Part shown: piece after piece, positions 1-64,000 of the stretch | Position numbering within the stretch: the first letter of the stretch is position 1 | Layout of the letters: each line of letters begins with the position of its first letter | Assembly (NCBI GenBank): GCA_039630085.1 | Contig: JBCNVM010000005.1 | Span: 36,587-100,586 of the forward strand | Origin: Candidatus Caldarchaeales archaeon | Lineage (GTDB): Archaea > Thermoproteota > Nitrososphaeria_A > Caldarchaeales > Calditenuaceae | Direction: 5' to 3' | Length of the DNA: 64,000 nt | The notes under the pieces: model-generated | What the model saw: only the letters and a program-made list of their open reading frames with translations | Told to the model about the DNA's origin: nothing | The model's database searches: none | Position numbers and translations under genes: made by a program

Positions 1-101
1 AAAGGCCGGTATACTTGACCTGGCTATACGACCGGGGCCTCGGCCGCAAATCCGTGCGCGTTCTAATAAAGGATTTTAACCGCGTCGACGAATTATGCTC
101 G

Positions 102-1679
102 ATGTCCGGTCAGCAGAAGATCACGTACGTGACCCTGTTCGCGGATCCGACGATCCACCCGAACTTCGAGAGCGCGCTGAAGGAGGTCGAGAGGAAGTAC
201 CTAGGGAAGAGCTACCCGCTGTACATCGGCGAGCAGGAGGTCTGGACCGGCGACGAGTTCGAGGACCGGAGCCCGATAGACACGAGCGTGCTGGTCGCGA
301 GGTTCCAGAGGGCGAGGAGGGAGCACATCGCGAGGGCGATCGAGGTCGCGGACAGGGCCTTCGAGGGTTGGTCGGAGCTGGACTGGAGGGAGAGGGTCAA
401 GGTGATGGAGAGGGCGGCGCAGCTGATCGACGAGAGGAAGTTCGAGATAGCCGCGGTGATCACCTACGAGGTCGGGAAGAACAGGCTCGAGGCGCTGGCG
501 GAGTGCTGGGAGGCGATCGACGCGATCAGGTACTACTGCAGGGTGATGGAGGAGAACGACGGCTACCAGAGGGACCTAGGGCCCGGCGCTCCGGGTGAGA
601 TCTGCAAGATGGTCGCGAGGCCCTACGGAGCCTGGGTCGTGATATCGCCGTTCAACTTCCCGTTCATGCTCGCGAACGGGATGATCCTCGGTGCCCTCAT
701 CACGGGGAACACGGTCGTCTTCAAGCCGACCAGCGAGGCCCCGCTAGCAGGACTGCTGCTCTACAGGGTCTTCAGGGACGCGGGAGTTCCGCCCGGAGCG
801 ATCAACTTCCTGACGGGGCCCGGCGACGTCTTCGAGGAGGAGGTGACGACGAACCCGAAGGTCGCGGGGATAGCCTTCACCGGGTCTAAGGACGTCGGCA
901 TGAGGCTCTACAGGAGGTTCCTAACCAGCCAGCCGTACCCGAAGCCGATCGTCCTCGAGATGGGGAGCAAGAACCCGACGATCGTGACCGACAAGGCCGA
1001 CATCGGTAAGGCCGTGACCGGAGTGATAAGGGCCGCGTTCGGGTACGGGGGCCAGAAGTGCTCCGCGACCTCGAGGCTCTACGTCCACGAGCGGATCTAC
1101 GACCGGTTCGTCGAGGAGCTGGTCAGGGAGACCTCGAGGCTGAGGGTAGGGGACCCGAGGGAAAGGGAGACCTTCATGGGTCCGGTGATCAACAGGAGGG
1201 CCGTCGAGAACTTCAGGGCATACGTCGACGAGGCGAGGAGGGCCGGAGGTCAGGTGCTCTACGGGGGCGAGGTGCTTGGCGGGGAGCCCTACGACCGGGG
1301 CTTCTACGTCCAGCCAACGATCATCGCAGACGTCCCGCACGGTCACAGGCTCTGGAAGGAGGAGCTCTTCCTCCCGATCCTGCTGGTTGCGAAGTTCAGG
1401 GCCCTCGACGAGGCGATAAGCGCCGCGAACGACACCGAGTACGGCCTCACCGCCGGCGTCTTCTCCGAGGACAAGGCCGAGGTCGAGAGGTTCTTCTCGA
1501 GGATCCAGTTCGGCGTCTGCTACGCGAACAGGAGGGGCGGGTCGACTACCGGCGCGTGGCCCGGAGCCCAGACGTTCGTCGGGTGGAAGGCGAGCGGCGC
1601 GACCGGGAAGGGCGTCGGAGGGCCCCACTACCTGCTGACCTTCCTGAGGGAGCAGTCCAGGACGGTCGTCGTCGAGTGA
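102..1679 (+). CDS. Aldehyde dehydrogenase family protein (1-pyrroline-5-carboxylate dehydrogenase-like)
   Basis: ALDH motifs ISPFNFP, FTGS, LEMGSKNP, catalytic GQKCSA, EELFLP. Start moved from the track's 15 to ATG 102 (MSGQQK). Confidence 0.88.
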   Translation: MSGQQKITYVTLFADPTIHPNFESALKEVERKYLGKSYPLYIGEQEVWTGDEFEDRSPIDTSVLVARFQRARREHIARAIEVADRAFEGWSELDWRERVKVMERAAQLIDERKFEIAAVITYEVGKNRLEALAECWEAIDAIRYYCRVMEENDGYQRDLGPGAPGEICKMVARPYGAWVVISPFNFPFMLANGMILGALITGNTVVFKPTSEAPLAGLLLYRVFRDAGVPPGAINFLTGPGDVFEEEVTTNPKVAGIAFTGSKDVGMRLYRRFLTSQPYPKPIVLEMGSKNPTIVTDKADIGKAVTGVIRAAFGYGGQKCSATSRLYVHERIYDRFVEELVRETSRLRVGDPRERETFMGPVINRRAVENFRAYVDEARRAGGQVLYGGEVLGGEPYDRGFYVQPTIIADVPHGHRLWKEELFLPILLVAKFRALDEAISAANDTEYGLTAGVFSEDKAEVERFFSRIQFGVCYANRRGGSTTGAWPGAQTFVGWKASGATGKGVGGPHYLLTFLREQSRTVVVE

Positions 1680-1740
1680 CCGGGGCAGACAGCAAACGTA
1701 GTCCTACCGACGCGGCGATCGGAGTCCCCCGCTCACGCTT

Positions 1741-2154
1741 ATGTGGTTTGATCCCTCTAGTTTTGCGGTGGCGGTCTGGGAGAGGTGGCTCGCAAAGGCG
1801 AGGCTCTTCGCTAGGTACGCTGAGGACAACTTCAGGGAGGCGAGGTACGACGCGGCGGCGTTCTACGCTCAGCAGGCCGCCGAGGTGCTTTTGATAGGGA
1901 TACTCCTTAAGAGGACGGGCGCGAGGCCCTACACCCATTCTCTGACCGAGATGTTGGGCGCGTTGGGCCGGATACACGGTAGAGAGGTCCCGAGAGGCGT
2001 GCTGATCTCGGCCGCGAAGCTCGAGAGGCACTATCTGGCTTCGAGGTATCCCGACGCGGGGGCCGTCGAGTACAGCGAGTGGGAGGCCGAGGAGGCCCTG
2101 AGGTGCATGAGGGAGGTGCTGGAGTTTGTCCGAAGCTTGGGTGAAGATTTCTAG
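1741..2154 (+). CDS. HEPN-domain protein (HEPN/MNT toxin-antitoxin-like pair)
   Basis: A.FYAQQAAE, THSL and terminal Y..SRYPD motifs of the archaeal HEPN family; overlaps the downstream nucleotidyltransferase. Start could be GTG 1768. Confidence 0.85.
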   Translation: MWFDPSSFAVAVWERWLAKARLFARYAEDNFREARYDAAAFYAQQAAEVLLIGILLKRTGARPYTHSLTEMLGALGRIHGREVPRGVLISAAKLERHYLASRYPDAGAVEYSEWEAEEALRCMREVLEFVRSLGEDF

Positions 2155-2533
2155 GGAGCTCGCGCGGGAGAAGGAGGAGAGGTTTAGGAGGATACTCGAG
2201 GGCCTCTGTCGTGACTCGCTGTTGGTCGTCCTCTTCGGGTCTAGGGCCCGTGGCGAGGAGACGCCCCTCAGCGACTACGACCTGCTGGTCGTCAAACGCG
2301 AACGCGAAGGGGATCGGTTCTCGATCGAGTGGTCCGCGCAGCTCTTCGTCTTCGGCCTGTCAGAGATGCGGGAGGAGATCGCGAACCTGAACGCGGTCGT
2401 CCTCGACGCGTTGACGGAGGGCAAGCTCCTGTGCGGCGACATCGAGGTCTTCGAGGCGCTCCGACGCGAGGCTCTCGAGACGATCGAACGGAGGAGGATC
2501 AGAAAGACGGCGTCCGGCTGGTTCCCTGTGTAA
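2126..2533 (+). CDS. Minimal nucleotidyltransferase (MNT)
   Basis: LFGSRARGE..SDYDLLVV Pol-beta motif; 135 aa; coupled to the HEPN gene. Confidence 0.88.
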   Translation: MSEAWVKISRELAREKEERFRRILEGLCRDSLLVVLFGSRARGEETPLSDYDLLVVKREREGDRFSIEWSAQLFVFGLSEMREEIANLNAVVLDALTEGKLLCGDIEVFEALRREALETIERRRIRKTASGWFPV

Positions 2534-2665
2534 GTGGCCGCGTGGCGCGCCGCGGTCTCGCAAATCACTCGCGAATGAGCGCAGGTCGGAGCTGTAGCGT
2601 GATAAGTGCCTCCGATCCGGTGCTCCGTCGAGTTTTTACACTCGCTGCCGCAGCGGATCGAGGAG

Positions 2666-3298
2666 TTGCCGGGGAAGCGCGAGCTCGAGAGGGCGGCCCT
2701 CAGGAGGGCCTCGGGGTGGCTCGTCGACGCGATGGTCAGGAGGAGGGTCTCGCCGTTCGCGCTGACCTACTCGGCGTTCGGGCTCGCGGCCATCGCTGCA
2801 TCGATGTTCGCGCTCCACCGGACGTGGGCCTGGCTCGTCCCCCTTGGTGGGCTCGTGTACCTGGCATCGGGGCTATTGGACGCGCTGGACGGCGAGGTCG
2901 CGAGGAGAGTCGGGAGGGCCACCTCGAGGGGCGCCTTCGAGGACTCGGTGCTCGACAAGTTCGGGGAGGCCGCGGTCTCCGTCGGGCTGTTGCTGGGGCC
3001 TGCGGGAGGGCTGGAAGCACTGCTCTTCGCGACCGGGTCGCTGCTGGTGAGCTACGCGAGGGCTCGTGCGGAGTCCCTGGGGGTGGAGCTGGCGGGCGTC
3101 GGGGTCGCAGAGAGGGCGGAGCGGACGGTCGGCCTGTTCGTGGGGACGCTGATCTACCCCTTCTGGGACATCGGGTTGAGCCTCGCCCTCGCGTTCGTCG
3201 GCGTCGCGGCGTACGCTACGGCAGCCCACAGGTTCGTCGTCGCGTCGAGGGCCCTCGCGGTGCGGGACGCTCAGTCACTCGGCGCCGGGCGTAGATAG
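2666..3298 (+). CDS. CDP-alcohol phosphatidyltransferase (archaetidylinositol-phosphate synthase-like)
   Basis: D.LDG..AR....T.RGA..DS..D motif and SYARARAES; TTG 2666 is preceded by GAGGAG. Confidence 0.88.
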   Translation: MPGKRELERAALRRASGWLVDAMVRRRVSPFALTYSAFGLAAIAASMFALHRTWAWLVPLGGLVYLASGLLDALDGEVARRVGRATSRGAFEDSVLDKFGEAAVSVGLLLGPAGGLEALLFATGSLLVSYARARAESLGVELAGVGVAERAERTVGLFVGTLIYPFWDIGLSLALAFVGVAAYATAAHRFVVASRALAVRDAQSLGAGRR

Positions 3299-4375
3299 GG
3301 CCTCCCTGAACTCGCGGAGGAACCGGTCGTTATCGCGCCTCGAGCAGACCGTGACCCTGATGCAGCCCCTCAGGTAAGGGTTCCCCTCGAAGCTCCTCAC
3401 GACGATGCCCCTCCGAAGGAGCGAGCGCTTCACCTCTGAGGCGTCGCGGTCGTGGAGCCTGACCAAAAGGAAGTTCGCGGAGGACGGATAGACGCGGACC
3501 CCTCCGAGCCCAGAGAGCTCCGACCTGAGCCTCTCCCTCTCCCCCACGATCCTCTCGACGTCCCTCCTCACGTAGCCGTGGTTCCTGAGCGCGATCGCCC
3601 CGCACCTCGCGTTGACCGAGCCGATGCTGTTGGGAGGCCTGGCCTTGTTCAGCTCCCTCACGACCGACTCGTTCGCGACAAGGTAGCCTATCCTGATCCC
3701 CGCGAGCCCGAAGGCCTTCGAGAGGGTCCTTATCACGCAGAGGTTCTCGTACCTCGAGAGGAGCCTCACCGCTGTCCTCCCGGAGAACTCGTGGTAGGCC
3801 TCGTCGACGACGACCAGCGCCTCCGTCTCGCCGCAGACCCTCTCTATCGTCCCCTCCTCGAGCCCGTTCCCGGTGGGGTTGTTGGGGTCGCAGAGCCAGA
3901 CCACGGATGTGCTCCTGTCGCAGGCCCTCAGCAGGGAGTCGACGTCCTCCCGGAAGTCCTCGAGCCTCGGCACGCCCCTGAACTCGGCCCCCTGCAGCTC
4001 TGTCGCGACCCTGAAGTACGAGTAGGTCGGGACCGGAGAGGTCGCGCTCCTCCCCCTCGTGAGGAAGGCCCTCGAGACGATGTCGATCGCCTCGTCGGCG
4101 CCGTTGGTCGGCACGATCTGCTCAGAATCCCAGTTCACGTACTCGGCCATCGCCTCCCTCAACTCCCTGTAGCTCGTGTCGGGGTACTGGTTGACTTCGA
4201 TCCCGTCCAGCTCCGACCTCAGCCTCCTCATCACCGCCGACGGTCTGTACGGCGAGACGTTGGTGTCCATCCTCACGACGTCCTCGGGCCTCAGGCCGTA
4301 GGTCCTCGCGATCTCCTCGGTCGAGGGCTCCCACGCGTACGGCTCGAACTCCGCCAGGTCCTCCCGCGGCCTCAC
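3275..4375 (-). CDS. hisC: Histidinol-phosphate aminotransferase
   Basis: NQYPD, NGADEAI, PNNPTG, DEAY, RTLSKAFGLAGIRIGY. Confidence 0.9.
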   Translation of the reverse strand: MRPREDLAEFEPYAWEPSTEEIARTYGLRPEDVVRMDTNVSPYRPSAVMRRLRSELDGIEVNQYPDTSYRELREAMAEYVNWDSEQIVPTNGADEAIDIVSRAFLTRGRSATSPVPTYSYFRVATELQGAEFRGVPRLEDFREDVDSLLRACDRSTSVVWLCDPNNPTGNGLEEGTIERVCGETEALVVVDEAYHEFSGRTAVRLLSRYENLCVIRTLSKAFGLAGIRIGYLVANESVVRELNKARPPNSIGSVNARCGAIALRNHGYVRRDVERIVGERERLRSELSGLGGVRVYPSSANFLLVRLHDRDASEVKRSLLRRGIVVRSFEGNPYLRGCIRVTVCSRRDNDRFLREFREALSTPGAE

Positions 4376-4445
4376 GCGGCTCGAGGGGCACTGGGACGTG
4401 ATAAGCCCAACCGCCGACGTCTGGCCGGCTCCCGTTTTTCAACAC

Positions 4446-4452
4446 TTAAATA
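4446..4452 (+). promoter_or_regulatory. Probable TATA box for the rpl21e-rpo4-DUF655 operon
   Basis: TTAAATA in an AT-rich patch about 37 nt upstream of the inferred CTG start. Confidence 0.55.
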
Positions 4453-4488
4453 CACTGAGGGGACGGGTTCTGGATCGGGTGGAAAGGT

Positions 4489-4782
4489 CTGGCGCGGCAT
4501 CACGGTTACAGGTACCGGACGAGGACGCTCCTCACGAGGCCCGTCGGGTCGAGGATGGGGCCTAGGCCCGAGGTCTACCTGTTCGACTACCCCGTGGGCA
4601 GCAAGGTCGTGATCGCCTCCGACCCCATGGTCCACAAGTCGCTCCCCCACAAGAGGTTCCACGGCAAGGTGGGGACCGTCGTGGGGCGGAGGGGCAGGGG
4701 CTACGAGGTCGAGGTCTACTTCGGTTCCAAGAGGAAGCTGCTCTACGTCCTGCCGGACCACCTTATGCCCCACGCGGGCTAG
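4489..4782 (+). CDS. rpl21e: 50S ribosomal protein L21e (eL21), probable CTG start
   Basis: PHKRFHGKVGTVVG motif; the conserved N-terminus ARHHGYRYRTR lies in frame upstream of ATG 4555; archaeal rpl21e-rpo4-DUF655 synteny. Confidence 0.92.
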   Translation: MARHHGYRYRTRTLLTRPVGSRMGPRPEVYLFDYPVGSKVVIASDPMVHKSLPHKRFHGKVGTVVGRRGRGYEVEVYFGSKRKLLYVLPDHLMPHAG

Positions 4783-4792
4783 GTGAACTCGC

Positions 4793-5158
4793 TTGCCGAG
4801 GCGCGTGCTATCGATGAAGCCGCTCTCGATACCCGAGGTGAAGGAGCTGCTGGAGGGGAGCCCGAGGAGCAGGTCGCCGATGGTCCAGAGGGTCTACGGC
4901 TACGTCTCGAGCTACTCGAAGCTCAGCCCAGGGGCCGCGAGGGCCCTGAAGGAGGAGCTGATGCGGGACCACGGCCTCGACGAGCTGGAGGCGACTCAGG
5001 TCGTGAACGTCTGCCCGACGACCGTCGAGGAGCTCAGGTCTGTCCTCTCCGGACACAAGAGGCTGCTACTGACGGTCCTCGCTGACGAGGAGAAGCTCAG
5101 GAGGATCGTCGAGGCGGTCAGGGGGCACGCGGGCTCCGACCGAAGGTCCGAGGACTGA
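4793..5158 (+). CDS. rpo4: RNA polymerase subunit Rpo4 (RpoF)
   Basis: LSIPEVKELL ... Y...YSKL ... VVNVCPTTVEELRSVL; synteny with rpl21e. Confidence 0.88.
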   Translation: MPRRVLSMKPLSIPEVKELLEGSPRSRSPMVQRVYGYVSSYSKLSPGAARALKEELMRDHGLDELEATQVVNVCPTTVEELRSVLSGHKRLLLTVLADEEKLRRIVEAVRGHAGSDRRSED

Positions 5159-5159
5159 C

Positions 5160-5741
5160 ATGCGGGAGTTCGAGCGCTGGAGGCCGAAGGTCTACGAGGA
5201 CGAGGCGATAGTCCTCGGGACCGAGCAGTCGAGGAGGGGCGGGAGGTACGGACACGCGAACGTCTTCTACCTCCTCGGGACCGAGCACTTCACGCTCCTC
5301 GAGGCGGCGGTCTCCCCCGAGCTGAGGCTCATCCCCGGAAACCTCCTCTACATCGGCAAGGACGCGCCCAGGGACATGGTCAGGATCATCAGGAGGGTCG
5401 GGTACCAGGACCTCCCCGAGATGGCGAGGCTCGAGCTCGAGAGGGCGGTCGAGAGGATAGTGGGCGAGAAGGAGGAGAAGTTCGTGAAGTTCTTCAACAC
5501 CTGCGGCCCCCTCACGCCGAGGCTCCACGCCCTCGAGGTGATCCCCGGGATCGGGAAGAAGACGATGCTTAAGGTCCTCGAGGAGAGGGAGAGGAAGCCC
5601 TTCGAGTCCTTCGAGGATATCGAGGCGAGGACGGGCCTGCAGGACGTCAAGGGGAGCGTCGTGAAGAGGATACTGCAGGAGCTCTCCGACCCAAACAACA
5701 GGTACTGGCTCTTCGCGAGGCCGCCGCACGTCGAGGCCTGA
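5160..5741 (+). CDS. DUF655 family putative nucleic-acid-binding protein
   Basis: FTLLE, FFN..GPLTPRLHALEVIPGIGKK, PFESFEDI; conserved position after rpo4. Confidence 0.88.
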   Translation: MREFERWRPKVYEDEAIVLGTEQSRRGGRYGHANVFYLLGTEHFTLLEAAVSPELRLIPGNLLYIGKDAPRDMVRIIRRVGYQDLPEMARLELERAVERIVGEKEEKFVKFFNTCGPLTPRLHALEVIPGIGKKTMLKVLEERERKPFESFEDIEARTGLQDVKGSVVKRILQELSDPNNRYWLFARPPHVEA

Positions 5742-5809
5742 CCCCGAGGAGCTAGATGCCTGGGGTTCGGGTCTCACGTAAATATTGCCCGGATCGGGAG
5801 CGGTTCGGG

Positions 5810-6562
5810 ATGAACGAGCTCGTGAGGATGGAGGACGTCTCCTTCGCCTACGCGAACTCCCGGAGCCCGGTCCTCCAGGGGATCAACGTCCACGTTAACT
5901 ACGCCGAGTTCGTGGGCATAGTCGGGCCGAGCGGGTGCGGCAAGTCGACGCTCCTCAGGCTCATGTCGGGCCTCCTCAAGCCCACGAGGGGCAGGGTGCT
6001 CTTCAGGGGCGAGCCTCTAGACGGCCCCAATCCCAGGATCTCGATGATGTTCCAGTCCCCGACGCTCCTGCCTTGGCTCACGGTGATCGACAACGTCACG
6101 CTCCCCCTCAGGGCTAGGAAGGACCTGACCGAGGAGGAGAAGGAGGAGCTTGGGATGAGGTTCCTCGACCTCACGGGGCTCTCAGGTTACGAGAGGGCCT
6201 ATCCCAGGGAGCTCAGCGGAGGGATGCAGCAGCGCGTGGCCCTCGCGAGGGCCCTCGTCAGCCTACCGGACCTCCTCCTCCTCGACGAGCCGTTCAGCAA
6301 CCTGGACCCGCTCACAGCGCTGGCCCTGATCAGGGAGATAGAGCACATGTGGTACGACTCCAGCCTGCCCCCGGCCTCGGTCGTGCTGGTCTCCCACAAC
6401 GTCGACGAGATAGTCCAGCTCTCTGACAGGATCCTCGTCCTCAAGGGAAGACCCGCGACCGTCGTCGCAGAGGTCAAGGTCGAGCTCGAGAGGCCGAGAG
6501 TCAGGAGGAGCCCGGAGTTCCTCAACATCGTCGACGAGGTTATTGTGCTTCTGGGGAACTAG
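5810..6562 (+). CDS. NitT/TauT-family ABC transporter ATP-binding protein
   Basis: GPSGCGKST, LLPWLTV, YPRELSGGMQQR, LLLDEPF, H-loop SHNVDE. Start ATG 5810. Confidence 0.9.
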   Translation: MNELVRMEDVSFAYANSRSPVLQGINVHVNYAEFVGIVGPSGCGKSTLLRLMSGLLKPTRGRVLFRGEPLDGPNPRISMMFQSPTLLPWLTVIDNVTLPLRARKDLTEEEKEELGMRFLDLTGLSGYERAYPRELSGGMQQRVALARALVSLPDLLLLDEPFSNLDPLTALALIREIEHMWYDSSLPPASVVLVSHNVDEIVQLSDRILVLKGRPATVVAEVKVELERPRVRRSPEFLNIVDEVIVLLGN

Positions 6563-7065
6563 GCCCTCGATCTTCTCGCCCTCCTGATCTTGAAGGAGGA
6601 GGACTCTCCGTCGTACTCGAGTATGCCGGTAGCGACAAGCCAGTCGATGATGAAGGAGTTCAGCCTCCTCAGCTGCTCCTCCTCGACCGAGCAGAGCCCG
6701 AGCCTCTCGTTGATCTCCTCGACCGAGAGCGGCGACTGGACCGAGGACAGAAGCGCGATGATCGACCTGAAGGGCTCGAGCCCCTGCACCAGCTCCCTCA
6801 GCATCCCCAGCTTCCCAGACATCCCCTTCCTGCTGAAGGCTTGGCCCTCCTTCGTGAGGATCAGGTCGCCGTTCGCGACCTCGACGAACCTCAGCGCCCT
6901 CGCGACGTCCGCGACCCTCAGGAGGTGCCCGGTCTCCATCCCGGTCTCCCTCGCTAGCCGATGCAGGTCTATCCGGCCTCCCCAGAGCACCAGGACCTCG
7001 ACCAGCCCCGCGATCATCGAGGGCGTCACGTCTATGGGGCAGCTCGGTTGCTCCTCTTCCGACAA
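6559..7065 (-). CDS. Stand-alone winged-helix protein resembling the C-terminal AAA-associated domain of NitT/TauT ATPases
   Basis: P..V....IAGLVEVL....GRIDL..LA ... A..L.FV....GDL.LT..G..F and terminal IDW....G.LEYD pattern. Confidence 0.7.
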   Translation of the reverse strand: MSEEEQPSCPIDVTPSMIAGLVEVLVLWGGRIDLHRLARETGMETGHLLRVADVARALRFVEVANGDLILTKEGQAFSRKGMSGKLGMLRELVQGLEPFRSIIALLSSVQSPLSVEEINERLGLCSVEEEQLRRLNSFIIDWLVATGILEYDGESSSFKIRRARRSRA

Positions 7066-7116
7066 CCCCTCAGGAGCCTTCCCGGCGTCCGCATAAAAAC
7101 CCTGACCCGGTTCTCA

Positions 7117-7124
7117 TTTAAATA
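7117..7124 (+). promoter_or_regulatory. TATA box upstream of rps9
   Basis: TTTAAATA about 25 nt before ATG 7149, which also has a GGAGG SD. Confidence 0.6.
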
Positions 7125-7148
7125 CAGACCGAGCTCGGTGACCGGAGG

Positions 7149-7565
7149 ATGGCGCAGGCTGCGAGGGCGGAGGCGCTCAGGACGGTCTTCGTGGGCAAGA
7201 GAAAGGAGGCGGTGGCGAGGCTGAAGGTCGAGCGGGGCTCGGGGAAGGTGATGGTGAACGGCACGCCGATCGAGCTCTGGGGGAACTGGATCGCGAGGGA
7301 GAAGGCGATGGCGCCGGTCAGAATCGCCGGCGAGGCCGCGGGCTCCTACGACTTCCACCTGAACGTCCAGGGAGGCGGGATTCTGGGCCAGGCCGACGCG
7401 ATCGCGATCGCGATCTCGAGGGCTCTGGCGGCGCTGAACCCGGAGCTGAGGAAGTCGGTCGAGTCCTACGACTACCACATGATCTCGGGTGACCCGAGGA
7501 GGACCGAGCCCAAGAAGCCCAACAGGAGGTCCGCGAGGAGGTTCAAGCAGAAGTCCTACAGGTGA
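7149..7565 (+). CDS. rps9: 30S ribosomal protein S9
   Basis: GKRKEAVAR, VQGGGILGQADA, DPRRTEPKK, ARRFKQKSYR. Confidence 0.97.
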   Translation: MAQAARAEALRTVFVGKRKEAVARLKVERGSGKVMVNGTPIELWGNWIAREKAMAPVRIAGEAAGSYDFHLNVQGGGILGQADAIAIAISRALAALNPELRKSVESYDYHMISGDPRRTEPKKPNRRSARRFKQKSYR

Positions 7566-7607
7566 AGCCCCGAGGCCTGAAGCGACCGAGCCGGAGCGGG
7601 CCGGAGC

Positions 7608-8291
7608 TTGACGAGGGTCGATCTTGTGATAGCTGAGGCCGCGATCGAGCTTGTGCCGAGGGAGCTCTGGAGGGAGCCCGACGTCGTCTCCTACTGCAGG
7701 AGGAGGAAGAAGGACGTCAGGTGGACGCTCCTCGACTCCTCCTACCACCACAGGGCGATGAGGGGGCTCAGCGACGGCCACAGGCGCGGTAGGCCTGACA
7801 TCGTCCACTTCGCGCTCCTCGAGGCCCTCGGCTCGCCGCTCAACCTCTCGGGGATGCTGGGCGTACACGTTCACACCTGGGACAACAGGTGGATCAGGGT
7901 GAACCCGGCGACGAGGCTCCCGAGGGTCTACGACCGGTTCAAGGGCCTGATCGAGCAGCTCTACAAGGAGGGAAGGGTCGCCTCCGGTGACGGGGCCGTC
8001 CTCCTCGAGATGGAGGAGTCGGACCTGAGGGGCGTGCTCGAAAGGCTCGGTCCGGGCACGAGGGTCCTCCTCCACGAGTCCGGGGACGACATGGAGGCTG
8101 CGATCGGAGCTGGGTCGGTTGGGGTAGACGACATGAAGCTGATCGTCGGCGGCTTCCCGCACGGCGACTTCAGCCGGGAGGTCCTCGAAGCGGCCGACAT
8201 TCGGCTAAGGGTCTCGAGCCACAGGCTCGACGCGTGGGTCGCAGTATCGAGGGCCCTCTGCCTCTTGGAGAGGCGCCTGCTGGGCCGCTGA
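7608..8291 (+). CDS. nep1: Nep1/Emg1 rRNA pseudouridine methyltransferase (SPOUT)
   Basis: LLDSSYH, RGRPDIVH, SPLN, RLPRVYDRFKGLIEQL, VGGFPHGDF. Confidence 0.92.
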   Translation: MTRVDLVIAEAAIELVPRELWREPDVVSYCRRRKKDVRWTLLDSSYHHRAMRGLSDGHRRGRPDIVHFALLEALGSPLNLSGMLGVHVHTWDNRWIRVNPATRLPRVYDRFKGLIEQLYKEGRVASGDGAVLLEMEESDLRGVLERLGPGTRVLLHESGDDMEAAIGAGSVGVDDMKLIVGGFPHGDFSREVLEAADIRLRVSSHRLDAWVAVSRALCLLERRLLGR

Positions 8292-8303
8292 GGAGGAGAG
8301 GGT

Positions 8304-10004
8304 TCAGCCGTACCTGAAGGCGACCCCGTGCCCCCGCCTCTCGTGTCCGAAGTCCACGACGCCCTTCGGGCCTATCACGCCACAGGTCCCGCAGGCGACG
8401 CAGGCCACGTAGTCGAACCTCAGCCTCGCCCTCGCCACGTCCTCGAACGTCTCCCGTAGGGCCCTTGCCCTCGCGGCCTCCTCCGAGAGCCCCTCGGACC
8501 TGGCCCTGTTGAGGTTGAAGAGGTATAGGTCCCTGTAGGACGCGAAGACGCCCTTGTCGAGCAGGAGCGTGTAGCAGTTGACCGGGCAGGCCGGCACCCA
8601 CTGCTTCAGGGAGAAGGAGGACGCGGCGTCGATGTCGACCTTGATGTGGCTGTAGTGGTGGTCCTCGTCGTACTGGAGCATGCCCGTGAGCTCCTGGACC
8701 CTCTTGATCGCGTCCCTCGACCCGACCTGCGGGGCGTTGCTCGAAGCAGAGCTTACCCATTCGCCTCCGGTCGCGAGGAGCAGCCTCGGGCCGAGACCGT
8801 ACCCGATCCGGCCCTCGCTTATCGCGGAGTTCGTGGCGGACCTCCTGATGTCCCTCTGGATCGGCCTGAGGAGCTCCCGGTAGTGGGAGAGCGCCTCCTC
8901 GTCGAACCTGTTGGCCGAGAGGCACCTCAGCGCGACCTCGGCCGCCATTATCCCGGTCGCGATCGCCCTCCTCATGCCGTCGATGAGGCCCCCGATCTTG
9001 ACGAAGGCTCCCAGCGCGTCGCCGGTCACGAGGAACCCTGCCCTGTAGGGCCTCTCGAGGAACGTCTTGTGGCCCTTCGGTATGTTGTGGGCCGAGTACT
9101 CGACGAGTTCCGCTCCCTCGAGGTACTTGGAGACCGCGGGGTGGGCCTCGAACTCCTCCAGCAGGTCCATCGGCTTCCCGACGTTGACGGGGTCCTCCGC
9201 CGCTCGCTTCAGGTACGCTTCCAGCGAGACGACGATCCCGACGCTGAGGGTGTCCCTGTTGGTGTAGAGGAAGGCGCCCCCGCTGACGCCCCTCATGAAG
9301 GGCCCGATGAAGTAGATCGCCTTGCCCTCGCCCTGTCCGACCCCGAACCTCTCCTCGATCAGCTCGGGCTTGAGCTTGAAGACGTGCTTGACGCCGTGGT
9401 AGACCTGGTGCGGCTCGAGCTTCGGCCGGAGCCCCGCCTCGACCACGAGGTTCGAAGTGACGCCGGTCGCGTCGATCACCAGCTTCGACCTTAGTTCCTC
9501 GTCGCCGGTACTGACCCCGACGACCCTTCCGTCCTCGAAGATGAGGTGCTCCACGGTGGTGCAGGTGTTCACGACTCCCCCCGCCTCCTGGACCTTCGTC
9601 GCCATCCACCGGTCAATCCTCGCCCTCAGGACCGAGTAGGCCCTCTCGCCGGTGTAGTTGAAGCCCGTGATCCCGAGCTTCGTCAAGAAGGAGCGCTCGT
9701 CGACCCTCCTCACCTTGTACGACGCGGCGCCGTCGGTGCGCGTGGGCTCCGTGACGAAGAGGACCTCGTGCGAGACGATCCGCCTCTCAACCGGCCCTTT
9801 CTCGACGAAGTCCGGGAAGACGTCGAGCACGGTGTAGCCCGGGATGTAGTCGAGGTAGAGGACCCCGCCCGAGACGTTCTTGCTCCCAGCGAGGGGGCCG
9901 CGCTCCAAGAGAGCGACGTCGACCCCGTTCTGGACCAGCTTCATCGCGGCTGCACATCCGGCGGGCCCTGCACCTACCACTATGACGTCGAAGTCGTAGC
10001 CCAC
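8304..10004 (-). CDS. fixC: FixC-type ETF:quinone oxidoreductase fused to a FixX-like ferredoxin
   Basis: GAGPAG FAD motif, GSKNVSGG, GGAFLYTN, GDALG; C-terminal CPVNCY and CVACGTC. Confidence 0.88.
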   Translation of the reverse strand: MGYDFDVIVVGAGPAGCAAAMKLVQNGVDVALLERGPLAGSKNVSGGVLYLDYIPGYTVLDVFPDFVEKGPVERRIVSHEVLFVTEPTRTDGAASYKVRRVDERSFLTKLGITGFNYTGERAYSVLRARIDRWMATKVQEAGGVVNTCTTVEHLIFEDGRVVGVSTGDEELRSKLVIDATGVTSNLVVEAGLRPKLEPHQVYHGVKHVFKLKPELIEERFGVGQGEGKAIYFIGPFMRGVSGGAFLYTNRDTLSVGIVVSLEAYLKRAAEDPVNVGKPMDLLEEFEAHPAVSKYLEGAELVEYSAHNIPKGHKTFLERPYRAGFLVTGDALGAFVKIGGLIDGMRRAIATGIMAAEVALRCLSANRFDEEALSHYRELLRPIQRDIRRSATNSAISEGRIGYGLGPRLLLATGGEWVSSASSNAPQVGSRDAIKRVQELTGMLQYDEDHHYSHIKVDIDAASSFSLKQWVPACPVNCYTLLLDKGVFASYRDLYLFNLNRARSEGLSEEAARARALRETFEDVARARLRFDYVACVACGTCGVIGPKGVVDFGHERRGHGVAFRYG

Positions 10005-11123
10005 TTAGATCGACCTCAGCCCCTCGATCAGCTTTGGGAGGAACTCGTAGAGGTCCCCGACGACGCAGTAGTGCGCGATCTGGAAAATGGGGGCGTTGGG
10101 GTCCGTGTTGACCGCTACGATCTTCTTCGCCCTCTGCATGCCGACCCTGTGCTGGAGAGCTCCGCTTATCCCCAGGGCGATGTAGACGTCCGGCGCGACG
10201 GTCTTCCCTGTCTGTCCGACCTGCCTCTCCTTAGTTATCAGACCCTCGAGCTCCTTCAGCTGGGCGTAGATCAGGGCCCTGCTCGAGCCGATCTCGGCCT
10301 TAAGGCCCAGCTTCTCCCGTATCAGCGCCTTCAGCTCCTCCGCCATCCTGTACGCCTCCCTCGGGTCCCTCGGGTTCCCTGCGGCGTCCCTCAGTATCCC
10401 GAGCCCCAGGCTGATGACGACGTTCGCCTCCTCGAGCTTCACCTCGCTCTTGGGGAGGCGCTTTGTCTCGAGGACCTCGACCTGGAAGTCGTCCTCGTTG
10501 AACCGGGGCTCCCACCTGATCACCTCGCCGTCCCTGCCCTCGTCCCTCGGGAGGGGCGTGAAGTTCCCGGGCCTCACGCTGCTGATCTGGGGCCTGTGCT
10601 TCGGCGTGAAGATCTTCGCGACCCTCGTGGCGAAGTCGGGCCTCACCTGCGCGATGCAGTCCTTGTAGATGTACCGGCCAGTGGGTAGGTTCATGACGAA
10701 GTCCTCGACTATGAGGTCGATCACGTCCGCGGCGAGGCCCGTCCTCGTCCTGTAAGCTACCCTAGGTCCGAGGTCCTTCCCGATCTCGCTGGTGACGAAG
10801 AGCAGCGCCCACGGCTTCAGCTTCAGGACCATGTCGGAGAGCACGGTCGTGTACGGCAGGACCTGGTAGTCCTTGAGGCGGGGGTCGTCGCAGTAGATCA
10901 CCTTGTCTGCCCCGTAGTAAATCGGCTCCCTCACCAGGTCCCCGAGGTTGTAACCCATCAGGACGCAGACGACCTTCATCCCAACCTTCTCGGCGATCTT
11001 CCTCGCACCGGCTATGACCTCGGTCGTCGCCCTGGTGAGCTGGCCGTCCTCGTGCTCGCAGTAGACCCAGACGTCGGTGTACCCCTCTATCCTGATCTCA
11101 AAGCTTGGCAGCTGCGAGGACAC
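10005..11123 (-). CDS. fixB: Electron transfer flavoprotein alpha subunit
   Basis: QVGQTGKTVAP.VYIALGISGALQH..GM, AVNTDPNAPIF. Confidence 0.93.
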   Translation of the reverse strand: MSSQLPSFEIRIEGYTDVWVYCEHEDGQLTRATTEVIAGARKIAEKVGMKVVCVLMGYNLGDLVREPIYYGADKVIYCDDPRLKDYQVLPYTTVLSDMVLKLKPWALLFVTSEIGKDLGPRVAYRTRTGLAADVIDLIVEDFVMNLPTGRYIYKDCIAQVRPDFATRVAKIFTPKHRPQISSVRPGNFTPLPRDEGRDGEVIRWEPRFNEDDFQVEVLETKRLPKSEVKLEEANVVISLGLGILRDAAGNPRDPREAYRMAEELKALIREKLGLKAEIGSSRALIYAQLKELEGLITKERQVGQTGKTVAPDVYIALGISGALQHRVGMQRAKKIVAVNTDPNAPIFQIAHYCVVGDLYEFLPKLIEGLRSI

Positions 11124-12300
11124 CGCCGAACACCTCCGCTATCAGGTCCTTCAGTTCGAACGTCTTCACTAGGCCCTTAGCCTCGAGCTCCCTCACCAGC
11201 TCCTCGGGCAACCCCTCGACCTTCTGGAACCTCTCGAAAGGCCCGTAGGCCTTGCCGTTGAACTCGAGCCTCTCGACCCTCGCGGAGAAGACCTTCGTCA
11301 CGCCCAGGAACTTCTGCACGGGAATGCCGCCTATGTCGATCCCAGGACCGACGATGGTCGGGGACCCTGCCAGCCCTATCTGCGAGGGGTCGGCGCCGAT
11401 CGCGTCGGCGTTCCAGACGACCACCTCCGGCGACTTTTCCCTGTAGGAGAAGGACCTCGCCCTCTTCCTCCTCGAGACCGGCGGGACGTCGGGCCTGTAC
11501 TCGGGCGAGATCGTGATCACGCACGGCAGCGGCGACCTGACCCTCTGGACGTAGGAGCCGAGCTTCCGCTCAGCGATCAGCGTACCGCTCTCCGCGTCGA
11601 CCTCGAACCAAGAGACGTACGTGATGTCAGGTATCCTCTTGCCCAGCAGGTCCGAGAGCGCCTCTGCGGTCTGGGGTCCCGTGCTTCCAGTCTCGCCGTC
11701 GGAGGTCTTCAGACCCGCGACGATCAGGAACCTCTCCAGCTCGACCTTTACCCTCTCGAGCGCCTCGAGCGCCTCCTCCCTCGTCGCCTGACCCCTGGCG
11801 TAGCGCTGGATGACACCGAGCGGGACGCCCGGCTTGTCGGTGTAGAGGAGGTTCGGGATTAGGTTCTTCTCGTAAAGCTCCTTGGCCCTCTCGAGGACCC
11901 TCTCCGGGCTCTCGCCGGACTCGACCATCGACCTGAGCTCGTCGACCGCGCCCCTGTTCAGGTCAAGCACCCTCTTGATCCCCAGGGCCAGCGTGTAGGC
12001 GGTCGCCCATGTGTCGGCACCGGCCATCCTCCTGTCGCTCAGGATGACGCCCTCGTCGACTCCCTCGATCGGCTGCGCGTAAAGCTCCGAGACCAGCGGC
12101 TTCACCTTGAAGTCGGGGCCCATGCTGACCGCGACGAGCTTTCCCCCGTTGTACCTCTTCGCGTAGTCGGCGGCTTGGAGCGCCTTGAAGTCGAGCGGGT
12201 TGATCACCAGGTCCATCTCTTCCCTCCTCAGGACGCCGCCGACCGTGATGACTCTGGTCGTCCTGGCCGGCACCGCCTTGGTCATCAATATCACGATCAC
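11098..12300 (-). CDS. fixA: Electron transfer flavoprotein beta subunit (with insertion and C-terminal extension)
   Basis: INPLD, SMGP, LSDRRMAGADTWAT, DGETGSTGP, GLAGSPT. Confidence 0.9.
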   Translation of the reverse strand: MIVILMTKAVPARTTRVITVGGVLRREEMDLVINPLDFKALQAADYAKRYNGGKLVAVSMGPDFKVKPLVSELYAQPIEGVDEGVILSDRRMAGADTWATAYTLALGIKRVLDLNRGAVDELRSMVESGESPERVLERAKELYEKNLIPNLLYTDKPGVPLGVIQRYARGQATREEALEALERVKVELERFLIVAGLKTSDGETGSTGPQTAEALSDLLGKRIPDITYVSWFEVDAESGTLIAERKLGSYVQRVRSPLPCVITISPEYRPDVPPVSRRKRARSFSYREKSPEVVVWNADAIGADPSQIGLAGSPTIVGPGIDIGGIPVQKFLGVTKVFSARVERLEFNGKAYGPFERFQKVEGLPEELVRELEAKGLVKTFELKDLIAEVFGGVLAAAKL

Positions 12301-12396
12301 GATCTCTCCCGGGGAGTCTTCAACGACGCTCTTAATTTATACCCTCCGAGAATAAACGGAACTCGAAGACGGTCCGACGTCAAGAGGTCGCGTCCG

Positions 12397-13563
12397 TCAC
12401 CCTACCAGCGACTGGAGCCTCCTAAGGGCCTCGAGCTTCTCCCGGTCTCCTAGCCTCGCGGACTGAACCGCCTCTCGGAGGACCTCCGCGTTCCTGAGCA
12501 TCGCCCTCCTGTCGACCCAGTAGGGCCTTCCGCTCTTCGTCCCGTGGGCGTACGCAAACTTGACCGGGTCACGCCACGAGAGCTTAGTGCCGTAGACGAG
12601 CGCCGAGACGTACGCGAGCCCCCTGACCGTCGCGGGCCCCACTCCCTTCACCGTGAGGAGCTCTTCGAAGCTCTCGACGCCCTTCGCCCTCCTGATCGCG
12701 TCTTCGTCGAGCGACCTCGGCGGGAGGAGGTGCTTGGGGACCTCGGCTCCGGAGAAGGGTCCGGCCTCCCTGTCGAGGAGCCTCTGGCCCTTGAGGAGGG
12801 CCCTAGCCTGCGCGAGGTCCTCGTTGAGCCTCGTCACGGGGGTGTCCTTCAGCATCTCGACCACCGCGTCCCTCGTCTCCCTCGACTCGGGGCTGGTCAT
12901 GTCGAGCACCGCGGCCTCGCACCTCTCGGCGACGATCGAGGTGTGCGGCCTCTCGGCTGAGGCTCCCCTCTCCGAGGACCAGTGGTACCGCCTCGCGAGC
13001 CCGGCCTCGACGTTCATCCCCTGGTTGATCGCCGCCCAGCTTCCCTCCTCAGAGACTACCATCGCGTGGAAGTAGACGGCGTAGGAGTCCTGGAGGGCGG
13101 AGTCGTCGACGCTGCACGTCAGCCTCGAGACGACGGCCAGCTCGTCCCTGTCCCTGAGGCCCATCTCGCGGCCCAGCCTCTCGAGCTCGTAAGGAACCCA
13201 CCTCATCTCCTCGCCCTTCCCGCCGACCACCTTCACCGGCACGTCAGCGCCCCTGAGTCCCTCCTTGAGCGCCTTCAGCGTGACCGTCGTCTGGCCGCTG
13301 GTGTCCCACTCGAAACCCAAAACGCACGCGAGGGCGGTCAGCCACGCGGGGTCCGAGAACCTCCTCACCGTCTCCTCGGGCCCGTGCACCTCGACGAGGG
13401 CCCTGACTATCCCCCTCCCCAGCTCGACCATCTCCCTGAAGTGAGGCACCGGCCCCGAGACCAGCCAGAGCCTCGCCTCCCCTACCCTCCTCACCGGCAC
13501 TAATTCCGCCGCTCCGGATTTAGGATTTACCGGCCGGCTGAGCTGAAGGGCGTCCGTTCCCAT
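12397..13563 (-). CDS. DUF763 family protein (C-terminal HhH)
   Basis: R.SDP.W..A..CVLG.EW..SG.TT, GGKG, VD..A.QD.Y..Y.H, QGMN....ARRYHW, GVGP.TVR.L, AHG.K.GRPY.VD. The start may be further downstream. Confidence 0.8.
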   Translation of the reverse strand: MGTDALQLSRPVNPKSGAAELVPVRRVGEARLWLVSGPVPHFREMVELGRGIVRALVEVHGPEETVRRFSDPAWLTALACVLGFEWDTSGQTTVTLKALKEGLRGADVPVKVVGGKGEEMRWVPYELERLGREMGLRDRDELAVVSRLTCSVDDSALQDSYAVYFHAMVVSEEGSWAAINQGMNVEAGLARRYHWSSERGASAERPHTSIVAERCEAAVLDMTSPESRETRDAVVEMLKDTPVTRLNEDLAQARALLKGQRLLDREAGPFSGAEVPKHLLPPRSLDEDAIRRAKGVESFEELLTVKGVGPATVRGLAYVSALVYGTKLSWRDPVKFAYAHGTKSGRPYWVDRRAMLRNAEVLREAVQSARLGDREKLEALRRLQSLVG

Positions 13564-13603
13564 TGCGAAAAACGTTCAAATCCTCTGGCCGGTCTGTGGC
13601 AAC

Positions 13604-13930
13604 GTGGCCGAACCGAGGGGGCCCAGGCTCGTGGCCTTAGAGCTGCAGTCGCCCGAGGACCTCTTCAGGCTGGCCTCCCTCCTGCCGGCGCCGTTCGTCA
13701 ACTACTCGGCCGACGAGGGTGTCGTCTTCATACCCCTGGGCGGGCTGAGCAGGGCCGGGACCGTCTACTTCGCGAGGGTCGGCGGCGAGCTGAGGTCGAG
13801 GTTCGCGCACGTCAACAGGCTCAGGGGAACGGTGAGCTTCGGGGACGAGGCCTCCCTCGAGCCGAACGTGGTCAACGTCGAGATAATCAGGGTCAAGTCC
13901 CACAACGTCCCCATTCCGAGGTCAAAGTAG
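13604..13930 (+). CDS. Hypothetical protein
   Basis: 108-aa ORF with host codon usage filling the gap between two genes; no recognised motif. Confidence 0.6.
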   Translation: MAEPRGPRLVALELQSPEDLFRLASLLPAPFVNYSADEGVVFIPLGGLSRAGTVYFARVGGELRSRFAHVNRLRGTVSFGDEASLEPNVVNVEIIRVKSHNVPIPRSK

Positions 13931-14494
13931 GCCGCGCCTGCTGAACTTCCTCCTCTGGGCGTACTGGTCGAGGTACCTGTAGACCGCGCTGTGCGGAGAC
14001 CCCTGGACCAGCATCGTCACTGCCCTCACCGCGGCCTCGACGTCCTCCGGATGCCCCATTATCGCGACCCTGTCGCCCTGGATCGCGACGTCCACGTGCG
14101 CCGTCTCCTCGATGATCCTCTTCGTCTTCCCCTGCGCGCCTATCACCCTGCCCATCACCCTCCTGACGTCCCCGGGGTCCTTCCCGACGAACTCGGAGAC
14201 GTCCACCACCGCGAGGGCCACGTTGTCGCTGGCGAGCTTCATCGCGGCCTCGGGTTTGAAGCCGCTGGCTATCGCGGTCACCATGTCCCTCGCCTTGAAC
14301 AGAGCCACCGGGTCTCCTCCCTCGGACGGAGGCCTCGCGAGCCTGATCTCGACCCTGCCGTTGGGGCTGTCGACGTTCAGCAGCACGCCCAGCAGCTCCT
14401 CGATCTCCCTCTTCGTGGATCCCCCGGGCCCCATCAGGACGGCGACCCTCTCCGGGGGCACCGTGACGTAGAAGACCTGCTCGTGCCCCGCCAT
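13922..14494 (-). CDS. KH-domain rRNA-processing protein (Dim2/Pno1/Krr1 family)
   Basis: Two KH GxxG motifs (MGPGG, IGAQG), AI..GF.PE.A, GSPHSAVY.YL. Confidence 0.9.
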   Translation of the reverse strand: MAGHEQVFYVTVPPERVAVLMGPGGSTKREIEELLGVLLNVDSPNGRVEIRLARPPSEGGDPVALFKARDMVTAIASGFKPEAAMKLASDNVALAVVDVSEFVGKDPGDVRRVMGRVIGAQGKTKRIIEETAHVDVAIQGDRVAIMGHPEDVEAAVRAVTMLVQGSPHSAVYRYLDQYAQRRKFSRRGLL

Positions 14495-14588
14495 GGCTCC
14501 ACCGAATCCCCGCCGCCTCGGTATTCAAGCATTAGATCCGTGATCGCTCAGGCTGGCTGGAAAGGGAAAATACGCCCCAGGCGGTCCA

Positions 14589-15407
14589 GTGGAGGGGTCG
14601 GGCTTGCTCCCGCCGCTCGAGGGGTTCATGCTGAGGGCCTACGTCGCGGGCCTCATAGTCGCGGTGATCCTCCCGACGGTCGGGAACTTCGTGGTCCCAA
14701 AGAGGCTCTCGATGATCGGCGACACCGCGGCCCACGTGACGTTCGGAGCTCTGGCGGCCGCGGCCCTCCTCGAGGTCGCTTCCGTGGACGCCCTGCTCTA
14801 CGGCGTCACCGCGCTCTCGGTGCTCGGAGTCCTCTGGATGGTAAGGTCCCTCGGCTACTCGGGCGACACGGCCGCGGCGATTTTCTTGGCCCTTGGGGCC
14901 GCGACCGCCTCGATCGCCTACAGCCTCGGGTCGAGGCTCAGCGTTCAAGGCATCCTCTTTGGCTCGATCCTGCTGGTCGGGTGGGAGGAGATCGCGTCCG
15001 CGGCCGTCGTCCTCGGGGTGATCCTAGGAACCCTCGCGGTCCGTTACAGGGCTCTCCAACTCTACGTCCTCAGCGGCGAACTCGTCAGGCTGAGGGGGCA
15101 CAGGCCGGAGTACGTCGAGGCGCTGCTCGCGGTGTTAACCTCCATGGCCGTGGTGAGCTCGATCAGGCTCCTGGGAGTCCTAATGGTCACCGCGCTCACG
15201 ATCATCCCCGTCGCCGCTGCCTCGAGCGTCGCCACGTCGATGAAGAGGTGCATCGCGCTATCGGTCGCGATCGCCCAGGCGTCCGTCTTCTCCGGGGTCA
15301 CGCTCTCCTACTATGTCGGCTTCCCGCCGGGCGCGATGACTGTCCTCGCGGCGCTCGCGGCTCTGGTCGTGACCTCCTCCCTCTCGAGGGCCGGGGTGAG
15401 GGCCTGA
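14589..15407 (+). CDS. Metal (Zn/Mn) ABC transporter permease, ZnuB family
   Basis: G.FVV.KRLSMIGD..AH, LFGSIL, G.L.V.AL.IIP, PPGA; multiple TM segments. Confidence 0.88.
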   Translation: MEGSGLLPPLEGFMLRAYVAGLIVAVILPTVGNFVVPKRLSMIGDTAAHVTFGALAAAALLEVASVDALLYGVTALSVLGVLWMVRSLGYSGDTAAAIFLALGAATASIAYSLGSRLSVQGILFGSILLVGWEEIASAAVVLGVILGTLAVRYRALQLYVLSGELVRLRGHRPEYVEALLAVLTSMAVVSSIRLLGVLMVTALTIIPVAAASSVATSMKRCIALSVAIAQASVFSGVTLSYYVGFPPGAMTVLAALAALVVTSSLSRAGVRA

Positions 15408-15408
15408 G

Positions 15409-16620
15409 TTGACCCGCTTCCCGATCGCCGCAGCCCTCGCGTTAGCGGCCGCCCTCCTCTCGCCGCACCTCCAGCCCGCCCTCTCGTCCCCGTCTCTGGT
15501 CGTCTTGGTCCTGAACGCCGAGCACGTCGTTCACGAGCTCAGGGTAGTGATAGAGGGGCCGATGGGGACGCTCGCCTACGAGGGGAGGACATCGGTCACG
15601 CTCTCGGGGGTCATCAGGGGCGTCTACAGGATCTCGGTGTACTGGAGGTCCCACCTGATCGCCTCGAGGGCGGTCGCGGTAAACGTCGAGAACGTCGTCG
15701 AGACGATCGAGCTGCCGTTCTTCGACTTCGCGCTGAGGGTCGTAGACCTGAACGGCGCGGAGCTGCCTGGCCCCTTTGCGGTCAAAGTCGAACCTCCGGA
15801 CGCGCTCGGGGAGGTCAGGGTCGTCGGCGGCTCGATCCTCTTCAGGAACGCGCTGAGGACGCTCCACTACTCGGTGTCTGTCGAGTGGGAGAGCAGGGTC
15901 TACAACAGGAAGGCCCTCGGAGTAGGAGCGGGGTCGGGCGAGGACCTGAGCAGGAGGGGCGTCGTCGTTCTCCCCGTCGGCGACGTTAGGGTCACGGTGA
16001 TAGACCGGGGAGGCAAAGGGATCGGCGGGGCTGTCGTCAGGGCGATGGGCGTAAGCTCCGCGACCGACGATGGCGGCGCGGTTGTCCTCAGGAGGGTGCC
16101 GCTTGAGGGGCCGGAGGGGCCGAACAGCCTCCCGGTGACCGTGACCTACGAGGGCTACGAGGTCGCCAGCGAGGTCCTCCTGCTCAGGAGGGAGGTCAGG
16201 TCGTTCACCGTGACCGCGTCGGTCTACGAGTTGACCGTCTCCGTGCTCGGCGCGAACGGCCAACCGCTTCCGGGTGCTAAGGCATCGCTCGTCAGGGAAG
16301 GGTCCGAGGTCGGTACGGCTTTCGCGGACCTTGGAGGCGTCGCGAGGCTCAGCAGGGTCATTCCGGTCAAGCACTTCCTAAGGGTCGATTACAAGGGCCT
16401 CTCCGCGGTCAAGGAGCTCTCGCCAGAGGCGGTGAGGCGCGGGTCGGCCGAGGTGAGGCTCCCGGTGTACGTCGAGATCGGTGGCGTCCCGTTCACGTTC
16501 GAGCAGCTCGTCGGCCTCATCGTCGGCACGGCGGGCGCCGTCGCCTCGATCGTTATCGGGATAACCCTCCTCGTCAAGTCCAAGACCAGGAAGCTGCGGG
16601 TCGCGGGGCCTATCTGCTGA
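15409..16620 (+). CDS. Membrane-anchored secreted protein with repeated beta-sandwich (carboxypeptidase-regulatory-like) domains
   Basis: Signal peptide, repeated V.V.D..G..L.GA.V motifs, C-terminal TM followed by a basic tail. Confidence 0.7.
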   Translation: MTRFPIAAALALAAALLSPHLQPALSSPSLVVLVLNAEHVVHELRVVIEGPMGTLAYEGRTSVTLSGVIRGVYRISVYWRSHLIASRAVAVNVENVVETIELPFFDFALRVVDLNGAELPGPFAVKVEPPDALGEVRVVGGSILFRNALRTLHYSVSVEWESRVYNRKALGVGAGSGEDLSRRGVVVLPVGDVRVTVIDRGGKGIGGAVVRAMGVSSATDDGGAVVLRRVPLEGPEGPNSLPVTVTYEGYEVASEVLLLRREVRSFTVTASVYELTVSVLGANGQPLPGAKASLVREGSEVGTAFADLGGVARLSRVIPVKHFLRVDYKGLSAVKELSPEAVRRGSAEVRLPVYVEIGGVPFTFEQLVGLIVGTAGAVASIVIGITLLVKSKTRKLRVAGPIC

Positions 16621-17479
16621 CCGGGTGCCACTGCCTCGGGTAGCGCCAGTCGGAGCCGTGGGACCTGAACCCGACCCTGAAGACCTCGGGCATCATCCGC
16701 TTGTGCTGGCTCGACCTGACCATCCTCTCGACCCTCTCCACCAGCGAAACGTCCACCCCCAGCTCCTCCGCCACCTTCTGTGATTCCTTCCACATGTCGA
16801 ACCTGAGGTAGAGGATGCTGTCGAGGAGCTCGTAGCTCATCCCGATCTCGTCGGCCGCGAGGTGGTCCTTCCAGAGCCTAGGAGAGGGCGGCTTCGTCAG
16901 GACCCTCTCCGGTATTCCCATGTGCCTCCCGAGCTGCCTCACCTGCGTCTTGTAGAGGTCCGCGATGGGCATCACGTCGACCCCGGCGTCGCCGTACTTG
17001 GTGAAGTAACCGATCGTCAGCTCGGACTTGTCGCTGGTCCCGATGACGAGGCTGTCCGTGCTCGCGGCGACCGCGTGGAGGAAGACCATCCTCACCCTCG
17101 CGGCGACGTTGCCCTTGATGACCTTGTCAGCAACTCCCGCCCTCGCGGATATCTCCTCCACGACCGAGTCCACGTCGATGACCCTGTAGTTGGACTCTGG
17201 GATCGAGAGCTCCCTCACGACCGTCAGGGCGTCCTCCAGGTCCTCCTCCGGTGTGACCGAGGTCGGCAGTATTAGGCACCTCACCCTCTCCGGACCGAGC
17301 GCCCTCACCGCGAGGTACGCGGTCACCGTCGAGTCCAGTCCCCCGCTCAGCCCGATCACACCCCCGGACTTCCCGGCGTGGTCGAGGACGTACTGCCTCA
17401 GCCGCCTCGTGAGGTAGTCAGCGACGAACTCCGCGTCGATCTCGAGCTCCCTTATCGGGATCTGCCGCAAATCCCGCAC
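16610..17479 (-). CDS. nadE: NH3-dependent NAD+ synthetase
   Basis: GLSGGLDS, GNVAARVRM, GTSDKSE..IGYFTKYGD, KPPSP.LW, SQHKR. Confidence 0.95.
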   Translation of the reverse strand: MRDLRQIPIRELEIDAEFVADYLTRRLRQYVLDHAGKSGGVIGLSGGLDSTVTAYLAVRALGPERVRCLILPTSVTPEEDLEDALTVVRELSIPESNYRVIDVDSVVEEISARAGVADKVIKGNVAARVRMVFLHAVAASTDSLVIGTSDKSELTIGYFTKYGDAGVDVMPIADLYKTQVRQLGRHMGIPERVLTKPPSPRLWKDHLAADEIGMSYELLDSILYLRFDMWKESQKVAEELGVDVSLVERVERMVRSSQHKRMMPEVFRVGFRSHGSDWRYPRQWHPVSR

Positions 17480-17530
17480 GCTAAGGCCGGGCCCATCCTA
17501 AAAATCTAACCCGAGAGGCACTAGGGCACG

Positions 17531-19099
17531 GTGACGCAGGAGGTCGGGAGGTCAATACCGAAGGCGATGGCCTCGCAGCACCCAGACCACGTCTCGGCGC
17601 CTCCTTGGTCCAACGACCCGATGATCGCGGGGGAGGACGAGGTCGTCGAGGTCTACTGGGCGTACGCGGAGTACGGCGCGGACGAGGTGATGTGGGACGC
17701 GGAGGGGAAGGACATAGACCCACACGTCCTGAGGAAGCTCATCGCCTCGTACCCGGACTACTTCAGGTCGAGGAGGCTCGGGAGGGATGTCTACCTCACC
17801 TTCAGGCTCCCGAACCCATCGATCGAGGTCGTCGAGCGCAAGGTCTTCCTCGAGACGCTCCAGTCTATCCCGAGACACAACGATGTCGCCAGGGCCTTCT
17901 ACGGCGACGACGGGCCTCCAGCGGTCTTCGAGGTGATCCTGCCCTTCACGACCAGCCACGTCGAGCTCCTCAGGGTCGGGGAGAGCTACAGGAAGGCCGT
18001 CGCCGTGCCCCTGAGGGAGCGGATCGACTTCCAGGGAACTAGGCTCGCGGACTGGGTCGGCGAGATCGAGCCGGAGTCGGTGGAGGTCATACCCCTGGTC
18101 GAGGACATAGGGACGGTATCGATGCTCGAGCAGCTTCTGGTGAAGTACGCGGAGCTCGTGGGCCCGAGGTACCTCAGGGTGTTCCTGGCCAGGTCTGACC
18201 CCGCGATGAACTACGGGTTCGTAACCGCAGTCCTCCTGGCGAAGTACGGCCTCTGGGCCTGCAGGAGGGCCTCCGAGCAGCTCGGGATACCGGTCTTCCC
18301 CATCATAGGCGCCGGCTCGCTCCCGTTCAGGGGCCACAACTCCCCGGAGAACGTCGAGGGCTTCGCGGAGGAGTACAGGGGCGTGCACACGGTAACGGTC
18401 CAGTCGGCGTTCAGGTACGACTACCCGATCGATCAGGCGAGGTCGGCGGTCTCGAGGCTGAAGTCTGCGCTCCCCGGCGGAGAGGCGAGAGAGGTCGATA
18501 GGGAGTTGATGATGAGGGTCGCCGCCAAGCTGGTCCCGGCGTTCCAGAGCAGCGTCGAGGCGGCCGCGAGGGCGATAAACCTCGTCGCTTCTTATGTCCC
18601 GCCGAGGAGGGCGAGGAGGCAGCACGTCGGGCTCTTCGGTTACAGCAGGAGGGTGGGATCGATCGCGCTGCCAAGGGCGATCCCGTTCACCGCGGCGCTC
18701 TACTCGATCGGGCTGCCGCCGGAGTTCATCGGCCTCAGAGCGCTGAGCTCTCTCAGCGAGGAGGAGTTCGACTTTCTCATGGAGACGCACGTCAACATCA
18801 GGGAGGACCTCGAGGCCGCCGCGAGGCGGGTCAGCTGGGAGAGCGTCTCCCTCTTCAGCGAGAACAGGGAGGAGGCGAGGAGCGCGTTCGGCCCCGAGTT
18901 CGTCGAGCGGTTCGTCCCGAGCTACGTCGAGGACCTCAGCACAGCCGAGGAGACGCTCGGCGTGAAGGCCGGCCCGCGATCCCTCTCCGACAGGGTCTAC
19001 CTCAACGCCGTCGAGAGCGTCGCGGTCTCCCTCCTCACCGGGCTCGACCCGAGGCAGGAGCTCATCAGGGCCGCATCGCTGCGCCGCTCCCTCGGGTGA
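17531..19099 (+). CDS. ppcA: Archaeal-type phosphoenolpyruvate carboxylase
   Basis: IP..M.SQHPD, MWD.EGK, FEVILP, VIPLVED, RVFLARSDPAMNYG, GSLPFRG, TVQSAFRYD, LPRAI.F, RRSLG. Confidence 0.95.
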   Translation: MTQEVGRSIPKAMASQHPDHVSAPPWSNDPMIAGEDEVVEVYWAYAEYGADEVMWDAEGKDIDPHVLRKLIASYPDYFRSRRLGRDVYLTFRLPNPSIEVVERKVFLETLQSIPRHNDVARAFYGDDGPPAVFEVILPFTTSHVELLRVGESYRKAVAVPLRERIDFQGTRLADWVGEIEPESVEVIPLVEDIGTVSMLEQLLVKYAELVGPRYLRVFLARSDPAMNYGFVTAVLLAKYGLWACRRASEQLGIPVFPIIGAGSLPFRGHNSPENVEGFAEEYRGVHTVTVQSAFRYDYPIDQARSAVSRLKSALPGGEAREVDRELMMRVAAKLVPAFQSSVEAAARAINLVASYVPPRRARRQHVGLFGYSRRVGSIALPRAIPFTAALYSIGLPPEFIGLRALSSLSEEEFDFLMETHVNIREDLEAAARRVSWESVSLFSENREEARSAFGPEFVERFVPSYVEDLSTAEETLGVKAGPRSLSDRVYLNAVESVAVSLLTGLDPRQELIRAASLRRSLG

Positions 19100-19143
19100 G
19101 CTCCGGTCCCGTCGGGTCCTGACAACGCTAAAGCCTGCGACGC

Positions 19144-19449
19144 GTGCCGGGTGCCGTGGCCTCTCAGCAGGGTGCGAAGAGGTACGTCGCGAGGCTCGAG
19201 GTCGAGAGTGGGGTCGCGGCGGACGTCGTCTCCGAGGTCCTGAGGAGGTTCGGGCGCTCGGTGACCGGGGTCTTCGTCGGCGGGGAAGCGGGAGGCTCCA
19301 GGGAGGTCTACGTGGAGCTGGAGTGCGAAGAGGTTGTCCTCGCGGAGTTCGTCGAGATTCTGAGGAGGAGGGGCGGGGTGAGCGCCCTCACGGTGAGGGG
19401 CCTTGAGGGGCTGATGGACTTCGCTTCGCCCTGGAGGAGGGCCCTCTGA
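19144..19449 (+). CDS. Hypothetical protein (possible ACT-like fold)
   Basis: About 100 aa with a beta-alpha-beta-beta-alpha-beta pattern judged by eye; host codon usage. Confidence 0.5.
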   Translation: MPGAVASQQGAKRYVARLEVESGVAADVVSEVLRRFGRSVTGVFVGGEAGGSREVYVELECEEVVLAEFVEILRRRGGVSALTVRGLEGLMDFASPWRRAL

Positions 19450-19453
19450 CGCC

Positions 19454-20362
19454 TCAGGGCAGCTTCCTCCTGAGCCAGCCCATTATCGCGTCGATCGGGT
19501 TTACCGAGGGCGGGTTCGTGGAGATCTTCGGACCCGCGAGGGCCAGCGGGTGGTAGACCAGTCCGGTCCTCGAGGTCGAAGAGAGCTCGAAGTCCGGGGT
19601 CATCTCGAGGGCGTAGAACGGGCACGCGTCGACGCAGAACCCGCAGAAGACGCACCTGCCGTAGTCGACTGAGGGGAAGTAGGACTTCTTGTTGACAGGT
19701 ATGTTCATGTTCCTCTTCTCGACCCGCAGGGTCACGGTGGCACCGTCCTTCGAGAGCTCGTAGACGGACCTGTCCGGAGACTCGTCCTTCACCAGCCTCA
19801 CCTCGTAGCCCTCCGAGATCAGCGCCCTGAAGGGGTCCTCGAGGTAGTTCGTGACCAGCTGGTCGAGGCCGTGCGCCCAGACCGCGTCGGCGTTGAGCCT
19901 CATCGAGTACCCTGACTGGCCCTTCGTCACGGCCTTGAGGTCCGTCAGGACCGGCGCGATCGGGTGCGAGAACCCTCCCCTGTATTCGTCCGAGATGTAC
20001 CTGGTGAACCCCTCCGCGATCAGGTCGACGGCCCTAGTCACCGGAGAGCCCCTCTTCCCCAGCTCCGCGTAGGCCGGCTCGGCCATCTCGAGGTAGACGT
20101 CGTAGGCGTAGACCATCGTTATCGCCTCGGCGATGTTCTGGCAAGCGATGTCGCAGAGGCTGCACCCAGTGCACTTGTCGATCCTCAGCAGGTGCCTGCC
20201 CTTCGACCCCGGATAAGCGACCCCGGCCTTCGGGTCGTACCTGTAGTTCTCCTGGAGCGCGCTCGGAATCCGCTCGTAAGGGTACTTGAACGTGTAGGGC
20301 TTCGCGAAGACGTGCTTGGCCGCGGTCCAGAGGGGCCCCAGCACCTCCTTCAGCGTGACCAT
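19454..20362 (-). CDS. nuoI: NADH-quinone oxidoreductase subunit I-like 2x[4Fe-4S] protein with a large insertion
   Basis: T.KYP, GRH.L..DKCTGCSLCDIAC, VDYGRCVFCGFCVDACP.YAL.MT.DFELS. Start taken as ATG 20362. Confidence 0.85.
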   Translation of the reverse strand: MVTLKEVLGPLWTAAKHVFAKPYTFKYPYERIPSALQENYRYDPKAGVAYPGSKGRHLLRIDKCTGCSLCDIACQNIAEAITMVYAYDVYLEMAEPAYAELGKRGSPVTRAVDLIAEGFTRYISDEYRGGFSHPIAPVLTDLKAVTKGQSGYSMRLNADAVWAHGLDQLVTNYLEDPFRALISEGYEVRLVKDESPDRSVYELSKDGATVTLRVEKRNMNIPVNKKSYFPSVDYGRCVFCGFCVDACPFYALEMTPDFELSSTSRTGLVYHPLALAGPKISTNPPSVNPIDAIMGWLRRKLP

Positions 20363-20465
20363 TCGGGACTCGCTCACACTCGCCGATAATAAATTGAACT
20401 GATGCACGTGCGTCCGGTCTGAGGCCGACGTTCAGGTTTTTATCAAGCGCGAGCGGGACGGCGAC

Positions 20466-20906
20466 GTGAAGTTCGAGGGCTCCTTCGAGCTCGACGCTCC
20501 ACCCGAGAAGTTCTTCAGGGTCGCGAGCGACCCGAAGCAGTTCAGCAAGGCGATCCCCGACGTCAGGAGGGTCACGGTGATCGACGAGAGGCAGTTTGCC
20601 GTCGAGTTCGTGGTCTCCCTGGGTCCGATTAGGGGGAACATGAAGGTCGACTTCAGGTACGAGGACCTCACGCCCTACAGCAGGGTCGCGGTCGTGGGGA
20701 AGGGCGGCGGGCTCCAGTCGACGGTCAACGTGAGGATCGACGCACAGGTGGAGCCGACTGAGAGGGGTTCGAGGGTCAGGTGGGCCGCGGACCTTACGGT
20801 CGGCGGGCTGGTGGCCAGTGTGGGCGGGAGGTTGATCGAGAGCGTGACGAAGGAGAAGGTGACCGAGATCATAGAGAACCTGAGGAAGATGGTCGAGAAG
20901 GGTTGA
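20466..20906 (+). CDS. CoxG/SRPBCC-family protein
   Basis: MKFEGSFELDAP, DP......IP, V.W.AD..VGG.VASVGGRLI. Confidence 0.85.
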   Translation: MKFEGSFELDAPPEKFFRVASDPKQFSKAIPDVRRVTVIDERQFAVEFVVSLGPIRGNMKVDFRYEDLTPYSRVAVVGKGGGLQSTVNVRIDAQVEPTERGSRVRWAADLTVGGLVASVGGRLIESVTKEKVTEIIENLRKMVEKG

Positions 20907-20920
20907 TGCCCTGACCCGCG

Positions 20921-22075
20921 TCAGCCCGTGATGCTGTGGTACCACCTCAGTATGTACTCCGGCAGCTTGAGTCCCCTCTCCTGCAGCCTCTCGACCAGCA
21001 GGATCGGCACGGGGCTGGTCGCGAACGCGGCCTTGATGTAGAAGTCGTTCGGCGCACCGGGCTCGGCGTCCGTCTCGATCCTGAAGGTGTGATCTGAGAG
21101 CGACTCGAGCGTCGTGTTGCTCTTCCCGACTATCGAGAGGACCGTTCCCCCGAGCTTCCTGAAGTTCCTGCACCACGAGACAACGACCTCGGTCTCACCG
21201 CTGTAGGATATCACGAGGAGGACGTCCCCGGCCCGAGGAGGCGGCGTGCTCGACTCCCCCGCGACGTAGACCTGGTCGCCGATCGCCCTCTTCACGTGCC
21301 CGAGCCTCACGGCTATCATCCTGCCCACCTCCCTCCCGCTCCCGAGACCCGCGAAGAAGGCGAGGTTCCTCCTCTCCAGGAGCTCGACGAGCGTCTTGGT
21401 GAAGTCGCTGCCGACGAAGGACTCCGCGATGCCGTTGGTCTCGTTCATCAGCCTCTGTACCCTCTCCCTGATCTCGTAGGGCCTGCCGGTGTAGAGGGAC
21501 TCCGCTATTGCCTGGAGGACGAGGCTAGCGCCGAGGATGAAGACGTCCTCGAGGATCCCGACGGACTTGAAGGCCGAAGTGTCGACCGCGTCCTCGTCGA
21601 TCTCGCGGCCCCTCACGGTCAGGCAGGTCCCGAAGTCCCTCCCCAGCCTGCCGAGCGGCGAGTTCGGGTCGCTCGTGACGACGTCCACGCTGAACTCCCT
21701 CCTCCTTCCGGTCTTGGTGATGTATAGCGCGAGCTTCTGGGCGTCCACCAGCGGCACCAGAGACCTCCCGCTCCCCGAGAGGACAAGCAGCGAGAGCTTG
21801 CCGTAGCGCTCCCAGAGGATGGGCGCAGCGCCGTCCATGTCCCGGTCGGGGAAGCCGACGTCGGCCCTGTCCATCACGACCTTCCCTCCCCTCATCTTCG
21901 CGATCTCGGAGCAGACGATGCTCAGGGCGCCCTTGCTCCTCCCCTCGCCGTTGAGCACCACCACGCCGGCTCCCTTCAGCGACGCGTAGAGCGCTGCGGC
22001 CTCGTCCCAGTCGACCTGCGAGACGTTCTCGAATACCTGGTTCATGTAACCGATGGAGCTCTTCGGGATCAGCAT
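20921..22075 (-). CDS. Tandem SIS-domain protein (6-phospho-3-hexuloisomerase-like)
   Basis: Two SIS halves: GEGRS...LSGSGRS...TS.PNSPLG and GLGSG...AGD.LLVISYSGET...S..D. Confidence 0.75.
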   Translation of the reverse strand: MLIPKSSIGYMNQVFENVSQVDWDEAAALYASLKGAGVVVLNGEGRSKGALSIVCSEIAKMRGGKVVMDRADVGFPDRDMDGAAPILWERYGKLSLLVLSGSGRSLVPLVDAQKLALYITKTGRRREFSVDVVTSDPNSPLGRLGRDFGTCLTVRGREIDEDAVDTSAFKSVGILEDVFILGASLVLQAIAESLYTGRPYEIRERVQRLMNETNGIAESFVGSDFTKTLVELLERRNLAFFAGLGSGREVGRMIAVRLGHVKRAIGDQVYVAGESSTPPPRAGDVLLVISYSGETEVVVSWCRNFRKLGGTVLSIVGKSNTTLESLSDHTFRIETDAEPGAPNDFYIKAAFATSPVPILLVERLQERGLKLPEYILRWYHSITG

Positions 22076-22202
22076 CCCTCGGCCCTACCGGATCTCGCCG
22101 TGATTTAAGCATGGGAGCTCCGCAAGTGGATCGAGCGCGGCCTCGGGCTTCCGTATGGGTAACGTACCTTAATATAACGAGCGGAGCTGTAGTGCCCGGG
22201 AC

Positions 22203-22811
22203 ATGGCGTTTCAGTACCCGTTCCCCGGAGCGACGACGCTCGGCATCAGGGGCAGGGACGCGGTGGTGCTGGCCTCGGAGAAGCGGCTGACCTACGGCTA
22301 CTTCGTCGTCTCTAAGAACGTCCGGAAGGTCTTCCAGGTAACCCCGAAGGTCGGAGCGGCCTGCGCGGGCCTAGTCTCGGACATGCAGAACCTCGTCAGG
22401 GACGTGAGGTTCCTCGTGAACCTGTACGTCATCGAGGAGAAGAGGCAGCCCTCGGTCAACTCGATCGCGAAGGTGATGTCGAACCTCCTCTTCGGGAGCA
22501 GGTACTTCCCGTACCTGACCGAGGCAATCGTGGGCGGCTTCGACGACAAGGGGCCGCACGTGATAGTGCTCGACGCGATGGGCTCGATGATCGAGGACGA
22601 CTACGCGGTCGTCGGATCGGGCGCGGAGATCGCGGTCGGCGTGCTCGAGGGCGAGTACAGGCCCGAGATGGGCTCCCAGGAGATCTACTCGCTCGCGATC
22701 AAGGCCCTCAGGGCGTCCATGGCCAGGGACAGCGGCAGCGGGAACGGCATAGACATCCTCCTCATCGGAAGCGGCGGTATCCTCAAGGACGAGACCGTCC
22801 CCGTGAGCTGA
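22203..22811 (+). CDS. psmB: Proteasome beta subunit (Ala at the Thr1 position, probably non-catalytic)
   Basis: GATTLGI, VVLASEKR, AGLVSD, GSG, RDSGSGNG. Confidence 0.93.
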   Translation: MAFQYPFPGATTLGIRGRDAVVLASEKRLTYGYFVVSKNVRKVFQVTPKVGAACAGLVSDMQNLVRDVRFLVNLYVIEEKRQPSVNSIAKVMSNLLFGSRYFPYLTEAIVGGFDDKGPHVIVLDAMGSMIEDDYAVVGSGAEIAVGVLEGEYRPEMGSQEIYSLAIKALRASMARDSGSGNGIDILLIGSGGILKDETVPVS

Positions 22812-22885
22812 GCCCCCCTGGTCTGGGCTGCACAGACTTTACGCGGTTTAAACTATATCAGATGGTATAACGCCGTTATGGATGC

Positions 22886-23614
22886 ATGGCCCTGAACCTA
22901 GTGGCCATCAAGGCCCTCCTGAACCTCTACGCCCAGAACGGGTTCTCCAGCAGCGTCAAGGTCTCAACTCCCGCGCTCGCGAAGGCGCTCGGGACCTCGC
23001 AGCAGTCGGCCTCAAGGATCCTAATCAGGCTCGAGAAGGAGGGGCTGATCGAGAGGCGGTCCGTGGGCAGGATGACGTACGTGAGGGTGACGGAGCTCGG
23101 CCTCAACAGGCTGCTGGACCTATATACTGACCTGAGGGTCGTGATCGAAAGGCCGATGGACTTCGTGCTCGAGGGCAGGGTCTTCACGGGCTTCGGCGAG
23201 GGCGGTTATTACGTCTCGCTGCCGCAATACAGGCAGCAGTTCAGGGAGAAGCTGGGGTTCGACCCCTACCCGGGGACGCTGAACGTCAGGCTCCTCTCGG
23301 TCGACTCGATACACAACAGGAGGCTCCTCAGTAGGATCGCCGACGTCAGGATCGAGGGCTTCAGGAACGGCAACAGGACCTACGGCGGCCTCAAGGCGAT
23401 CAGCGGGACCTTCAACGACTCCGAGCTATGCGCGGTGCTGTTCATCGAGCGGACTCACTACGGCGACGACGTCGTGGAGATCATCTCGCCGGTCTACCTC
23501 AGGGGGAGGTTCGGCCTGAAGGACGGCGACAAGGTCAGGGTCCGGGTCACGATACCCAAGGAGAAGGTCGAGCGCGAGCAGGTCGGCGGCGAGCTCGTGA
23601 GCGTCGGTCCCTGA
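22886..23614 (+). CDS. ribK: CTP-dependent riboflavin kinase with N-terminal wHTH (RbkR type)
   Basis: SQQSASR HTH, G.GEG.YY, LGFDPYPGTLN, ERTHY, EIISP.YLR....LKDGD. Confidence 0.93.
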   Translation: MALNLVAIKALLNLYAQNGFSSSVKVSTPALAKALGTSQQSASRILIRLEKEGLIERRSVGRMTYVRVTELGLNRLLDLYTDLRVVIERPMDFVLEGRVFTGFGEGGYYVSLPQYRQQFREKLGFDPYPGTLNVRLLSVDSIHNRRLLSRIADVRIEGFRNGNRTYGGLKAISGTFNDSELCAVLFIERTHYGDDVVEIISPVYLRGRFGLKDGDKVRVRVTIPKEKVEREQVGGELVSVGP

Positions 23615-23676
23615 GCGGCCCGAGAGGAGCGGCTTAAATCGAGGGCTTTGAGCTCAACGGCGGAGGTGCGTCGGAT

Positions 23677-24423
23677 TTGGATCTGGTCGAGGACCACGCG
23701 GAGTTCGTGAGGGGCAAGAAGGTCCTGCTGGACCTCTCTCCCGGCCCCGGAGCGGTCGGCATGATCTTCGCGAACGTCCTCCTGGAGCAGAAAGGATTCA
23801 GGAGGGTGAAGTCCCTCTTCTCGCCGCACTTCCCACAGGTCTGCCTGATCGACAGCGAGGGGGTCTCCAGCCTCCCCAAGGTCGAGGTCTATCAGTACGC
23901 GGACTCGGTCAACGCGGTAGTCCTCGTGAGGAACTTCGTCGTCGATTCAACGGAGGCCGGCGAGTCGGTCTCGGAGAAGCTCGTGAGGGAATTGGACGTC
24001 TCTCAGGACGACCTACTCATCGTGGTCTCGAGCAGCAGATTGACGGGTACCGGTGACCTTTACGTCGCCTCCACCGACCAGGAGCTCCTCAGGAGGGCCG
24101 TGGCCCTAGGCGCCAAGATGGCGCCCTTCATGGACGCGCTGCCGATGGACAGGCTCTCGTCGGCGTTGCTGAGGAGGTGCGTGATCTCAGGCGCGAAGAC
24201 GATGTTCATCGTGGCCGACACTGAGGCCTTCATGCCCGACTTCAGGGCCTCGAAGAGGCTCGCGCAGCTGATCTCGTCCCTTTTCGGGATCCAGATCGAC
24301 ACCGCGAGGTTTGACGAAGAGATCGCGAAGCAGCAGAAGTTCATCCAGCAGATGGAGAGGGCCGTTAGGGGAATGCTAGAGCACGGGGAGGAAGAGGAGA
24401 GGAGGCCTTCCTACATCGGGTGA
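23677..24423 (+). CDS. PAC2 proteasome-assembly-chaperone-like protein
   Basis: PG.G.VG.I, SPHFP.V, PD.RASK, C-terminal HbYX-like SYIG; near psmB. Confidence 0.7.
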   Translation: MDLVEDHAEFVRGKKVLLDLSPGPGAVGMIFANVLLEQKGFRRVKSLFSPHFPQVCLIDSEGVSSLPKVEVYQYADSVNAVVLVRNFVVDSTEAGESVSEKLVRELDVSQDDLLIVVSSSRLTGTGDLYVASTDQELLRRAVALGAKMAPFMDALPMDRLSSALLRRCVISGAKTMFIVADTEAFMPDFRASKRLAQLISSLFGIQIDTARFDEEIAKQQKFIQQMERAVRGMLEHGEEEERRPSYIG

Positions 24424-24424
24424 C

Positions 24425-26557
24425 TCAGTCCACGATCTCGTAGATGTAGACGTACGCGTAGGTGTTCGGGCTGTAGGGCGGACTGGAGGAGTAGACCAGC
24501 CTGAAGCCCTCGATCTGGGGCGGGGCATACGTGTAGTAGGTCTGTGCTCCGAGCCTGACGGGCTTGTAAGGTATCATCAGCCCGAGCGTCGTCTCACTCC
24601 AGAACTTCTCGGTCGCGGTGGTCGGAGATCCCTCTGGGCCGAGAAGGCTCGCCTCGTCGATCTTCGGATAGCCTATGTTTTCCGCTTCTTGATTCGCTAT
24701 CTTCAACATCCAATACCATTTGCTCTCGTCTCCGTAAAACAAGAGCTGGCCTCCCTGCTGGCCTCCGACGAAGGGCGCGAAGGTCACGAAGATCAGGACG
24801 TGCGTCGCACCGAGCTCCTTGAAGATCCTCTTGCTCGCGTTGGGGGGCGAGAGGAACGCGTAAGCGATCTTCGCGATTCTGATGCTGTCGATGGTCGTGT
24901 TGTCGATGATGCTGGTCCTGTTGCCGAGCCTCGAGATCCAGTTGCCGTAGTCCCACCAGGATGCCACGACCGCGCCCTGTGGCAGGTTGTTCCTCATCCA
25001 CTCGAGGGCCCTCGGCCAGTCGTGGAGGGGTTGCTTGACGGGCAGGCTGCTGGCCAGCACGGTCGGCGGGACGTCGGCGTAGTCGATGCTGGAGTACTGG
25101 GAGAGCCCTCCGGCCCTAGCGGGGACGTAGTAAAGCGTGAGCGCGAGCAGGACCGCCAGAGGGACCGCGATCGCGACCCTGCTCTCAAACGGAGTCCTCC
25201 TCTTCGCCCTCGGGGCTGGAGCGGCTAGGGCCCTGAAGGTCGACTCGAGGACGTGGGAGACCGTCGTCCCTGCGAGCACGGCCACGACCGGAGAGGTCGG
25301 GAGTGCCAGCCTCACCATCGAGGAGGCGAAGTAGAACGCTAGGACCGCGTATACCGTGAGGAAGACCGCCTCGTTGGTTCCCCTCTTAACCAGCAGGAAG
25401 AGCGCGAAGGGCGCGAGGAGGAGCGTCGGGCCGAAGTCGAGGAAGAGCGATCCCCAGGTCGCCAGCTGGTTCTCGGCCACCGATTGGACGATAGGGAGGG
25501 TTCCCCTCAGCTGCGGCAGGAGCACAGAGAAGAACTTCAGGCCGGGAATGTCTAGGGCGCCGAGCGCGAGGGAGGCCAGCCCTAGGACCCCGATGGCGAG
25601 CACGATGCCCCTCGTCACGAGGAGGGACCTGACCTCGTCGAGGCGCTCCTTCGCCAACCACGCGGCCACCAGATAAGGGATGACGAGCCAGCCCGCCGCC
25701 ATGCTGACCTCGGTTAGGTAGCCGACGCCGAGCTTGGGGACGTTGACCGCGATCGATGCGTAGGTCGCAAAGGCCGCGAGGTAAGCCACCAGGACTCTCC
25801 TGTCCATCCTGCCTAGAAACGCCAGCACCGCCGTGTAGAGAGGTATCAGCGCGATCACGAGCCTGTGCGCTCCCCAAGTGGCCGTGACGTATCCGACCAA
25901 CAGCCCCGCCAAGAGCCCGAAGAGCAGTGAACCTCTCAGGGTCCTCTTCTCGTTGATGGCGATCAGGTAGAAGAGAAAGGCCGCGTGCATCAGAGGTATC
26001 GAGAGGGCCTCGTCGTCGAACCAGCCGTAGTGGGTCCTCGAGATGTGAGCCGCGCTGACCGCGAGGAGGAGCGCCGAGGCGAGGGCCGCGCCCCTACCGA
26101 CGACGTACCTCGCGAAGAAGTAAACGACCACAACGGTTACCATCCCGTAGAAGACGGGAAGCGCCGAGGCTAGCGCGACGGGGTCAACCGTTGCGCCCAT
26201 CGAGGAGAGGGTCAGGTAGAGGAAGGCCATCGTGAAGGCCACGCCGGGGTAGAAGGTCGTCCCCACGTTCAGGCCCGTTGGGTGCCACGAGAGCGTGTCG
26301 ACCATCCCCCTGAACTCCCAGAACCCCGCCCAGCCCCTCTCGATGATCATCCTCGCGACCGTGTAGTGCCACCAGGGGTCGAACTCGCTCAGGACTGGGC
26401 CCCACTTGGCGGGGAGGGACCTCACCATGAATGCCGCCGAGATTGCCAGCAGCAATACCGCGGCCTCGAGGGGCGTCAGCCTCCCGCCGAGCCTCCTGTC
26501 GAGCCACCGCAGGACACCGGAGAGCCTTCCCAGCAGCCTGCGCGCTCCGCGCCGCAT
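24425..26557 (-). CDS. aglB: Oligosaccharyltransferase AglB (STT3)
   Basis: EFDPWWH, GWFDDE, SVAENQ, SWWDYG, DNTT; multi-pass N-terminal region. Confidence 0.95.
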   Translation of the reverse strand: MRRGARRLLGRLSGVLRWLDRRLGGRLTPLEAAVLLLAISAAFMVRSLPAKWGPVLSEFDPWWHYTVARMIIERGWAGFWEFRGMVDTLSWHPTGLNVGTTFYPGVAFTMAFLYLTLSSMGATVDPVALASALPVFYGMVTVVVVYFFARYVVGRGAALASALLLAVSAAHISRTHYGWFDDEALSIPLMHAAFLFYLIAINEKRTLRGSLLFGLLAGLLVGYVTATWGAHRLVIALIPLYTAVLAFLGRMDRRVLVAYLAAFATYASIAVNVPKLGVGYLTEVSMAAGWLVIPYLVAAWLAKERLDEVRSLLVTRGIVLAIGVLGLASLALGALDIPGLKFFSVLLPQLRGTLPIVQSVAENQLATWGSLFLDFGPTLLLAPFALFLLVKRGTNEAVFLTVYAVLAFYFASSMVRLALPTSPVVAVLAGTTVSHVLESTFRALAAPAPRAKRRTPFESRVAIAVPLAVLLALTLYYVPARAGGLSQYSSIDYADVPPTVLASSLPVKQPLHDWPRALEWMRNNLPQGAVVASWWDYGNWISRLGNRTSIIDNTTIDSIRIAKIAYAFLSPPNASKRIFKELGATHVLIFVTFAPFVGGQQGGQLLFYGDESKWYWMLKIANQEAENIGYPKIDEASLLGPEGSPTTATEKFWSETTLGLMIPYKPVRLGAQTYYTYAPPQIEGFRLVYSSSPPYSPNTYAYVYIYEIVD

Positions 26558-26606
26558 CGCCGGTTACCGCGTGGCCTCACCTAATAACGTAACCCCACGG
26601 ATTTGC

Positions 26607-26900
26607 TCACTTGGCGAGCCCGAAGGCCAGTCCGACTAGGAACCCGACGAAGAACAGCGGATAGCTCAGAAGCGGTCCGAGCGCGCTCCTCGCCGAATCC
26701 ACTACCGGTCTCAGGGCCACGAGGATGGTCCGAATTGGTGGCGCGTCGGCGAGGGCGAGGCCGAGGAGATGCGCGACGATGATGACCGTCAGCACCAACG
26801 CGAGTCCCCTGAGAGCCCGCGCCGTCCCGTATCCAATCAGCATTCCAGCCATTAGGGTGAGTCCGTGGACCACGTACTGCTGGGTCAGGGCGTCCAGCAA
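26607..26900 (-). CDS. Small membrane protein (FUN14-like)
   Basis: Three hydrophobic segments, G.LIGY...RAL and terminal GF.VG...G. Confidence 0.5.
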   Translation of the reverse strand: MLDALTQQYVVHGLTLMAGMLIGYGTARALRGLALVLTVIIVAHLLGLALADAPPIRTILVALRPVVDSARSALGPLLSYPLFFVGFLVGLAFGLAK

Positions 26901-26955
26901 CGCAGCCCTCTAGTGTCAGTTTGAGCAGACGCCTATAATTTTTTCCGTCACACCG

Positions 26956-27885
26956 TCAGACCCATTTCCACCTGCCGTATACGAGGTAGAGTAGCGCGGC
27001 CCCGGTGTGCATCCTGTTCTCGGCCTGGTCGATCATCACGGAGCTGGGGCCGTCGGCGACCTCGGCCTCGACCTCCTCGCCCCTCTTCACCGGCATGCAG
27101 TGCATGAACCTCGCTCCGGGCTTGGCACCAGCCATGAGCTCCCTCGTGACCCTGTAGCGTGGTATGAAGGCCTTCAGCCTCCGCTCCCTCTCGGCCTCGA
27201 AGCCCATCGAGATGAAGACGTCGGTGTAGACGAAGTCCGCGCCCTTCACGGCCTCGGCTGGGTCGTCGGTGAACGTGAGCTCCGAGCCGGAAGCCCTGGC
27301 AGCCTCGAGGGCCCTTCTCCTCTCCTCCTCCGGCACCCAGTAACCCTCAGGGGAGGCGATCGCGAAGTCGACGCCAGTCAGGGCGCAGGCCTGCATCAGG
27401 GAGGTGGCTACGTTGTTCCCGTCGCCGACGAAGGCCACCTTGACCCCCTTGAAGGTCCCCTTCAGCTCGAAGACCGTCATCAGGTCGGCGAGGGCCTGGC
27501 AGGGGTGATGCCTGTCGGAGAGGGCGTTGATCACCGGGACCCTCGAGCTCGCGGCCAGCTCCCTCAGAGTGGCGTGGCTGTAGACCCTGCAGACGAGCCC
27601 GTCGACGTACCTCGAGAGGACCCTGCCGACGTCGCTGACCGGCTCGCCCCTCGCGAGCTGCAGCTCCGCGGAGGAGATGTAGTCGAACCTCCCCCCCAGC
27701 CTGCTGATGGCCGACGTGAAAGAGACCCGCGTCCTCGTCGAGGGCTTCTCGAAGATCAGGCCGATCGTCCTCCCCTTGAGCCCAGCGCTCGGGTACCCCT
27801 CCGACTTGAAACGCACAGCGGTCCTGACCGCCTCGACGAATTCATCCCTCGAGAGGTCCAGGACCTCGAGGAAGTGCCTCGTCAT
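26956..27885 (-). CDS. argF: Ornithine carbamoyltransferase
   Basis: FEKPSTRTRVSF, HPCQ, GDGNNV, TDVFISMG, HCMP, QAENR. Confidence 0.96.
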   Translation of the reverse strand: MTRHFLEVLDLSRDEFVEAVRTAVRFKSEGYPSAGLKGRTIGLIFEKPSTRTRVSFTSAISRLGGRFDYISSAELQLARGEPVSDVGRVLSRYVDGLVCRVYSHATLRELAASSRVPVINALSDRHHPCQALADLMTVFELKGTFKGVKVAFVGDGNNVATSLMQACALTGVDFAIASPEGYWVPEEERRRALEAARASGSELTFTDDPAEAVKGADFVYTDVFISMGFEAERERRLKAFIPRYRVTRELMAGAKPGARFMHCMPVKRGEEVEAEVADGPSSVMIDQAENRMHTGAALLYLVYGRWKWV

Positions 27886-28001
27886 CTCGGCAACGGACTC
27901 CGACCGTGAAATAATAGCGTATCCGGCTCAGCGCGCACTTCCACCTTCATACGAGTCCCGCTCTCTCCGCTTAAATCGGATACAGGCACCGGCGCTCCGG
28001 G

Positions 28002-28190
28002 TTGGCGGTCCAGCTCAGGGCCAGGAGCGGGCTGAGGCCCCTTACCGTGAGGCTGCCGGAGGCGTACCTCGACGCGCTGGAGGAGCTGGTCGACTCGGGG
28101 GTGTACGCGAGCGTCGCCGAGGCCGTCCGCATGGCGATAAGGGACCTGATCTCGAGGGAGGGTTTCCTGATCAGGTCGGAGCGGAGATGA
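28002..28190 (+). CDS. Ribbon-helix-helix (CopG/Arc/MetJ) regulator
   Basis: LTVRLPE.YLDALEELVDSG.Y.S.AEAVR.AIRDL. Confidence 0.88.
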   Translation: MAVQLRARSGLRPLTVRLPEAYLDALEELVDSGVYASVAEAVRMAIRDLISREGFLIRSERR

Positions 28191-28609
28191 GCCGGAGCCT
28201 GATGGTCGAGGAGGTCGAGGACGCGCTGCTCGGGATCGCGGAGAGGCTGAAGGGTGAGGGCCTGATCGCGGCCGTGGCGAGGGATCTCACGCCGCCCGTC
28301 TACCCGAGGGTCTACGTCCTCCTGAGGGAGGTGCACCTCGCGAGAACCACCGTCGCCGGGAGCGGGCTCAACGTCGACCAGGAGTACGAGGTCGTCGTGG
28401 AGAGCTCAGGGCCCGACGCAGCGCTCCAGGCTTCAGAGGCCGTCAGGGCGGCGGTAAGGTTCGCGGAGCTCGTCCTTTCCGAGGGGCCGAGGGAGGTCGG
28501 CGGCCTCCCCCTCGAGCTATTCCCCTACGAGCTGAGGGTGGTCGATGTCCTCGAGTCGGGGAGGAGGTCGACGGTCGTCTCGGTGCGCGTGAGGGCCCGC
28601 GTTGGCTGA
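28187..28609 (+). CDS. Putative viral tail terminator/completion protein
   Basis: 140 aa from ATG 28187 (ATGA overlap with the RHH gene); helix, YP.V.V, beta hairpin, helix, beta hairpin layout typical of tail-completion proteins; viral context. The function is inference. Confidence 0.5.
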   Translation: MSRSLMVEEVEDALLGIAERLKGEGLIAAVARDLTPPVYPRVYVLLREVHLARTTVAGSGLNVDQEYEVVVESSGPDAALQASEAVRAAVRFAELVLSEGPREVGGLPLELFPYELRVVDVLESGRRSTVVSVRVRARVG

Positions 28610-29054
28610 CCCCTTCCTCGGGCCTACCTCCCAGTAGCCTCATCAGCGCCAGAGAGAGCGCCGTCACGGCGACGCCCAAAGGAAGGAGGATCGGAGAGGC
28701 CGTCCTGAAGTCCCTCCTCGTGGCGACCAGCATCGCGACGCCGACGCCGTAGGCCGTGCCGAGCGCTGCGACCGCCCTCCTGAAGATGATGGACCTCTCG
28801 GTATAGGCGAGTCCTGCAGCGGCCGCGAGGGCCATCGAGCCCGCTGCCAGAAGGGCCAGCGACTCCGCGGACCTCCCCCTCACTCTGATCTCGTACTCCT
28901 CGAAGTGGACCGGCAGGTCGCCGAAGAGAGGGACGTGGAGCTCCCTCACGACGGTCCTCCTGACGAGCTCCGACTCGGGCGAAGAGAGCATGAGCCCCCC
29001 TGCCAGCAGAACTAGGGCGGCGAACGCGAGCCCGACAATCAGCGCGGCCCTCAT
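28443..29054 (-). CDS. Membrane protein of the viral module
   Basis: About four TM segments; ATGA overlap with the upstream gene; the last ~55 aa are Pro/Arg-rich antisense run-on over 28187-28609. Confidence 0.6.
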   Translation of the reverse strand: MRAALIVGLAFAALVLLAGGLMLSSPESELVRRTVVRELHVPLFGDLPVHFEEYEIRVRGRSAESLALLAAGSMALAAAAGLAYTERSIIFRRAVAALGTAYGVGVAMLVATRRDFRTASPILLPLGVAVTALSLALMRLLGGRPEEGVSQRGPSRAPRRPSTSSPTRGHRPPSARRGIARGGGRRPPSAPRKGRAPRTLPPP

Positions 29055-29341
29055 CTCCCCGAGCCCCTCCGGGAAGCGACGAGGGCGCCCAGCAGGTCGT
29101 TCAGCAGCGTCACTGTCCCGCCTGTGAGGAGCATCTGCTCGAGGCGGAGGTCGTCGAGCTCCAGTCCCAAGTGCGCTGAAATCAGGCCGACCAGCGCTCC
29201 GAGGGCGACCGTCCTGAGGAACTTCCTCGGGGAGAACTCCTCCCGCCTCCTGGACTTGAGGTAGCCCGCGCCGGCGAAGACCGCTCCGTAGAGCGCGCCC
29301 AGCAGCGCAGAGGAGAGGCCCAGCTGGACCTCATGCTCCAA
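29051..29341 (-). CDS. Putative holin-like small membrane protein
   Basis: 96 aa; TM - GYLK...E.F..RK...T...GA.VG - TM, basic C-tail; viral context. Confidence 0.5.
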   Translation of the reverse strand: MEHEVQLGLSSALLGALYGAVFAGAGYLKSRRREEFSPRKFLRTVALGALVGLISAHLGLELDDLRLEQMLLTGGTVTLLNDLLGALVASRRGSGR

Positions 29342-29537
29342 CGGCGTACCACCTCTTGGTCCTCGGAGAAAGCCTGACGGAGCTCCCGCAGCATGGGCAC
29401 CTGAGCGAGCCCCTCCTGTCCTCGCAGCACCTCAGGGGGAGCGCGACGTCGCAGACCGCACACCACGCGTACCCGAGCCCGTACCTCACCCTCCTCGACG
29501 TGCCGTCGATCGAGACGCAGGCCGACCTGCACCTCAC
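29331..29537 (-). CDS. Small Cys-rich zinc-finger protein
   Basis: C...C, RY..G...CAVC, CPCCG..VR..PR in 68 aa; overlaps both neighbours. Confidence 0.7.
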   Translation of the reverse strand: MRCRSACVSIDGTSRRVRYGLGYAWCAVCDVALPLRCCEDRRGSLRCPCCGSSVRLSPRTKRWYAVGA

Positions 29538-29770
29538 CTTCCACCCGACCTCCTCTCAGCCCTCCTGACCATCTCGCTCAGCGAGAGGCCGCCGCCGAAG
29601 CTCCCGACGAGCGTCGCCTCTATCGCCCTGCCGGCCCAGAGGAGCGCCACGAAGGCCACGGCAAGGAAGATCGCCAAGGCCCCGAGCCAGTCCTCGACGC
29701 CGAAGCTGACCGTGACTCCTTTCTGGCTCCTCCTCACCGTCAGCCTCGCCTCCCTCCTCATCTCACTCAC
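29534..29770 (-). CDS. Small membrane protein
   Basis: 78 aa with a central TM segment; overlaps both neighbours. Confidence 0.55.
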   Translation of the reverse strand: MSEMRREARLTVRRSQKGVTVSFGVEDWLGALAIFLAVAFVALLWAGRAIEATLVGSFGGGLSLSEMVRRAERRSGGR

Positions 29771-30089
29771 CCGTCAGGAGCACCGTGCCCCTCGACCGGA
29801 CGTCCTCCGAGAGGGCCGCGAGCTCCTCCCTCACGGCTCTCAGCAGGGCCGCGGCCTCCTCCCTCCTCGTCGACCTCCACGCGAGAAAGAGGAGCGCGGC
29901 GATGGTGCTGGAGAGCTTCCTGATCCTCATCGGCGGGTCTGCGAGCGGGACCCGGTGACCGTGGGACTGGAGGGTCGCGTCGATCAGGGACTCAGCCTCT
30001 TCTAAGAACACCGCCAGCAGCTGATCGAGTGACGCGTCGTCCTCTTGAAGTCCGACCTTGACCCTCACGTCCCGGATCGAGCCGTACAT
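29763..30089 (-). CDS. Putative head-to-tail adaptor (Mu gp36 / HK97 gp6 / SPP1 gp15-like)
   Basis: MY.S..DV ... D..L...LEEA...ID..L......PL..PP..I...S..IAA pattern, 108 aa, all-helical. Confidence 0.7.
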   Translation of the reverse strand: MYGSIRDVRVKVGLQEDDASLDQLLAVFLEEAESLIDATLQSHGHRVPLADPPMRIRKLSSTIAALLFLAWRSTRREEAAALLRAVREELAALSEDVRSRGTVLLTGE

Positions 30090-30212
30090 CGAACTTCGGG
30101 AACTCAGGTAACGGATTAGCCCTCGCTATGTTGAAAGATTGTTTTCAAAACTCAACCTCACCAAAATTCAAAAAACAGCTAGCCAGTAAACCGGGGCTTA
30201 TCTGAAGGGGCC
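30090..30212. promoter_or_regulatory. AT-rich divergent promoter region of the viral module with inverted repeat TTGAAA-N6-TTTCAA (30131-30148)
   Basis: Clearly AT-rich stretch between two divergent operons; the palindrome is read directly from the sequence. Confidence 0.6.
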
Positions 30213-30557
30213 GTGGCCAGCAGGAGGGTGAGGGAGCTCCTGAAGGGAGTGAGGGAGGGGGAGCTGGTTGTGGTGAAGTGGTGGGACGCGTGCACTTGGA
30301 GGGACGTCCCGAACTCGGTCAGGAACCCGGAGAAGGTCGACAGCCCCATCTACTCGATCGGTGCGTTCGGAGGACTGGTCAGGGGAGAGAGGATCGAGTA
30401 CCTGCGGCTGGTGGTGGAGAGGAAGCCCGAGACGAGCGACATCACGTACATCCCCGTCCAGCTGGTCGAGAGCGTCGGGAGGGAGAGGTTCAGTGCACCG
30501 AAGAAGGGCGTGAGGAACTACCTCGACAACGTGAGGTACTACGGTGACGGGCGTTGA
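30213..30557 (+). CDS. Hypothetical protein (V.W.DA motif), first gene of the terminase operon
   Basis: GELVVVKWWDA ... SIG.F ... IP..LV; host-like codons; stop overlaps the next start. Confidence 0.7.
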   Translation: MASRRVRELLKGVREGELVVVKWWDACTWRDVPNSVRNPEKVDSPIYSIGAFGGLVRGERIEYLRLVVERKPETSDITYIPVQLVESVGRERFSAPKKGVRNYLDNVRYYGDGR

Positions 30558-30868
30558 GAGGCTCCCTGAGCCGGAGGGTCACGAGGGTCGAGAGGGGGCT
30601 CGCGAGGATCGCGAGGGCCGTTGAGAGGAGGTCGCAGGAGGGGCAGGCGCCGTCGGACTGGAGGCGGCTCGAGGAGGAGGTCTGGTCGCTGGTCCAGGAG
30701 GCCTGCTCGCTTTCACAGGCCGCGAAGTCCAAGGGCGACATCAGGACTTCCCAGGCCTGCGTTGGAATGGCACTGAGGGGGCTGGCGCTGCTGGGGAGGC
30801 TGAGGAGGGAACGGGAGCTGGAGGAGATCAGGGCCCTTGTCGAGCGGATGGAGGGCGGGTCGGGGTGA
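30554..30868 (+). CDS. Putative terminase small subunit (helical)
   Basis: 104-aa helical/coiled-coil ORF directly upstream of and overlapping terL; positional inference only. Confidence 0.45.
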   Translation: MRGSLSRRVTRVERGLARIARAVERRSQEGQAPSDWRRLEEEVWSLVQEACSLSQAAKSKGDIRTSQACVGMALRGLALLGRLRRERELEEIRALVERMEGGSG

Positions 30869-32178
30869 GTCCCGCGGTCCCGAGGGAGCTGAGGAGGCGG
30901 GTCGAGGCTCTGAGGAGATTGAGGGAGTCGGGGCGAGTCCGCGTCCCAGAGGACCCGCTCGAGTTCGCGGTCGGGTTCCTCTCTTGGAGGCCCTTCCCCT
31001 ATCAGGCCGACCTCCTCACGGACGCGAGCCCGAGGATCTGCGTCTGTGCCGCGAGGCAGGTGGGGAAGTCGACGACTGCGGCCGCGAAGGTCCTCCACCT
31101 CTGCCTGACCAAGCCGGGCTCGAGGGCGCTGGTGGTCGCGCCGACGTTGAGGCAGAGCGCGCTCTTCCTCGAGAGGGTCGAGGATCACCTGAGGTCCTCC
31201 AGGGCAGGGCCCTCGCTGGTCGCGGGACGGGACAGGACCTCGGTCAGGTTCGTCAACGGCAGCAGGGTCGTCGCGCTTCCCTCGGGGAGGTTCGGCCACA
31301 CGATAAGGGGCTTCACCGCGGACCTCGTCGTTGTCGACGAAGCGGCCTTCGTCCCGGAGGAGGTGATAACGCAGGCCTTGATGCCTCAGGTCGCGACGAC
31401 CGGCGGGAGCTTCCTGATGATCAGCACGCCCTGGGACAAGAACCACGTCTTCTACAGGTGCTTCACCAGCGGCGACTGGAGCGTGAAGAGGTGGCCCGTG
31501 AGCGTCTGCCCCCTGATCCCCAGCGGGTTCATCGAGGAGCAGAGGAGGTTGATCGGCGACGAGGCGTTCAGGAGGGAGTACCTCGCGGAGTTCGTCGAGG
31601 ACGCCGCGTCTTTCTTCTCGGCGGACCTGATCAGGAGGTGCGTGGACGACTACGAGGCCCGGCCCAGCGGCGACACTGAGCTGACCGCGGGCTTCGACTG
31701 GGGAGGCAGGTCGGACCCAAACGCGCTGGTCGTCGTCGAGCGGAGGGCCGAAGTCCTCAGGGTTGTCCACGTCGAGTCCTGGATGAGCGACAGCTACACC
31801 TACTCGGCCTCGAGGGTCGCGAGGCTCCAGAGGGAGATGGGGTTCAGGGTCGTGCTGGAGGAGATCGGCGCGGGTCTCCTGATCAGGGAGCAGCTGGAGT
31901 CCCACGGAGTCGAGGTGATCGGAGTGGGTCCAGCGGATATCGAGAGGACGATGCTGCTGCTGAGGGTCCTGATGGAGTCGGGGAGGCTGAGGACGTACCT
32001 CGACAACAGGCTGATCGACTCGCTGCGGGCTGTCAAGCACGAGAGGACGAAGGGAGGAAGGGTGAGGTTCTACCACGAGCCGGGGACCCACGACGACCTC
32101 GCCAGGGCGCTCGCGCTGGCCGCGTGGGGAGCGACAGTCTCGGGCTCCGGAGCGACCGCCTCGCTCTTGGAGGCATGA
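30865..32178 (+). CDS. terL: Terminase large subunit
   Basis: Q motif PFPYQ, Walker A ARQVGKST, F.NGS...ALP, IRG, Walker B VVVDEAAF, ISTP, FRREYLAEF, RNase H-like GFDWG...D and HDD...ALALA. Confidence 0.92.
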   Translation: MSPAVPRELRRRVEALRRLRESGRVRVPEDPLEFAVGFLSWRPFPYQADLLTDASPRICVCAARQVGKSTTAAAKVLHLCLTKPGSRALVVAPTLRQSALFLERVEDHLRSSRAGPSLVAGRDRTSVRFVNGSRVVALPSGRFGHTIRGFTADLVVVDEAAFVPEEVITQALMPQVATTGGSFLMISTPWDKNHVFYRCFTSGDWSVKRWPVSVCPLIPSGFIEEQRRLIGDEAFRREYLAEFVEDAASFFSADLIRRCVDDYEARPSGDTELTAGFDWGGRSDPNALVVVERRAEVLRVVHVESWMSDSYTYSASRVARLQREMGFRVVLEEIGAGLLIREQLESHGVEVIGVGPADIERTMLLLRVLMESGRLRTYLDNRLIDSLRAVKHERTKGGRVRFYHEPGTHDDLARALALAAWGATVSGSGATASLLEA

Positions 32179-33644
32179 AGTTCCAGGTCAGGGATCCGGT
32201 TGAGCTGGAGCAGAGGCCGAGGAGGGCATTTAGGCTCTCGAAGTCCTTCGAGACTTCCGCGCCGCGGACCAGGCGCGTGCTAGACGTTCACGACGCCTTC
32301 GGGATCGGGCTGGACGGAAGGAGGCGGGTGATCTACAGGGACCTAGTCGTAGACGTGGACCCGGGGGACGTCGTCTTCGTGACCGGCGAGAGCGGCGGAG
32401 GCAAGTCCCTGATCCTGAGGGACCTCGCGGAAAAGCTTCGGGACGTCGAGGCCTTCAGGCCGGTCGTCGACCTGAAGGAGATCGAGGCGAAGCCTAGGGA
32501 GCTCGTGATCGAGGGCGTAGGGAGGGACACGAAGGAGGCGATCGGGCTGCTCTCTTCAGTGGGGCTCGGCGAGGCCTTCGTCTTCCTGAGGAGGTTCAGG
32601 GAGCTGAGCGACGGCCAGAAGTTCCGTTACCTGCTCGCGAAGGCCCTCGACAGGAGGCCGAGGACCTTGGTTGCGGACGAGTTCTGCTCGAACCTCGACC
32701 GGACTACCGCGAAGGTCATCGCGTATCTGGTCCAGAGGAGGGCACGGGCCGAAGGGACGACGCTCGTCCTCGCGACGGCCCACGACGACCTGATCGAGGA
32801 CCTAGGTCCCGACGTGCTGGTGAGGAAGAGGTTCGGGTCCGCGGCCGAGGTCCTGTACGACCTTCCGCGCCCCGGGGCGTGCTCCCTGATGAGGGGGCTT
32901 GAGGTGTCCCGGGGGACGCTGAGGGACTACGAGGAGCTCGCGGAGTTCCACTACAGGGGCGGGAGGCCCGCGTACGTCGAGGCGGTCTTCGCGGCCAGGA
33001 TCGGCGGCGAGCTGGCGGGCGTGATCGTCTATACGTCGGTCTACCCGGACCTGAAGGCGAGGAACGCGGCGCTCCCCTTCCTCAGGGACCTCAGGAGGAG
33101 GCTGGGGAGGGAGGGGTACGTCCGCTGGCTGAACGAGCACTTCACTAGGATCTCGAGGGTTGTGGTCCACCCGAAGTTCAGGGGAATAGGCTTGGGAGCG
33201 GAGCTGGTGAGGAGGACGATGCCGCTGACCGGAAAGGCCTACGTCGAGACGCTGGCGGTGATGGCGAGGTACAACCCGTTCTTCGAGAGGGCCGGGATGA
33301 AGAGGGTCGAGGTCGACCGGGACTTGCCGAGGGGCGTGAAGGCCGCGCTGGAGCTACTGGAGGGGCTGGGGGCCGACGACTTCGTTCTCAGGGACCGAAA
33401 GCTGTTCGTCGGGTGGTATAGTTCACTGAGGCCCGGAGAGAGGAGGGAGGTCAGGGAGGCCCTCAGGAGGGCGGTGGCCGGCTTCTTCCCGGTCCGGTCG
33501 CTCGACGCGCGGGAGGTCGCGGGGAGGCTGGCGAGGGCCCTCTCGCCGCCGGAGTACCTGATCTGGAGGAACCCGGAGATCGGCGCCGGGCTCCCGGAAC
33601 CGATTAGCCCTCGGCCTTCTTCTCCTCGGGGACGAGCTTCTTGA
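32175..33644 (+). CDS. ABC-type ATPase fused to a GNAT acetyltransferase (COG2401-like)
   Basis: GESGGGKS, LSDGQ, LVADEF, ATAHDD; then FHY and ISRVVVHPKFRGIGLG acetyl-CoA motif, MARYNPFFE.AG. ATG 32175 overlaps the terL stop. Confidence 0.88.
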   Translation: MKFQVRDPVELEQRPRRAFRLSKSFETSAPRTRRVLDVHDAFGIGLDGRRRVIYRDLVVDVDPGDVVFVTGESGGGKSLILRDLAEKLRDVEAFRPVVDLKEIEAKPRELVIEGVGRDTKEAIGLLSSVGLGEAFVFLRRFRELSDGQKFRYLLAKALDRRPRTLVADEFCSNLDRTTAKVIAYLVQRRARAEGTTLVLATAHDDLIEDLGPDVLVRKRFGSAAEVLYDLPRPGACSLMRGLEVSRGTLRDYEELAEFHYRGGRPAYVEAVFAARIGGELAGVIVYTSVYPDLKARNAALPFLRDLRRRLGREGYVRWLNEHFTRISRVVVHPKFRGIGLGAELVRRTMPLTGKAYVETLAVMARYNPFFERAGMKRVEVDRDLPRGVKAALELLEGLGADDFVLRDRKLFVGWYSSLRPGERREVREALRRAVAGFFPVRSLDAREVAGRLARALSPPEYLIWRNPEIGAGLPEPISPRPSSPRGRAS

Positions 33645-33810
33645 CGTCGGTCCAGCACTCGCCGAGCGCGGCCCCTCCCATCTTCTCCCAGACCCACGCT
33701 ATGAAGACGTTCCTCAGGACCTCGGCGTCGCTGCTCCCCATCTTGCCCTTCAGGTAAGAGAGGCAGCGGTACTGCTCGTCGGTCAGGGTGACGAGGACGT
33801 GCTTGGGCAT
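33604..33810 (-). CDS. Small RHH/CopG-like DNA-binding protein
   Basis: V.VTLT.EQ...L..LKG.MG.SDAEV.RN.F.AW. Confidence 0.7.
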   Translation of the reverse strand: MPKHVLVTLTDEQYRCLSYLKGKMGSSDAEVLRNVFIAWVWEKMGGAALGECWTDVKKLVPEEKKAEG

Positions 33811-33847
33811 TCCGCGATCACCTAATACCGCGCTAATAGTGCCGTAA

Positions 33848-34054
33848 TTAGTCTTTGTCGCCCGAGCTCCGACCTGAGTCGACGGGGGTGTCCCCTGCCA
33901 GCGACTCGAGCCGCTCCCTCAGCCTCCTCAGCTCGCTGACCCTGGGGTCGGTGCCCCTGAGGTCCTCCAGGCCCCTCAGGACCGCGTCGCGGACATCCGC
34001 CGATGGGCTGATCCTCTTGCGCCGCCTCAGCGTCGCGAGGAGCCTCCCCAGCAT
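33848..34054 (-). CDS. Hypothetical protein
   Basis: 68-aa ORF from ATG 34054 with host-like codons, filling the gap. Confidence 0.45.
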   Translation of the reverse strand: MLGRLLATLRRRKRISPSADVRDAVLRGLEDLRGTDPRVSELRRLRERLESLAGDTPVDSGRSSGDKD

Positions 34055-34162
34055 CGCGGTGACAGCAGAAGGGTCACGTATTATCGGTTCGGTGGGCCAG
34101 GAGCTTCGAGCCGTCCGGGGGAATACGCTTAATTCGGCCGGTCCGTCCGTGAAGTGGGAGCC

Positions 34163-35038
34163 TTGTGCAGGATGGTCGCGCTGAGGTTCCTCGGGAGGGC
34201 GAGGTCCCTGGCCGGCGAGCTGATCGACGCAGCCGTCGAGGCCTCCGCTAACGACCCGTACCTCGAGAGGTTGGTAGGCGACAGCAGGCACTGCCACGGC
34301 TACGGCTTCGCGCTGGCGAGGAGGGTGAAGGGCTCCTGGGAGGTGATGAGGGCGAGGTTCGACGCGGCGCCGCGGTTGACCGGCGACGAGGCCTGCGAGG
34401 CCAATCTTAAGGCCCTCGAGGAGGCCGCGGACGAGCTGAAGGCGCTCCTGAGGAGGGGGGAGGAGTTCGCCCTCATCCTTCACGGCAGGCGGACCGGGTC
34501 GGAGCCTCGGGGCGTTAACGCGGGGCACCCGTTCTCGGGCGAGGTGGTCCTTCAAGGGCATGAGGGCCCTGAGCTGTTCGAGGTCCTCCTCTCGCATAAC
34601 GGCGGCGTGAGGAAGTCCGATCTCGCGGCGCTGATCGGGCTCAGGGACCCGAGCGTCTACACCGATTCGCACGTCCTCCTGAAGTTCGTCCTCAGCAGGC
34701 TCGAGGGTAGGCCGGTCGGGGAACTCGTCGGGGGACTGAGGGACGCGGTCAGGGAAGCAGCCCCCTACGCCCTCGGGTCTCTGAACGCGCTCGCGATGTT
34801 CGTCGGCCAGTCGTCGGGCCCGTTCCTCTTCGCGGTCGGGTACGTCACGGCCAGAGAGGAAAGCAGGAGGGCCTACTTCGAGCCGGTTCTCGTGAAGGCC
34901 GACGGACTCTCGGGGTTCGTCTCGAGCACCGCGAGGGACGTCGCCGCGCGCAGGGGAGTCAGGGCCGAGTTCTCGTCGAGGGCCGAGAACTTCGTGGCGA
35001 TGTTAGACCCGAGCGAGGTCAGGACCGTAGAGGTCTGA
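34163..35038 (+). CDS. Class II (Ntn) glutamine amidotransferase-domain protein
   Basis: TTG start gives M-C-R-M with an N-terminal Cys; H..GYG, H.R, HPF, SHNG, TDS. Confidence 0.85.
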   Translation: MCRMVALRFLGRARSLAGELIDAAVEASANDPYLERLVGDSRHCHGYGFALARRVKGSWEVMRARFDAAPRLTGDEACEANLKALEEAADELKALLRRGEEFALILHGRRTGSEPRGVNAGHPFSGEVVLQGHEGPELFEVLLSHNGGVRKSDLAALIGLRDPSVYTDSHVLLKFVLSRLEGRPVGELVGGLRDAVREAAPYALGSLNALAMFVGQSSGPFLFAVGYVTAREESRRAYFEPVLVKADGLSGFVSSTARDVAARRGVRAEFSSRAENFVAMLDPSEVRTVEV

Positions 35039-35043
35039 GGGGA

Positions 35044-36024
35044 ATGGAGATCGCGAGGAGGGGCAGTGGCGCGGTCCTCACGCTGGACGACGGCAGGACG
35101 GTCGCGCTCGACTCGGACGAGCCGATGGCATTCGCCTGCGTATCCCATGCACACATGGACCACCTCTCCGGACGCGGATCGAGGTCCGCGGTCATGACCG
35201 AGGAGACGAGGCTGATCTTCAGCGCGAGGGGCATAAGGGTAAGGAACCACCTCAGGCTCGACTTCGGCAGGTCTGCGAACCTGATTGGCACCAGGGTCTC
35301 GGTCCAGCCCTCGGGGCACATGCTGGGCTCTGCGGTCTTCGAGCTCGACCTCGACGGCATGAGGCTCCTTTACACCGGCGACCTCAACACGCAGGCCTCT
35401 ATCCTCCACGACCCCGCCTGGTCGACGGAGGCTGATGTCCTGGTGATCGAGTCGACCTATGGCTCACCGGTCTACAGGTTCGAGGAGAGGGAGCTCGTTT
35501 ACGCGAGGGTCGTCCGGTGGATGAGGGAGACCCTGAGGGACGGAAGGGTCCCGGCCTTCAGCGTCTACGCCGCGGGGAAGGCGCAGGAGTTGATCGCGCT
35601 GGTGAACCAGTCCCTGAGCGTCCCGGTCGTCGTGAGCAGGAACGTCGGGTCGGTGGCGTCGGTCTACAGGAGAGCCTACCCGTGGTTGGAGTACGTCGTC
35701 GAGGGCACCGAGGAGGCCTCTGAGGTCCTCAAGGAAGGAGAGTTCGTCTACGTCTCGGAGCGCGTCAGGGCTCTGGGAGGCTTGAGGGCCTCTTGGGCGG
35801 TCGCCACCGGTTGGGCCCTTGCGAGGTCCTTCGAGGGCTTCGACGCAGCCTTCCCCCTCAGCAGCCACGCCGACTTCGCGGGCCTCGTCGGGTACGTGGA
35901 GTCGGTCTCGCCTAGGGTCGTGGTCACGATGTACGGCAGCTCATCGGCCTTCGCCTCGCACCTCAGGAGGCATGGGTACAGGGCCTTCTCCCTCGACGAG
36001 AGGCAGAACGTCAGGCTTCTCTGA
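35044..36024 (+). CDS. Metallo-beta-lactamase / beta-CASP nuclease
   Basis: SHAHMDH, SGHMLGS, YTGD, IESTYG, GKAQE, LSSHADF. Confidence 0.88.
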   Translation: MEIARRGSGAVLTLDDGRTVALDSDEPMAFACVSHAHMDHLSGRGSRSAVMTEETRLIFSARGIRVRNHLRLDFGRSANLIGTRVSVQPSGHMLGSAVFELDLDGMRLLYTGDLNTQASILHDPAWSTEADVLVIESTYGSPVYRFEERELVYARVVRWMRETLRDGRVPAFSVYAAGKAQELIALVNQSLSVPVVVSRNVGSVASVYRRAYPWLEYVVEGTEEASEVLKEGEFVYVSERVRALGGLRASWAVATGWALARSFEGFDAAFPLSSHADFAGLVGYVESVSPRVVVTMYGSSSAFASHLRRHGYRAFSLDERQNVRLL

Positions 36025-36069
36025 GTCCGTATGCTGCGCCCGGGTTCGGACCTATAGGGCTTTCTGGGT

Positions 36070-37131
36070 TCAGGCCGGCCTCAGCGGCGGGGCATAGAGG
36101 CCCTCCCTCTCTTCGAACCCGAGGACCAGGTTCATGCACTGGACCGCCTGGCCTGCAGCGCCCTTCATCAGGTTGTCGATCGCGGCGAAGAGCGCGGCCC
36201 TCCGGATCCTCTGCTCGACGGCCATCCCGACGTCCGCGAAGTTCGAGCCGATCACGTACTTCGGGTCCGGGTATCTCCCGCCCCTGACGATCCTGACGAA
36301 GGGCTCCTGGCCGTACCTCCTCGCGAAGGCCCTCCAGACCGCGAGCTCGTCCGTGGACTCGTCGACCAGCCAGACGTGCGACGACGCAAGAGCCCCCCTG
36401 ACGGCGCCGACCGCGTGCGGTACCAGCGCGACCCTCACCTCCCTCCCCGAGATCGCGGAGAGCTCCTGTTCGACCTCCGCGACGTGCCTGTGCCCCGAAG
36501 CCTCGTACGGCCTCATGACGTTCGCCCTCTCCGGGTGGTGCGTCCCGAGCGTGGGGCTCATACCGGCCTCGCTGCTCCCCACCTTCACGTCGACGACGAC
36601 GTGTTCTAGGTCGATCAGCCTCTGCTCGACCGCGGGGATCAGCGAGAGGAGGGCCGCGGTGGCGTTGCAGCCGGGGCAAGCGACCAGCCTCGCACCCCTG
36701 AGCTCCTCCCTGTGGAGCTCCGGCAGGCCGTAGACCGCCCTCTCGAGGAGATCCGGGGCAGGGTGCGCGAACTCGTACCAAAGCTCGTAGAGGCCAGGGT
36801 CCTTCAGCCTGAAGTCCGGGCTCAGGTCGATCACCTTCACTCCGACCTCGAGGAGCTTCGGGGCGATGTCCTTCGCGACCCCGCTGGGAGTGCTGGTGAA
36901 GACGACGTCGCACTTCGCGGAGAGCTGGTCGAGCGAGAGCTGAACGAACTTCAGGTTCCCGAGGAAGCCCTTGAGGTTGAAGTGGACGTTCGTGATCGGC
37001 TGGCCCGCGTACTCCCTCGAGGTCGCTACGGTCACCTCGACCCTCGGATGGGTCGCCAGTATCCTCAGGAGCTCCCCTCCCGTGTATCCGGAAGCGCCGA
37101 CTATTCCGACCCTTACCCGTCCGCCCGCCAA
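36070..37131 (-). CDS. lysY: N-acetyl-gamma-glutamyl-phosphate / [LysW]-aminoadipate-phosphate reductase
   Basis: GASGYTGGEL, YGLPEL, CPGCNAT, GSSEAG, HHPER (LysY-type), IDNLMKGAAGQAVQ. Start re-called at TTG 37131. Confidence 0.88.
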   Translation of the reverse strand: MAGGRVRVGIVGASGYTGGELLRILATHPRVEVTVATSREYAGQPITNVHFNLKGFLGNLKFVQLSLDQLSAKCDVVFTSTPSGVAKDIAPKLLEVGVKVIDLSPDFRLKDPGLYELWYEFAHPAPDLLERAVYGLPELHREELRGARLVACPGCNATAALLSLIPAVEQRLIDLEHVVVDVKVGSSEAGMSPTLGTHHPERANVMRPYEASGHRHVAEVEQELSAISGREVRVALVPHAVGAVRGALASSHVWLVDESTDELAVWRAFARRYGQEPFVRIVRGGRYPDPKYVIGSNFADVGMAVEQRIRRAALFAAIDNLMKGAAGQAVQCMNLVLGFEEREGLYAPPLRPA

Positions 37132-37279
37132 CCCCAGCACCGCACGAGCGGTCCAGATAAAAACCGGAGCCGCGGGGAGGGGCGCATCTGGGGCAAATCC
37201 CCAGATCATACCGAAGGATCTTCCCGGTACTACCGAGTCCGATACGCATTAAGGCAGGGAACGGCGACGGGCCTGGGCT

Positions 37280-40200
37280 TTGGTCCACCTGAAGCGGATA
37301 ACGTTGCAGGGGTTCAAGTCGTTCCCGCCGAAGAGGCAGACGATCGAGCTCGTCAAGGGCCTGGTCGTGATCGCCGGCCCGAACGGGAGCGGGAAGAGCA
37401 ACATCATCGACGCGGTCAAGTTCGCTTTCGGAGAGCTGAGCCCCCACGCGCTGAGGGTCTCGAGGATGTCGGAATTGATCAACCAGTCCGAGACCGGGGG
37501 CGGGGCGCAGTCCGCGAGGGTCACGGTCGTCCTCGACAACTCTGACAGGGCGATACCCCTCGACGCCGACGAGGTGACGGTCACGAGGAGGCTGCTCCCG
37601 ACCGGCGAGAGCGAGTACGTCGTCAACAACAGGGCCGTGGGGAGGGCCGACCTCCTGAGCCTGCTGGCGGCCGCGAACCTGAAGCCCTCGGGGTTCAACG
37701 TCGTCAGTCAAGGCGCGGTCCTCGGGATAGCCGAGATGGGGCCGGACGACCTGAGGGAGCTGATAGAGGAGGTCGCGGGGACCGCGGAGTTCGACCAGCG
37801 GAAGGAGGAGGCGCTGAGGGAGCTCGAGAGGGCCGAGAGGAACGTCGCGGTCGCGAAGGCCGGCGCCGAGGAGGTGAGGAGGAGGCTCGTCCAGCTCGAG
37901 GCCGAGTGGTTCGACCTCTCGAGGAGGAGGCACGCCGAGGCCGAGCTCGAGGCCCTGAGGAGGCGCGAGGTGGCCGCGGAGCTCTCCCGCATCGACCAAG
38001 AGCTGATGAGGCTCTCGGAGTCGATCGCCTCGCTGCAGGAGCGGAGGGAGGCGAAGGTCCTGGAGCTCGAGTCGATCAGGAGGAGGCTCTCGGAGGTCGA
38101 GGCGGAGGCAGCCGCGGTCCGCCGTGAAGAGGAGGAAGCGGTCACGAGGGCGAGGGCTCTCGCCTCGGAGCTCGCGTCCGCGAGGGCATCGGTGGAGAGG
38201 CTCAGGACGAAGATGCGGGACTCGGGCCAGAGGTACGCCGAGGCGAAGAGGAGGGCGGCCTCGATCGCTGCGACTTTTGCGGCCGACGCTGAGAGGTTGA
38301 GATCGCTGGAGGAGGAGGTCGCCGCGCTGGAGTCGAGGGAGTCGGAGCTCTCGGAGGAGCTGAGGCGGGTCGAGGCGAGGCTCGCAGAGGTCGGGGCAAG
38401 GGCTGCCGCGCTGAGGTCGGTGCTCGCGGAGTACGAGTCGAGTCTGAGGTCGGTCTCAGAGGACAGAAATCGGCTTTTGAGGGAGGCCTCTCAGGTCGAC
38501 GGCGAGCTCGCGGCGCTCCGGGCCGAGGAGGCGAGGCTCGTCGCGAGGCTCGAGTCGCTGAGGTCCGAACTGGCGGCCCGAGCCGAACAGCTCTCGAGGG
38601 TGAGGGCGGAGCTCGAGGCTGTCGAGGCGAGGAGGGCCGAGGTCCTGAGGGGCCTGGAGGGAGGGAGGAGGCTGGTCGAGACCCTCGAGGCGAGGGCCGG
38701 TGAGCTCGAGGCGAGGAGGACCGAGCTGATCGGCGCGCTGAGGGAGGCGGAGTCGAGGGCGTTGCGCGTCGACCAGAGCCAGGGGGCGCGTCCCGTTGCG
38801 GTCGAGAGGCTCAAGGGCCTGCTGGGTGACAGGGCCGTAGGCGTCCTGAGGGACCTCGTCACGTTCCCTGAAATGCTCGCGCCGGTCTACGAGCGGGCGC
38901 TCGGCGAGCTCCTCGACGCCCTGGTCCTGAGGAGGGACTCCGACGCCCTCGCGGTCGTGCTCGCGGCCTCCGAGCTCAACCTCCGGGTCCACGCGATCAG
39001 CGTAGAGGGCAGGGGGAAGTGCGACGGGAGAGGGAGCAAGTGCCTGGCCTGTCAGGCCGAGTGCGCGTCGGAGGAGGCGAGGGCCGCCCTCCACGTGGCG
39101 CTCTCCTGCGCCGAGTTGGTCGAGGGGCCCTCTTTCCCCGCCGGAAGGGCCGCGGTCACGCCTGATGGCGCCGTCCACGACGGGCGCGGAGTCTACTCCT
39201 CGCTGGGAGGCGTCGTTTCTGAGTCCGAGCTGCGGGCCGAGCTGAGGGCGGTCGCGGAGCTCGCGGCGCGGATCAGGTCCCTGCTCGAGGCAGTCGAGTC
39301 GGAGGTCGAGAGGGTGAGGAGTGAGGCTTCCGCCGTCAGGGAGAAGGAGTCGGAGCTGAGGGGCGAGCTGAGGTCTCTCGGGTCGAGGGAGTCGGAGCTC
39401 AGGTCTCAGGAGAGGGCGATCGCGGCCGACCTGAAGAGGCTCGAGTCCGAGGTCTCAAAGCTGGAGGCACGACTCTCGGGCTTGCCGGCTAGGATCTCCG
39501 AACTCCGGGCCCGGAAGGAGGAGATCGAGAGGGCGCTCCGTTCGGTCACCGCGCCGGGCCCTCCCGACGTCGAGAGGGGCGAGCTCGAGGGCCTGAACCG
39601 GGAGCAGTTCGACCTGGCCGCGGAGCGCTCGAGGATCTCGGCGGAGCTGAGGAGGCTGAGGGAGAGGCTGGACTCGGTCCGGGGCGAGCTGGTCTCCCTG
39701 AAGTCAAGGCTTGTGGGCGCTCCCGCTAGGGTCGAGGAGCTCGAGAGGGTCGCGGCCGAGCACTTGGGCAGGGTTAGGGCGGCGGCGTTGGAGTGCGCGG
39801 AGGTCATGAGGTCCGCGAGGGAGAGGGAGTCGGAGCTCCAAGACCTCGAGGAGCGGCTCCGGCAGCTGAGGAACAGGTCGGCGGAGCTTTCCGGGGCCCT
39901 GAGGTCGCTGAGGGAGGGGGCAGACTCCATACCGCAGGACCTCGCGGCGATCGACTCGGAGCTGGAGTCCCTGAAGCTGGCGAGGGTCGAGCTGACATCG
40001 AGGAGGAGGGCCCTCGAGGAGAGGATGCGAGAGCTCAGAGGAGAGGCTGACGATTGGTCGCTGGAGTTACCTGACCGCATCGCAGAGGAGCTGAGGTCTT
40101 CGCTCGAGCAGGAGCTGAGGGAGCTGGAGCTCGTGAACCAGCTGGCGGCCAACCAGTACGGCGAGGTTTCCGCGGCGTACAGGCAGAGGTCCGCGAGGAT

Positions 40201-40732
40201 CTCAGAGCTCGAGGCCGAGCGGAACGAGATCCTGAAGCTGATCGAGGAGATCGACTCGCAGAAGCTGAAGGCCGTCGCCGAGACGGTGAGGAGGGTCTCG
40301 GAGGGCTTCGGGAACTACTTCAGCAGGCTGACGGGCGGCGACGGGTGGCTTGAGTTCACCGACCCCCAGAGTCCGCTCGAATCGGGGATCGAGATGGTCG
40401 TCAGGTTCCCCGGGAAGGCCCCGAGGTCCGCGAGGGGGGTCAGCGGCGGCGAGAAGACCGTCTCCGCGGTCGCCCTCCTCCTCTCGCTTCAGTCCCTCAC
40501 TCCCGCGGACTTCCTCATCTTCGACGAGGTCGACGCCCACCTCGACGCCGCTTACTCCTCCAACCTCGCGGAGCTCTTGAGGGAGATGTCCGAGAGGATC
40601 CAGATAATCGTCGTGAGCCTGAAGGACATCGTCGCCGAGAAGGCCGACCTCCTGATCGGCGTCTACGGTAGGAACGGCGCCTCGAACGTCATCACCGCGA
40701 GGCTCGGTGAGGTCCTTGAGGGGAAGGCGTGA
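37280..40732 (+). CDS. smc: Chromosome segregation protein SMC
   Basis: GFKSF, GPNGSGKSN, long coiled coils, VSGGEK, FDEVDAHLD; followed by scpA and scpB. Confidence 0.93.
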   Translation: MVHLKRITLQGFKSFPPKRQTIELVKGLVVIAGPNGSGKSNIIDAVKFAFGELSPHALRVSRMSELINQSETGGGAQSARVTVVLDNSDRAIPLDADEVTVTRRLLPTGESEYVVNNRAVGRADLLSLLAAANLKPSGFNVVSQGAVLGIAEMGPDDLRELIEEVAGTAEFDQRKEEALRELERAERNVAVAKAGAEEVRRRLVQLEAEWFDLSRRRHAEAELEALRRREVAAELSRIDQELMRLSESIASLQERREAKVLELESIRRRLSEVEAEAAAVRREEEEAVTRARALASELASARASVERLRTKMRDSGQRYAEAKRRAASIAATFAADAERLRSLEEEVAALESRESELSEELRRVEARLAEVGARAAALRSVLAEYESSLRSVSEDRNRLLREASQVDGELAALRAEEARLVARLESLRSELAARAEQLSRVRAELEAVEARRAEVLRGLEGGRRLVETLEARAGELEARRTELIGALREAESRALRVDQSQGARPVAVERLKGLLGDRAVGVLRDLVTFPEMLAPVYERALGELLDALVLRRDSDALAVVLAASELNLRVHAISVEGRGKCDGRGSKCLACQAECASEEARAALHVALSCAELVEGPSFPAGRAAVTPDGAVHDGRGVYSSLGGVVSESELRAELRAVAELAARIRSLLEAVESEVERVRSEASAVREKESELRGELRSLGSRESELRSQERAIAADLKRLESEVSKLEARLSGLPARISELRARKEEIERALRSVTAPGPPDVERGELEGLNREQFDLAAERSRISAELRRLRERLDSVRGELVSLKSRLVGAPARVEELERVAAEHLGRVRAAALECAEVMRSARERESELQDLEERLRQLRNRSAELSGALRSLREGADSIPQDLAAIDSELESLKLARVELTSRRRALEERMRELRGEADDWSLELPDRIAEELRSSLEQELRELELVNQLAANQYGEVSAAYRQRSARISELEAERNEILKLIEEIDSQKLKAVAETVRRVSEGFGNYFSRLTGGDGWLEFTDPQSPLESGIEMVVRFPGKAPRSARGVSGGEKTVSAVALLLSLQSLTPADFLIFDEVDAHLDAAYSSNLAELLREMSERIQIIVVSLKDIVAEKADLLIGVYGRNGASNVITARLGEVLEGKA

Positions 40733-41366
40733 ACCCGTCGAGGAGCTGGGGTGGAGGGTCCTCCTGAACCCCGCTGCGCTCAAGAGGCTGGACCCCTGGA
40801 GGCTGAGGCTCGTCCCGATGCTCAGGGAGTTCGCAGCTGCCTTCAGGTCCTCGGAGGTGACCTTCGGACACGCGGGCGTAGTGGTCCTCAGCGCCTCGAC
40901 GGTCCACAGGGAGAAGTCCGAGAGGCTCGACGCGGAGGCGGAGCGCCCCAAGCCCGAGAGGCCGGACCTGGTCGTCCCCCCGCCGATCGAGATACCGCTG
41001 AGGGGCGACGTGATCAGCGCTACCCTGCTGGACGTCGTGAGGGCCCTGAGGTCGGTCCTCGAGAGGATGCACGGGGAGCGGACGGGGAAGTTCGAGCAGA
41101 TCAACGTGGACATCAAGCTCGACGACTACCTGATCAGGATCGAGGAGGAGTTCGAGTCCTTCGTCAGGGAGCTGGAGGAGTTCTTCTCCGGGAGGGAGGT
41201 CGCCTCGCTCCTCGAGCTGATATCGGGGCTCGACAGGCTCTCCGCGGTGAAGCGGATCATACTGCTGCTGTTCGCCGCGAACAGAGGCTACGTTGACCTC
41301 ATTCAGGACGAGTCAGGAAACGAGGTTCTGGTCAGGTGGGGAGGAGATGGCCCGGGGCAGGCTTAG
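40707..41366 (+). CDS. scpA: Kleisin ScpA-like protein
   Basis: LDPW.L.L, AG..VLSA......KS, C-terminal LLF.A..G.VDL.Q; lies between smc and scpB. Confidence 0.8.
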   Translation: MRSLRGRREPVEELGWRVLLNPAALKRLDPWRLRLVPMLREFAAAFRSSEVTFGHAGVVVLSASTVHREKSERLDAEAERPKPERPDLVVPPPIEIPLRGDVISATLLDVVRALRSVLERMHGERTGKFEQINVDIKLDDYLIRIEEEFESFVRELEEFFSGREVASLLELISGLDRLSAVKRIILLLFAANRGYVDLIQDESGNEVLVRWGGDGPGQA

Positions 41367-41952
41367 CGAGGGCGAGGCGAGGGTCGTCGTGGAGGCGATC
41401 CTCTTCGCGGCGAACAGGCCTGTCGACCTGAGGGCCCTGATGAGGGCCACCGGGTGGAGGAGCCCGAAGGAGGTGGTCAGGCTGCTAAAGGAGCTCAAGA
41501 GGGAGTACGACGAGCAGGGGAGGGCCTTCACGCTCAGCGAGCTCCCCGGCAACCGCTTCCTGCTCCACGTCCGTCACGAGCTCCTCCCGATCGTCAGGAG
41601 GCACTACAGGGGCTCGCTCCTCTCGACGGCCGCCCTAAAGACGCTCTCATTCATCGCGTACCACCAGCCGATCGAGATGGCCGCGGTCGCCGCGGTTAGG
41701 GGGTCGAGGGCCTACGCGCAGGTCAGGGAGCTCGAGGACTTAGGACTGGTTGAGGTTGAAAAGAAGGGCCGCATGCGGATTATCCGAACTTCACAGCTCT
41801 TCTCGACGCTGATCGGCGTCGAGGGTTCCGGGGCGAGGGTAAAGAGGCTGATCGAGCAGGCGCTGGAGCAGTCCACCGACAAGGCGTCGGGAGGAGGTCA
41901 GGAGAACCAGCGGGCGAGCGTGTCCGATTCATCAAACAACCCGATACTCTGA
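41347..41952 (+). CDS. scpB: SMC-Scp complex subunit ScpB
   Basis: VEAILFA...PV, LS.AALKTLS.IAYHQPI, VRG, L...GLV, T...F. ATG 41347 with GGAGG SD. Confidence 0.92.
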   Translation: MARGRLSEGEARVVVEAILFAANRPVDLRALMRATGWRSPKEVVRLLKELKREYDEQGRAFTLSELPGNRFLLHVRHELLPIVRRHYRGSLLSTAALKTLSFIAYHQPIEMAAVAAVRGSRAYAQVRELEDLGLVEVEKKGRMRIIRTSQLFSTLIGVEGSGARVKRLIEQALEQSTDKASGGGQENQRASVSDSSNNPIL

Positions 41953-42149
41953 TGTGCTGAGACGCATTAGGGACACGAGGGGCATCGCACTCAAAGACTG
42001 CAAAATAGTAATTCGAGGTCTCAGGTCATCAACGGTTACCGAGAGCACGCTGTGCTAGTTCGAGAGTAAGACTAAGCTGGCCACTACCTTTGTGACCTTT
42101 AATTCAGGGTCGATATTTACTTAACGAGTTAAGATGCGGCTGCAATCAT

Positions 42150-42350
42150 CACACTCGAAAGACACGAGCGCCTGAAATTGCTCGGTAGCCATGAGCGAAG
42201 GCTGTACGAATAGGGAAAACTCCCTCGTCGAGCTCATCAGCGAGGTCTACCCTAGACTCGCAAGCGTCAGAACTTCGGTCGCAGAAGCTTTCAGTTTACG
42301 AGTGAAAACGCCAATCTTTAGGGCCATTTTGTTCTCGTGCTTCACTGCAG
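42150..42350 (-). pseudogene. Possible degraded HEPN/DUF86 gene remnant
   Basis: A minus-strand frame reads ...DELDEGVFPIRTAFAHGYRAISGARVF (R-x4-H-x-Y), with no intact start; lower-GC region. Confidence 0.25.
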
Positions 42351-42409
42351 CTCAAATAGTGCTAATGAGGTCTCAATAATTGAGGACAAAAAATACATTA
42401 TCATACCTT

Positions 42410-43579
42410 TTAAAACGTTTGTAGTAATTTTAGTAATGTAATATTCCCTCGGATTGGCCCACTTCCCCGCAATCTTCTCGCCATGGCAAGATTATACGCG
42501 ATTAGCAGGACCAGAGCGACCGCAAGCGCTGCGATGATCAGAGTCAACGTCTGAGGGTCTTGTAGCAGCCCCTCGTCGCCGTCCCGTGCCCTCTCCGTGA
42601 CCGTCCGCGTGGTGGTGGCCGTTGTGGTAGTGGGCTCCCTCACCGTTGTGAACCTCGTCTCCACCGATGTGACCTCCTTCGTCGTTTCCATTACATACGT
42701 TGTGGTGACCGGGTTAACGACCGTCTCGGTTCGGGTCTGCGTCGTGGTCTGCTCCACTCGGGTCGTCACGGTGGTGGGAGGCAGAGTCGTGGTCACGTTG
42801 ACGTAGCGGATTACGGTCGTTGCGGGAAGCGTGGTGGTGACGGTCACGCTCCTGGTCTCGGTTGTTCCAGGGAGTCGGGTTGTCGTGGTGACTGTTGTGG
42901 TCACGGTGGCCGGCGGTGCCTCGTCGGAGCAGTAGATGGCCTCAATGAGGAGGCCGGTCGGACTGTCAGCGGGTATGTTCCGAACTACCACGGTCACGTT
43001 GTTTATCCCTGAACCCACAGGGAAGACCCACCATCCGGGCTGAGACGGCCATAGAGCGTACCCCGGTATGTTGATGCCGGTGTAGACGCCGTTCAGGTAG
43101 ACCCACCCCGGGTCGTCTGACCCTCCCCTCATGTAAATCCTGCCCGCCGAAGGTGCCACGAAGACGACGCTATAGGTGAAGTTGGTGTTCCCCGGAGCGG
43201 GGCTAGGCAGGTTGTTGACCGGCCTGTAGGGGCTTATCCACATCGCCCTCGAGCCCACCGGCGGGCCCGAGTGCCATGCGCCCGGAACAGGGTTCACGAC
43301 CCACGGTCTATCGAGTGTGCCGTCCGGCAACCTGACGACCCAATCCAAGGGCGTTGAGACGGGATGCTCCCTCGATCCCGCGGGCTTAGCCGCGAAGTTC
43401 AGCGAGCCGGTGCTCAGATCCATCATACACGCACACGTCTCGGGAGCCCTTGTGGTTGTGGTCACCTCCACTCTGCTCTGAGCGCTCACGGCCGCCATCT
43501 GGAAGACCGCAGGAATCAGCACAAGACCCAAGAGAGCCAACGCTAGGCAGAGTTTAACCGATCTTAGACCGAAACCCAT
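42410..43579 (-). CDS. Cell-surface protein: signal peptide, beta-sandwich domain, Thr-rich linker, C-terminal TM anchor
   Basis: Hydrophobic N-terminus, DD...VYLNG...G.N..V.V.N.....P.GL motif, about 110 aa Thr-rich stalk, TM near the end. Confidence 0.8.
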   Translation of the reverse strand: MGFGLRSVKLCLALALLGLVLIPAVFQMAAVSAQSRVEVTTTTRAPETCACMMDLSTGSLNFAAKPAGSREHPVSTPLDWVVRLPDGTLDRPWVVNPVPGAWHSGPPVGSRAMWISPYRPVNNLPSPAPGNTNFTYSVVFVAPSAGRIYMRGGSDDPGWVYLNGVYTGINIPGYALWPSQPGWWVFPVGSGINNVTVVVRNIPADSPTGLLIEAIYCSDEAPPATVTTTVTTTTRLPGTTETRSVTVTTTLPATTVIRYVNVTTTLPPTTVTTRVEQTTTQTRTETVVNPVTTTYVMETTKEVTSVETRFTTVREPTTTTATTTRTVTERARDGDEGLLQDPQTLTLIIAALAVALVLLIAYNLAMARRLRGSGPIRGNITLLKLLQTF

Positions 43580-43686
43580 TGAACGTTTGGCAAGAGCTCA
43601 CTATTTAAGTATAACCCCGAAGGGAGTTCCTCTATCTGTGCATGATGAAGTATAAGAACAGGCCAGCGGATCGTAAGATGCGGCGT

Positions 43687-43760
43687 GCCTGGGTAGTATA
43701 GCCAGGTTAGTATACCGGCCTGTCGAGCCGGTGACCCGGGTTCAAATCCCGGCCCAGGCG
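43687..43760 (+). tRNA. tRNA-Asp(GTC)
   Basis: Acceptor GCCTGGG/CCCAGGC, anticodon arm CCGGC-CTGTCGA-GCCGG, T arm GGTTCAAATCC; CCA not encoded. Confidence 0.97.
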
Positions 43761-43781
43761 TGAACCGAACCTGCCGTCGAC

Positions 43782-44843
43782 TCAGCGTGACCTCGTTATC
43801 AGGAACTCCGCGAGCTCCCTCAGGGCCGTCTTCGGTGCCGAGCCGGGGAGGACGCCGTCGAGTCCAGTCCACGCTCCCTCGACCAGCTTCCTCGAGAAGG
43901 ACCTCGCGTATTCTACTGAGCCAGCCGAAACTATAAGATCGATAGCCTCCCTGATCAGAGCGGGGTCGGAGGTCCTTGAGTTGAGGATCTCCCTGAGCCT
44001 CCTCGACCTCTCAGGCGGCAGGGCCCTGAGCGCGTGGACCACCATCAGCGTCCTCTTCCCCTCCTTGATGTCGCCGCCGATCTCCTTCCCGTACTCCCTC
44101 TCCTCTCCGACTAGGTTGAGGACGTCGTCTTGGATCTGGAACGCGACCGCCACCGAGTCCCCGAACTTCAGCAGGGCCGCCTCGGTCCTCGGCTCGGCGT
44201 CGGCGAGGGCGCAGGCGAACCTGATCCCCATCCTGACCAAGGAACCGGTCTTGAGGCTGCACATCGTGAGGTAGGTGAGCTCGTCGTAGTTGGAGGAGAG
44301 GGACCTGTGCCAGGCTATGTCGATCGCCTGCCCGAGGCTGAGGTTCGTCATCTCCTCGACGAAGGCCCTCAGGACCCTCTCGACCCGCGAACGCGGGACG
44401 CTCCCGCGCCGGAGCGCCGCGGCCATCGGCAGGAAGTAGAGCGTGTTCCCCATGTTGATCGCGACGTCGACGCCGTAGATCACGTGGACGCAGGGCTTCC
44501 CCCTCCTTAGCTCGCTCTGGTCCTCGACGTCGTCGACCGCGAGGGTTCCGTTGTGGACTAGCTCCGTGACCGCCGCGAGGTCCGCGATCTCCTCCGCCCT
44601 CCCGCCCAGCGCCTCGTAGGTCAGCATCGTTAGTATCGGTCTCCACCTCTTCCCTCCCCTGTCGAGGAGGTCCCAAGCCGGGACGTTGACCGATTTCGTG
44701 ATCGCCTCGGCGTCGAACCGGTGCTCGGCCAGTCCGGTGACGCTCCTGAGGTAAGCCTCGTCGGATGCTCTGGGGAGGACGGACTCCATCGATGCGCGGA
44801 TCAGCCCCAGGTACCTCGACGAGAGCTCCTCCAGCGCTCCCAA
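43782..44843 (-). CDS. Polyprenyl (geranylgeranyl) diphosphate synthase
   Basis: GGKRWRP, DDVED...RRG, GQA.D, KTG, FQIQDD, DI.EGKRT. Confidence 0.93.
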   Translation of the reverse strand: MGALEELSSRYLGLIRASMESVLPRASDEAYLRSVTGLAEHRFDAEAITKSVNVPAWDLLDRGGKRWRPILTMLTYEALGGRAEEIADLAAVTELVHNGTLAVDDVEDQSELRRGKPCVHVIYGVDVAINMGNTLYFLPMAAALRRGSVPRSRVERVLRAFVEEMTNLSLGQAIDIAWHRSLSSNYDELTYLTMCSLKTGSLVRMGIRFACALADAEPRTEAALLKFGDSVAVAFQIQDDVLNLVGEEREYGKEIGGDIKEGKRTLMVVHALRALPPERSRRLREILNSRTSDPALIREAIDLIVSAGSVEYARSFSRKLVEGAWTGLDGVLPGSAPKTALRELAEFLITRSR

Positions 44844-44895
44844 CTCACCCCCTGCCTCCTCCTCACCTATTTACCCATGGCGGCCTTGGGGTGAA

Positions 44896-45675
44896 TCAGA
44901 TCGTCAGGCCCGAGGACCTCAGGAACTTCTGGACCCTGGAGGCCTCCTCCTCGTGGGTCCTGTTCAGCGCGACCTTCTCGGCCAGGTACTCCCTGTACTT
45001 CCCGTCCATGTTCCCGTACTTCCTCAGGTAGCCCTCCGCGTTGTAGGCCTCGTCGGCCTCCTCGATGTACCGGCTCAGCTCCTCGTCCGAGGGCTCGCGG
45101 TATCTGTCCACGTGGTAGACCACCTCGAGGGGCAACCGGGGCCTCAATGGCGGGGACTCGGCAGGCTGGCCGATGCAGAGGAGGAAGAGCGGAATCACCC
45201 TCTCCGGGAGACCCAAACCCCTCGAGAACTCCTCCGGAGCCCTGAGCGGGTAATCGAGGACGACGCTCCCCAGCGCCAGCGCCTCGGCCGCGATTATCAT
45301 GTTCTCCATGAACATCGCCAGCTCCACGAGCATCTCGACGGTCTCGACCGGGTGCCTCTCGGTCCTGAGCAGGTGCCTCTCCGCGAGCATCGAGAAGAAC
45401 CTCGAGGTCCTCCTGAGGTCGAGGCAGACCAAGAGGACGAGCGGGGCCCTGAGCGGCGGGTCGTCGCCGACGATCTCGATCACCTTCCTCCTCAGTTCGG
45501 GGTCGCTCAGCCTGATTACCGAGTAGGACTGGTAGACGCAGGGAGCCCTCTGCCCGGCCTCGACGATCAGCCTCGCTACCTCCTCGCCGACCGAAGCGCC
45601 GGAGAAGTACCTAATCGACCTCCGGTTGAGCATCGCGCTGATCAGTCCCCGCCGCCTCACGGAGGCCGTCCTCAT
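44896..45675 (-). CDS. Nitroreductase family protein (NfsA-like)
   Basis: RRSIR.F, AP...QSYS.I, AAE...LG.V, LP..V.P.F.L.IG.P...P..RPRLP. Confidence 0.88.
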   Translation of the reverse strand: MRTASVRRRGLISAMLNRRSIRYFSGASVGEEVARLIVEAGQRAPCVYQSYSVIRLSDPELRRKVIEIVGDDPPLRAPLVLLVCLDLRRTSRFFSMLAERHLLRTERHPVETVEMLVELAMFMENMIIAAEALALGSVVLDYPLRAPEEFSRGLGLPERVIPLFLLCIGQPAESPPLRPRLPLEVVYHVDRYREPSDEELSRYIEEADEAYNAEGYLRKYGNMDGKYREYLAEKVALNRTHEEEASRVQKFLRSSGLTI

Positions 45676-45754
45676 CCCGGCGCAGTCCGTCCTAGGTCCT
45701 AGTAAGAGTTACCGCGGGCGGCCTCCGCGGGGCTCCTCAGGGGTCTGCTCTCGC

Positions 45755-46327
45755 TCAGCCCTGCTCGGCGAATAGCGGCAGGACGCCCAAGTGCTCCACG
45801 TCGTCGTGGACCTTCCCCTCGACCAGTATCGCGGCCTTCTTGTAGACTATGCCCCCCGCCCTCCTCACGAGGTCCTCGAGGGCCCTCATCGTCTCCTTCG
45901 TGCTGACGATGTCGTCGACTATCGCGACCCTCTTCCCCTCGATGAGCCTCGCGTACCTCCCGTCGAGCGTCAGCGTCTGCGGCCTCTGGCTGGTGATGGG
46001 CTTGTAGGTGACCGTGATCGGGTTCTCCATGTACGGCAGCGGCCTCTTCCTCGCTATCACGTACTGCCTGTGGCCCAAGATCTTCGCGATCTCGTGGACC
46101 AGCGGGACGCCTTTCGTCTCGGATGTGAAGAGGACCTCGGCCTCCCTCAGCCTCTCCGCGAGTAGCCTTGCGCAGTGGGAGATGAACTCGACGTCGCCGA
46201 GGCTGTCGAAGTACGCGATGTAGAGCCTGTCGGAGACCTTCATGAGCGGGAGGGTCTTCTTGTATCCGGCGACCTCGAGTTCGTAGAACCTCCTTCCCTC
46301 CAGCGGGAGAATTACCTCTCCCTTCAA
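45755..46327 (-). CDS. Type I phosphoribosyltransferase (adenine PRT-like)
   Basis: E.KG.PL, ARK, PRPP motif VAIVDDIVST. Confidence 0.88.
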   Translation of the reverse strand: MKGEVILPLEGRRFYELEVAGYKKTLPLMKVSDRLYIAYFDSLGDVEFISHCARLLAERLREAEVLFTSETKGVPLVHEIAKILGHRQYVIARKRPLPYMENPITVTYKPITSQRPQTLTLDGRYARLIEGKRVAIVDDIVSTKETMRALEDLVRRAGGIVYKKAAILVEGKVHDDVEHLGVLPLFAEQG

Positions 46328-46364
46328 ACCGGAAATCTACGAAGAGTCCCACTGATAAACTTTG

Positions 46365-48452
46365 TTAACGCGAGGGCGTCTCGCCGAGGACGGACTTGGC
46401 GAGCAGGCTCACCGTGTGAACGACCGGAACGTTCAGGAACCTCTTGAGCTGCAAAGCGCAGACGCTGCTCTCCGTGACGACGAGTTCGGGCCGCGTCTCC
46501 GCGATCCTCCTAGCCACCATCCTCCCGATCTCCGCGCCGAGCCCGTGCCCGACTGCGCCCCTCCTCATCCCCCAAGTCCCGGCCATCCCGCAGCACCCCA
46601 GCTCCCTCGAGACGACCTTGTAGTCGATCGACTCGAGCACCGCTCTCGTGGCTGCCTCGAGCCCCGTCCCCCTCCCGTGGCAGCTGACGTGGTGATACAC
46701 GACCCTGCCGGACATCTTAGACTGTCCCAGCCGGGCCTGGAGGCCGTCCGATGCGATGAGCTCCGTGAGGTTGAGCGTCGACTCCGCGACCTCATGGGAC
46801 TCCCGCGTCCCCAGCAGCGCCGGGAACACCTCCCTGATGCAGTATCCCGCGGTGGGCTCGGTCACGACGACCCTCGTTCCGCCCTCGACGTGCGGGTGCA
46901 GGGCCGATACGACGCTCTCGGCGACCCTCGCTGCCAGCCCCAGGCGACCGTATTGAACCGCGGGCATGTTGGTCCCGACTCCGTCGCACACGACGACCCG
47001 ATACTCCAGCGAGCGGAGGAGCGCGACGGCCTCGAAGCCGACCTTCCAGTCGATCAGAGACGCGAACGTGTCAGGGAAATAGACGACCGTTCCGCTCCCG
47101 CCATCCCCGCCGTCCGTCAGTCCCGCTCTCTCGAGGGCCCTCCGCAGCGTCCCGCCCCTGAACTCCGGCAGCGGCGCGCTCCGGTCGATCCCCGCCAACA
47201 GCTCCAGCGCCGCCCTCAAAACCCTCGACCTCTGGGCCCGGTTGAGAGGGGCCGCGATCATCGACCCGAGCCTCGCGTAGAGCCCGAACCCGGCCGCGAG
47301 CGCGGTCGACCTGAGCTCCCTTCTCCTCAAGGACTTGACCCTCGAGATGAGGAGGGGTATCCTGATTCCCATGGGGCACTCGAGCTCGCAGAGGCCGCAG
47401 GAGAGGCAGAGCTGGGAGTAGCCGTTCGCGGTCCTAGGACCGGAAGTCACCGCGTCCCACAAGATCCCGATCGGGCCGGTGTAGTTGCCCCCGAAGACGA
47501 GGCCGCTCACGGTCCTGTAGGGATTGCAGACGTTGAAGCAGGCCCCGCACCTCACGCAGAGGTTCACTTGCCAGAGCCAAGGGTCTCTGAGGGCCTCGGT
47601 CCTTCCGTTGTCCAGCAGCACCAGCACGAACCTCTTCCCACCTCCCCACCACCTGGGGCCGTACAAGGTGACGTAGGAAGGCATCCTGCCTGTAGCGCTG
47701 ACCGATTGGACCCTCGCGACCCTGATCGCCGCCTCCAGGCCCTTCACAAGCTTCTCGACGCCCGCGATGCAGACGACGAGCCCCGGGAACCCGACGACGA
47801 ACTGCTCGTTCCCCTCGTTGGTGACGACCGCGACGGTCCCGGTCTCCGAGTCGATCGCGTTCGCGCCGGTGATCCCCGCTGCCGCGCCCATCATCTCCTC
47901 CCGGAGGTGCCTCCTGACCGCCGCGACGATGCTCCGGGGATCGGGGTCCACCTCCTCTCCCAGCGACCTGCTCAGGACCGCGGCGACCACCTCCCTGCCC
48001 ATGTGGAGCGCCGGCCCGAGGATGTGGGAGGGCCTCTCGCCCGCGAGCTGGACCACCCTCTCGCCTAAGTCGGTCTCGACGACCTCGATCCCCGCTGAGA
48101 CGAAGGCCTCGTTCAGGTGGATCTCCTCGCTCGTGATGGACTTGGACTTGATCACTAGCCTCACGCCGGCGTCCCTGAGGACCCCGACGACCGCCCTCCT
48201 CGCGTCCTCCGCGCTCCTCGCGAGGATCACCTCGCCGCCGGCCCGCTCGACCGCGGCCCTCACCTCCTCGACCAGCTCCCCGAGCCTCCTGAGCGCGGAG
48301 ACCTTCGCCTCCCTGACGATCCTCAGCTCCTCGACCTCCAGCCTCCCGATCCCCTCGTCCCGGGAGCGCTTCGTCTCCTCGAAGACCCACCAGAGCCTCT
48401 CGACCCTTGCCCTGTCCCTCAGCGCCGCCGCGGTCCTTCGCTCAAGGCTCAT
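46365..48452 (-). CDS. LutB/LldF-type LUD + 2x[4Fe-4S] protein fused to CCG domains (lactate utilisation)
   Basis: KSKSITSEE, ETDLGE, PSH...PA.H, NEGN, LDNGR, CVRCGACFNVC, CLSCGLCELECP, CCGMAG. Confidence 0.9.
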   Translation of the reverse strand: MSLERRTAAALRDRARVERLWWVFEETKRSRDEGIGRLEVEELRIVREAKVSALRRLGELVEEVRAAVERAGGEVILARSAEDARRAVVGVLRDAGVRLVIKSKSITSEEIHLNEAFVSAGIEVVETDLGERVVQLAGERPSHILGPALHMGREVVAAVLSRSLGEEVDPDPRSIVAAVRRHLREEMMGAAAGITGANAIDSETGTVAVVTNEGNEQFVVGFPGLVVCIAGVEKLVKGLEAAIRVARVQSVSATGRMPSYVTLYGPRWWGGGKRFVLVLLDNGRTEALRDPWLWQVNLCVRCGACFNVCNPYRTVSGLVFGGNYTGPIGILWDAVTSGPRTANGYSQLCLSCGLCELECPMGIRIPLLISRVKSLRRRELRSTALAAGFGLYARLGSMIAAPLNRAQRSRVLRAALELLAGIDRSAPLPEFRGGTLRRALERAGLTDGGDGGSGTVVYFPDTFASLIDWKVGFEAVALLRSLEYRVVVCDGVGTNMPAVQYGRLGLAARVAESVVSALHPHVEGGTRVVVTEPTAGYCIREVFPALLGTRESHEVAESTLNLTELIASDGLQARLGQSKMSGRVVYHHVSCHGRGTGLEAATRAVLESIDYKVVSRELGCCGMAGTWGMRRGAVGHGLGAEIGRMVARRIAETRPELVVTESSVCALQLKRFLNVPVVHTVSLLAKSVLGETPSR

Positions 48453-48982
48453 GGGCTCACCGCGAACCTCAGCGTTACAGGCCCGTGGGCACCGAGTACC
48501 CTCACGTGCTCGACGTCTCTCGTCGCGCTCGGCCCCATCACTAAGTGGACCGGCCCGCCCGACTCCCTCATGACCCTGCGGATGACCGAGGACGCCCTCA
48601 CGACGTCGAGGACGCTCTCGGCCCGGATCAGGACCATCAGGTGCTCGGCCATCGCGGATGCCCTTTGAGTCCGCGCGTCTCCCCAGAGGACCGCGGCCCC
48701 CATCTCGGCGATCGCGGCGCCCGCCGACCTGACTAGGAGGACGCCGTTATTGTGGGGCCTTAGGATCGCGAGGTCGACCTCCCTCAGGGGCCTCGACCCG
48801 GCTGGAAGGGAGAGCTCGCCCCGGCCGGCGGCATCGGCGAGGGCGTCGTCGACGACGGTCAGCCTCGCGGTCACCTCCGAGGCGGCCCTCCTCACGGCCT
48901 CCGCGAGCTCGGAGGGCTCGCGCAGCACATCCACCCTCACGCCGTTCGCTTTGCAGCTCTCGAGGAAGGCCTCCAGCGACAA
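48449..48982 (-). CDS. LutC/LldG-type LUD-domain protein
   Basis: AIAE.G, GPSAT.DVE...VLGAHGP; coupled to the lutB-like gene. Confidence 0.85.
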   Translation of the reverse strand: MSLEAFLESCKANGVRVDVLREPSELAEAVRRAASEVTARLTVVDDALADAAGRGELSLPAGSRPLREVDLAILRPHNNGVLLVRSAGAAIAEMGAAVLWGDARTQRASAMAEHLMVLIRAESVLDVVRASSVIRRVMRESGGPVHLVMGPSATRDVEHVRVLGAHGPVTLRFAVSP

Positions 48983-49050
48983 CCGCCATTCCGTGTCTGC
49001 CCCGCTGAAATAAGGATATTGAAGGCTCGGGACTTTCTGGCTCCGGGGAG

Positions 49051-50946
49051 ATGAGGGTACCGCTGAGCCACTTCGAGCTCCAGGCGCTGGTGAAGGAGAT
49101 CGGTCCGAGGTTGGAGGGCGCGAGGGTCGCGAACGTCTACTCGATGCCCGACGGGAGCTACACGCTCAAGCTCAGGACGAGGTCGGGGACGGTCGAGCTG
49201 AGGGTCGTCCCCGAGTCCCTCCTCTTCCTCGTCGAGGGCACTTACGAGGAGCACCCGCCACCCGACGAGTTCGCGTCGTCGCTGAGATCTCACCTGAGGG
49301 GCAGGACCGTGAAGGCGATCAGGCCGGTCGAGGGCGAGAGGGTCGTCGAGGTGCTCTTCGACTCAGGACAGAGGCTCCTGCTCCAGCTCTTCCCCGGCGG
49401 AAGGACGGTGCTACTCTCCGGGTCCGGCGAGGTCGTCCTCTCGCGCCCCTCCCTCGGGCCGGGAGAGCGGGTCCAAGCTCCGACCCCGAGGCCGGTGGAA
49501 GCGCGGGAGCTCCTCGGGGCCCTGAGGTCGCTGCCCGGTGACCAGAAGGTCGGGTCCGCGATGGTCAGGTCGCTGAACCTCCCTCCCAAGTACATCAACG
49601 AGGCCCTCCACAGGGTCGGGATCGAGGGCTCGAGGAGGGCGAGGGAGTTGAAACCCGAGGAGCTGGAGGGGATCGGGAGGGCGCTGTCGGGCCTCTTGGA
49701 GGAGCTCTCGGCGGGCAGGCCCCTCCTCTACAGGTCCCGGGACGGGGTCGAGGTCTCGCTGGCGAGGCTCACGCACCTCGAGTCGAAGGGGTACGAGCCC
49801 GAGGAGTTCGGGACGGTCAACGAGGCGGTCATCAGGTATTTCGCGGAGCAGGCGGCGGTCCAGCGGGCCGCGTCGAGGTCCAGGGAGGTCGAGGAGAGGG
49901 TCGCGAGGCTGAGCAGGGAGATCGCGGAGAAGGAGGAGTCGCTCCGGAGGGTCGAGGCCGAGGCGTCGGAGCTGAGGGCTCTAGCAGACGAGGTCTTCGC
50001 CCGGATGCACGAGGTCGAGTCCTTCAGGGTCGGGCGAGAGGCCTCCGCGGAGATCGGCGAGCTCTCGGTCAAGAGGGAGGGAGGTGCCCTGGTCCTGAGG
50101 AGGGGTAGGGCCGAGTTCTCCCTCAGCTCGAGGGAGCAGGTCTCCAAGCAGGCCTCAAGGATCTACGAGAGGGTGAAGGGGCTCGAGGAGGCCGCGCGGA
50201 ACATCAGGGCCGAGGTCGAGCGGCTCAGGTCCGAGGCCGAGGAGCTGAGGCGGTCCGTCGTCCCCGCGATGTCCGCCGAGGAGCCCGCGGTCAAGCGGTC
50301 GAGGCCGAGGGAGTGGTACGAGGCCTACCGCTGGACTTTCACGAGCTCCGGGAGGCTCGTCGTGGCGGGGAGGGACGCGCAGAGCAACGTCAGACTCCTG
50401 AGGAGGCACGTGGACCCCGACGACCTCGTCTTCCACGCGGAGGTGAGGGGCTCTCCGGTCGCGCTGCTGAAGGGCGGGGGCGACGAGCTGGACATCCTGG
50501 AGGCCGCGACTTTCTGCGGGTGCCACAGCAGGGCCTGGAGGGAGGGACTCGGGTCTGTCACGGTCTACCACGTCAGGCCCGAGCAGGTCTCCTTCACGCC
50601 ACCGCCCGGCACCTACCTCCCGAAGGGTTCGTTCATCGTCAGGCCGCCGAAGAACTACCTGCAGGTGAAGCTGGAGCTCGCTGTCGGGATCACGCCCGAC
50701 GGTAGGGCGGTTTCAGGGAGCAGGGGTTGGGTCGGTTCAGTCGCCGCGGTCTACGCGGTCATCGTTCCAGGCCGGAGGAGGGCGGTCGATGTCGCGAGGG
50801 AGCTGCTGAGGGCCGCGAACGGTTCGGGGCTCGAGCTCGAGGTCTCGCTGGTCCCTGATGTTGCGTCGCTCGTTCCGTACGGCTCTGCAGAGGTCGTAGA
50901 GGTCGTCAGGGCGGTCAGGGGAGAGGCCTCGAGCTCTGAGCCGTGA
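49051..50946 (+). CDS. rqcH: Ribosome quality-control factor Rqc2/NEMF (NFACT family)
   Basis: F...LR.HL, ERVV, WYE.YRW..TS.G.LV.AGRDA..N, FHA...GSP, V..EQVS..PP.G.YLPKGSF. Confidence 0.9.
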   Translation: MRVPLSHFELQALVKEIGPRLEGARVANVYSMPDGSYTLKLRTRSGTVELRVVPESLLFLVEGTYEEHPPPDEFASSLRSHLRGRTVKAIRPVEGERVVEVLFDSGQRLLLQLFPGGRTVLLSGSGEVVLSRPSLGPGERVQAPTPRPVEARELLGALRSLPGDQKVGSAMVRSLNLPPKYINEALHRVGIEGSRRARELKPEELEGIGRALSGLLEELSAGRPLLYRSRDGVEVSLARLTHLESKGYEPEEFGTVNEAVIRYFAEQAAVQRAASRSREVEERVARLSREIAEKEESLRRVEAEASELRALADEVFARMHEVESFRVGREASAEIGELSVKREGGALVLRRGRAEFSLSSREQVSKQASRIYERVKGLEEAARNIRAEVERLRSEAEELRRSVVPAMSAEEPAVKRSRPREWYEAYRWTFTSSGRLVVAGRDAQSNVRLLRRHVDPDDLVFHAEVRGSPVALLKGGGDELDILEAATFCGCHSRAWREGLGSVTVYHVRPEQVSFTPPPGTYLPKGSFIVRPPKNYLQVKLELAVGITPDGRAVSGSRGWVGSVAAVYAVIVPGRRRAVDVARELLRAANGSGLELEVSLVPDVASLVPYGSAEVVEVVRAVRGEASSSEP

Positions 50947-50959
50947 TCCCGAGAGAGAA

Positions 50960-51080
50960 GGGGCACCAGCACGCGGCTTTCACGGGTGGTCTCCCACCCC
51001 ACTACTCGCCGCGCGGACGGGGCTTAGCTTCCGGGTTCGGAACGGGTCCGGGCGTTTCCCCCGTCCTATGACCGGTGCCC
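50960..51080 (-). rRNA. rrf: 5S rRNA (unlinked)
   Basis: Reverse complement GGGCACCGGTCATAG...CCCGTTCCGAACCCGGAAGCTAAGCC...GTGCTGGTGCCC; terminal helix and conserved CCGAAC loop. Confidence 0.96.
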
Positions 51081-51144
51081 GCTACCCTACCGGTGAGGCT
51101 CCGTATTAACCATGAACCCGCGGTGTAGGACATATTAGAGCGGT

Positions 51145-52146
51145 ATGCCATCTAAACACGTGAGGATTCTGCTCATCAGGGAGGACGAGGTCAGGTCGCT
51201 CCTGACGATGCGGGAGGCGATCGACGCGGTGGAGGCAGCGTACAGGGAGAAGGGGCTTGGAAGGGTCCAGATGCCGCCGAAGTCCTACATCTACTTCCAC
51301 GAGGCCGACGGCGACCTCAGGGTGATGCCCTCGTACATCCCGTCGCTGGGGAGGGCGGGCGTCAAGCTGGTCAACTCGCACCCCTTCAACCCGGAAAGGC
51401 ACGGGCTCCCGACGGTGATGGCGATCGTCGTGCTCTACGAGCCGGCGGACGGCAGGCCGCTCGCGGTGATGGGGGGGACTTGGTTGACCGCGATGAGGAC
51501 CGGTGCGGGGAGCGGTGTCGCGACCAAGTACCTCGCGAGGAGGGACTCGAGGTCGGTGGGCATCGTCGGAGCCGGGACCCAAGCTAGGACGCAGCTGATG
51601 GCGATGGTCGAGGTCCTGAACGGCGCCTCTGAGGTCAGGGTCTACGACAGGAGGATCGAGACCGCGAGGGCCTTCGCGGATTGGGCCTCGAGGGAGCTCG
51701 GCCTGGCGCCCAGGGTCTGCGAGTCGGCCGCGGACTGCGTCCGGGGAGTAGATGTCCTCTGCACCACGACGCCGGCGAGGTCTCCGATCGTGATGGCCGA
51801 GTGGGTCGCTCCCGGGACGCACGTCAACGCGATCGGCGCCGACGCTCCGGGGAAGCAGGAGCTGGACCCAAGGATCCTCAAGTCCGCGAGGGTCTTCGTT
51901 GACGACATGGAGCAGGCAGTCCACAGCGGCGAGGTCAACGTGCCCATCAGGCAGGGTATACTGAAGGTGGAGGAGATAGCCGGCGAGATCGGCGAGGTCG
52001 TCGCGGGGAGGAAGCCCGGCCGCACGAGCGACTCCGACGTCACAGTCTACGACTCCACGGGGCTCGCGATCCTCGACCTCGCGACGGGCGAGCTGGTTTA
52101 CAGGAAGGCCGCGAAGGAGGGCGTCGGGGCCTGGATAGAGGTCTGA
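51145..52146 (+). CDS. ala: Alanine dehydrogenase (ornithine cyclodeaminase/mu-crystallin family)
   Basis: MPPK.Y, GDLRVMP, GVK.VNSHP.N, T.MRTGA, GAGTQA, IGADAPGKQELD, DSTGLAI.D. Confidence 0.88.
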   Translation: MPSKHVRILLIREDEVRSLLTMREAIDAVEAAYREKGLGRVQMPPKSYIYFHEADGDLRVMPSYIPSLGRAGVKLVNSHPFNPERHGLPTVMAIVVLYEPADGRPLAVMGGTWLTAMRTGAGSGVATKYLARRDSRSVGIVGAGTQARTQLMAMVEVLNGASEVRVYDRRIETARAFADWASRELGLAPRVCESAADCVRGVDVLCTTTPARSPIVMAEWVAPGTHVNAIGADAPGKQELDPRILKSARVFVDDMEQAVHSGEVNVPIRQGILKVEEIAGEIGEVVAGRKPGRTSDSDVTVYDSTGLAILDLATGELVYRKAAKEGVGAWIEV

Positions 52147-52155
52147 CCCTGACCG

Positions 52156-52530
52156 CTACTCCTTCCTCTTGAGGGACTCCTGTAGCTCCATCCCCTTTCT
52201 CAGGACCGTGATCAGGGCGTCTATCGCCTCCGCGAGCCTCTCGATCTCGTCGGGGTCTCCGGCCCTGGCGAGGATCCTCGTGAGCTCGTCGATCTTGGCG
52301 ACCGCGACCTCCTCCAGCGCGCTCAGGACGTATGGGTAGACGGCCCTTCCCGCCTCTGTCTCGTCCCTGACGATCACCACTGGCTTCTCGCAGACCGCGC
52401 ACATGACCTCGCCCTTCACCTCGACCAGCGGGCTCCCGCACTCCGGGCAGCTCTCGGTCCTCAGCTTCGCCCCCGACTTGAGGGCCGCGGCCAGCCTCTT
52501 CACCCGCTCGTCCCCGCCGAGCCGTGCCAT
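52156..52530 (-). CDS. UPF0148 / autoantigen-p27-like Zn-ribbon protein
   Basis: L.SGAK....CPECGSPL.....G...CAVC. Confidence 0.85.
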   Translation of the reverse strand: MARLGGDERVKRLAAALKSGAKLRTESCPECGSPLVEVKGEVMCAVCEKPVVIVRDETEAGRAVYPYVLSALEEVAVAKIDELTRILARAGDPDEIERLAEAIDALITVLRKGMELQESLKRKE

Positions 52531-52625
52531 CGCCCAACCGACTCAGCCTCCGCGTCCAAAAAGCCTTCACTCCTCCGCGTCATCCGGGAAACCGTTATCA
52601 GAGGACCCCGCTCCGTGTCCGCCCG

Positions 52626-53261
52626 ATGGGATGGGAGACGCTGATCCCGATGGTCGTCGTGGTCTCGGCGAGCGGCGTCCTCTCGCCGGGTCCGCTCACG
52701 GTCGCCACCGTCGCCTCTAGCGCGAGGTTCGGAAAGGTCGCAGGTCCCCTGGTCTCCACGGGGCACATGATCGTCGAGTTCCCGCTGGTGATGCTGATAG
52801 CCGCAGGCCTCACGGGCGTCCTCCACGACCGCTTCGCCCAACTGATGACGGGAGTGCTCGGCGGAGCGGCGGTCATCGCCTTCGGCGCCTTGGGGCTCGC
52901 GCAGTCCCTGAGGTCGCGGGGTCAGGTCGGGACGAGAGGGGGAGCCGGGGGCTTCAGGGGCGGGCCGCTGATTGCGGGGCTGCTCTTCACCGGCCTGAAC
53001 CCCTTCTTCCTGACTTGGTGGCTCACCGTCGGCGCGGCGCTGATCTCGGAGGCCCTCGCCCTCGCCTCGATCCCCGGGGTTGTGCTGATGTACGCCTCAC
53101 ACATTTGGATGGACTACGCCTGGCTGACCCTGATCTCCTTCGCCTCCGAGCGGGGACTGAGGGTCTTGGGCTCGAGGGCCCTGAGGTACGCGGAGGTCGC
53201 TCTGAACTCGGTCCTCCTAGCGATGGGGGTCATCCTCATCCTGAGGGTATTTCGGCCCTGA
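52626..53261 (+). CDS. LysE-family transporter
   Basis: SG.LSPGPL, GH..VE, G......LNPFF..WW, H...D. Confidence 0.88.
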   Translation: MGWETLIPMVVVVSASGVLSPGPLTVATVASSARFGKVAGPLVSTGHMIVEFPLVMLIAAGLTGVLHDRFAQLMTGVLGGAAVIAFGALGLAQSLRSRGQVGTRGGAGGFRGGPLIAGLLFTGLNPFFLTWWLTVGAALISEALALASIPGVVLMYASHIWMDYAWLTLISFASERGLRVLGSRALRYAEVALNSVLLAMGVILILRVFRP

Positions 53262-53321
53262 TCCAGGTCCCCTTTAATCCGGACTCAATTATAATAGGGC
53301 ACGCAGTACCCCTACCCCCGG

Positions 53322-54500
53322 ATGGCCGAGGAGGGGGCCGCGAGGAGGGTACTGATACTGGTCGTTGACGAGGACGACGATGTCGGCCGGAAGACCGGAT
53401 GGGAGACTCCTATCGTCGGGAGGGACAGGAACTTCCTCGCGGCTAAGGACCTCCTCCTCGCGGACCCCGAGGAGGCCGACGCGAACGCGATGTTCGCGGC
53501 CGTCAAGCTCTACGACGAGCTCTCGAGGAAGGGCGACAACACCGTCGAGATCGCGACGGTCTCCGGCAAGTCCGGCGGAGGCCTCGAGTCCGACAGGAAG
53601 CTCTCCCAGGAGATCGAGCGGGTGATCGCGGACTTCCCGGCCGACGAGAGCATCGTCGTCACGGACGGCCCCCTCTCCGAGTCGGTGAGCGCGATAATCA
53701 CCTCGAGGGTCAAGGTTGCCTCTGTGAGGAAGCTGGTGGTCAAGCAGAGCCCCTCGATAGAGACGACGTGGATCCTGCTGGGGAAGTACCTGAGGACCGC
53801 GCTCTTCGAGTCCGAGTACGCCAGGGTCATGCTCGGGATACCGGGGACCTTCCTGCTCGCCATAGGCGTGCTCTTCTACTACAACCTCCTCACCCCCGCC
53901 ACGTTACTCATCCTTATAGGGATCGCCCTCGCGGTCAGGGGCTTCGGGATAGACACGGCGGTCGCGTCGTTCTTCAGGAAGCTCCAGACGGTCCCGGCCA
54001 GGCCGGCACTATACCAGGTCAGGGTCTACGTCGGCTTCTCCTCAGCCATCCTCATAGTCGTCGCGCTGGTCGCGGGCATCAACAGCGTCACGGCCTACAT
54101 CGCGCAGAACTTCCCGCCCCCCTCGGCCGGAGCCCAGGACCCGGTCTTCTGGGCCCAGAGGATGTCGCTGCTGGCCGGCGTGATGCTCCTCAGCTCGGTC
54201 GACCTGCTGGCGATCTCAGCCTCGATCTCGCTCCTCTACGACCTCTTCTACCAGATCTACCTCAGGAGCGTGAGGGTCGTGAGGTCCGCGACTGCCCTTG
54301 TCTTCCTGGTCTTCCTCTGGGCACTGCTCAGGGCGTTGGGGAGCTACCTGGTCAGGGGCGAGGAGATCTACATCACCCAGATGATCCTCATCGTGATCAT
54401 GGGGATCGCCTCGCTCGCGACGATGTACATCCTCCTGTCCGCCGTAGGTCTCGGGTTCATCAGGAGGAGGCGGGTCGCGGGCGAGGGTGAGGCAGAGTGA
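53322..54500 (+). CDS. DUF373 family membrane protein
   Basis: VD.DDD.G.K.....PI.GR, DPEE.DAN..F, V.DG, VVKQS.SIET, LGIPG; adjacent to uppS. Confidence 0.88.
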   Translation: MAEEGAARRVLILVVDEDDDVGRKTGWETPIVGRDRNFLAAKDLLLADPEEADANAMFAAVKLYDELSRKGDNTVEIATVSGKSGGGLESDRKLSQEIERVIADFPADESIVVTDGPLSESVSAIITSRVKVASVRKLVVKQSPSIETTWILLGKYLRTALFESEYARVMLGIPGTFLLAIGVLFYYNLLTPATLLILIGIALAVRGFGIDTAVASFFRKLQTVPARPALYQVRVYVGFSSAILIVVALVAGINSVTAYIAQNFPPPSAGAQDPVFWAQRMSLLAGVMLLSSVDLLAISASISLLYDLFYQIYLRSVRVVRSATALVFLVFLWALLRALGSYLVRGEEIYITQMILIVIMGIASLATMYILLSAVGLGFIRRRRVAGEGEAE

Positions 54501-55282
54501 TGCGGCCTCTGCTCAAGGCTCTTGGCGCGTACGCGGTCTACGAGGCCCTCCTCTACAGGAGCGTGAAGCGGGGCGAGATCCCCAACCACATCGCGGTAAT
54601 CCTCGACGGGAACAGGAGATGGGCCAGGCTGAACGGCCTCTCGGTCGAGGAGGGCTACAGGGCAGGCGCCCGGAGGGTCGAAGACCTGCTGAGGTGGTGC
54701 CTCGACTTGGGCGTGAACACGGTCACGCTCTACGTCCTCTCCCTCGAGAACATCACCAGGCGACCCAAGGAGGAGGTCGAGGCCGTCTACAAGATCCTGG
54801 TCGAGTCTACTGAGCGCTTCCTCCGCGACGAGGAGGTGAGGTCCAAGCGCGTAAGGGTCAAGGTGATAGGGAGGAGGTGGGTGCTTCCGGCGGAGGTCGC
54901 GGAGGCCCTCGAGCGCCTCGAGCGCGAGACGGCCCTCAACTCCGACCGCTTCCTGATACTCGCGGTCGCGTACGGCGGGAGGGACGAGATCATCCAGGCC
55001 GTGAGGAGGGTCGCCCAGGACGTGAAGAGCGGAGGCCTGTCCCCCGACGACCTCAGCGAGGATGTCTTCGGCAGGTACCTCTTCACCGGCGAGCTTCCCT
55101 TCCCCGAGCCAGACCTCGTGATCAGGACCTCGGGCGAGGAAAGGATCAGCAACTTCCTCCTCTGGCAGATCGCCTACAGCGAGCTCGTCTTCCTCGACGT
55201 CTACTGGCCGGAGTTCAGGAGAATAGACCTCCTGAGGGCGATTAGGACTTACCAGGCCAGGACCAGGCGGTTCGGCGCCTAG
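54497..55282 (+). CDS. uppS: cis-prenyltransferase (polyprenyl diphosphate synthase)
   Basis: HIAVILDGNRRWA, S.EN..R, YGGR.EI, IRTSGEERISNFLLWQ..YSE, RRFG. Confidence 0.96.
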   Translation: MMRPLLKALGAYAVYEALLYRSVKRGEIPNHIAVILDGNRRWARLNGLSVEEGYRAGARRVEDLLRWCLDLGVNTVTLYVLSLENITRRPKEEVEAVYKILVESTERFLRDEEVRSKRVRVKVIGRRWVLPAEVAEALERLERETALNSDRFLILAVAYGGRDEIIQAVRRVAQDVKSGGLSPDDLSEDVFGRYLFTGELPFPEPDLVIRTSGEERISNFLLWQIAYSELVFLDVYWPEFRRIDLLRAIRTYQARTRRFGA

Positions 55283-56370
55283 GAGACCGCGTATTCCGAG
55301 TAGTCGAACCTCGTCAGCCTCTCCGGTCCCCTCTCCGTTACCAGCAGCGTGTCCTCGACCCTTATCCCCCAACGACCCTTGATGTAAACGCCGGGCTCGC
55401 AGGTGACCACCATGTTGGCGGCCAGCTTCTCCGAGCTCGTCGGCGACATCCTCGGAGGCTCGTGGACGTCCAGTCCAATGCCGTGCCCGAGGCTGTGGGT
55501 GAAGTGCTCCGAGAGCGCGTGCTCCCCGAGCTTGTTCCTCGCTACCGCGTCCGGGTAGCCGCAGAGCGTCTCGGGCTTGATGTACTGCTCCGCGGCCTCC
55601 TTCGCGGCGACGACCGCCTCGTAGGCGGAGGCGAACTGGGAGTCCGGCCTGCCGATGAAGAAGGTCCTCGTGATGTCGGAGTGGTAACCCTCAACGACCG
55701 CTCCCAGGTCTATCACGACCGCGTCTCCCTCCCTCAGTGCCCTGTCGTGCTCTCCGGGCCTCTGAATCGGGCCGTGCGGCAGAGCTGACCTCGGTCCCGA
55801 GGCGATGATCACGTCGAAGGCCAGCCTCTCTCCGCCCGACCTGTAGACCTCAGCCGCGACCTCCGCCTTCACCTCGTTCTCGGTGATCCCGGGGTAGAGG
55901 GTCTCGAAGGCAGCCCTCATCGCCCTGTCGGCGACCTCGCAGGCCCTTCTTATCGCGCCGATCTCCTCCTCGTCCTTGATCTCCCTCAGCTCCCAGACGA
56001 CGCTCATGCCGGGCCTCAGCTCCGCCGGAGCCAGAAGCCCAGCGAGGAACCTGTGGTCGTCGAGGGACATCTCGTCGACCGCCGTGACCCCTCCGACGCT
56101 CCCGACCGTCTCCGCCACCACGACGTTGAACCGCTCGTCGATCCTGGTTGCAACGATCTCCAGGAAGTCCGGAGCGTAGGTCTCGGCGGCGATCCTAGAG
56201 AGCGGGGGCACGAAGAGGGTCGGGCTCTTCTTGGTCGAGACCAGCAGGGCCGCAGGGCCGTCGATGCCCGCGAAGTAGACGAGGTTAGACCGCCCCGTGA
56301 TGAGGAAGTTGTCGATGCCGTGGACCCTCATCAGCGTCAACAGCTTCTCGACACGTTCCTTGCGCCTCAC
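55279..56370 (-). CDS. Xaa-Pro aminopeptidase/prolidase (M24)
   Basis: R.IKD.EEI, SALPH, D.G....GY.SDITRT, HSLGHGIGLDVHE, EPGVY, G.RVED. Confidence 0.93.
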   Translation of the reverse strand: MRRKERVEKLLTLMRVHGIDNFLITGRSNLVYFAGIDGPAALLVSTKKSPTLFVPPLSRIAAETYAPDFLEIVATRIDERFNVVVAETVGSVGGVTAVDEMSLDDHRFLAGLLAPAELRPGMSVVWELREIKDEEEIGAIRRACEVADRAMRAAFETLYPGITENEVKAEVAAEVYRSGGERLAFDVIIASGPRSALPHGPIQRPGEHDRALREGDAVVIDLGAVVEGYHSDITRTFFIGRPDSQFASAYEAVVAAKEAAEQYIKPETLCGYPDAVARNKLGEHALSEHFTHSLGHGIGLDVHEPPRMSPTSSEKLAANMVVTCEPGVYIKGRWGIRVEDTLLVTERGPERLTRFDYSEYAVS

Positions 56371-56510
56371 GCCTCGCCGTTCGCCTGCGCCTCATTAAAG
56401 CGCTTCTCGACAGGCCGCCCTCGCACCTCACGGCCTTGAGCTGGCTCGAGACCGGGTGAGCCCCGACTCGGCGAGACGTTTATCCCTAGCGGAGCAGGTC
56501 AATGGATAGT

Positions 56511-56623
56511 GCGGGGGTAGCCAAGCGGACAAAGGCGGCGGGCTTAAGATCGGGGGTTGCTGGCCAGAGCGATAGGAGACCCGTTCCCGTAGGGGTTCGT
56601 GGGTTCGAATCCCACCCCCCGCA
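56511..56623 (+). tRNA. tRNA-Leu(TAA) with a 30-nt intron (56549-56578) at position 37/38
   Basis: Acceptor GCGGGGG/CCCCCGC; anticodon TAA 56545-47; bulge-helix-bulge (CTTA/TAGG helix, AGA bulges); long variable arm; GGTTCGAATCC. Confidence 0.95.
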
Positions 56624-57144
56624 TTCGGACCCAGGCGGCCGAGGGTCTTTGAGATCGGCCGTCGAACCACAGTTCGAACTGGGCGCGAGTTCGGACGCCC
56701 GCGGATCGGTGCTCAGCGTAGGCGGCGAGTCGGGTCCGTTCGCGAACTCTCTGCAGATCTGCGTGGGAACGCGTCGAGGCAGTCCGCAACTCAGCTCATC
56801 GTTCGGTCGTTTACTGGGCTGACCCTGACATTTACGCATACGCTGGTGTGGCGTACCGGCAGGTCGTCATGCCCGTCTGAACTCGTACTCCGGCGCGCCC
56901 CCCGAGACGTTCGATCTGCAGAACCGCAATCGTGGATGACGGCTCACATCGCCAATACTCGACCGCGTTACCTGATCGCGTCGCGAGTTCTTCGGGCTGT
57001 CTTTCCATGATCTCGCGGACTCCGCTCTCCAGCCCACGCCCCACACAATGCTCTCCGACCGGAAACCCTACCGCTTTCTCAATTCCCGTCGATTAGCTGC
57101 CGAGTCCTGAATGATCCGTCGCCGGGACCTGAGCCCTCACGTGG

Positions 57145-57230
57145 TGTATGAATTTGTATACATGATTATACAAAGCGAATACAGTTACATCAGGAATTCC
57201 GGTTTATTAGAAAATTCGGATAATCTACTG
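57145..57230 (+). promoter_or_regulatory. AT-rich promoter/operator of the sulfur operon with perfect inverted repeat TTTGTATA-N6-TATACAAA (57153-57174)
   Basis: The palindrome is read directly from the sequence; two imperfect ATYAG-N6-CGGWT copies follow. Confidence 0.6.
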
Positions 57231-57235
57231 CTGCG

Positions 57236-57748
57236 GTGACCGGAATGGGAACCGTTCAGGTTTCGGGGATGGAGAGGGAAGCCGAGAAGGGCGCGGGCAA
57301 GATCTCGATCATCCTCTCGAAGGGGAGCCTCGACATGGCCTACCCGGCGTTCATTATAGCGCAGGCTGCGGCGGCGATGGGGATGGAGGTCCACGTCTTC
57401 GTGACGTTCTGGGGCTTCGACGCGATCAGGAGGGACAGGGTCAACGCGCTCAAGCTCTCGCCGGTCGGGAACACGTCGCTCGGGATGCCGAACATCCTCG
57501 CGGTATTGCCCGGGATGACGGCCCTCGCCACCAAGATGATGAAGGGGAGGATGGCGAAGCACAACGTCCCGGACCTCTATCAGCTGATCAAGCAGGCGAA
57601 GGAGCTTGGCGTGAAGATACACGCGTGCTCGACGACGATGGCGGTCCTCGGGCTGAAGGAGGGCGACCTGATACCTGAGGTCGACGACGTGGTCGGAGCC
57701 GCGACGTTCCTCCAGCTCTCAGAGGGAGGTCAGGTGGTCTTCATTTGA
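57236..57748 (+). CDS. DsrE/DsrE2-like sulfur-relay protein
   Basis: G.LDMAYP..I.A..AAAMG.EV..F.TFWG, IHACSTTM, VGAATFL. The start may be ATG 57269. Confidence 0.88.
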   Translation: MTGMGTVQVSGMEREAEKGAGKISIILSKGSLDMAYPAFIIAQAAAAMGMEVHVFVTFWGFDAIRRDRVNALKLSPVGNTSLGMPNILAVLPGMTALATKMMKGRMAKHNVPDLYQLIKQAKELGVKIHACSTTMAVLGLKEGDLIPEVDDVVGAATFLQLSEGGQVVFI

Positions 57749-57978
57749 GGAGGGTCGTGGACGCTAGGGGGAGCTTCTGCCCGGGGCCCCTGACGGAGCT
57801 GATCAAGGCCTACAGGTCGGCCGAAGTGGGCGACGAGATTGAGCTCCTCGCGACGGACCCGGGCGCGAAGAGCGACGTCTCCGCTTGGGCTAAGAAGAGC
57901 GGGAACGAGGTCCTCGAGATCAAGGACGAGCAGGGCTACTTCAGGATAGTCGTCAAAGTGGTGAGGAAGGGGAGATGA
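57745..57978 (+). CDS. tusA: Sulfur carrier TusA-family protein
   Basis: VDARG..CPGP, LATDPGA..DV..W. Confidence 0.92.
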   Translation: MRRVVDARGSFCPGPLTELIKAYRSAEVGDEIELLATDPGAKSDVSAWAKKSGNEVLEIKDEQGYFRIVVKVVRKGR

Positions 57979-59240
57979 CGCCGAAGAGGGTCGTCGTAGT
58001 GGGAGGGGGCACCGGCGGGACGCTGCTGGCGAACAAGCTCGCCTCGTTGCTGAAGGCCGAGGTCTCCTCGGGGAGGGTCGAGGTCCACCTCTTCGCGGAC
58101 TCGGCGGAGCACGTCTTCTCGCCGGGGAACATCGACATCGCCTTCAGGGGCACGGACCCGAGGTCCTTCAGGAGGCCCGAGAGGGAACTGCTGGACAGGA
58201 GGGTCCTGCTCCACGAGAGGGCCGTTGAGCGGATTGACCTCAACGAGAGGGCGGTCCACTTCGACTCGGAGAGGCTGAGCTACGACTACTTGGTCATCGC
58301 GACCGGCTCTTTCGCGAGGCCGGACGTCATCAAGGGGCTGAAGGAGGCCTCGTACAACTTCCACACGGGTCAGGAGGACGCGAGGAGGACGTGGGATGCG
58401 CTCGAGCGTTTCAGCGGCGGCAGGATACTGGTCCTGACCAACATACCTCACAAGTGTCCGCCCTCTCCGGTCGAGGCGGCCTTCTTGGTCGAGGAGCTCA
58501 TGAGGAAGAGGGGGATCAGGGAGAGGGTCGAGGTCTCGTTCGCCACTCCCTACGCGAGGGCCTACCCGGCCGCCGCGATAGCCGAGGTCGTCGAGCCGCT
58601 GATGGAGGAGAGGGGGATAAGGCTCTACACGATGTTCAACACAGACTACGTCGACCCGAAGGAGAAGAAGGTCTACTCGCTGGAGGGCGAGGAGATCGGG
58701 TTCGACCTCCTGATCACCGTCCCGCCCCACAGGGGAGCCGAGGTGGTCTTCAGGTCCGAGATCGGGGACGAGGAGGGGTGGGTTCCGGCTGACAGGGAGA
58801 CGCTGAGGCACCCGAAGTCCGACGACGTTTACGCGATCGGCGACGCGACGAGCATCCCGATCTCGAAGTCCGGCGTCGTCGCGCACCTCGAGGCGATAGT
58901 CGCCGCGGAGAACATCGCGTCCGACTACCTCGGGACCGGGAAGGTCTACTGCTACACGGGGAGGATCAACTGCCCGCTCGAGCTGGGAGGGAGGAGGGCG
59001 GTCTTCGTCGCTGCGACCTACGAGAGGCCGCCTGCGCGCCAGAACCCCTCGCTGCTGAAGTACCTGATGAAGAGGGCCTTCCCCGCGGTCTACTGGGAGA
59101 TGCTGAGGGGCAGGGTGGACCCGGTCTTCGACTTCTACCTCGGGAAGCCGTACAGGGTGAAGAGCGTTGGTAGGGACCTGAGGGGTCCTGCGACCAGGTC
59201 GCGGAGTTCCTGGCGGCCCTCTCGCACCCCAAGAGGCTGA
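57975..59240 (+). CDS. sqr: Sulfide:quinone oxidoreductase-like flavoprotein
   Basis: GGGTGG, YDYLVIATG, KCPPSPVE, PPH, YAIGDA...P.SKSG, second Cys in INCP. The true stop is probably TGA 59179-81 (see findings). Confidence 0.82.
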   Translation: MTPKRVVVVGGGTGGTLLANKLASLLKAEVSSGRVEVHLFADSAEHVFSPGNIDIAFRGTDPRSFRRPERELLDRRVLLHERAVERIDLNERAVHFDSERLSYDYLVIATGSFARPDVIKGLKEASYNFHTGQEDARRTWDALERFSGGRILVLTNIPHKCPPSPVEAAFLVEELMRKRGIRERVEVSFATPYARAYPAAAIAEVVEPLMEERGIRLYTMFNTDYVDPKEKKVYSLEGEEIGFDLLITVPPHRGAEVVFRSEIGDEEGWVPADRETLRHPKSDDVYAIGDATSIPISKSGVVAHLEAIVAAENIASDYLGTGKVYCYTGRINCPLELGGRRAVFVAATYERPPARQNPSLLKYLMKRAFPAVYWEMLRGRVDPVFDFYLGKPYRVKSVGRDLRGPATRSRSSWRPSRTPRG

Positions 59241-59503
59241 AGCTCCTCTCGGTCCTGAGGGAAGGGTCGAGGGCCGTCACAGAGCTCGCGAGGGCAGTAG
59301 GGCTGTCGCAGTCCGCCACGTCCCAGCACCTGCAGGTCCTGAGGGGCCTCGGGATAGTCGAGGTGACAAGGACGGGGAACATGAGCTACTACTCGATAGC
59401 TGACCAGCGGGTCCTCCAGCTCTGCAGGCTCGCGCAGGAGATCGTTTCCGAGAGGGCCAGGCTGATCAGCGAGAGCGTGAGCGCCGTCAGGTTCGAGCCC
59501 TGA
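59167..59503 (+). pseudogene. ArsR/SmtB-family regulator, apparently frameshifted near its start (missed by the ORF track)
   Basis: The frame from 59174 reads GPEGSCDQVAEFLAALSHPKRLKLL...VTELA..VGLSQSATSQHLQVLR..GIV...R.G...YYS; no in-frame ATG/GTG/TTG precedes the domain. Confidence 0.85.
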
Positions 59504-59601
59504 GCCTCCACCCGAAATTCCAATTCCCTTTGTTTTCTGAGTAATCGGTAGGTCGCGGCAGGGGGCAATCCCTAATTCCGGCCTGACCTACGGACGTTCG
59601 G

Positions 59602-60942
59602 ATGTCGAGGCCGGCGAGGCAGCTGCCCTGGGCCGAGAAGTACAGGCCGAGGAGGGTGTCGGAGCTCGTGGGGAATAAGGACGCAGTCGAGGAGTTCGTG
59701 AGGTGGATGAGGGAATGGGAGTCAGGGCGGGTGCCGGAGCGGAGGGCGGCCTTCCTCCACGGACCTCCGGGGACCGGGAAGACCTCTCTGGTGCTTGCGT
59801 ACGCGGAGGAGCACGGCTACGACCTCGTTCAGGTGAACGCCAGCGACAGGAGAACTCCCGAGGCCCTTCAAGAGGTCCTAGGGCACGCGGTCTCCTCCAG
59901 GACGGTCTTCGGGGGGAGGCGGATGGTCCTCGTCGACGAGGTCGAGGGCGCGGTCCTCGCGGCCGAGTCGGGAACGGCGGATGTGCTCGGGTCGCTGATC
60001 GAAATGACGTCGGTCCCCGTGGTCCTGACCGCGAACGACGTCTGGGAGCCCGGCGTCGCGCCCCTCAGGGAGAGGTGTCTCCTCATCGGGTTCAAGAGGC
60101 TGAGGCCGAAGGAGATCGCGGAGAGGCTGAGGGAGATCGCGAGGAGGGAGGGGCTCAGCGTCGATGACGGTCTGATAGCGGCGATTGCGGAGAGGGCGAG
60201 GGGCGACATGAGGGCCGCGATCAACGACCTCCAGGCCACGGCGATGCTCGGGGGCAACCAAGGGGCGCTAGATGCGATGCAGCCGAGGGACGTGGAGCTG
60301 AACGTCTTCGAGCTGATGGCAAGAATCTTCGGCGCGAAGAGGCTCGCGGACGGCCGCGGAGTCCTGACGAACTCGGACCTCGATCCCGAGACGGTGCTGA
60401 CCTGGGCCCTCGACAACGTCCAGACCCAGATCCGGGACCCTAAGGCGCTCGAGGAGGCCTACAGGGTCCTCGCGGACGCGGACCTCCACCTTAGGAGGGC
60501 GACGAGGTTCCAGAGGTGGGAGCTGATGAAGTACGGGACGGTTTTGCTCTCGGCGGGGCCGGGCGTGGTGAGGGCCGCGACCGGCGAGAAGGGAGGGAGG
60601 TTCGAGTTCCCGTCGAGGATCAGGTTCCTCCAGCAGACGCGGGCCGAGAGGGAGGCTACAAGGTCGGTCCTGGCGAAGGTCGCCTCGAGGACGCACATGT
60701 CCACCTCGAAGGCCGCGACCGAGTTCGTCCCGTACCTGAGGCTGATGCTGAAGTCCGGGGACATGAAGGTGGCGAGAGCCCTCGGCCTGACCGAGAGGGA
60801 GGTCCAGGTGCTGGCCGCGAGGGCGCCGGAGCTCGGGGCTAAGCCACCGGAGGCCGTGCGGGAGGAGAGGGCCGAGGCCGAGGAGGAGCGGAGGCCCAAG
60901 TCGAGGGCGGCTGTCAGGGCTCGTCGCGCTCGCCGTGGGTGA
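59602..60942 (+). CDS. rfcL: Replication factor C large subunit
   Basis: PWAEKYRP, GPPGTGKT, NASD.R, DEVE, AND, GDMRAAINDL, H.S..K. Confidence 0.95.
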   Translation: MSRPARQLPWAEKYRPRRVSELVGNKDAVEEFVRWMREWESGRVPERRAAFLHGPPGTGKTSLVLAYAEEHGYDLVQVNASDRRTPEALQEVLGHAVSSRTVFGGRRMVLVDEVEGAVLAAESGTADVLGSLIEMTSVPVVLTANDVWEPGVAPLRERCLLIGFKRLRPKEIAERLREIARREGLSVDDGLIAAIAERARGDMRAAINDLQATAMLGGNQGALDAMQPRDVELNVFELMARIFGAKRLADGRGVLTNSDLDPETVLTWALDNVQTQIRDPKALEEAYRVLADADLHLRRATRFQRWELMKYGTVLLSAGPGVVRAATGEKGGRFEFPSRIRFLQQTRAEREATRSVLAKVASRTHMSTSKAATEFVPYLRLMLKSGDMKVARALGLTEREVQVLAARAPELGAKPPEAVREERAEAEEERRPKSRAAVRARRARRG

Positions 60943-62104
60943 ACGCCCTCCCCTTCCTCAGGATCGCCTCGAGCTCCCTGCTCAGTATCGAGGCCGGGAT
61001 TTCGGGGAGCGTGATGTAGCTCCTCCTACCCCTGATCCCCTCGCTCTGGACCCTGATCCTGATGAAGCCTAGGTCCTCTAACTTCTGGAGGATCTCCCAG
61101 AACCTCGTGTAGGCCTTCGGCATCGCGCCGTTCTCCTCGCAGACCAGCGCGTAGAGCCTGTTGAGCTGGGAGGCGGTCACGGAGGGCGAGTCGTTCGATT
61201 GGAAGAACCTCGCGACCGCGAGGAGGACGAGCTTCTCGTGGAGCGAGAGGTAGTGGAGGCTCTCCCTCCTGATCGCGGGGTAGATGCTCGCGGCGGCCCT
61301 CCTGACATGCTCGGCGGTGACTCTCGGGGACCCGTCCCGCTCCGCGAACTTCCCTGCCCTCCAGAGGACCTCGATCGCGTACCTCGCGTCCCCCCTCTCC
61401 CCCGCCTGGTCGACGATCGCCTCGATCGCCTCCTCGGTCACGACGCCCTCGTAGAAGGCCTCCGAGGCCCTGAAGGCCACGATGTCCCTGAGCTGGCCCG
61501 CGGTATACTCGGAGAGGTGGACCGCGTTGGTGACGAACATCGTCCTGGTCCCTGCGTCGAAGACGTTCAGGCCTTCAAGCCCCCTCATGACCAGGAGCAG
61601 GGAGATCCTCGAACCCTCGGACCTCTCCTCCCCGATCCTCGCGAGGTAGTAGACCGCGTCTTGCTCCTCCCTGATCAGGACGTCGGCCTCGTCGAGCGTC
61701 AGGATCAGCGAAATCCCCTCCCTGTCGAGGTAGGTCGTGAGGTTGTGGAGGATCTCCTCGTTGGCCAGGCCCCTGGACGGAAGCCCGATCCCGAGGGACT
61801 CGATCGTCCTCTTGAGGACCGAGAAGAGGGTCCTGTGGATCCTGCAGTTGACGTGGACGTGCCTCAGGAGCGCCCCCGATTTCCTCGCGATCTCCTCTGC
61901 CTTCGCGCCGAAGAGCTTCGAGAGCGCGGTCTTCCCGGTCCCCGTCGGTCCCGTCAGGAGGGCCCTTACCTGGCCGGTCCTCCTCCCCGCGATGAAGGAC
62001 CCGAAGAGGGTGAGGAGGTGCTCGAGCTCGTCCTCCCTGTGCGGGAGCCTCGAGGGGACGTACTCGGGGGAGAGCCTGTCCTCGTCCCTGAAGACCCGGA
62101 CCAT
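60914..62104 (-). CDS. cdc6: Orc1/Cdc6 replication initiator
   Basis: VF.DE..LSPEYVP..LPHRE, GPTGTGKT, VNC, LDEAD, GDARYAI, C-terminal wHTH. The track start (62194) lies at the edge of a CRISPR repeat, so re-called at ATG 62104. Confidence 0.95.
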   Translation of the reverse strand: MVRVFRDEDRLSPEYVPSRLPHREDELEHLLTLFGSFIAGRRTGQVRALLTGPTGTGKTALSKLFGAKAEEIARKSGALLRHVHVNCRIHRTLFSVLKRTIESLGIGLPSRGLANEEILHNLTTYLDREGISLILTLDEADVLIREEQDAVYYLARIGEERSEGSRISLLLVMRGLEGLNVFDAGTRTMFVTNAVHLSEYTAGQLRDIVAFRASEAFYEGVVTEEAIEAIVDQAGERGDARYAIEVLWRAGKFAERDGSPRVTAEHVRRAAASIYPAIRRESLHYLSLHEKLVLLAVARFFQSNDSPSVTASQLNRLYALVCEENGAMPKAYTRFWEILQKLEDLGFIRIRVQSEGIRGRRSYITLPEIPASILSRELEAILRKGRAFTHGERDEP

Positions 62105-62168
62105 CCCGCTCTGCTCTGTAGTCGGGCCCTCGATAAAAGAGGTGGCGTCGAGGGTGAGCTGAAAGTGG

Positions 62169-63995
62169 ATTTCAAGCCTCTTCGTGAGGTTCAAACCCCG
62201 ATGCTCTCGCCGTCATTTTGATCTGGTAGCTCTTTCGATCCTCTTTGTGAGGTTCCGAGTTCTTCAGGGCATGGCAAGCGTTCCTGCAGGACCCGCTCTT
62301 TCAATCCTCTTCGTGAGGTTCCACGTCACCGTCGCAGGTACGGAATGTAAAGGGCAACTTTCAATCCTCTTCGTGAGGTTCGCGTTCGTGGTTAAGTATG
62401 ATGACGACTGATCGAGATATGTCTTTCAATCCTCTTCGTGAGGTTCGGTTTACCTACTTCAATACCAAGAACGAATCTCAAAGAACTTTCAATCCTCTTC
62501 GTGAGGTTCTCGAAAATTACGGACATTATTCTCCGAACGAGATAATAGTCTTTCAATCCTCTTCGTGAGGTTCAGAGAGCTATCATCCTTGATATTGGTG
62601 GCCGTTATGATGCTTTCAATCCTCTTCGTGAGGTTCTAATAATTTCGGGCCCAGTGCTGCAATCGGCATATTATATCTTTCAATCCTCTTCGTGAGGTTC
62701 CCTGCTTGAGGCGCGGGGTAGAGCGAAGAATGAATTCGTCTGCTTTCAATCCTCTTCGTGAGGTTCTCGCCGTGCGTGGGCCCTTCTGAGCGGGAAATTC
62801 CTCGCCTTTCAATCCTCTTCGTGAGGTTCGTGGTTCATGAAGAGACCGCTAATGGTAGCGGCGGTAGCTGCCTTTCAATCCTCTTCGTGAGGTTCCTTTG
62901 ACCTAGGCCGCGCCCTTCTCTCCTCGAGAGGCGCTCTTTCAATCCTCTTCGTGAGGTTCATTCAGGTGGAGGGAGGCATCATCGATGACGACCAGACTTT
63001 CAATCCTCTTCGTGAGGTTCTCGACGAATGGGGGAGATACATGATCGAGAACAACAGTTCCTTCTTTCAATCCTCTTCGTGAGGTTCCCATCTAATTTCG
63101 AGTTAACGCTCGACACGCCTCCTACTTTCAATCCTCTTCGTGAGGTTCGCGGTACCGGAAAAACCGGTTAGAATTCCTGAACGGTGGTGGCCCTTTCAAT
63201 CCTCTTCGTGAGGTTCCATGGATCTTCGATTATCAAGACAACACAGACTGTGCCCCTAACGTCCTTTCAATCCTCTTCGTGAGGTTCCCTAGCGGCTTCA
63301 TGCAAAATTGCCCCTGCACATGGACATCTTTCAATCCTCTTCGTGAGGTTCGCCTGATAATCATCTGGGTCGTGCTGTGGAGGTGAGATCTTTCAATCCT
63401 CTTCGTGAGGTTCCCGCGGTTCACGCCGCGGGCGCGCAACCCGTAAGCCCACGCTTTCAATCCTCTTCGTGAGGTTCTGCACGCGATTCCCAGACTACCT
63501 TCACTCCTCGTGGGCTTACTTTCAATCCTCTTCGTGAGGTTCATAGAAGTGCGCGATCGAGTCCCACGCGATCTCGCTCCTTTCAATCCTCTTCGTGAGG
63601 TTCTCAGTGACGATGGAAAATGATACTTCGCCCACTCCTCACCTGCTTTCAATCCTCTTCGTGAGGTTCGCGAACATGGCCCCCCTCGTGACTGCGATTT
63701 ATCTCATAAACGCTTTCAATCCTCTTCGTGAGGTTCGTAGGGGCGATGTGCGTGATATTCCATGCCGACCGTTACCTTTCAATCCTCTTCGTGAGGTTCT
63801 CGCATCGGCAAGCCGTTGTTTCGCCTGCCGATCGTCAGCGCTTTCAATCCTCTTCGTGAGGTTCCCCGGCCGTGGGGGCTATGGCGCAAAATTGTGTATA
63901 AACGTCTTTCAATACTCTTCGTGAGGTTCCATACTCGTCTTCGCCGTGATCGTCGCGTTCTACCCGGTTTACTTTCAATCCTCTTCGTGAGGTTC
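62169..63995 (-). CRISPR. CRISPR array, 24-bp repeat CTTTCAATCCTCTTCGTGAGGTTC (+), 29 repeats and 28 complete spacers in the window, truncated at the right edge
   Basis: Repeats counted from 62169 to 63972; spacers about 36-47 nt. The two leftmost repeats are degenerate (trailer end), so the array is transcribed on the minus strand as GAACCTCACGAAGAGGATTGAAAG. One internal variant at 63906. No cas genes in the window. Confidence 0.99.
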
Positions 63996-64000
63996 CATGC

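Follow-up and report, generated by a model that had tools for sequence, protein, structure and literature searches.

The analysed window is a stretch of 64,000 nucleotides from a contig of a hot-spring Candidatus Caldarchaeales archaeon. Window positions 28002–33810, referred to here as locus A, hold 12 intact genes: those for a large terminase (TerL), an ABC-ATPase/GNAT fusion, a head-tail adaptor, a tail terminator, four small membrane or zinc proteins and one ribbon-helix-helix (RHH) regulator, plus three of unknown function. As the initial annotation had stated, the genes contain no internal stops, and all six junctions it named (28187, 29051, 29534, 30554, 30865 and 32175) are real 4-base start/stop overlaps. 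Its two divergent operons were also recovered around an AT-rich spacer (30090–30212; GC, 0.46), for which a promoter role is inferred; it shares no motif with the sequences upstream of loci B and C, which are described below. Integrase, tRNA, portal, capsid and tube genes are all absent from locus A, in agreement with the same account. The limits of the module had to be revised. The conserved block stops at 33810 instead of 34054, because the small ORF at 33848–34054 goes with the right-hand host flank and is found in just 3 of the 6 other genomes, and the gene at 34154–35038, named as a GATase flank, gave no GATase match. RHH regulators had been placed at both ends, of which only the left one was upheld. 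This CopG-type protein, RHH1 (28002–28190, + strand; stop overlapping the next start), matched PF01402 above the cut-off (E=1e-6) and is present in 7/7 genus genomes, with a dN/dS of 0.085. Its right-hand counterpart, p68 (33604–33810, − strand), forms the boundary of the conserved block and looks RHH-like by eye only, with no Pfam match; it is the most conserved gene of the module (86–100% identity in 6/6 other genomes; dN/dS of 0 against G003).

The gene at 28187–28609 (+ strand) encodes a 140-aa protein whose AF2 model (pLDDT, 88.6; pTM, 0.84) has a gpU-like fold. Foldseek aligned this model with 11 PDB entries at E≤1e-3, all of them phage neck or terminator chains (TM up to 0.64), and, at lower ranks, with lambda gpU (rank 16, E=1.5e-3) and a virion chain of the Rhodobacter capsulatus gene transfer agent, RcGTA (6tba; rank 46, E=6.6e-3). 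The Pfam match was weak (1/10 orthologues). In two other genera (G007 and G026) the gene lies immediately 5′ of the tube gene. On the basis of the modelled fold and this position, we are confident in assigning the predicted product as a tail terminator, as had been suspected. The 3′ end of tm203 (28443–29054, − strand) overlaps the terminator gene by 167 nt. It encodes a predicted multi-pass membrane protein with an Arg/Pro-rich tail and has no family match in Pfam or PHROG; its homologues adjoin terminator or TerL genes in G007 and G026, its dN/dS (0.41) is the maximum of the module, and its role in egress is inferred. Three small genes follow on the same strand, each present in 7/7 genomes: tm96 (29051–29341; dN/dS, 0.20), Zn68 (29331–29537) and p78 (29534–29770; dN/dS, 0.175). 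The first was earlier termed holin-like, a function that is inferred from predicted membrane helices alone; its Pfam matches were all sub-threshold. Zn68 is a Cys-rich, zinc-ribbon-like protein solely by virtue of the Cys pairs in its translation and has no family match; p78, with one hydrophobic helix, matched nothing in Pfam or PHROG. The last gene of this strand (29763–30089) encodes a head-tail adaptor, a Mu Gp36/gp6-like connector (PF07030, E=1.8e-4). The adaptor-like character previously noted was well supported, since 9/9 orthologues matched PF07030 Phage_Mu_Gp36 (best E=8.8e-5) and 3/9 also matched PF05135 Phage_connect_1; in genus g4 the gene heads a connector–tube–tape-measure operon.

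The operon on the + strand is concerned with packaging. Its first gene, p114 (30213–30557; dN/dS, 0.085), is of unknown function but virus type: it had no Pfam, PHROG or PDB match, its nearest Atlas clusters are viral hypothetical proteins (score, 0.91), and its place next to TerL is retained both in g4 and in a contig of Bathyarchaeota. The helical p104 (30554–30868), the terS of the initial annotation, overlaps the TerL start and remains a small-terminase candidate by position only; no significant match was found, and its homologues occur only inside the genus. TerL (30865–32178; dN/dS, 0.113) has an ATPase and an RNaseH-like nuclease domain, with PF03237 (E=2.2e-15) and PF17289 (E=4.4e-8) both above their cut-offs and a match to phrog_2 (E=4e-44). 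It is the only PF03237 match of the genome, and the motifs that had been read as intact are invariant in 11/11 orthologues: Walker A (RQxGKS/T), Walker B (D158 E159), TPW, and the nuclease acidic residues D278 and D411. The fusion of an ABC-type ATPase with a GNAT acetyltransferase (32175–33644; 32124 in the ORF list, 32175 being the probable true start) was likewise verified through both domains (PF00005, E=1.6e-8; PF00583, E=2.1e-5) and in g2 and g4 it is found linked to either TerL or portal. Its phage homologues are separate genes, lying directly upstream of TerL in Pseudomonas phage hairong. In Nickievirus and related phages of ~110 kb, ABC ATPase and GNAT-like genes also directly precede the large terminase (best records, 33–38% identity over ~70% of the query), but as two or three separate genes beside ParB-like nuclease genes, whereas a single fused gene lies downstream of TerL in Calditenuis; the function is unknown in both. 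A PADLOC search with 10 proteins gave no match for 8 and only generic ATPase matches for the rest (mad3, E=3e-11; mad8), and locus A therefore did not qualify as a known anti-phage defence system.

The initial annotation had proposed that the missing particle genes might reside elsewhere in the genome, and portal, capsid-like, protease-like, scaffold, tube and tape-measure genes were indeed found in separate integrase-free loci. Locus B (G000:C5:15888-23496) comprises the tape measure, neck, tube, portal, protease-like, scaffold and capsid genes, and locus C (G000:C1:130420-133868) carries genes weakly assigned to the tail tip, which it probably supplies. Each of the three loci has its own contig and is flanked there by host genes, and in G001, a genome of 3 contigs, locus A is on another contig than B and C. 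The evidence that one of these genes encodes an HK97-fold major capsid protein agrees in direction but is weak. The gene had PHROG major-head matches of E=1.8e-4 and 3.9e-3. A PF05065 search of the genome found nothing; 3/9 orthologues matched this family (best E=6.3e-5), and the database homologues carried PF05065 in 7/16 and PF25209 in 9/16. The AF2 model of the capsid was poor (pLDDT, 49.9), with a best Foldseek E of 4.8e-3, and all matches listed were HK97-type capsids or encapsulins. Distal-tail (PF05709) and S78 protease searches gave no match, and the protease assignment in locus B is only an Atlas lead. Replication genes and integration or excision domains were not detected in loci A, B or C, and the genome (89.9% complete) had 0 matches to the integrase family PF00589, for which the positive control matched in 14/14 genomes. 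No tRNA lies beside locus A or B, and a tRNA-like gene adjoins locus C only. With three loci separated by host genes and no integrase detected, the arrangement does not fit an integrated temperate provirus, which would be a single contiguous genome between att repeats and would carry an integrase.

The position of these loci is conserved. All 12 locus-A genes adjoin argF in 7/7 genomes of the genus Ca. Calditenuis, the outcome expected if the module is fixed at the site that had been singled out for comparison. Locus B adjoins LigT/Cu-ATPase in 5/6 other genomes (6/7 including G000), and locus C adjoins a CBS gene in the 4/6 where it was found (5/7 including G000). In three independent pairs of genomes, the module genes were under selection as strong as that on the neighbouring housekeeping genes (Nei-Gojobori, pairwise, without branch models), which agrees with what domestication had been predicted to leave. 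Between G000 and G003 (dS, 0.13–0.59), dN/dS was 0–0.41 (median, 0.19) for 20/20 genes of loci A and B and 0.065–0.357 (median, 0.16) for ten flank genes; the pairs G002–G005 and G004–G006 gave values in the same range. Trees of TerL, concatenated locus A, concatenated locus B, argF and Cu-ATPase+LigT had one topology (5/5), and the TerL tree is thus congruent with that of the host. The host-like composition previously judged by eye could be quantified: GC3 was 0.88 for module genes against 0.91 for those of the host, and the RSCU correlation between module and host (r=0.991) was as high as that between two halves of the host genes (0.987). Locus C has a lower GC3 (0.67–0.77) and is variable, with an apparent frameshift of p652 in G003 and a divergent C-terminus in G006; p652 resembles the copy found next to a second TerL type as closely as it does the one behind the tape measure of this element in G007. 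Other genera of the order have this second TerL type (27–31% identity). Vertical descent is established for the genus only, not beyond. Ca. Terraquivivens, a second genus, has the same split and a syntenic layout, its 4-gene head module lying inside conserved host synteny in 4/4 further loci compared, and in G026 TerL and tail genes are 90 kb from the head module. Strong capsid-profile matches were limited to 3/15 genera of the order (14/76 genomes).

We consider it probable, though far from settled, that these loci form a domesticated, multi-locus particle system derived from a tailed virus and resembling a gene transfer agent (GTA), in which neither particle production nor DNA transfer has been shown. 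Each computational check suggested in the initial annotation proved feasible, and its outcome favoured this reading. The three loci would jointly encode a siphovirus-type particle of an archaeal tailed virus, now inherited as host genes. To this, locus A would contribute the packaging operon (p114, p104, TerL and ABC-GNAT), adaptor, terminator and local regulators, as well as a membrane/zinc protein cassette with a possible release function, and locus B the portal, protease-like protein, scaffold, capsid, tube, neck protein and tape measure. By inference from the gene content, the loci may be switched on in a fraction of cells; procapsids would form on the portal, TerL would package DNA by the headful, and the adaptor and terminator would join head to tail before particle release. 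Because the ~17 kb of genes are far apart and lack replication and integration functions, such a particle could not transport its own genome, and its cargo would be host DNA; their spread over three distant loci also means, as indirect evidence, that one headful cannot hold all of them.

The criteria that Lang, Zhaxybayeva and Beatty are said to have set out in 2012 comprise intact tailed-virus head, packaging and tail genes and the absence of integration, excision and replication genes. They reportedly also include a fixed position with vertical inheritance, purifying selection, particles, packaging of random host DNA in amounts smaller than self-encoding would require, and delivery of DNA to recipient cells. 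The Calditenuis system meets those on the gene set (with weak tail-tip and protease assignments), on the absence of integration, excision and replication genes, on fixed chromosomal position and vertical inheritance (within the genus), and on purifying selection at host level. Since particles, packaging of host DNA and transfer are unshown, and one genome has lost most of locus B, "GTA-like" is the best-supported reading rather than a demonstrated function.

The same domesticated genes could instead make a PBSX-type defective-virus killer or a tailocin-like particle that packages host DNA incidentally and delivers nothing productively. We regard this as unlikely but not to be dismissed: its gene set would be identical, and the fast-evolving, allele-swapped tail-tip locus (p652 dS of 0.74 against 0.18–0.28 in its flanks) fits target recognition in an arms race. 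Against it, the tail proteins yielded neither a toxin nor a lysin domain, and sequence cannot tell killing from transfer. The available part of Abby et al. 2018 (PMC5797428) names this option for such archaeal elements. That the loci are immobilised fragments of an old provirus, without present function and kept intact in appearance by slow decay or by recombination with related viruses, seems to us improbable. Decay does occur, and it also weighs against the GTA-like reading. In G001 the portal, capsid, tube and four further locus-B genes are gone. Among relatives, the G007 portal contains 1 TAG and a capsid gene could not be located in that genome, G020 has stops in TerL (6), portal (1) and capsid (1), and G023 retains a TerL fragment only; with the G003 p652 frameshift, the patchy distribution in the order and the lack of RNA evidence, these losses suit a relic. 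They have to be set against ~20 genes that are open in six species-level genomes under housekeeping-like dN/dS in the three pairs, congruent trees, complete amelioration, and IMG/VR relatives that number just two and are distant (capsid identity, 23%).

The G001 loss implies that the system is dispensable or that locus A has its own use, for instance as a DNA-processing or anti-virus module built on the TerL nuclease/ATPase and ABC-GNAT. G001 does keep 12/12 locus-A genes at normal lengths, and pairwise dN/dS involving this genome is 0.06–0.37. We nevertheless give an autonomous locus A very little weight, as adaptor and tail terminator have no known role absent head and tail, the PADLOC matches were merely generic, and the deletion looks recent: only residues 188–526 of the tape measure remain, yet the truncated ORF is still open with a dN/dS of ~0.22. 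Scarcely credible is a live temperate virus whose splitting is an assembly artefact. All genomes are metagenome assemblies, and G000 is in 66 contigs, but several independent assemblies agree on the host genes that flank each locus on either side, and no integrase was found. A coverage comparison had been suggested earlier as a check; contig depth was flat over module and flank, and one source contig continues from host flank into module; this check is not independent, because the run may be that of the source assembly.

RcGTA of Rhodobacter capsulatus and other alphaproteobacterial GTAs have siphovirus-type genes for head, packaging and tail without integration or replication genes, spread over several loci, inherited vertically under purifying selection and host-like in composition. 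The Calditenuis system shares this gene set, multi-locus spread, inheritance, selection and composition with RcGTA, as well as the terminator match to 6tba. It differs in its archaeal host (Caldarchaeales), in having no detectable sequence relationship beyond shared folds, in the separation of TerL from portal and capsid, which RcGTA holds in its main cluster, in the ABC-GNAT gene of its packaging operon and in the lack of particle or transfer data. VTA of Methanococcus voltae and PBSX of Bacillus subtilis are defective tailed-virus particles with host DNA that are known from experimental particle data, which the Calditenuis system lacks; PBSX, moreover, is a single contiguous locus. As far as the available parts of the papers go, Nvie-Pro1, NCAV2-Pro1 and CalSub-Pro are Caudovirales-derived elements of Thaumarchaeota/Aigarchaeota with head-tail morphogenesis genes but without att, integrase or replication functions; the papers on them (Krupovic et al. 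2019, PMC6563490; Abby et al. 2018, PMC5797428) consider it possible that they were domesticated in a way "akin to GTAs". They are described there as single loci around terL, whereas the Calditenuis genes are in three loci conserved genus-wide, and those parts do not report multi-genome synteny, dN/dS or tree congruence. Balbay et al. 2023 (PMC10547907), in the portion accessible, describe "prophage regions" with terminase, portal, capsid and tail genes in Caldarchaeales MAGs, including a Ca. Calditenuis species, and interpret them as Mu-like prophages with auxiliary metabolic genes. These are probably the same kind of loci as ours. An RNA 2′,3′-cyclic phosphodiesterase is listed there as a provirus gene, whereas here the LigT-type gene is a conserved host flank of locus B, the surrounding genes belong to the host and keep their synteny, and the viral genes lie dispersed. 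To judge from these portions, earlier papers called such archaeal regions prophages or, where the elements were contiguous, speculated on a GTA-like use.

Recombination tracts of 0.5–5.5 kb were observed between lineages, and their vehicle was not identified. A bolder proposal is that Ca. Calditenuis and, independently or anciently, Ca. Terraquivivens have a true multi-locus GTA, with a packaging operon that includes the ABC-ATPase/GNAT protein, and that it explains these kilobase-scale tracts; we offer this only tentatively and would sooner expect it to fail than to hold. If true, it would be the first GTA of the Thermoproteati/TACK archaea and of thermophiles. Intact but dispersed packaging, head and tail genes that are inherited like host genes are what a virus domesticated into a GTA-like particle would be expected to leave.

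Locus A (window positions 28002–33810) consists of 12 tightly packed open reading frames (ORFs) located between argF (26956–27885, minus strand) and a series of host genes, namely p294, a gene with a metallo-beta-lactamase (MBL) fold, argC and SMC. RHH1 (PF01402, E = 1e-6) and a gene for a 140-aa protein are on the plus strand, and tm203, tm96, Zn68, p78 and p108 are on the minus strand. A 123-nt AT-rich spacer (GC 0.46) separates these minus-strand genes from p114, p104, TerL and an ABC-ATPase/GNAT fusion on the plus strand, with which the 68-aa gene p68 (33604–33810, minus strand) is convergent. The spacer, the fusion and the overlapping gene junctions had been described in the initial annotation, and all were recovered here: both an ABC nucleotide-binding domain and a GNAT domain were found, and the 4-base overlaps are real. 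RHH regulators had been proposed at both ends of the module; the left one stood (RHH1), and the right one (p68) was left without family support. The large terminase, adaptor-like and tail-terminator-like calls were all borne out. TerL matched PF03237 (E = 2.2e-15), PF17289 (E = 4.4e-8) and phrog_2 (E = 4e-44), the residues of its Walker A, Walker B and TPW motifs and the acidic residues of its nuclease were invariant in 11/11 orthologues, and its predicted identity as a large terminase is unambiguous. Phage_Mu_Gp36 was matched by all nine p108 orthologues and a gp6-like connector family by three of them, and p108 is a predicted head-tail adaptor. The predicted fold of the 140-aa protein (pLDDT 88.6) gave 11 matches to PDB structures at E ≤ 1e-3, comprising tail-terminator and neck proteins of phages; lambda gpU and a chain of the RcGTA virion ranked lower. 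The small-terminase label of p104 rests on position alone, and the holin label of tm96 on hydrophobicity alone. Profile searches of p114 and p104 against PDB sequences returned nothing useful, and PADLOC gave only generic matches for the locus proteins. The host-like composition that had been judged by eye was confirmed, with a GC3 of 0.88 in the module versus 0.91 in host genes, and an RSCU correlation of 0.991 between module and host compared with 0.987 in a host-versus-host control. A further 68-aa ORF (33848–34054, minus strand), weakly similar to an Rv0623-like antitoxin/transcription factor (E = 0.006), was kept only in three genomes with the same right-hand host flank and is thus not part of the module. 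Elsewhere, the window contains low-GC stretches at 42001–43000 and 62001–64000 (0.52–0.54 versus approximately 0.65) and a tRNA-Asp gene at 43686–43761, the sole tRNA detected in it by ARAGORN.

The initial annotation regarded locus A as one part of a dispersed gene transfer agent (GTA)-like or domesticated packaging system, and proposed a search for portal, capsid, protease and tail genes in the rest of the genome. Such genes were found at separate loci, the protease as a lead only. Searching the whole assembly with the Pfam portal family returned a single match, below threshold, on another contig, which led to locus B (G000:C5:15888-23496, where G000 is the source genome). The portal itself matched PF04860 below the cut-off (E = 1.2e-5), and 7 of 11 orthologues also matched (best E = 6.6e-7). 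Other locus-B genes were assigned as a tail tube from PF18906 (E = 1e-21), a tape measure from PHROG tape-measure families (E as low as 1e-11), an HK97-gp10-like neck protein from PF04883 (E = 1.1e-9) and a scaffold-like protein from phrog_673 (E = 6e-5). The locus further encodes a 103-aa protein, a 346-aa protein (p346) and a putative capsid. The last is called capsid-like because several individually weak lines agree: PHROG major-head matches, PF05065 matches in three of nine orthologues, database homologues with PF05065/PF25209, and a Foldseek list made up only of HK97-type capsids and encapsulins, though the AF2 model was poor. Whole-genome Pfam searches gave no match to PF05065 (capsid), PF05709 (distal tail) or PF04586 (protease), and profile searches of the capsid and p346 against PDB sequences returned nothing useful. 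Atlas points to prohead proteases for p346, and the label rests on this lead alone, because its homologues carry only PF27290 or no domain. Two small conserved genes are possible local regulators: an RHH-like gene (L029:11266-11460, minus strand; weak RHH_1 match, E = 0.083; L029 is the stretch around locus B) and a gene overlapping the capsid stop (L029:15321-15497, plus strand), which likewise follows the capsid gene in genus g4. In genome G005 (L035:15022-15831), the 103-aa and neck genes, separate in other genomes, are joined in a single 269-aa reading frame.

Loci A, B and C together comprise approximately 23 listed genes, and their flanks are ordinary host genes: LigT, copper ATPase and cytochrome bd-like genes for locus B, and an amino-acid permease, Ogg and Tmk for locus C. 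The absence of an integrase, noted earlier for the module, extends to the genome, in which no tyrosine integrase was found (89.9% complete). No replication genes lie within the three loci, and no tRNA gene was detected by ARAGORN in either locus B or locus C. No operator motif common to the upstream regions of the loci was recovered, the best k-mers being present in no more than 57%, 50% and 40% of sequences in the three sets. No RNA data set was listed as containing locus A. Three DNA contig sets yielded no trustworthy excision joint, the sole joint within the module having a 24-letter side, and contig depth over locus A was flat in these sets, one of which may be the source assembly and is therefore not independent.

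Conservation at the argF position, proposed as a check on the domestication idea, was complete, with all 12 locus-A genes adjoining argF in 7/7 genomes of the genus, Ca. Calditenuis. Locus B adjoined LigT and the Cu-ATPase in five of the six other genomes, and locus C adjoined the same CBS gene in four of six, i.e. wherever it was found. The proposed test of TerL against the host tree likewise gave agreement: maximum-likelihood trees built from TerL and from the concatenated genes of locus A and of locus B had the same topology as the argF and Cu-ATPase plus LigT trees, with branch supports of 76–100. Neutral evolution had been named as a refuting outcome; between the closest genomes, G000 and G003 (dS 0.13–0.59), Nei-Gojobori dN/dS was 0–0.41 for all 20 genes of loci A and B (median 0.19; TerL 0.11, portal 0.13, capsid 0.10, tube 0.20, tape measure 0.27), versus 0.065–0.357 (median 0.16) for ten flanking genes. 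Two more independent genome pairs gave the same picture; values across the two deep clades of the genus were discounted, because dS was near saturation. Sharp-edged tracts of 91–96% nucleotide identity against a 77–83% background (approximately 5.5 kb, at least 1.5 kb, and some shorter) indicate recent homologous recombination between species-level lineages. One (L016:10001-15500 versus L017, genomes G006 and G004) runs from mid-TerL through ABC-GNAT, p68 and p294 into the MBL gene, and a second is at L041:1001-2500 versus L042. The most contiguous genome, G001, retains all locus-A genes, but its locus B is reduced to a truncated tape-measure ORF. This ORF is still open, with a dN/dS of approximately 0.22, so the deletion looks recent; it shows that loss of the system is possible.

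Genus g4 has the TerL/ABC-GNAT operon, the adaptor and the entire tail operon in one contiguous stretch, and the head module lies approximately 10 kb past the last tail gene, with host-like genes between. In genus g2 (G007), nearly all genes are within 14 kb, the portal contains a stop, and a capsid gene was looked for and not found. Ca. Terraquivivens (family f3) has a four-gene head module in conserved host synteny in 4/4 further loci compared, with TerL and tail genes 90 kb away, and one species of this group carries stops in TerL, portal and capsid. Strong capsid-profile matches were confined to 14 of 76 genomes of the order, in three genera, which leaves open a descent older than the genus. 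Bathyarchaeota contigs and two IMG/VR contigs carry distant relatives, which are possibly real viruses; the IMG/VR scan with the capsid profile gave two distant loci (23% identity).

The linkage of ABC-GNAT to TerL or the portal is kept in three genera, and homologues are present in 75 phage records. In Pseudomonas phage hairong, the one record whose neighbourhood was inspected, the ABC and GNAT-like genes are separate and have ParB-like nuclease genes on one side and the large terminase on the other. From this linkage and the phage homologues near terminase, we infer that ABC-GNAT comes from a virus and is linked to packaging; its function is unknown, and a profile search against PDB sequences matched generic ABC domains only. 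The protein thus appears as a recurrent, unexplained terminase companion, both in phages and in the present system.

Locus C (G000:C1:130420-133868) is the least secure of the three loci. Other genera carry a 620–660-aa gene after the tape measure, and its homologue in G000, which has a weak "tail protein" PHROG match, lies here with two further genes. In G003 it seems to be frameshifted, in G006 its C-terminus has been replaced, its GC3 is lower, and its dS is three times that of its flanks. Its main protein, p652, resembles a copy located next to a second TerL type as closely as it does the G007 copy behind the element's own tape measure. This pattern fits an exchangeable receptor-binding module, but the locus may instead be what is left of another element. 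The second TerL type (27–31% identity) occurs in other genera (G024:C1:594171-598689, G021:C2:2225-6734, G009:C14:17838-22544 and others) with a p652-like gene (38–51% identity) 1–3 kb upstream; these loci are a different virus-derived element family, in which the p652-like protein is better conserved than the terminase. Approximately 215 nt downstream of locus C (L061:12085-12185, plus strand) is a tRNA-like gene whose variable arm is long and which contains a 20-nt insertion; it was missed by ARAGORN and scored 29 bits, below gathering, with the Rfam tRNA-Sec model. An apparent partial duplicate of its 5′ part lies approximately 100 nt upstream (L061:11945-11990), and the pair may point to a past integration of locus C.

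As a whole, loci A–C fit a tailed virus that has lost its autonomy and that the host retains for making particles. With its genes scattered in this way the system cannot package itself, so that any particles would carry host DNA. Whether they would serve gene transfer, as in a GTA, or the killing of competitors, as in PBSX-like systems, cannot be told from sequence. To our knowledge, archaeal GTAs are experimentally known from one methanogen only, with poorly defined genes.

In the parts of the literature available to us, GTA-like domestication was raised, as a remark only, for single-locus elements in related archaea, Nitrososphaerota (PMC6563490; PMC5797428), and Caldarchaeales regions of this kind were called prophages with auxiliary genes (PMC10547907). 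We found no work joining Caldarchaeales with a gene transfer agent and no description of a split, genus-conserved system; the supplementary tables of PMC10547907 and PMC6563490, which were not covered, may list some of the genes. The published "provirus" gene list for Caldarchaeales MAGs, as far as it could be consulted, includes an RNA 2′,3′-cyclic phosphodiesterase (PMC10547907). A LigT-type gene (L029:7261-7842) is a conserved host flank of locus B and has stayed at its position in G001 despite the loss of the locus, and some reported auxiliary genes may thus be host flanks. With a concrete gene list, and with genome comparisons giving evidence of host-level selection in two genera, hot-spring samples or enrichments could be used to test the hypothesis directly. 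These data also carry a warning that Caldarchaeales "prophage regions with auxiliary metabolic genes" may be domesticated modules together with ordinary host flanks.
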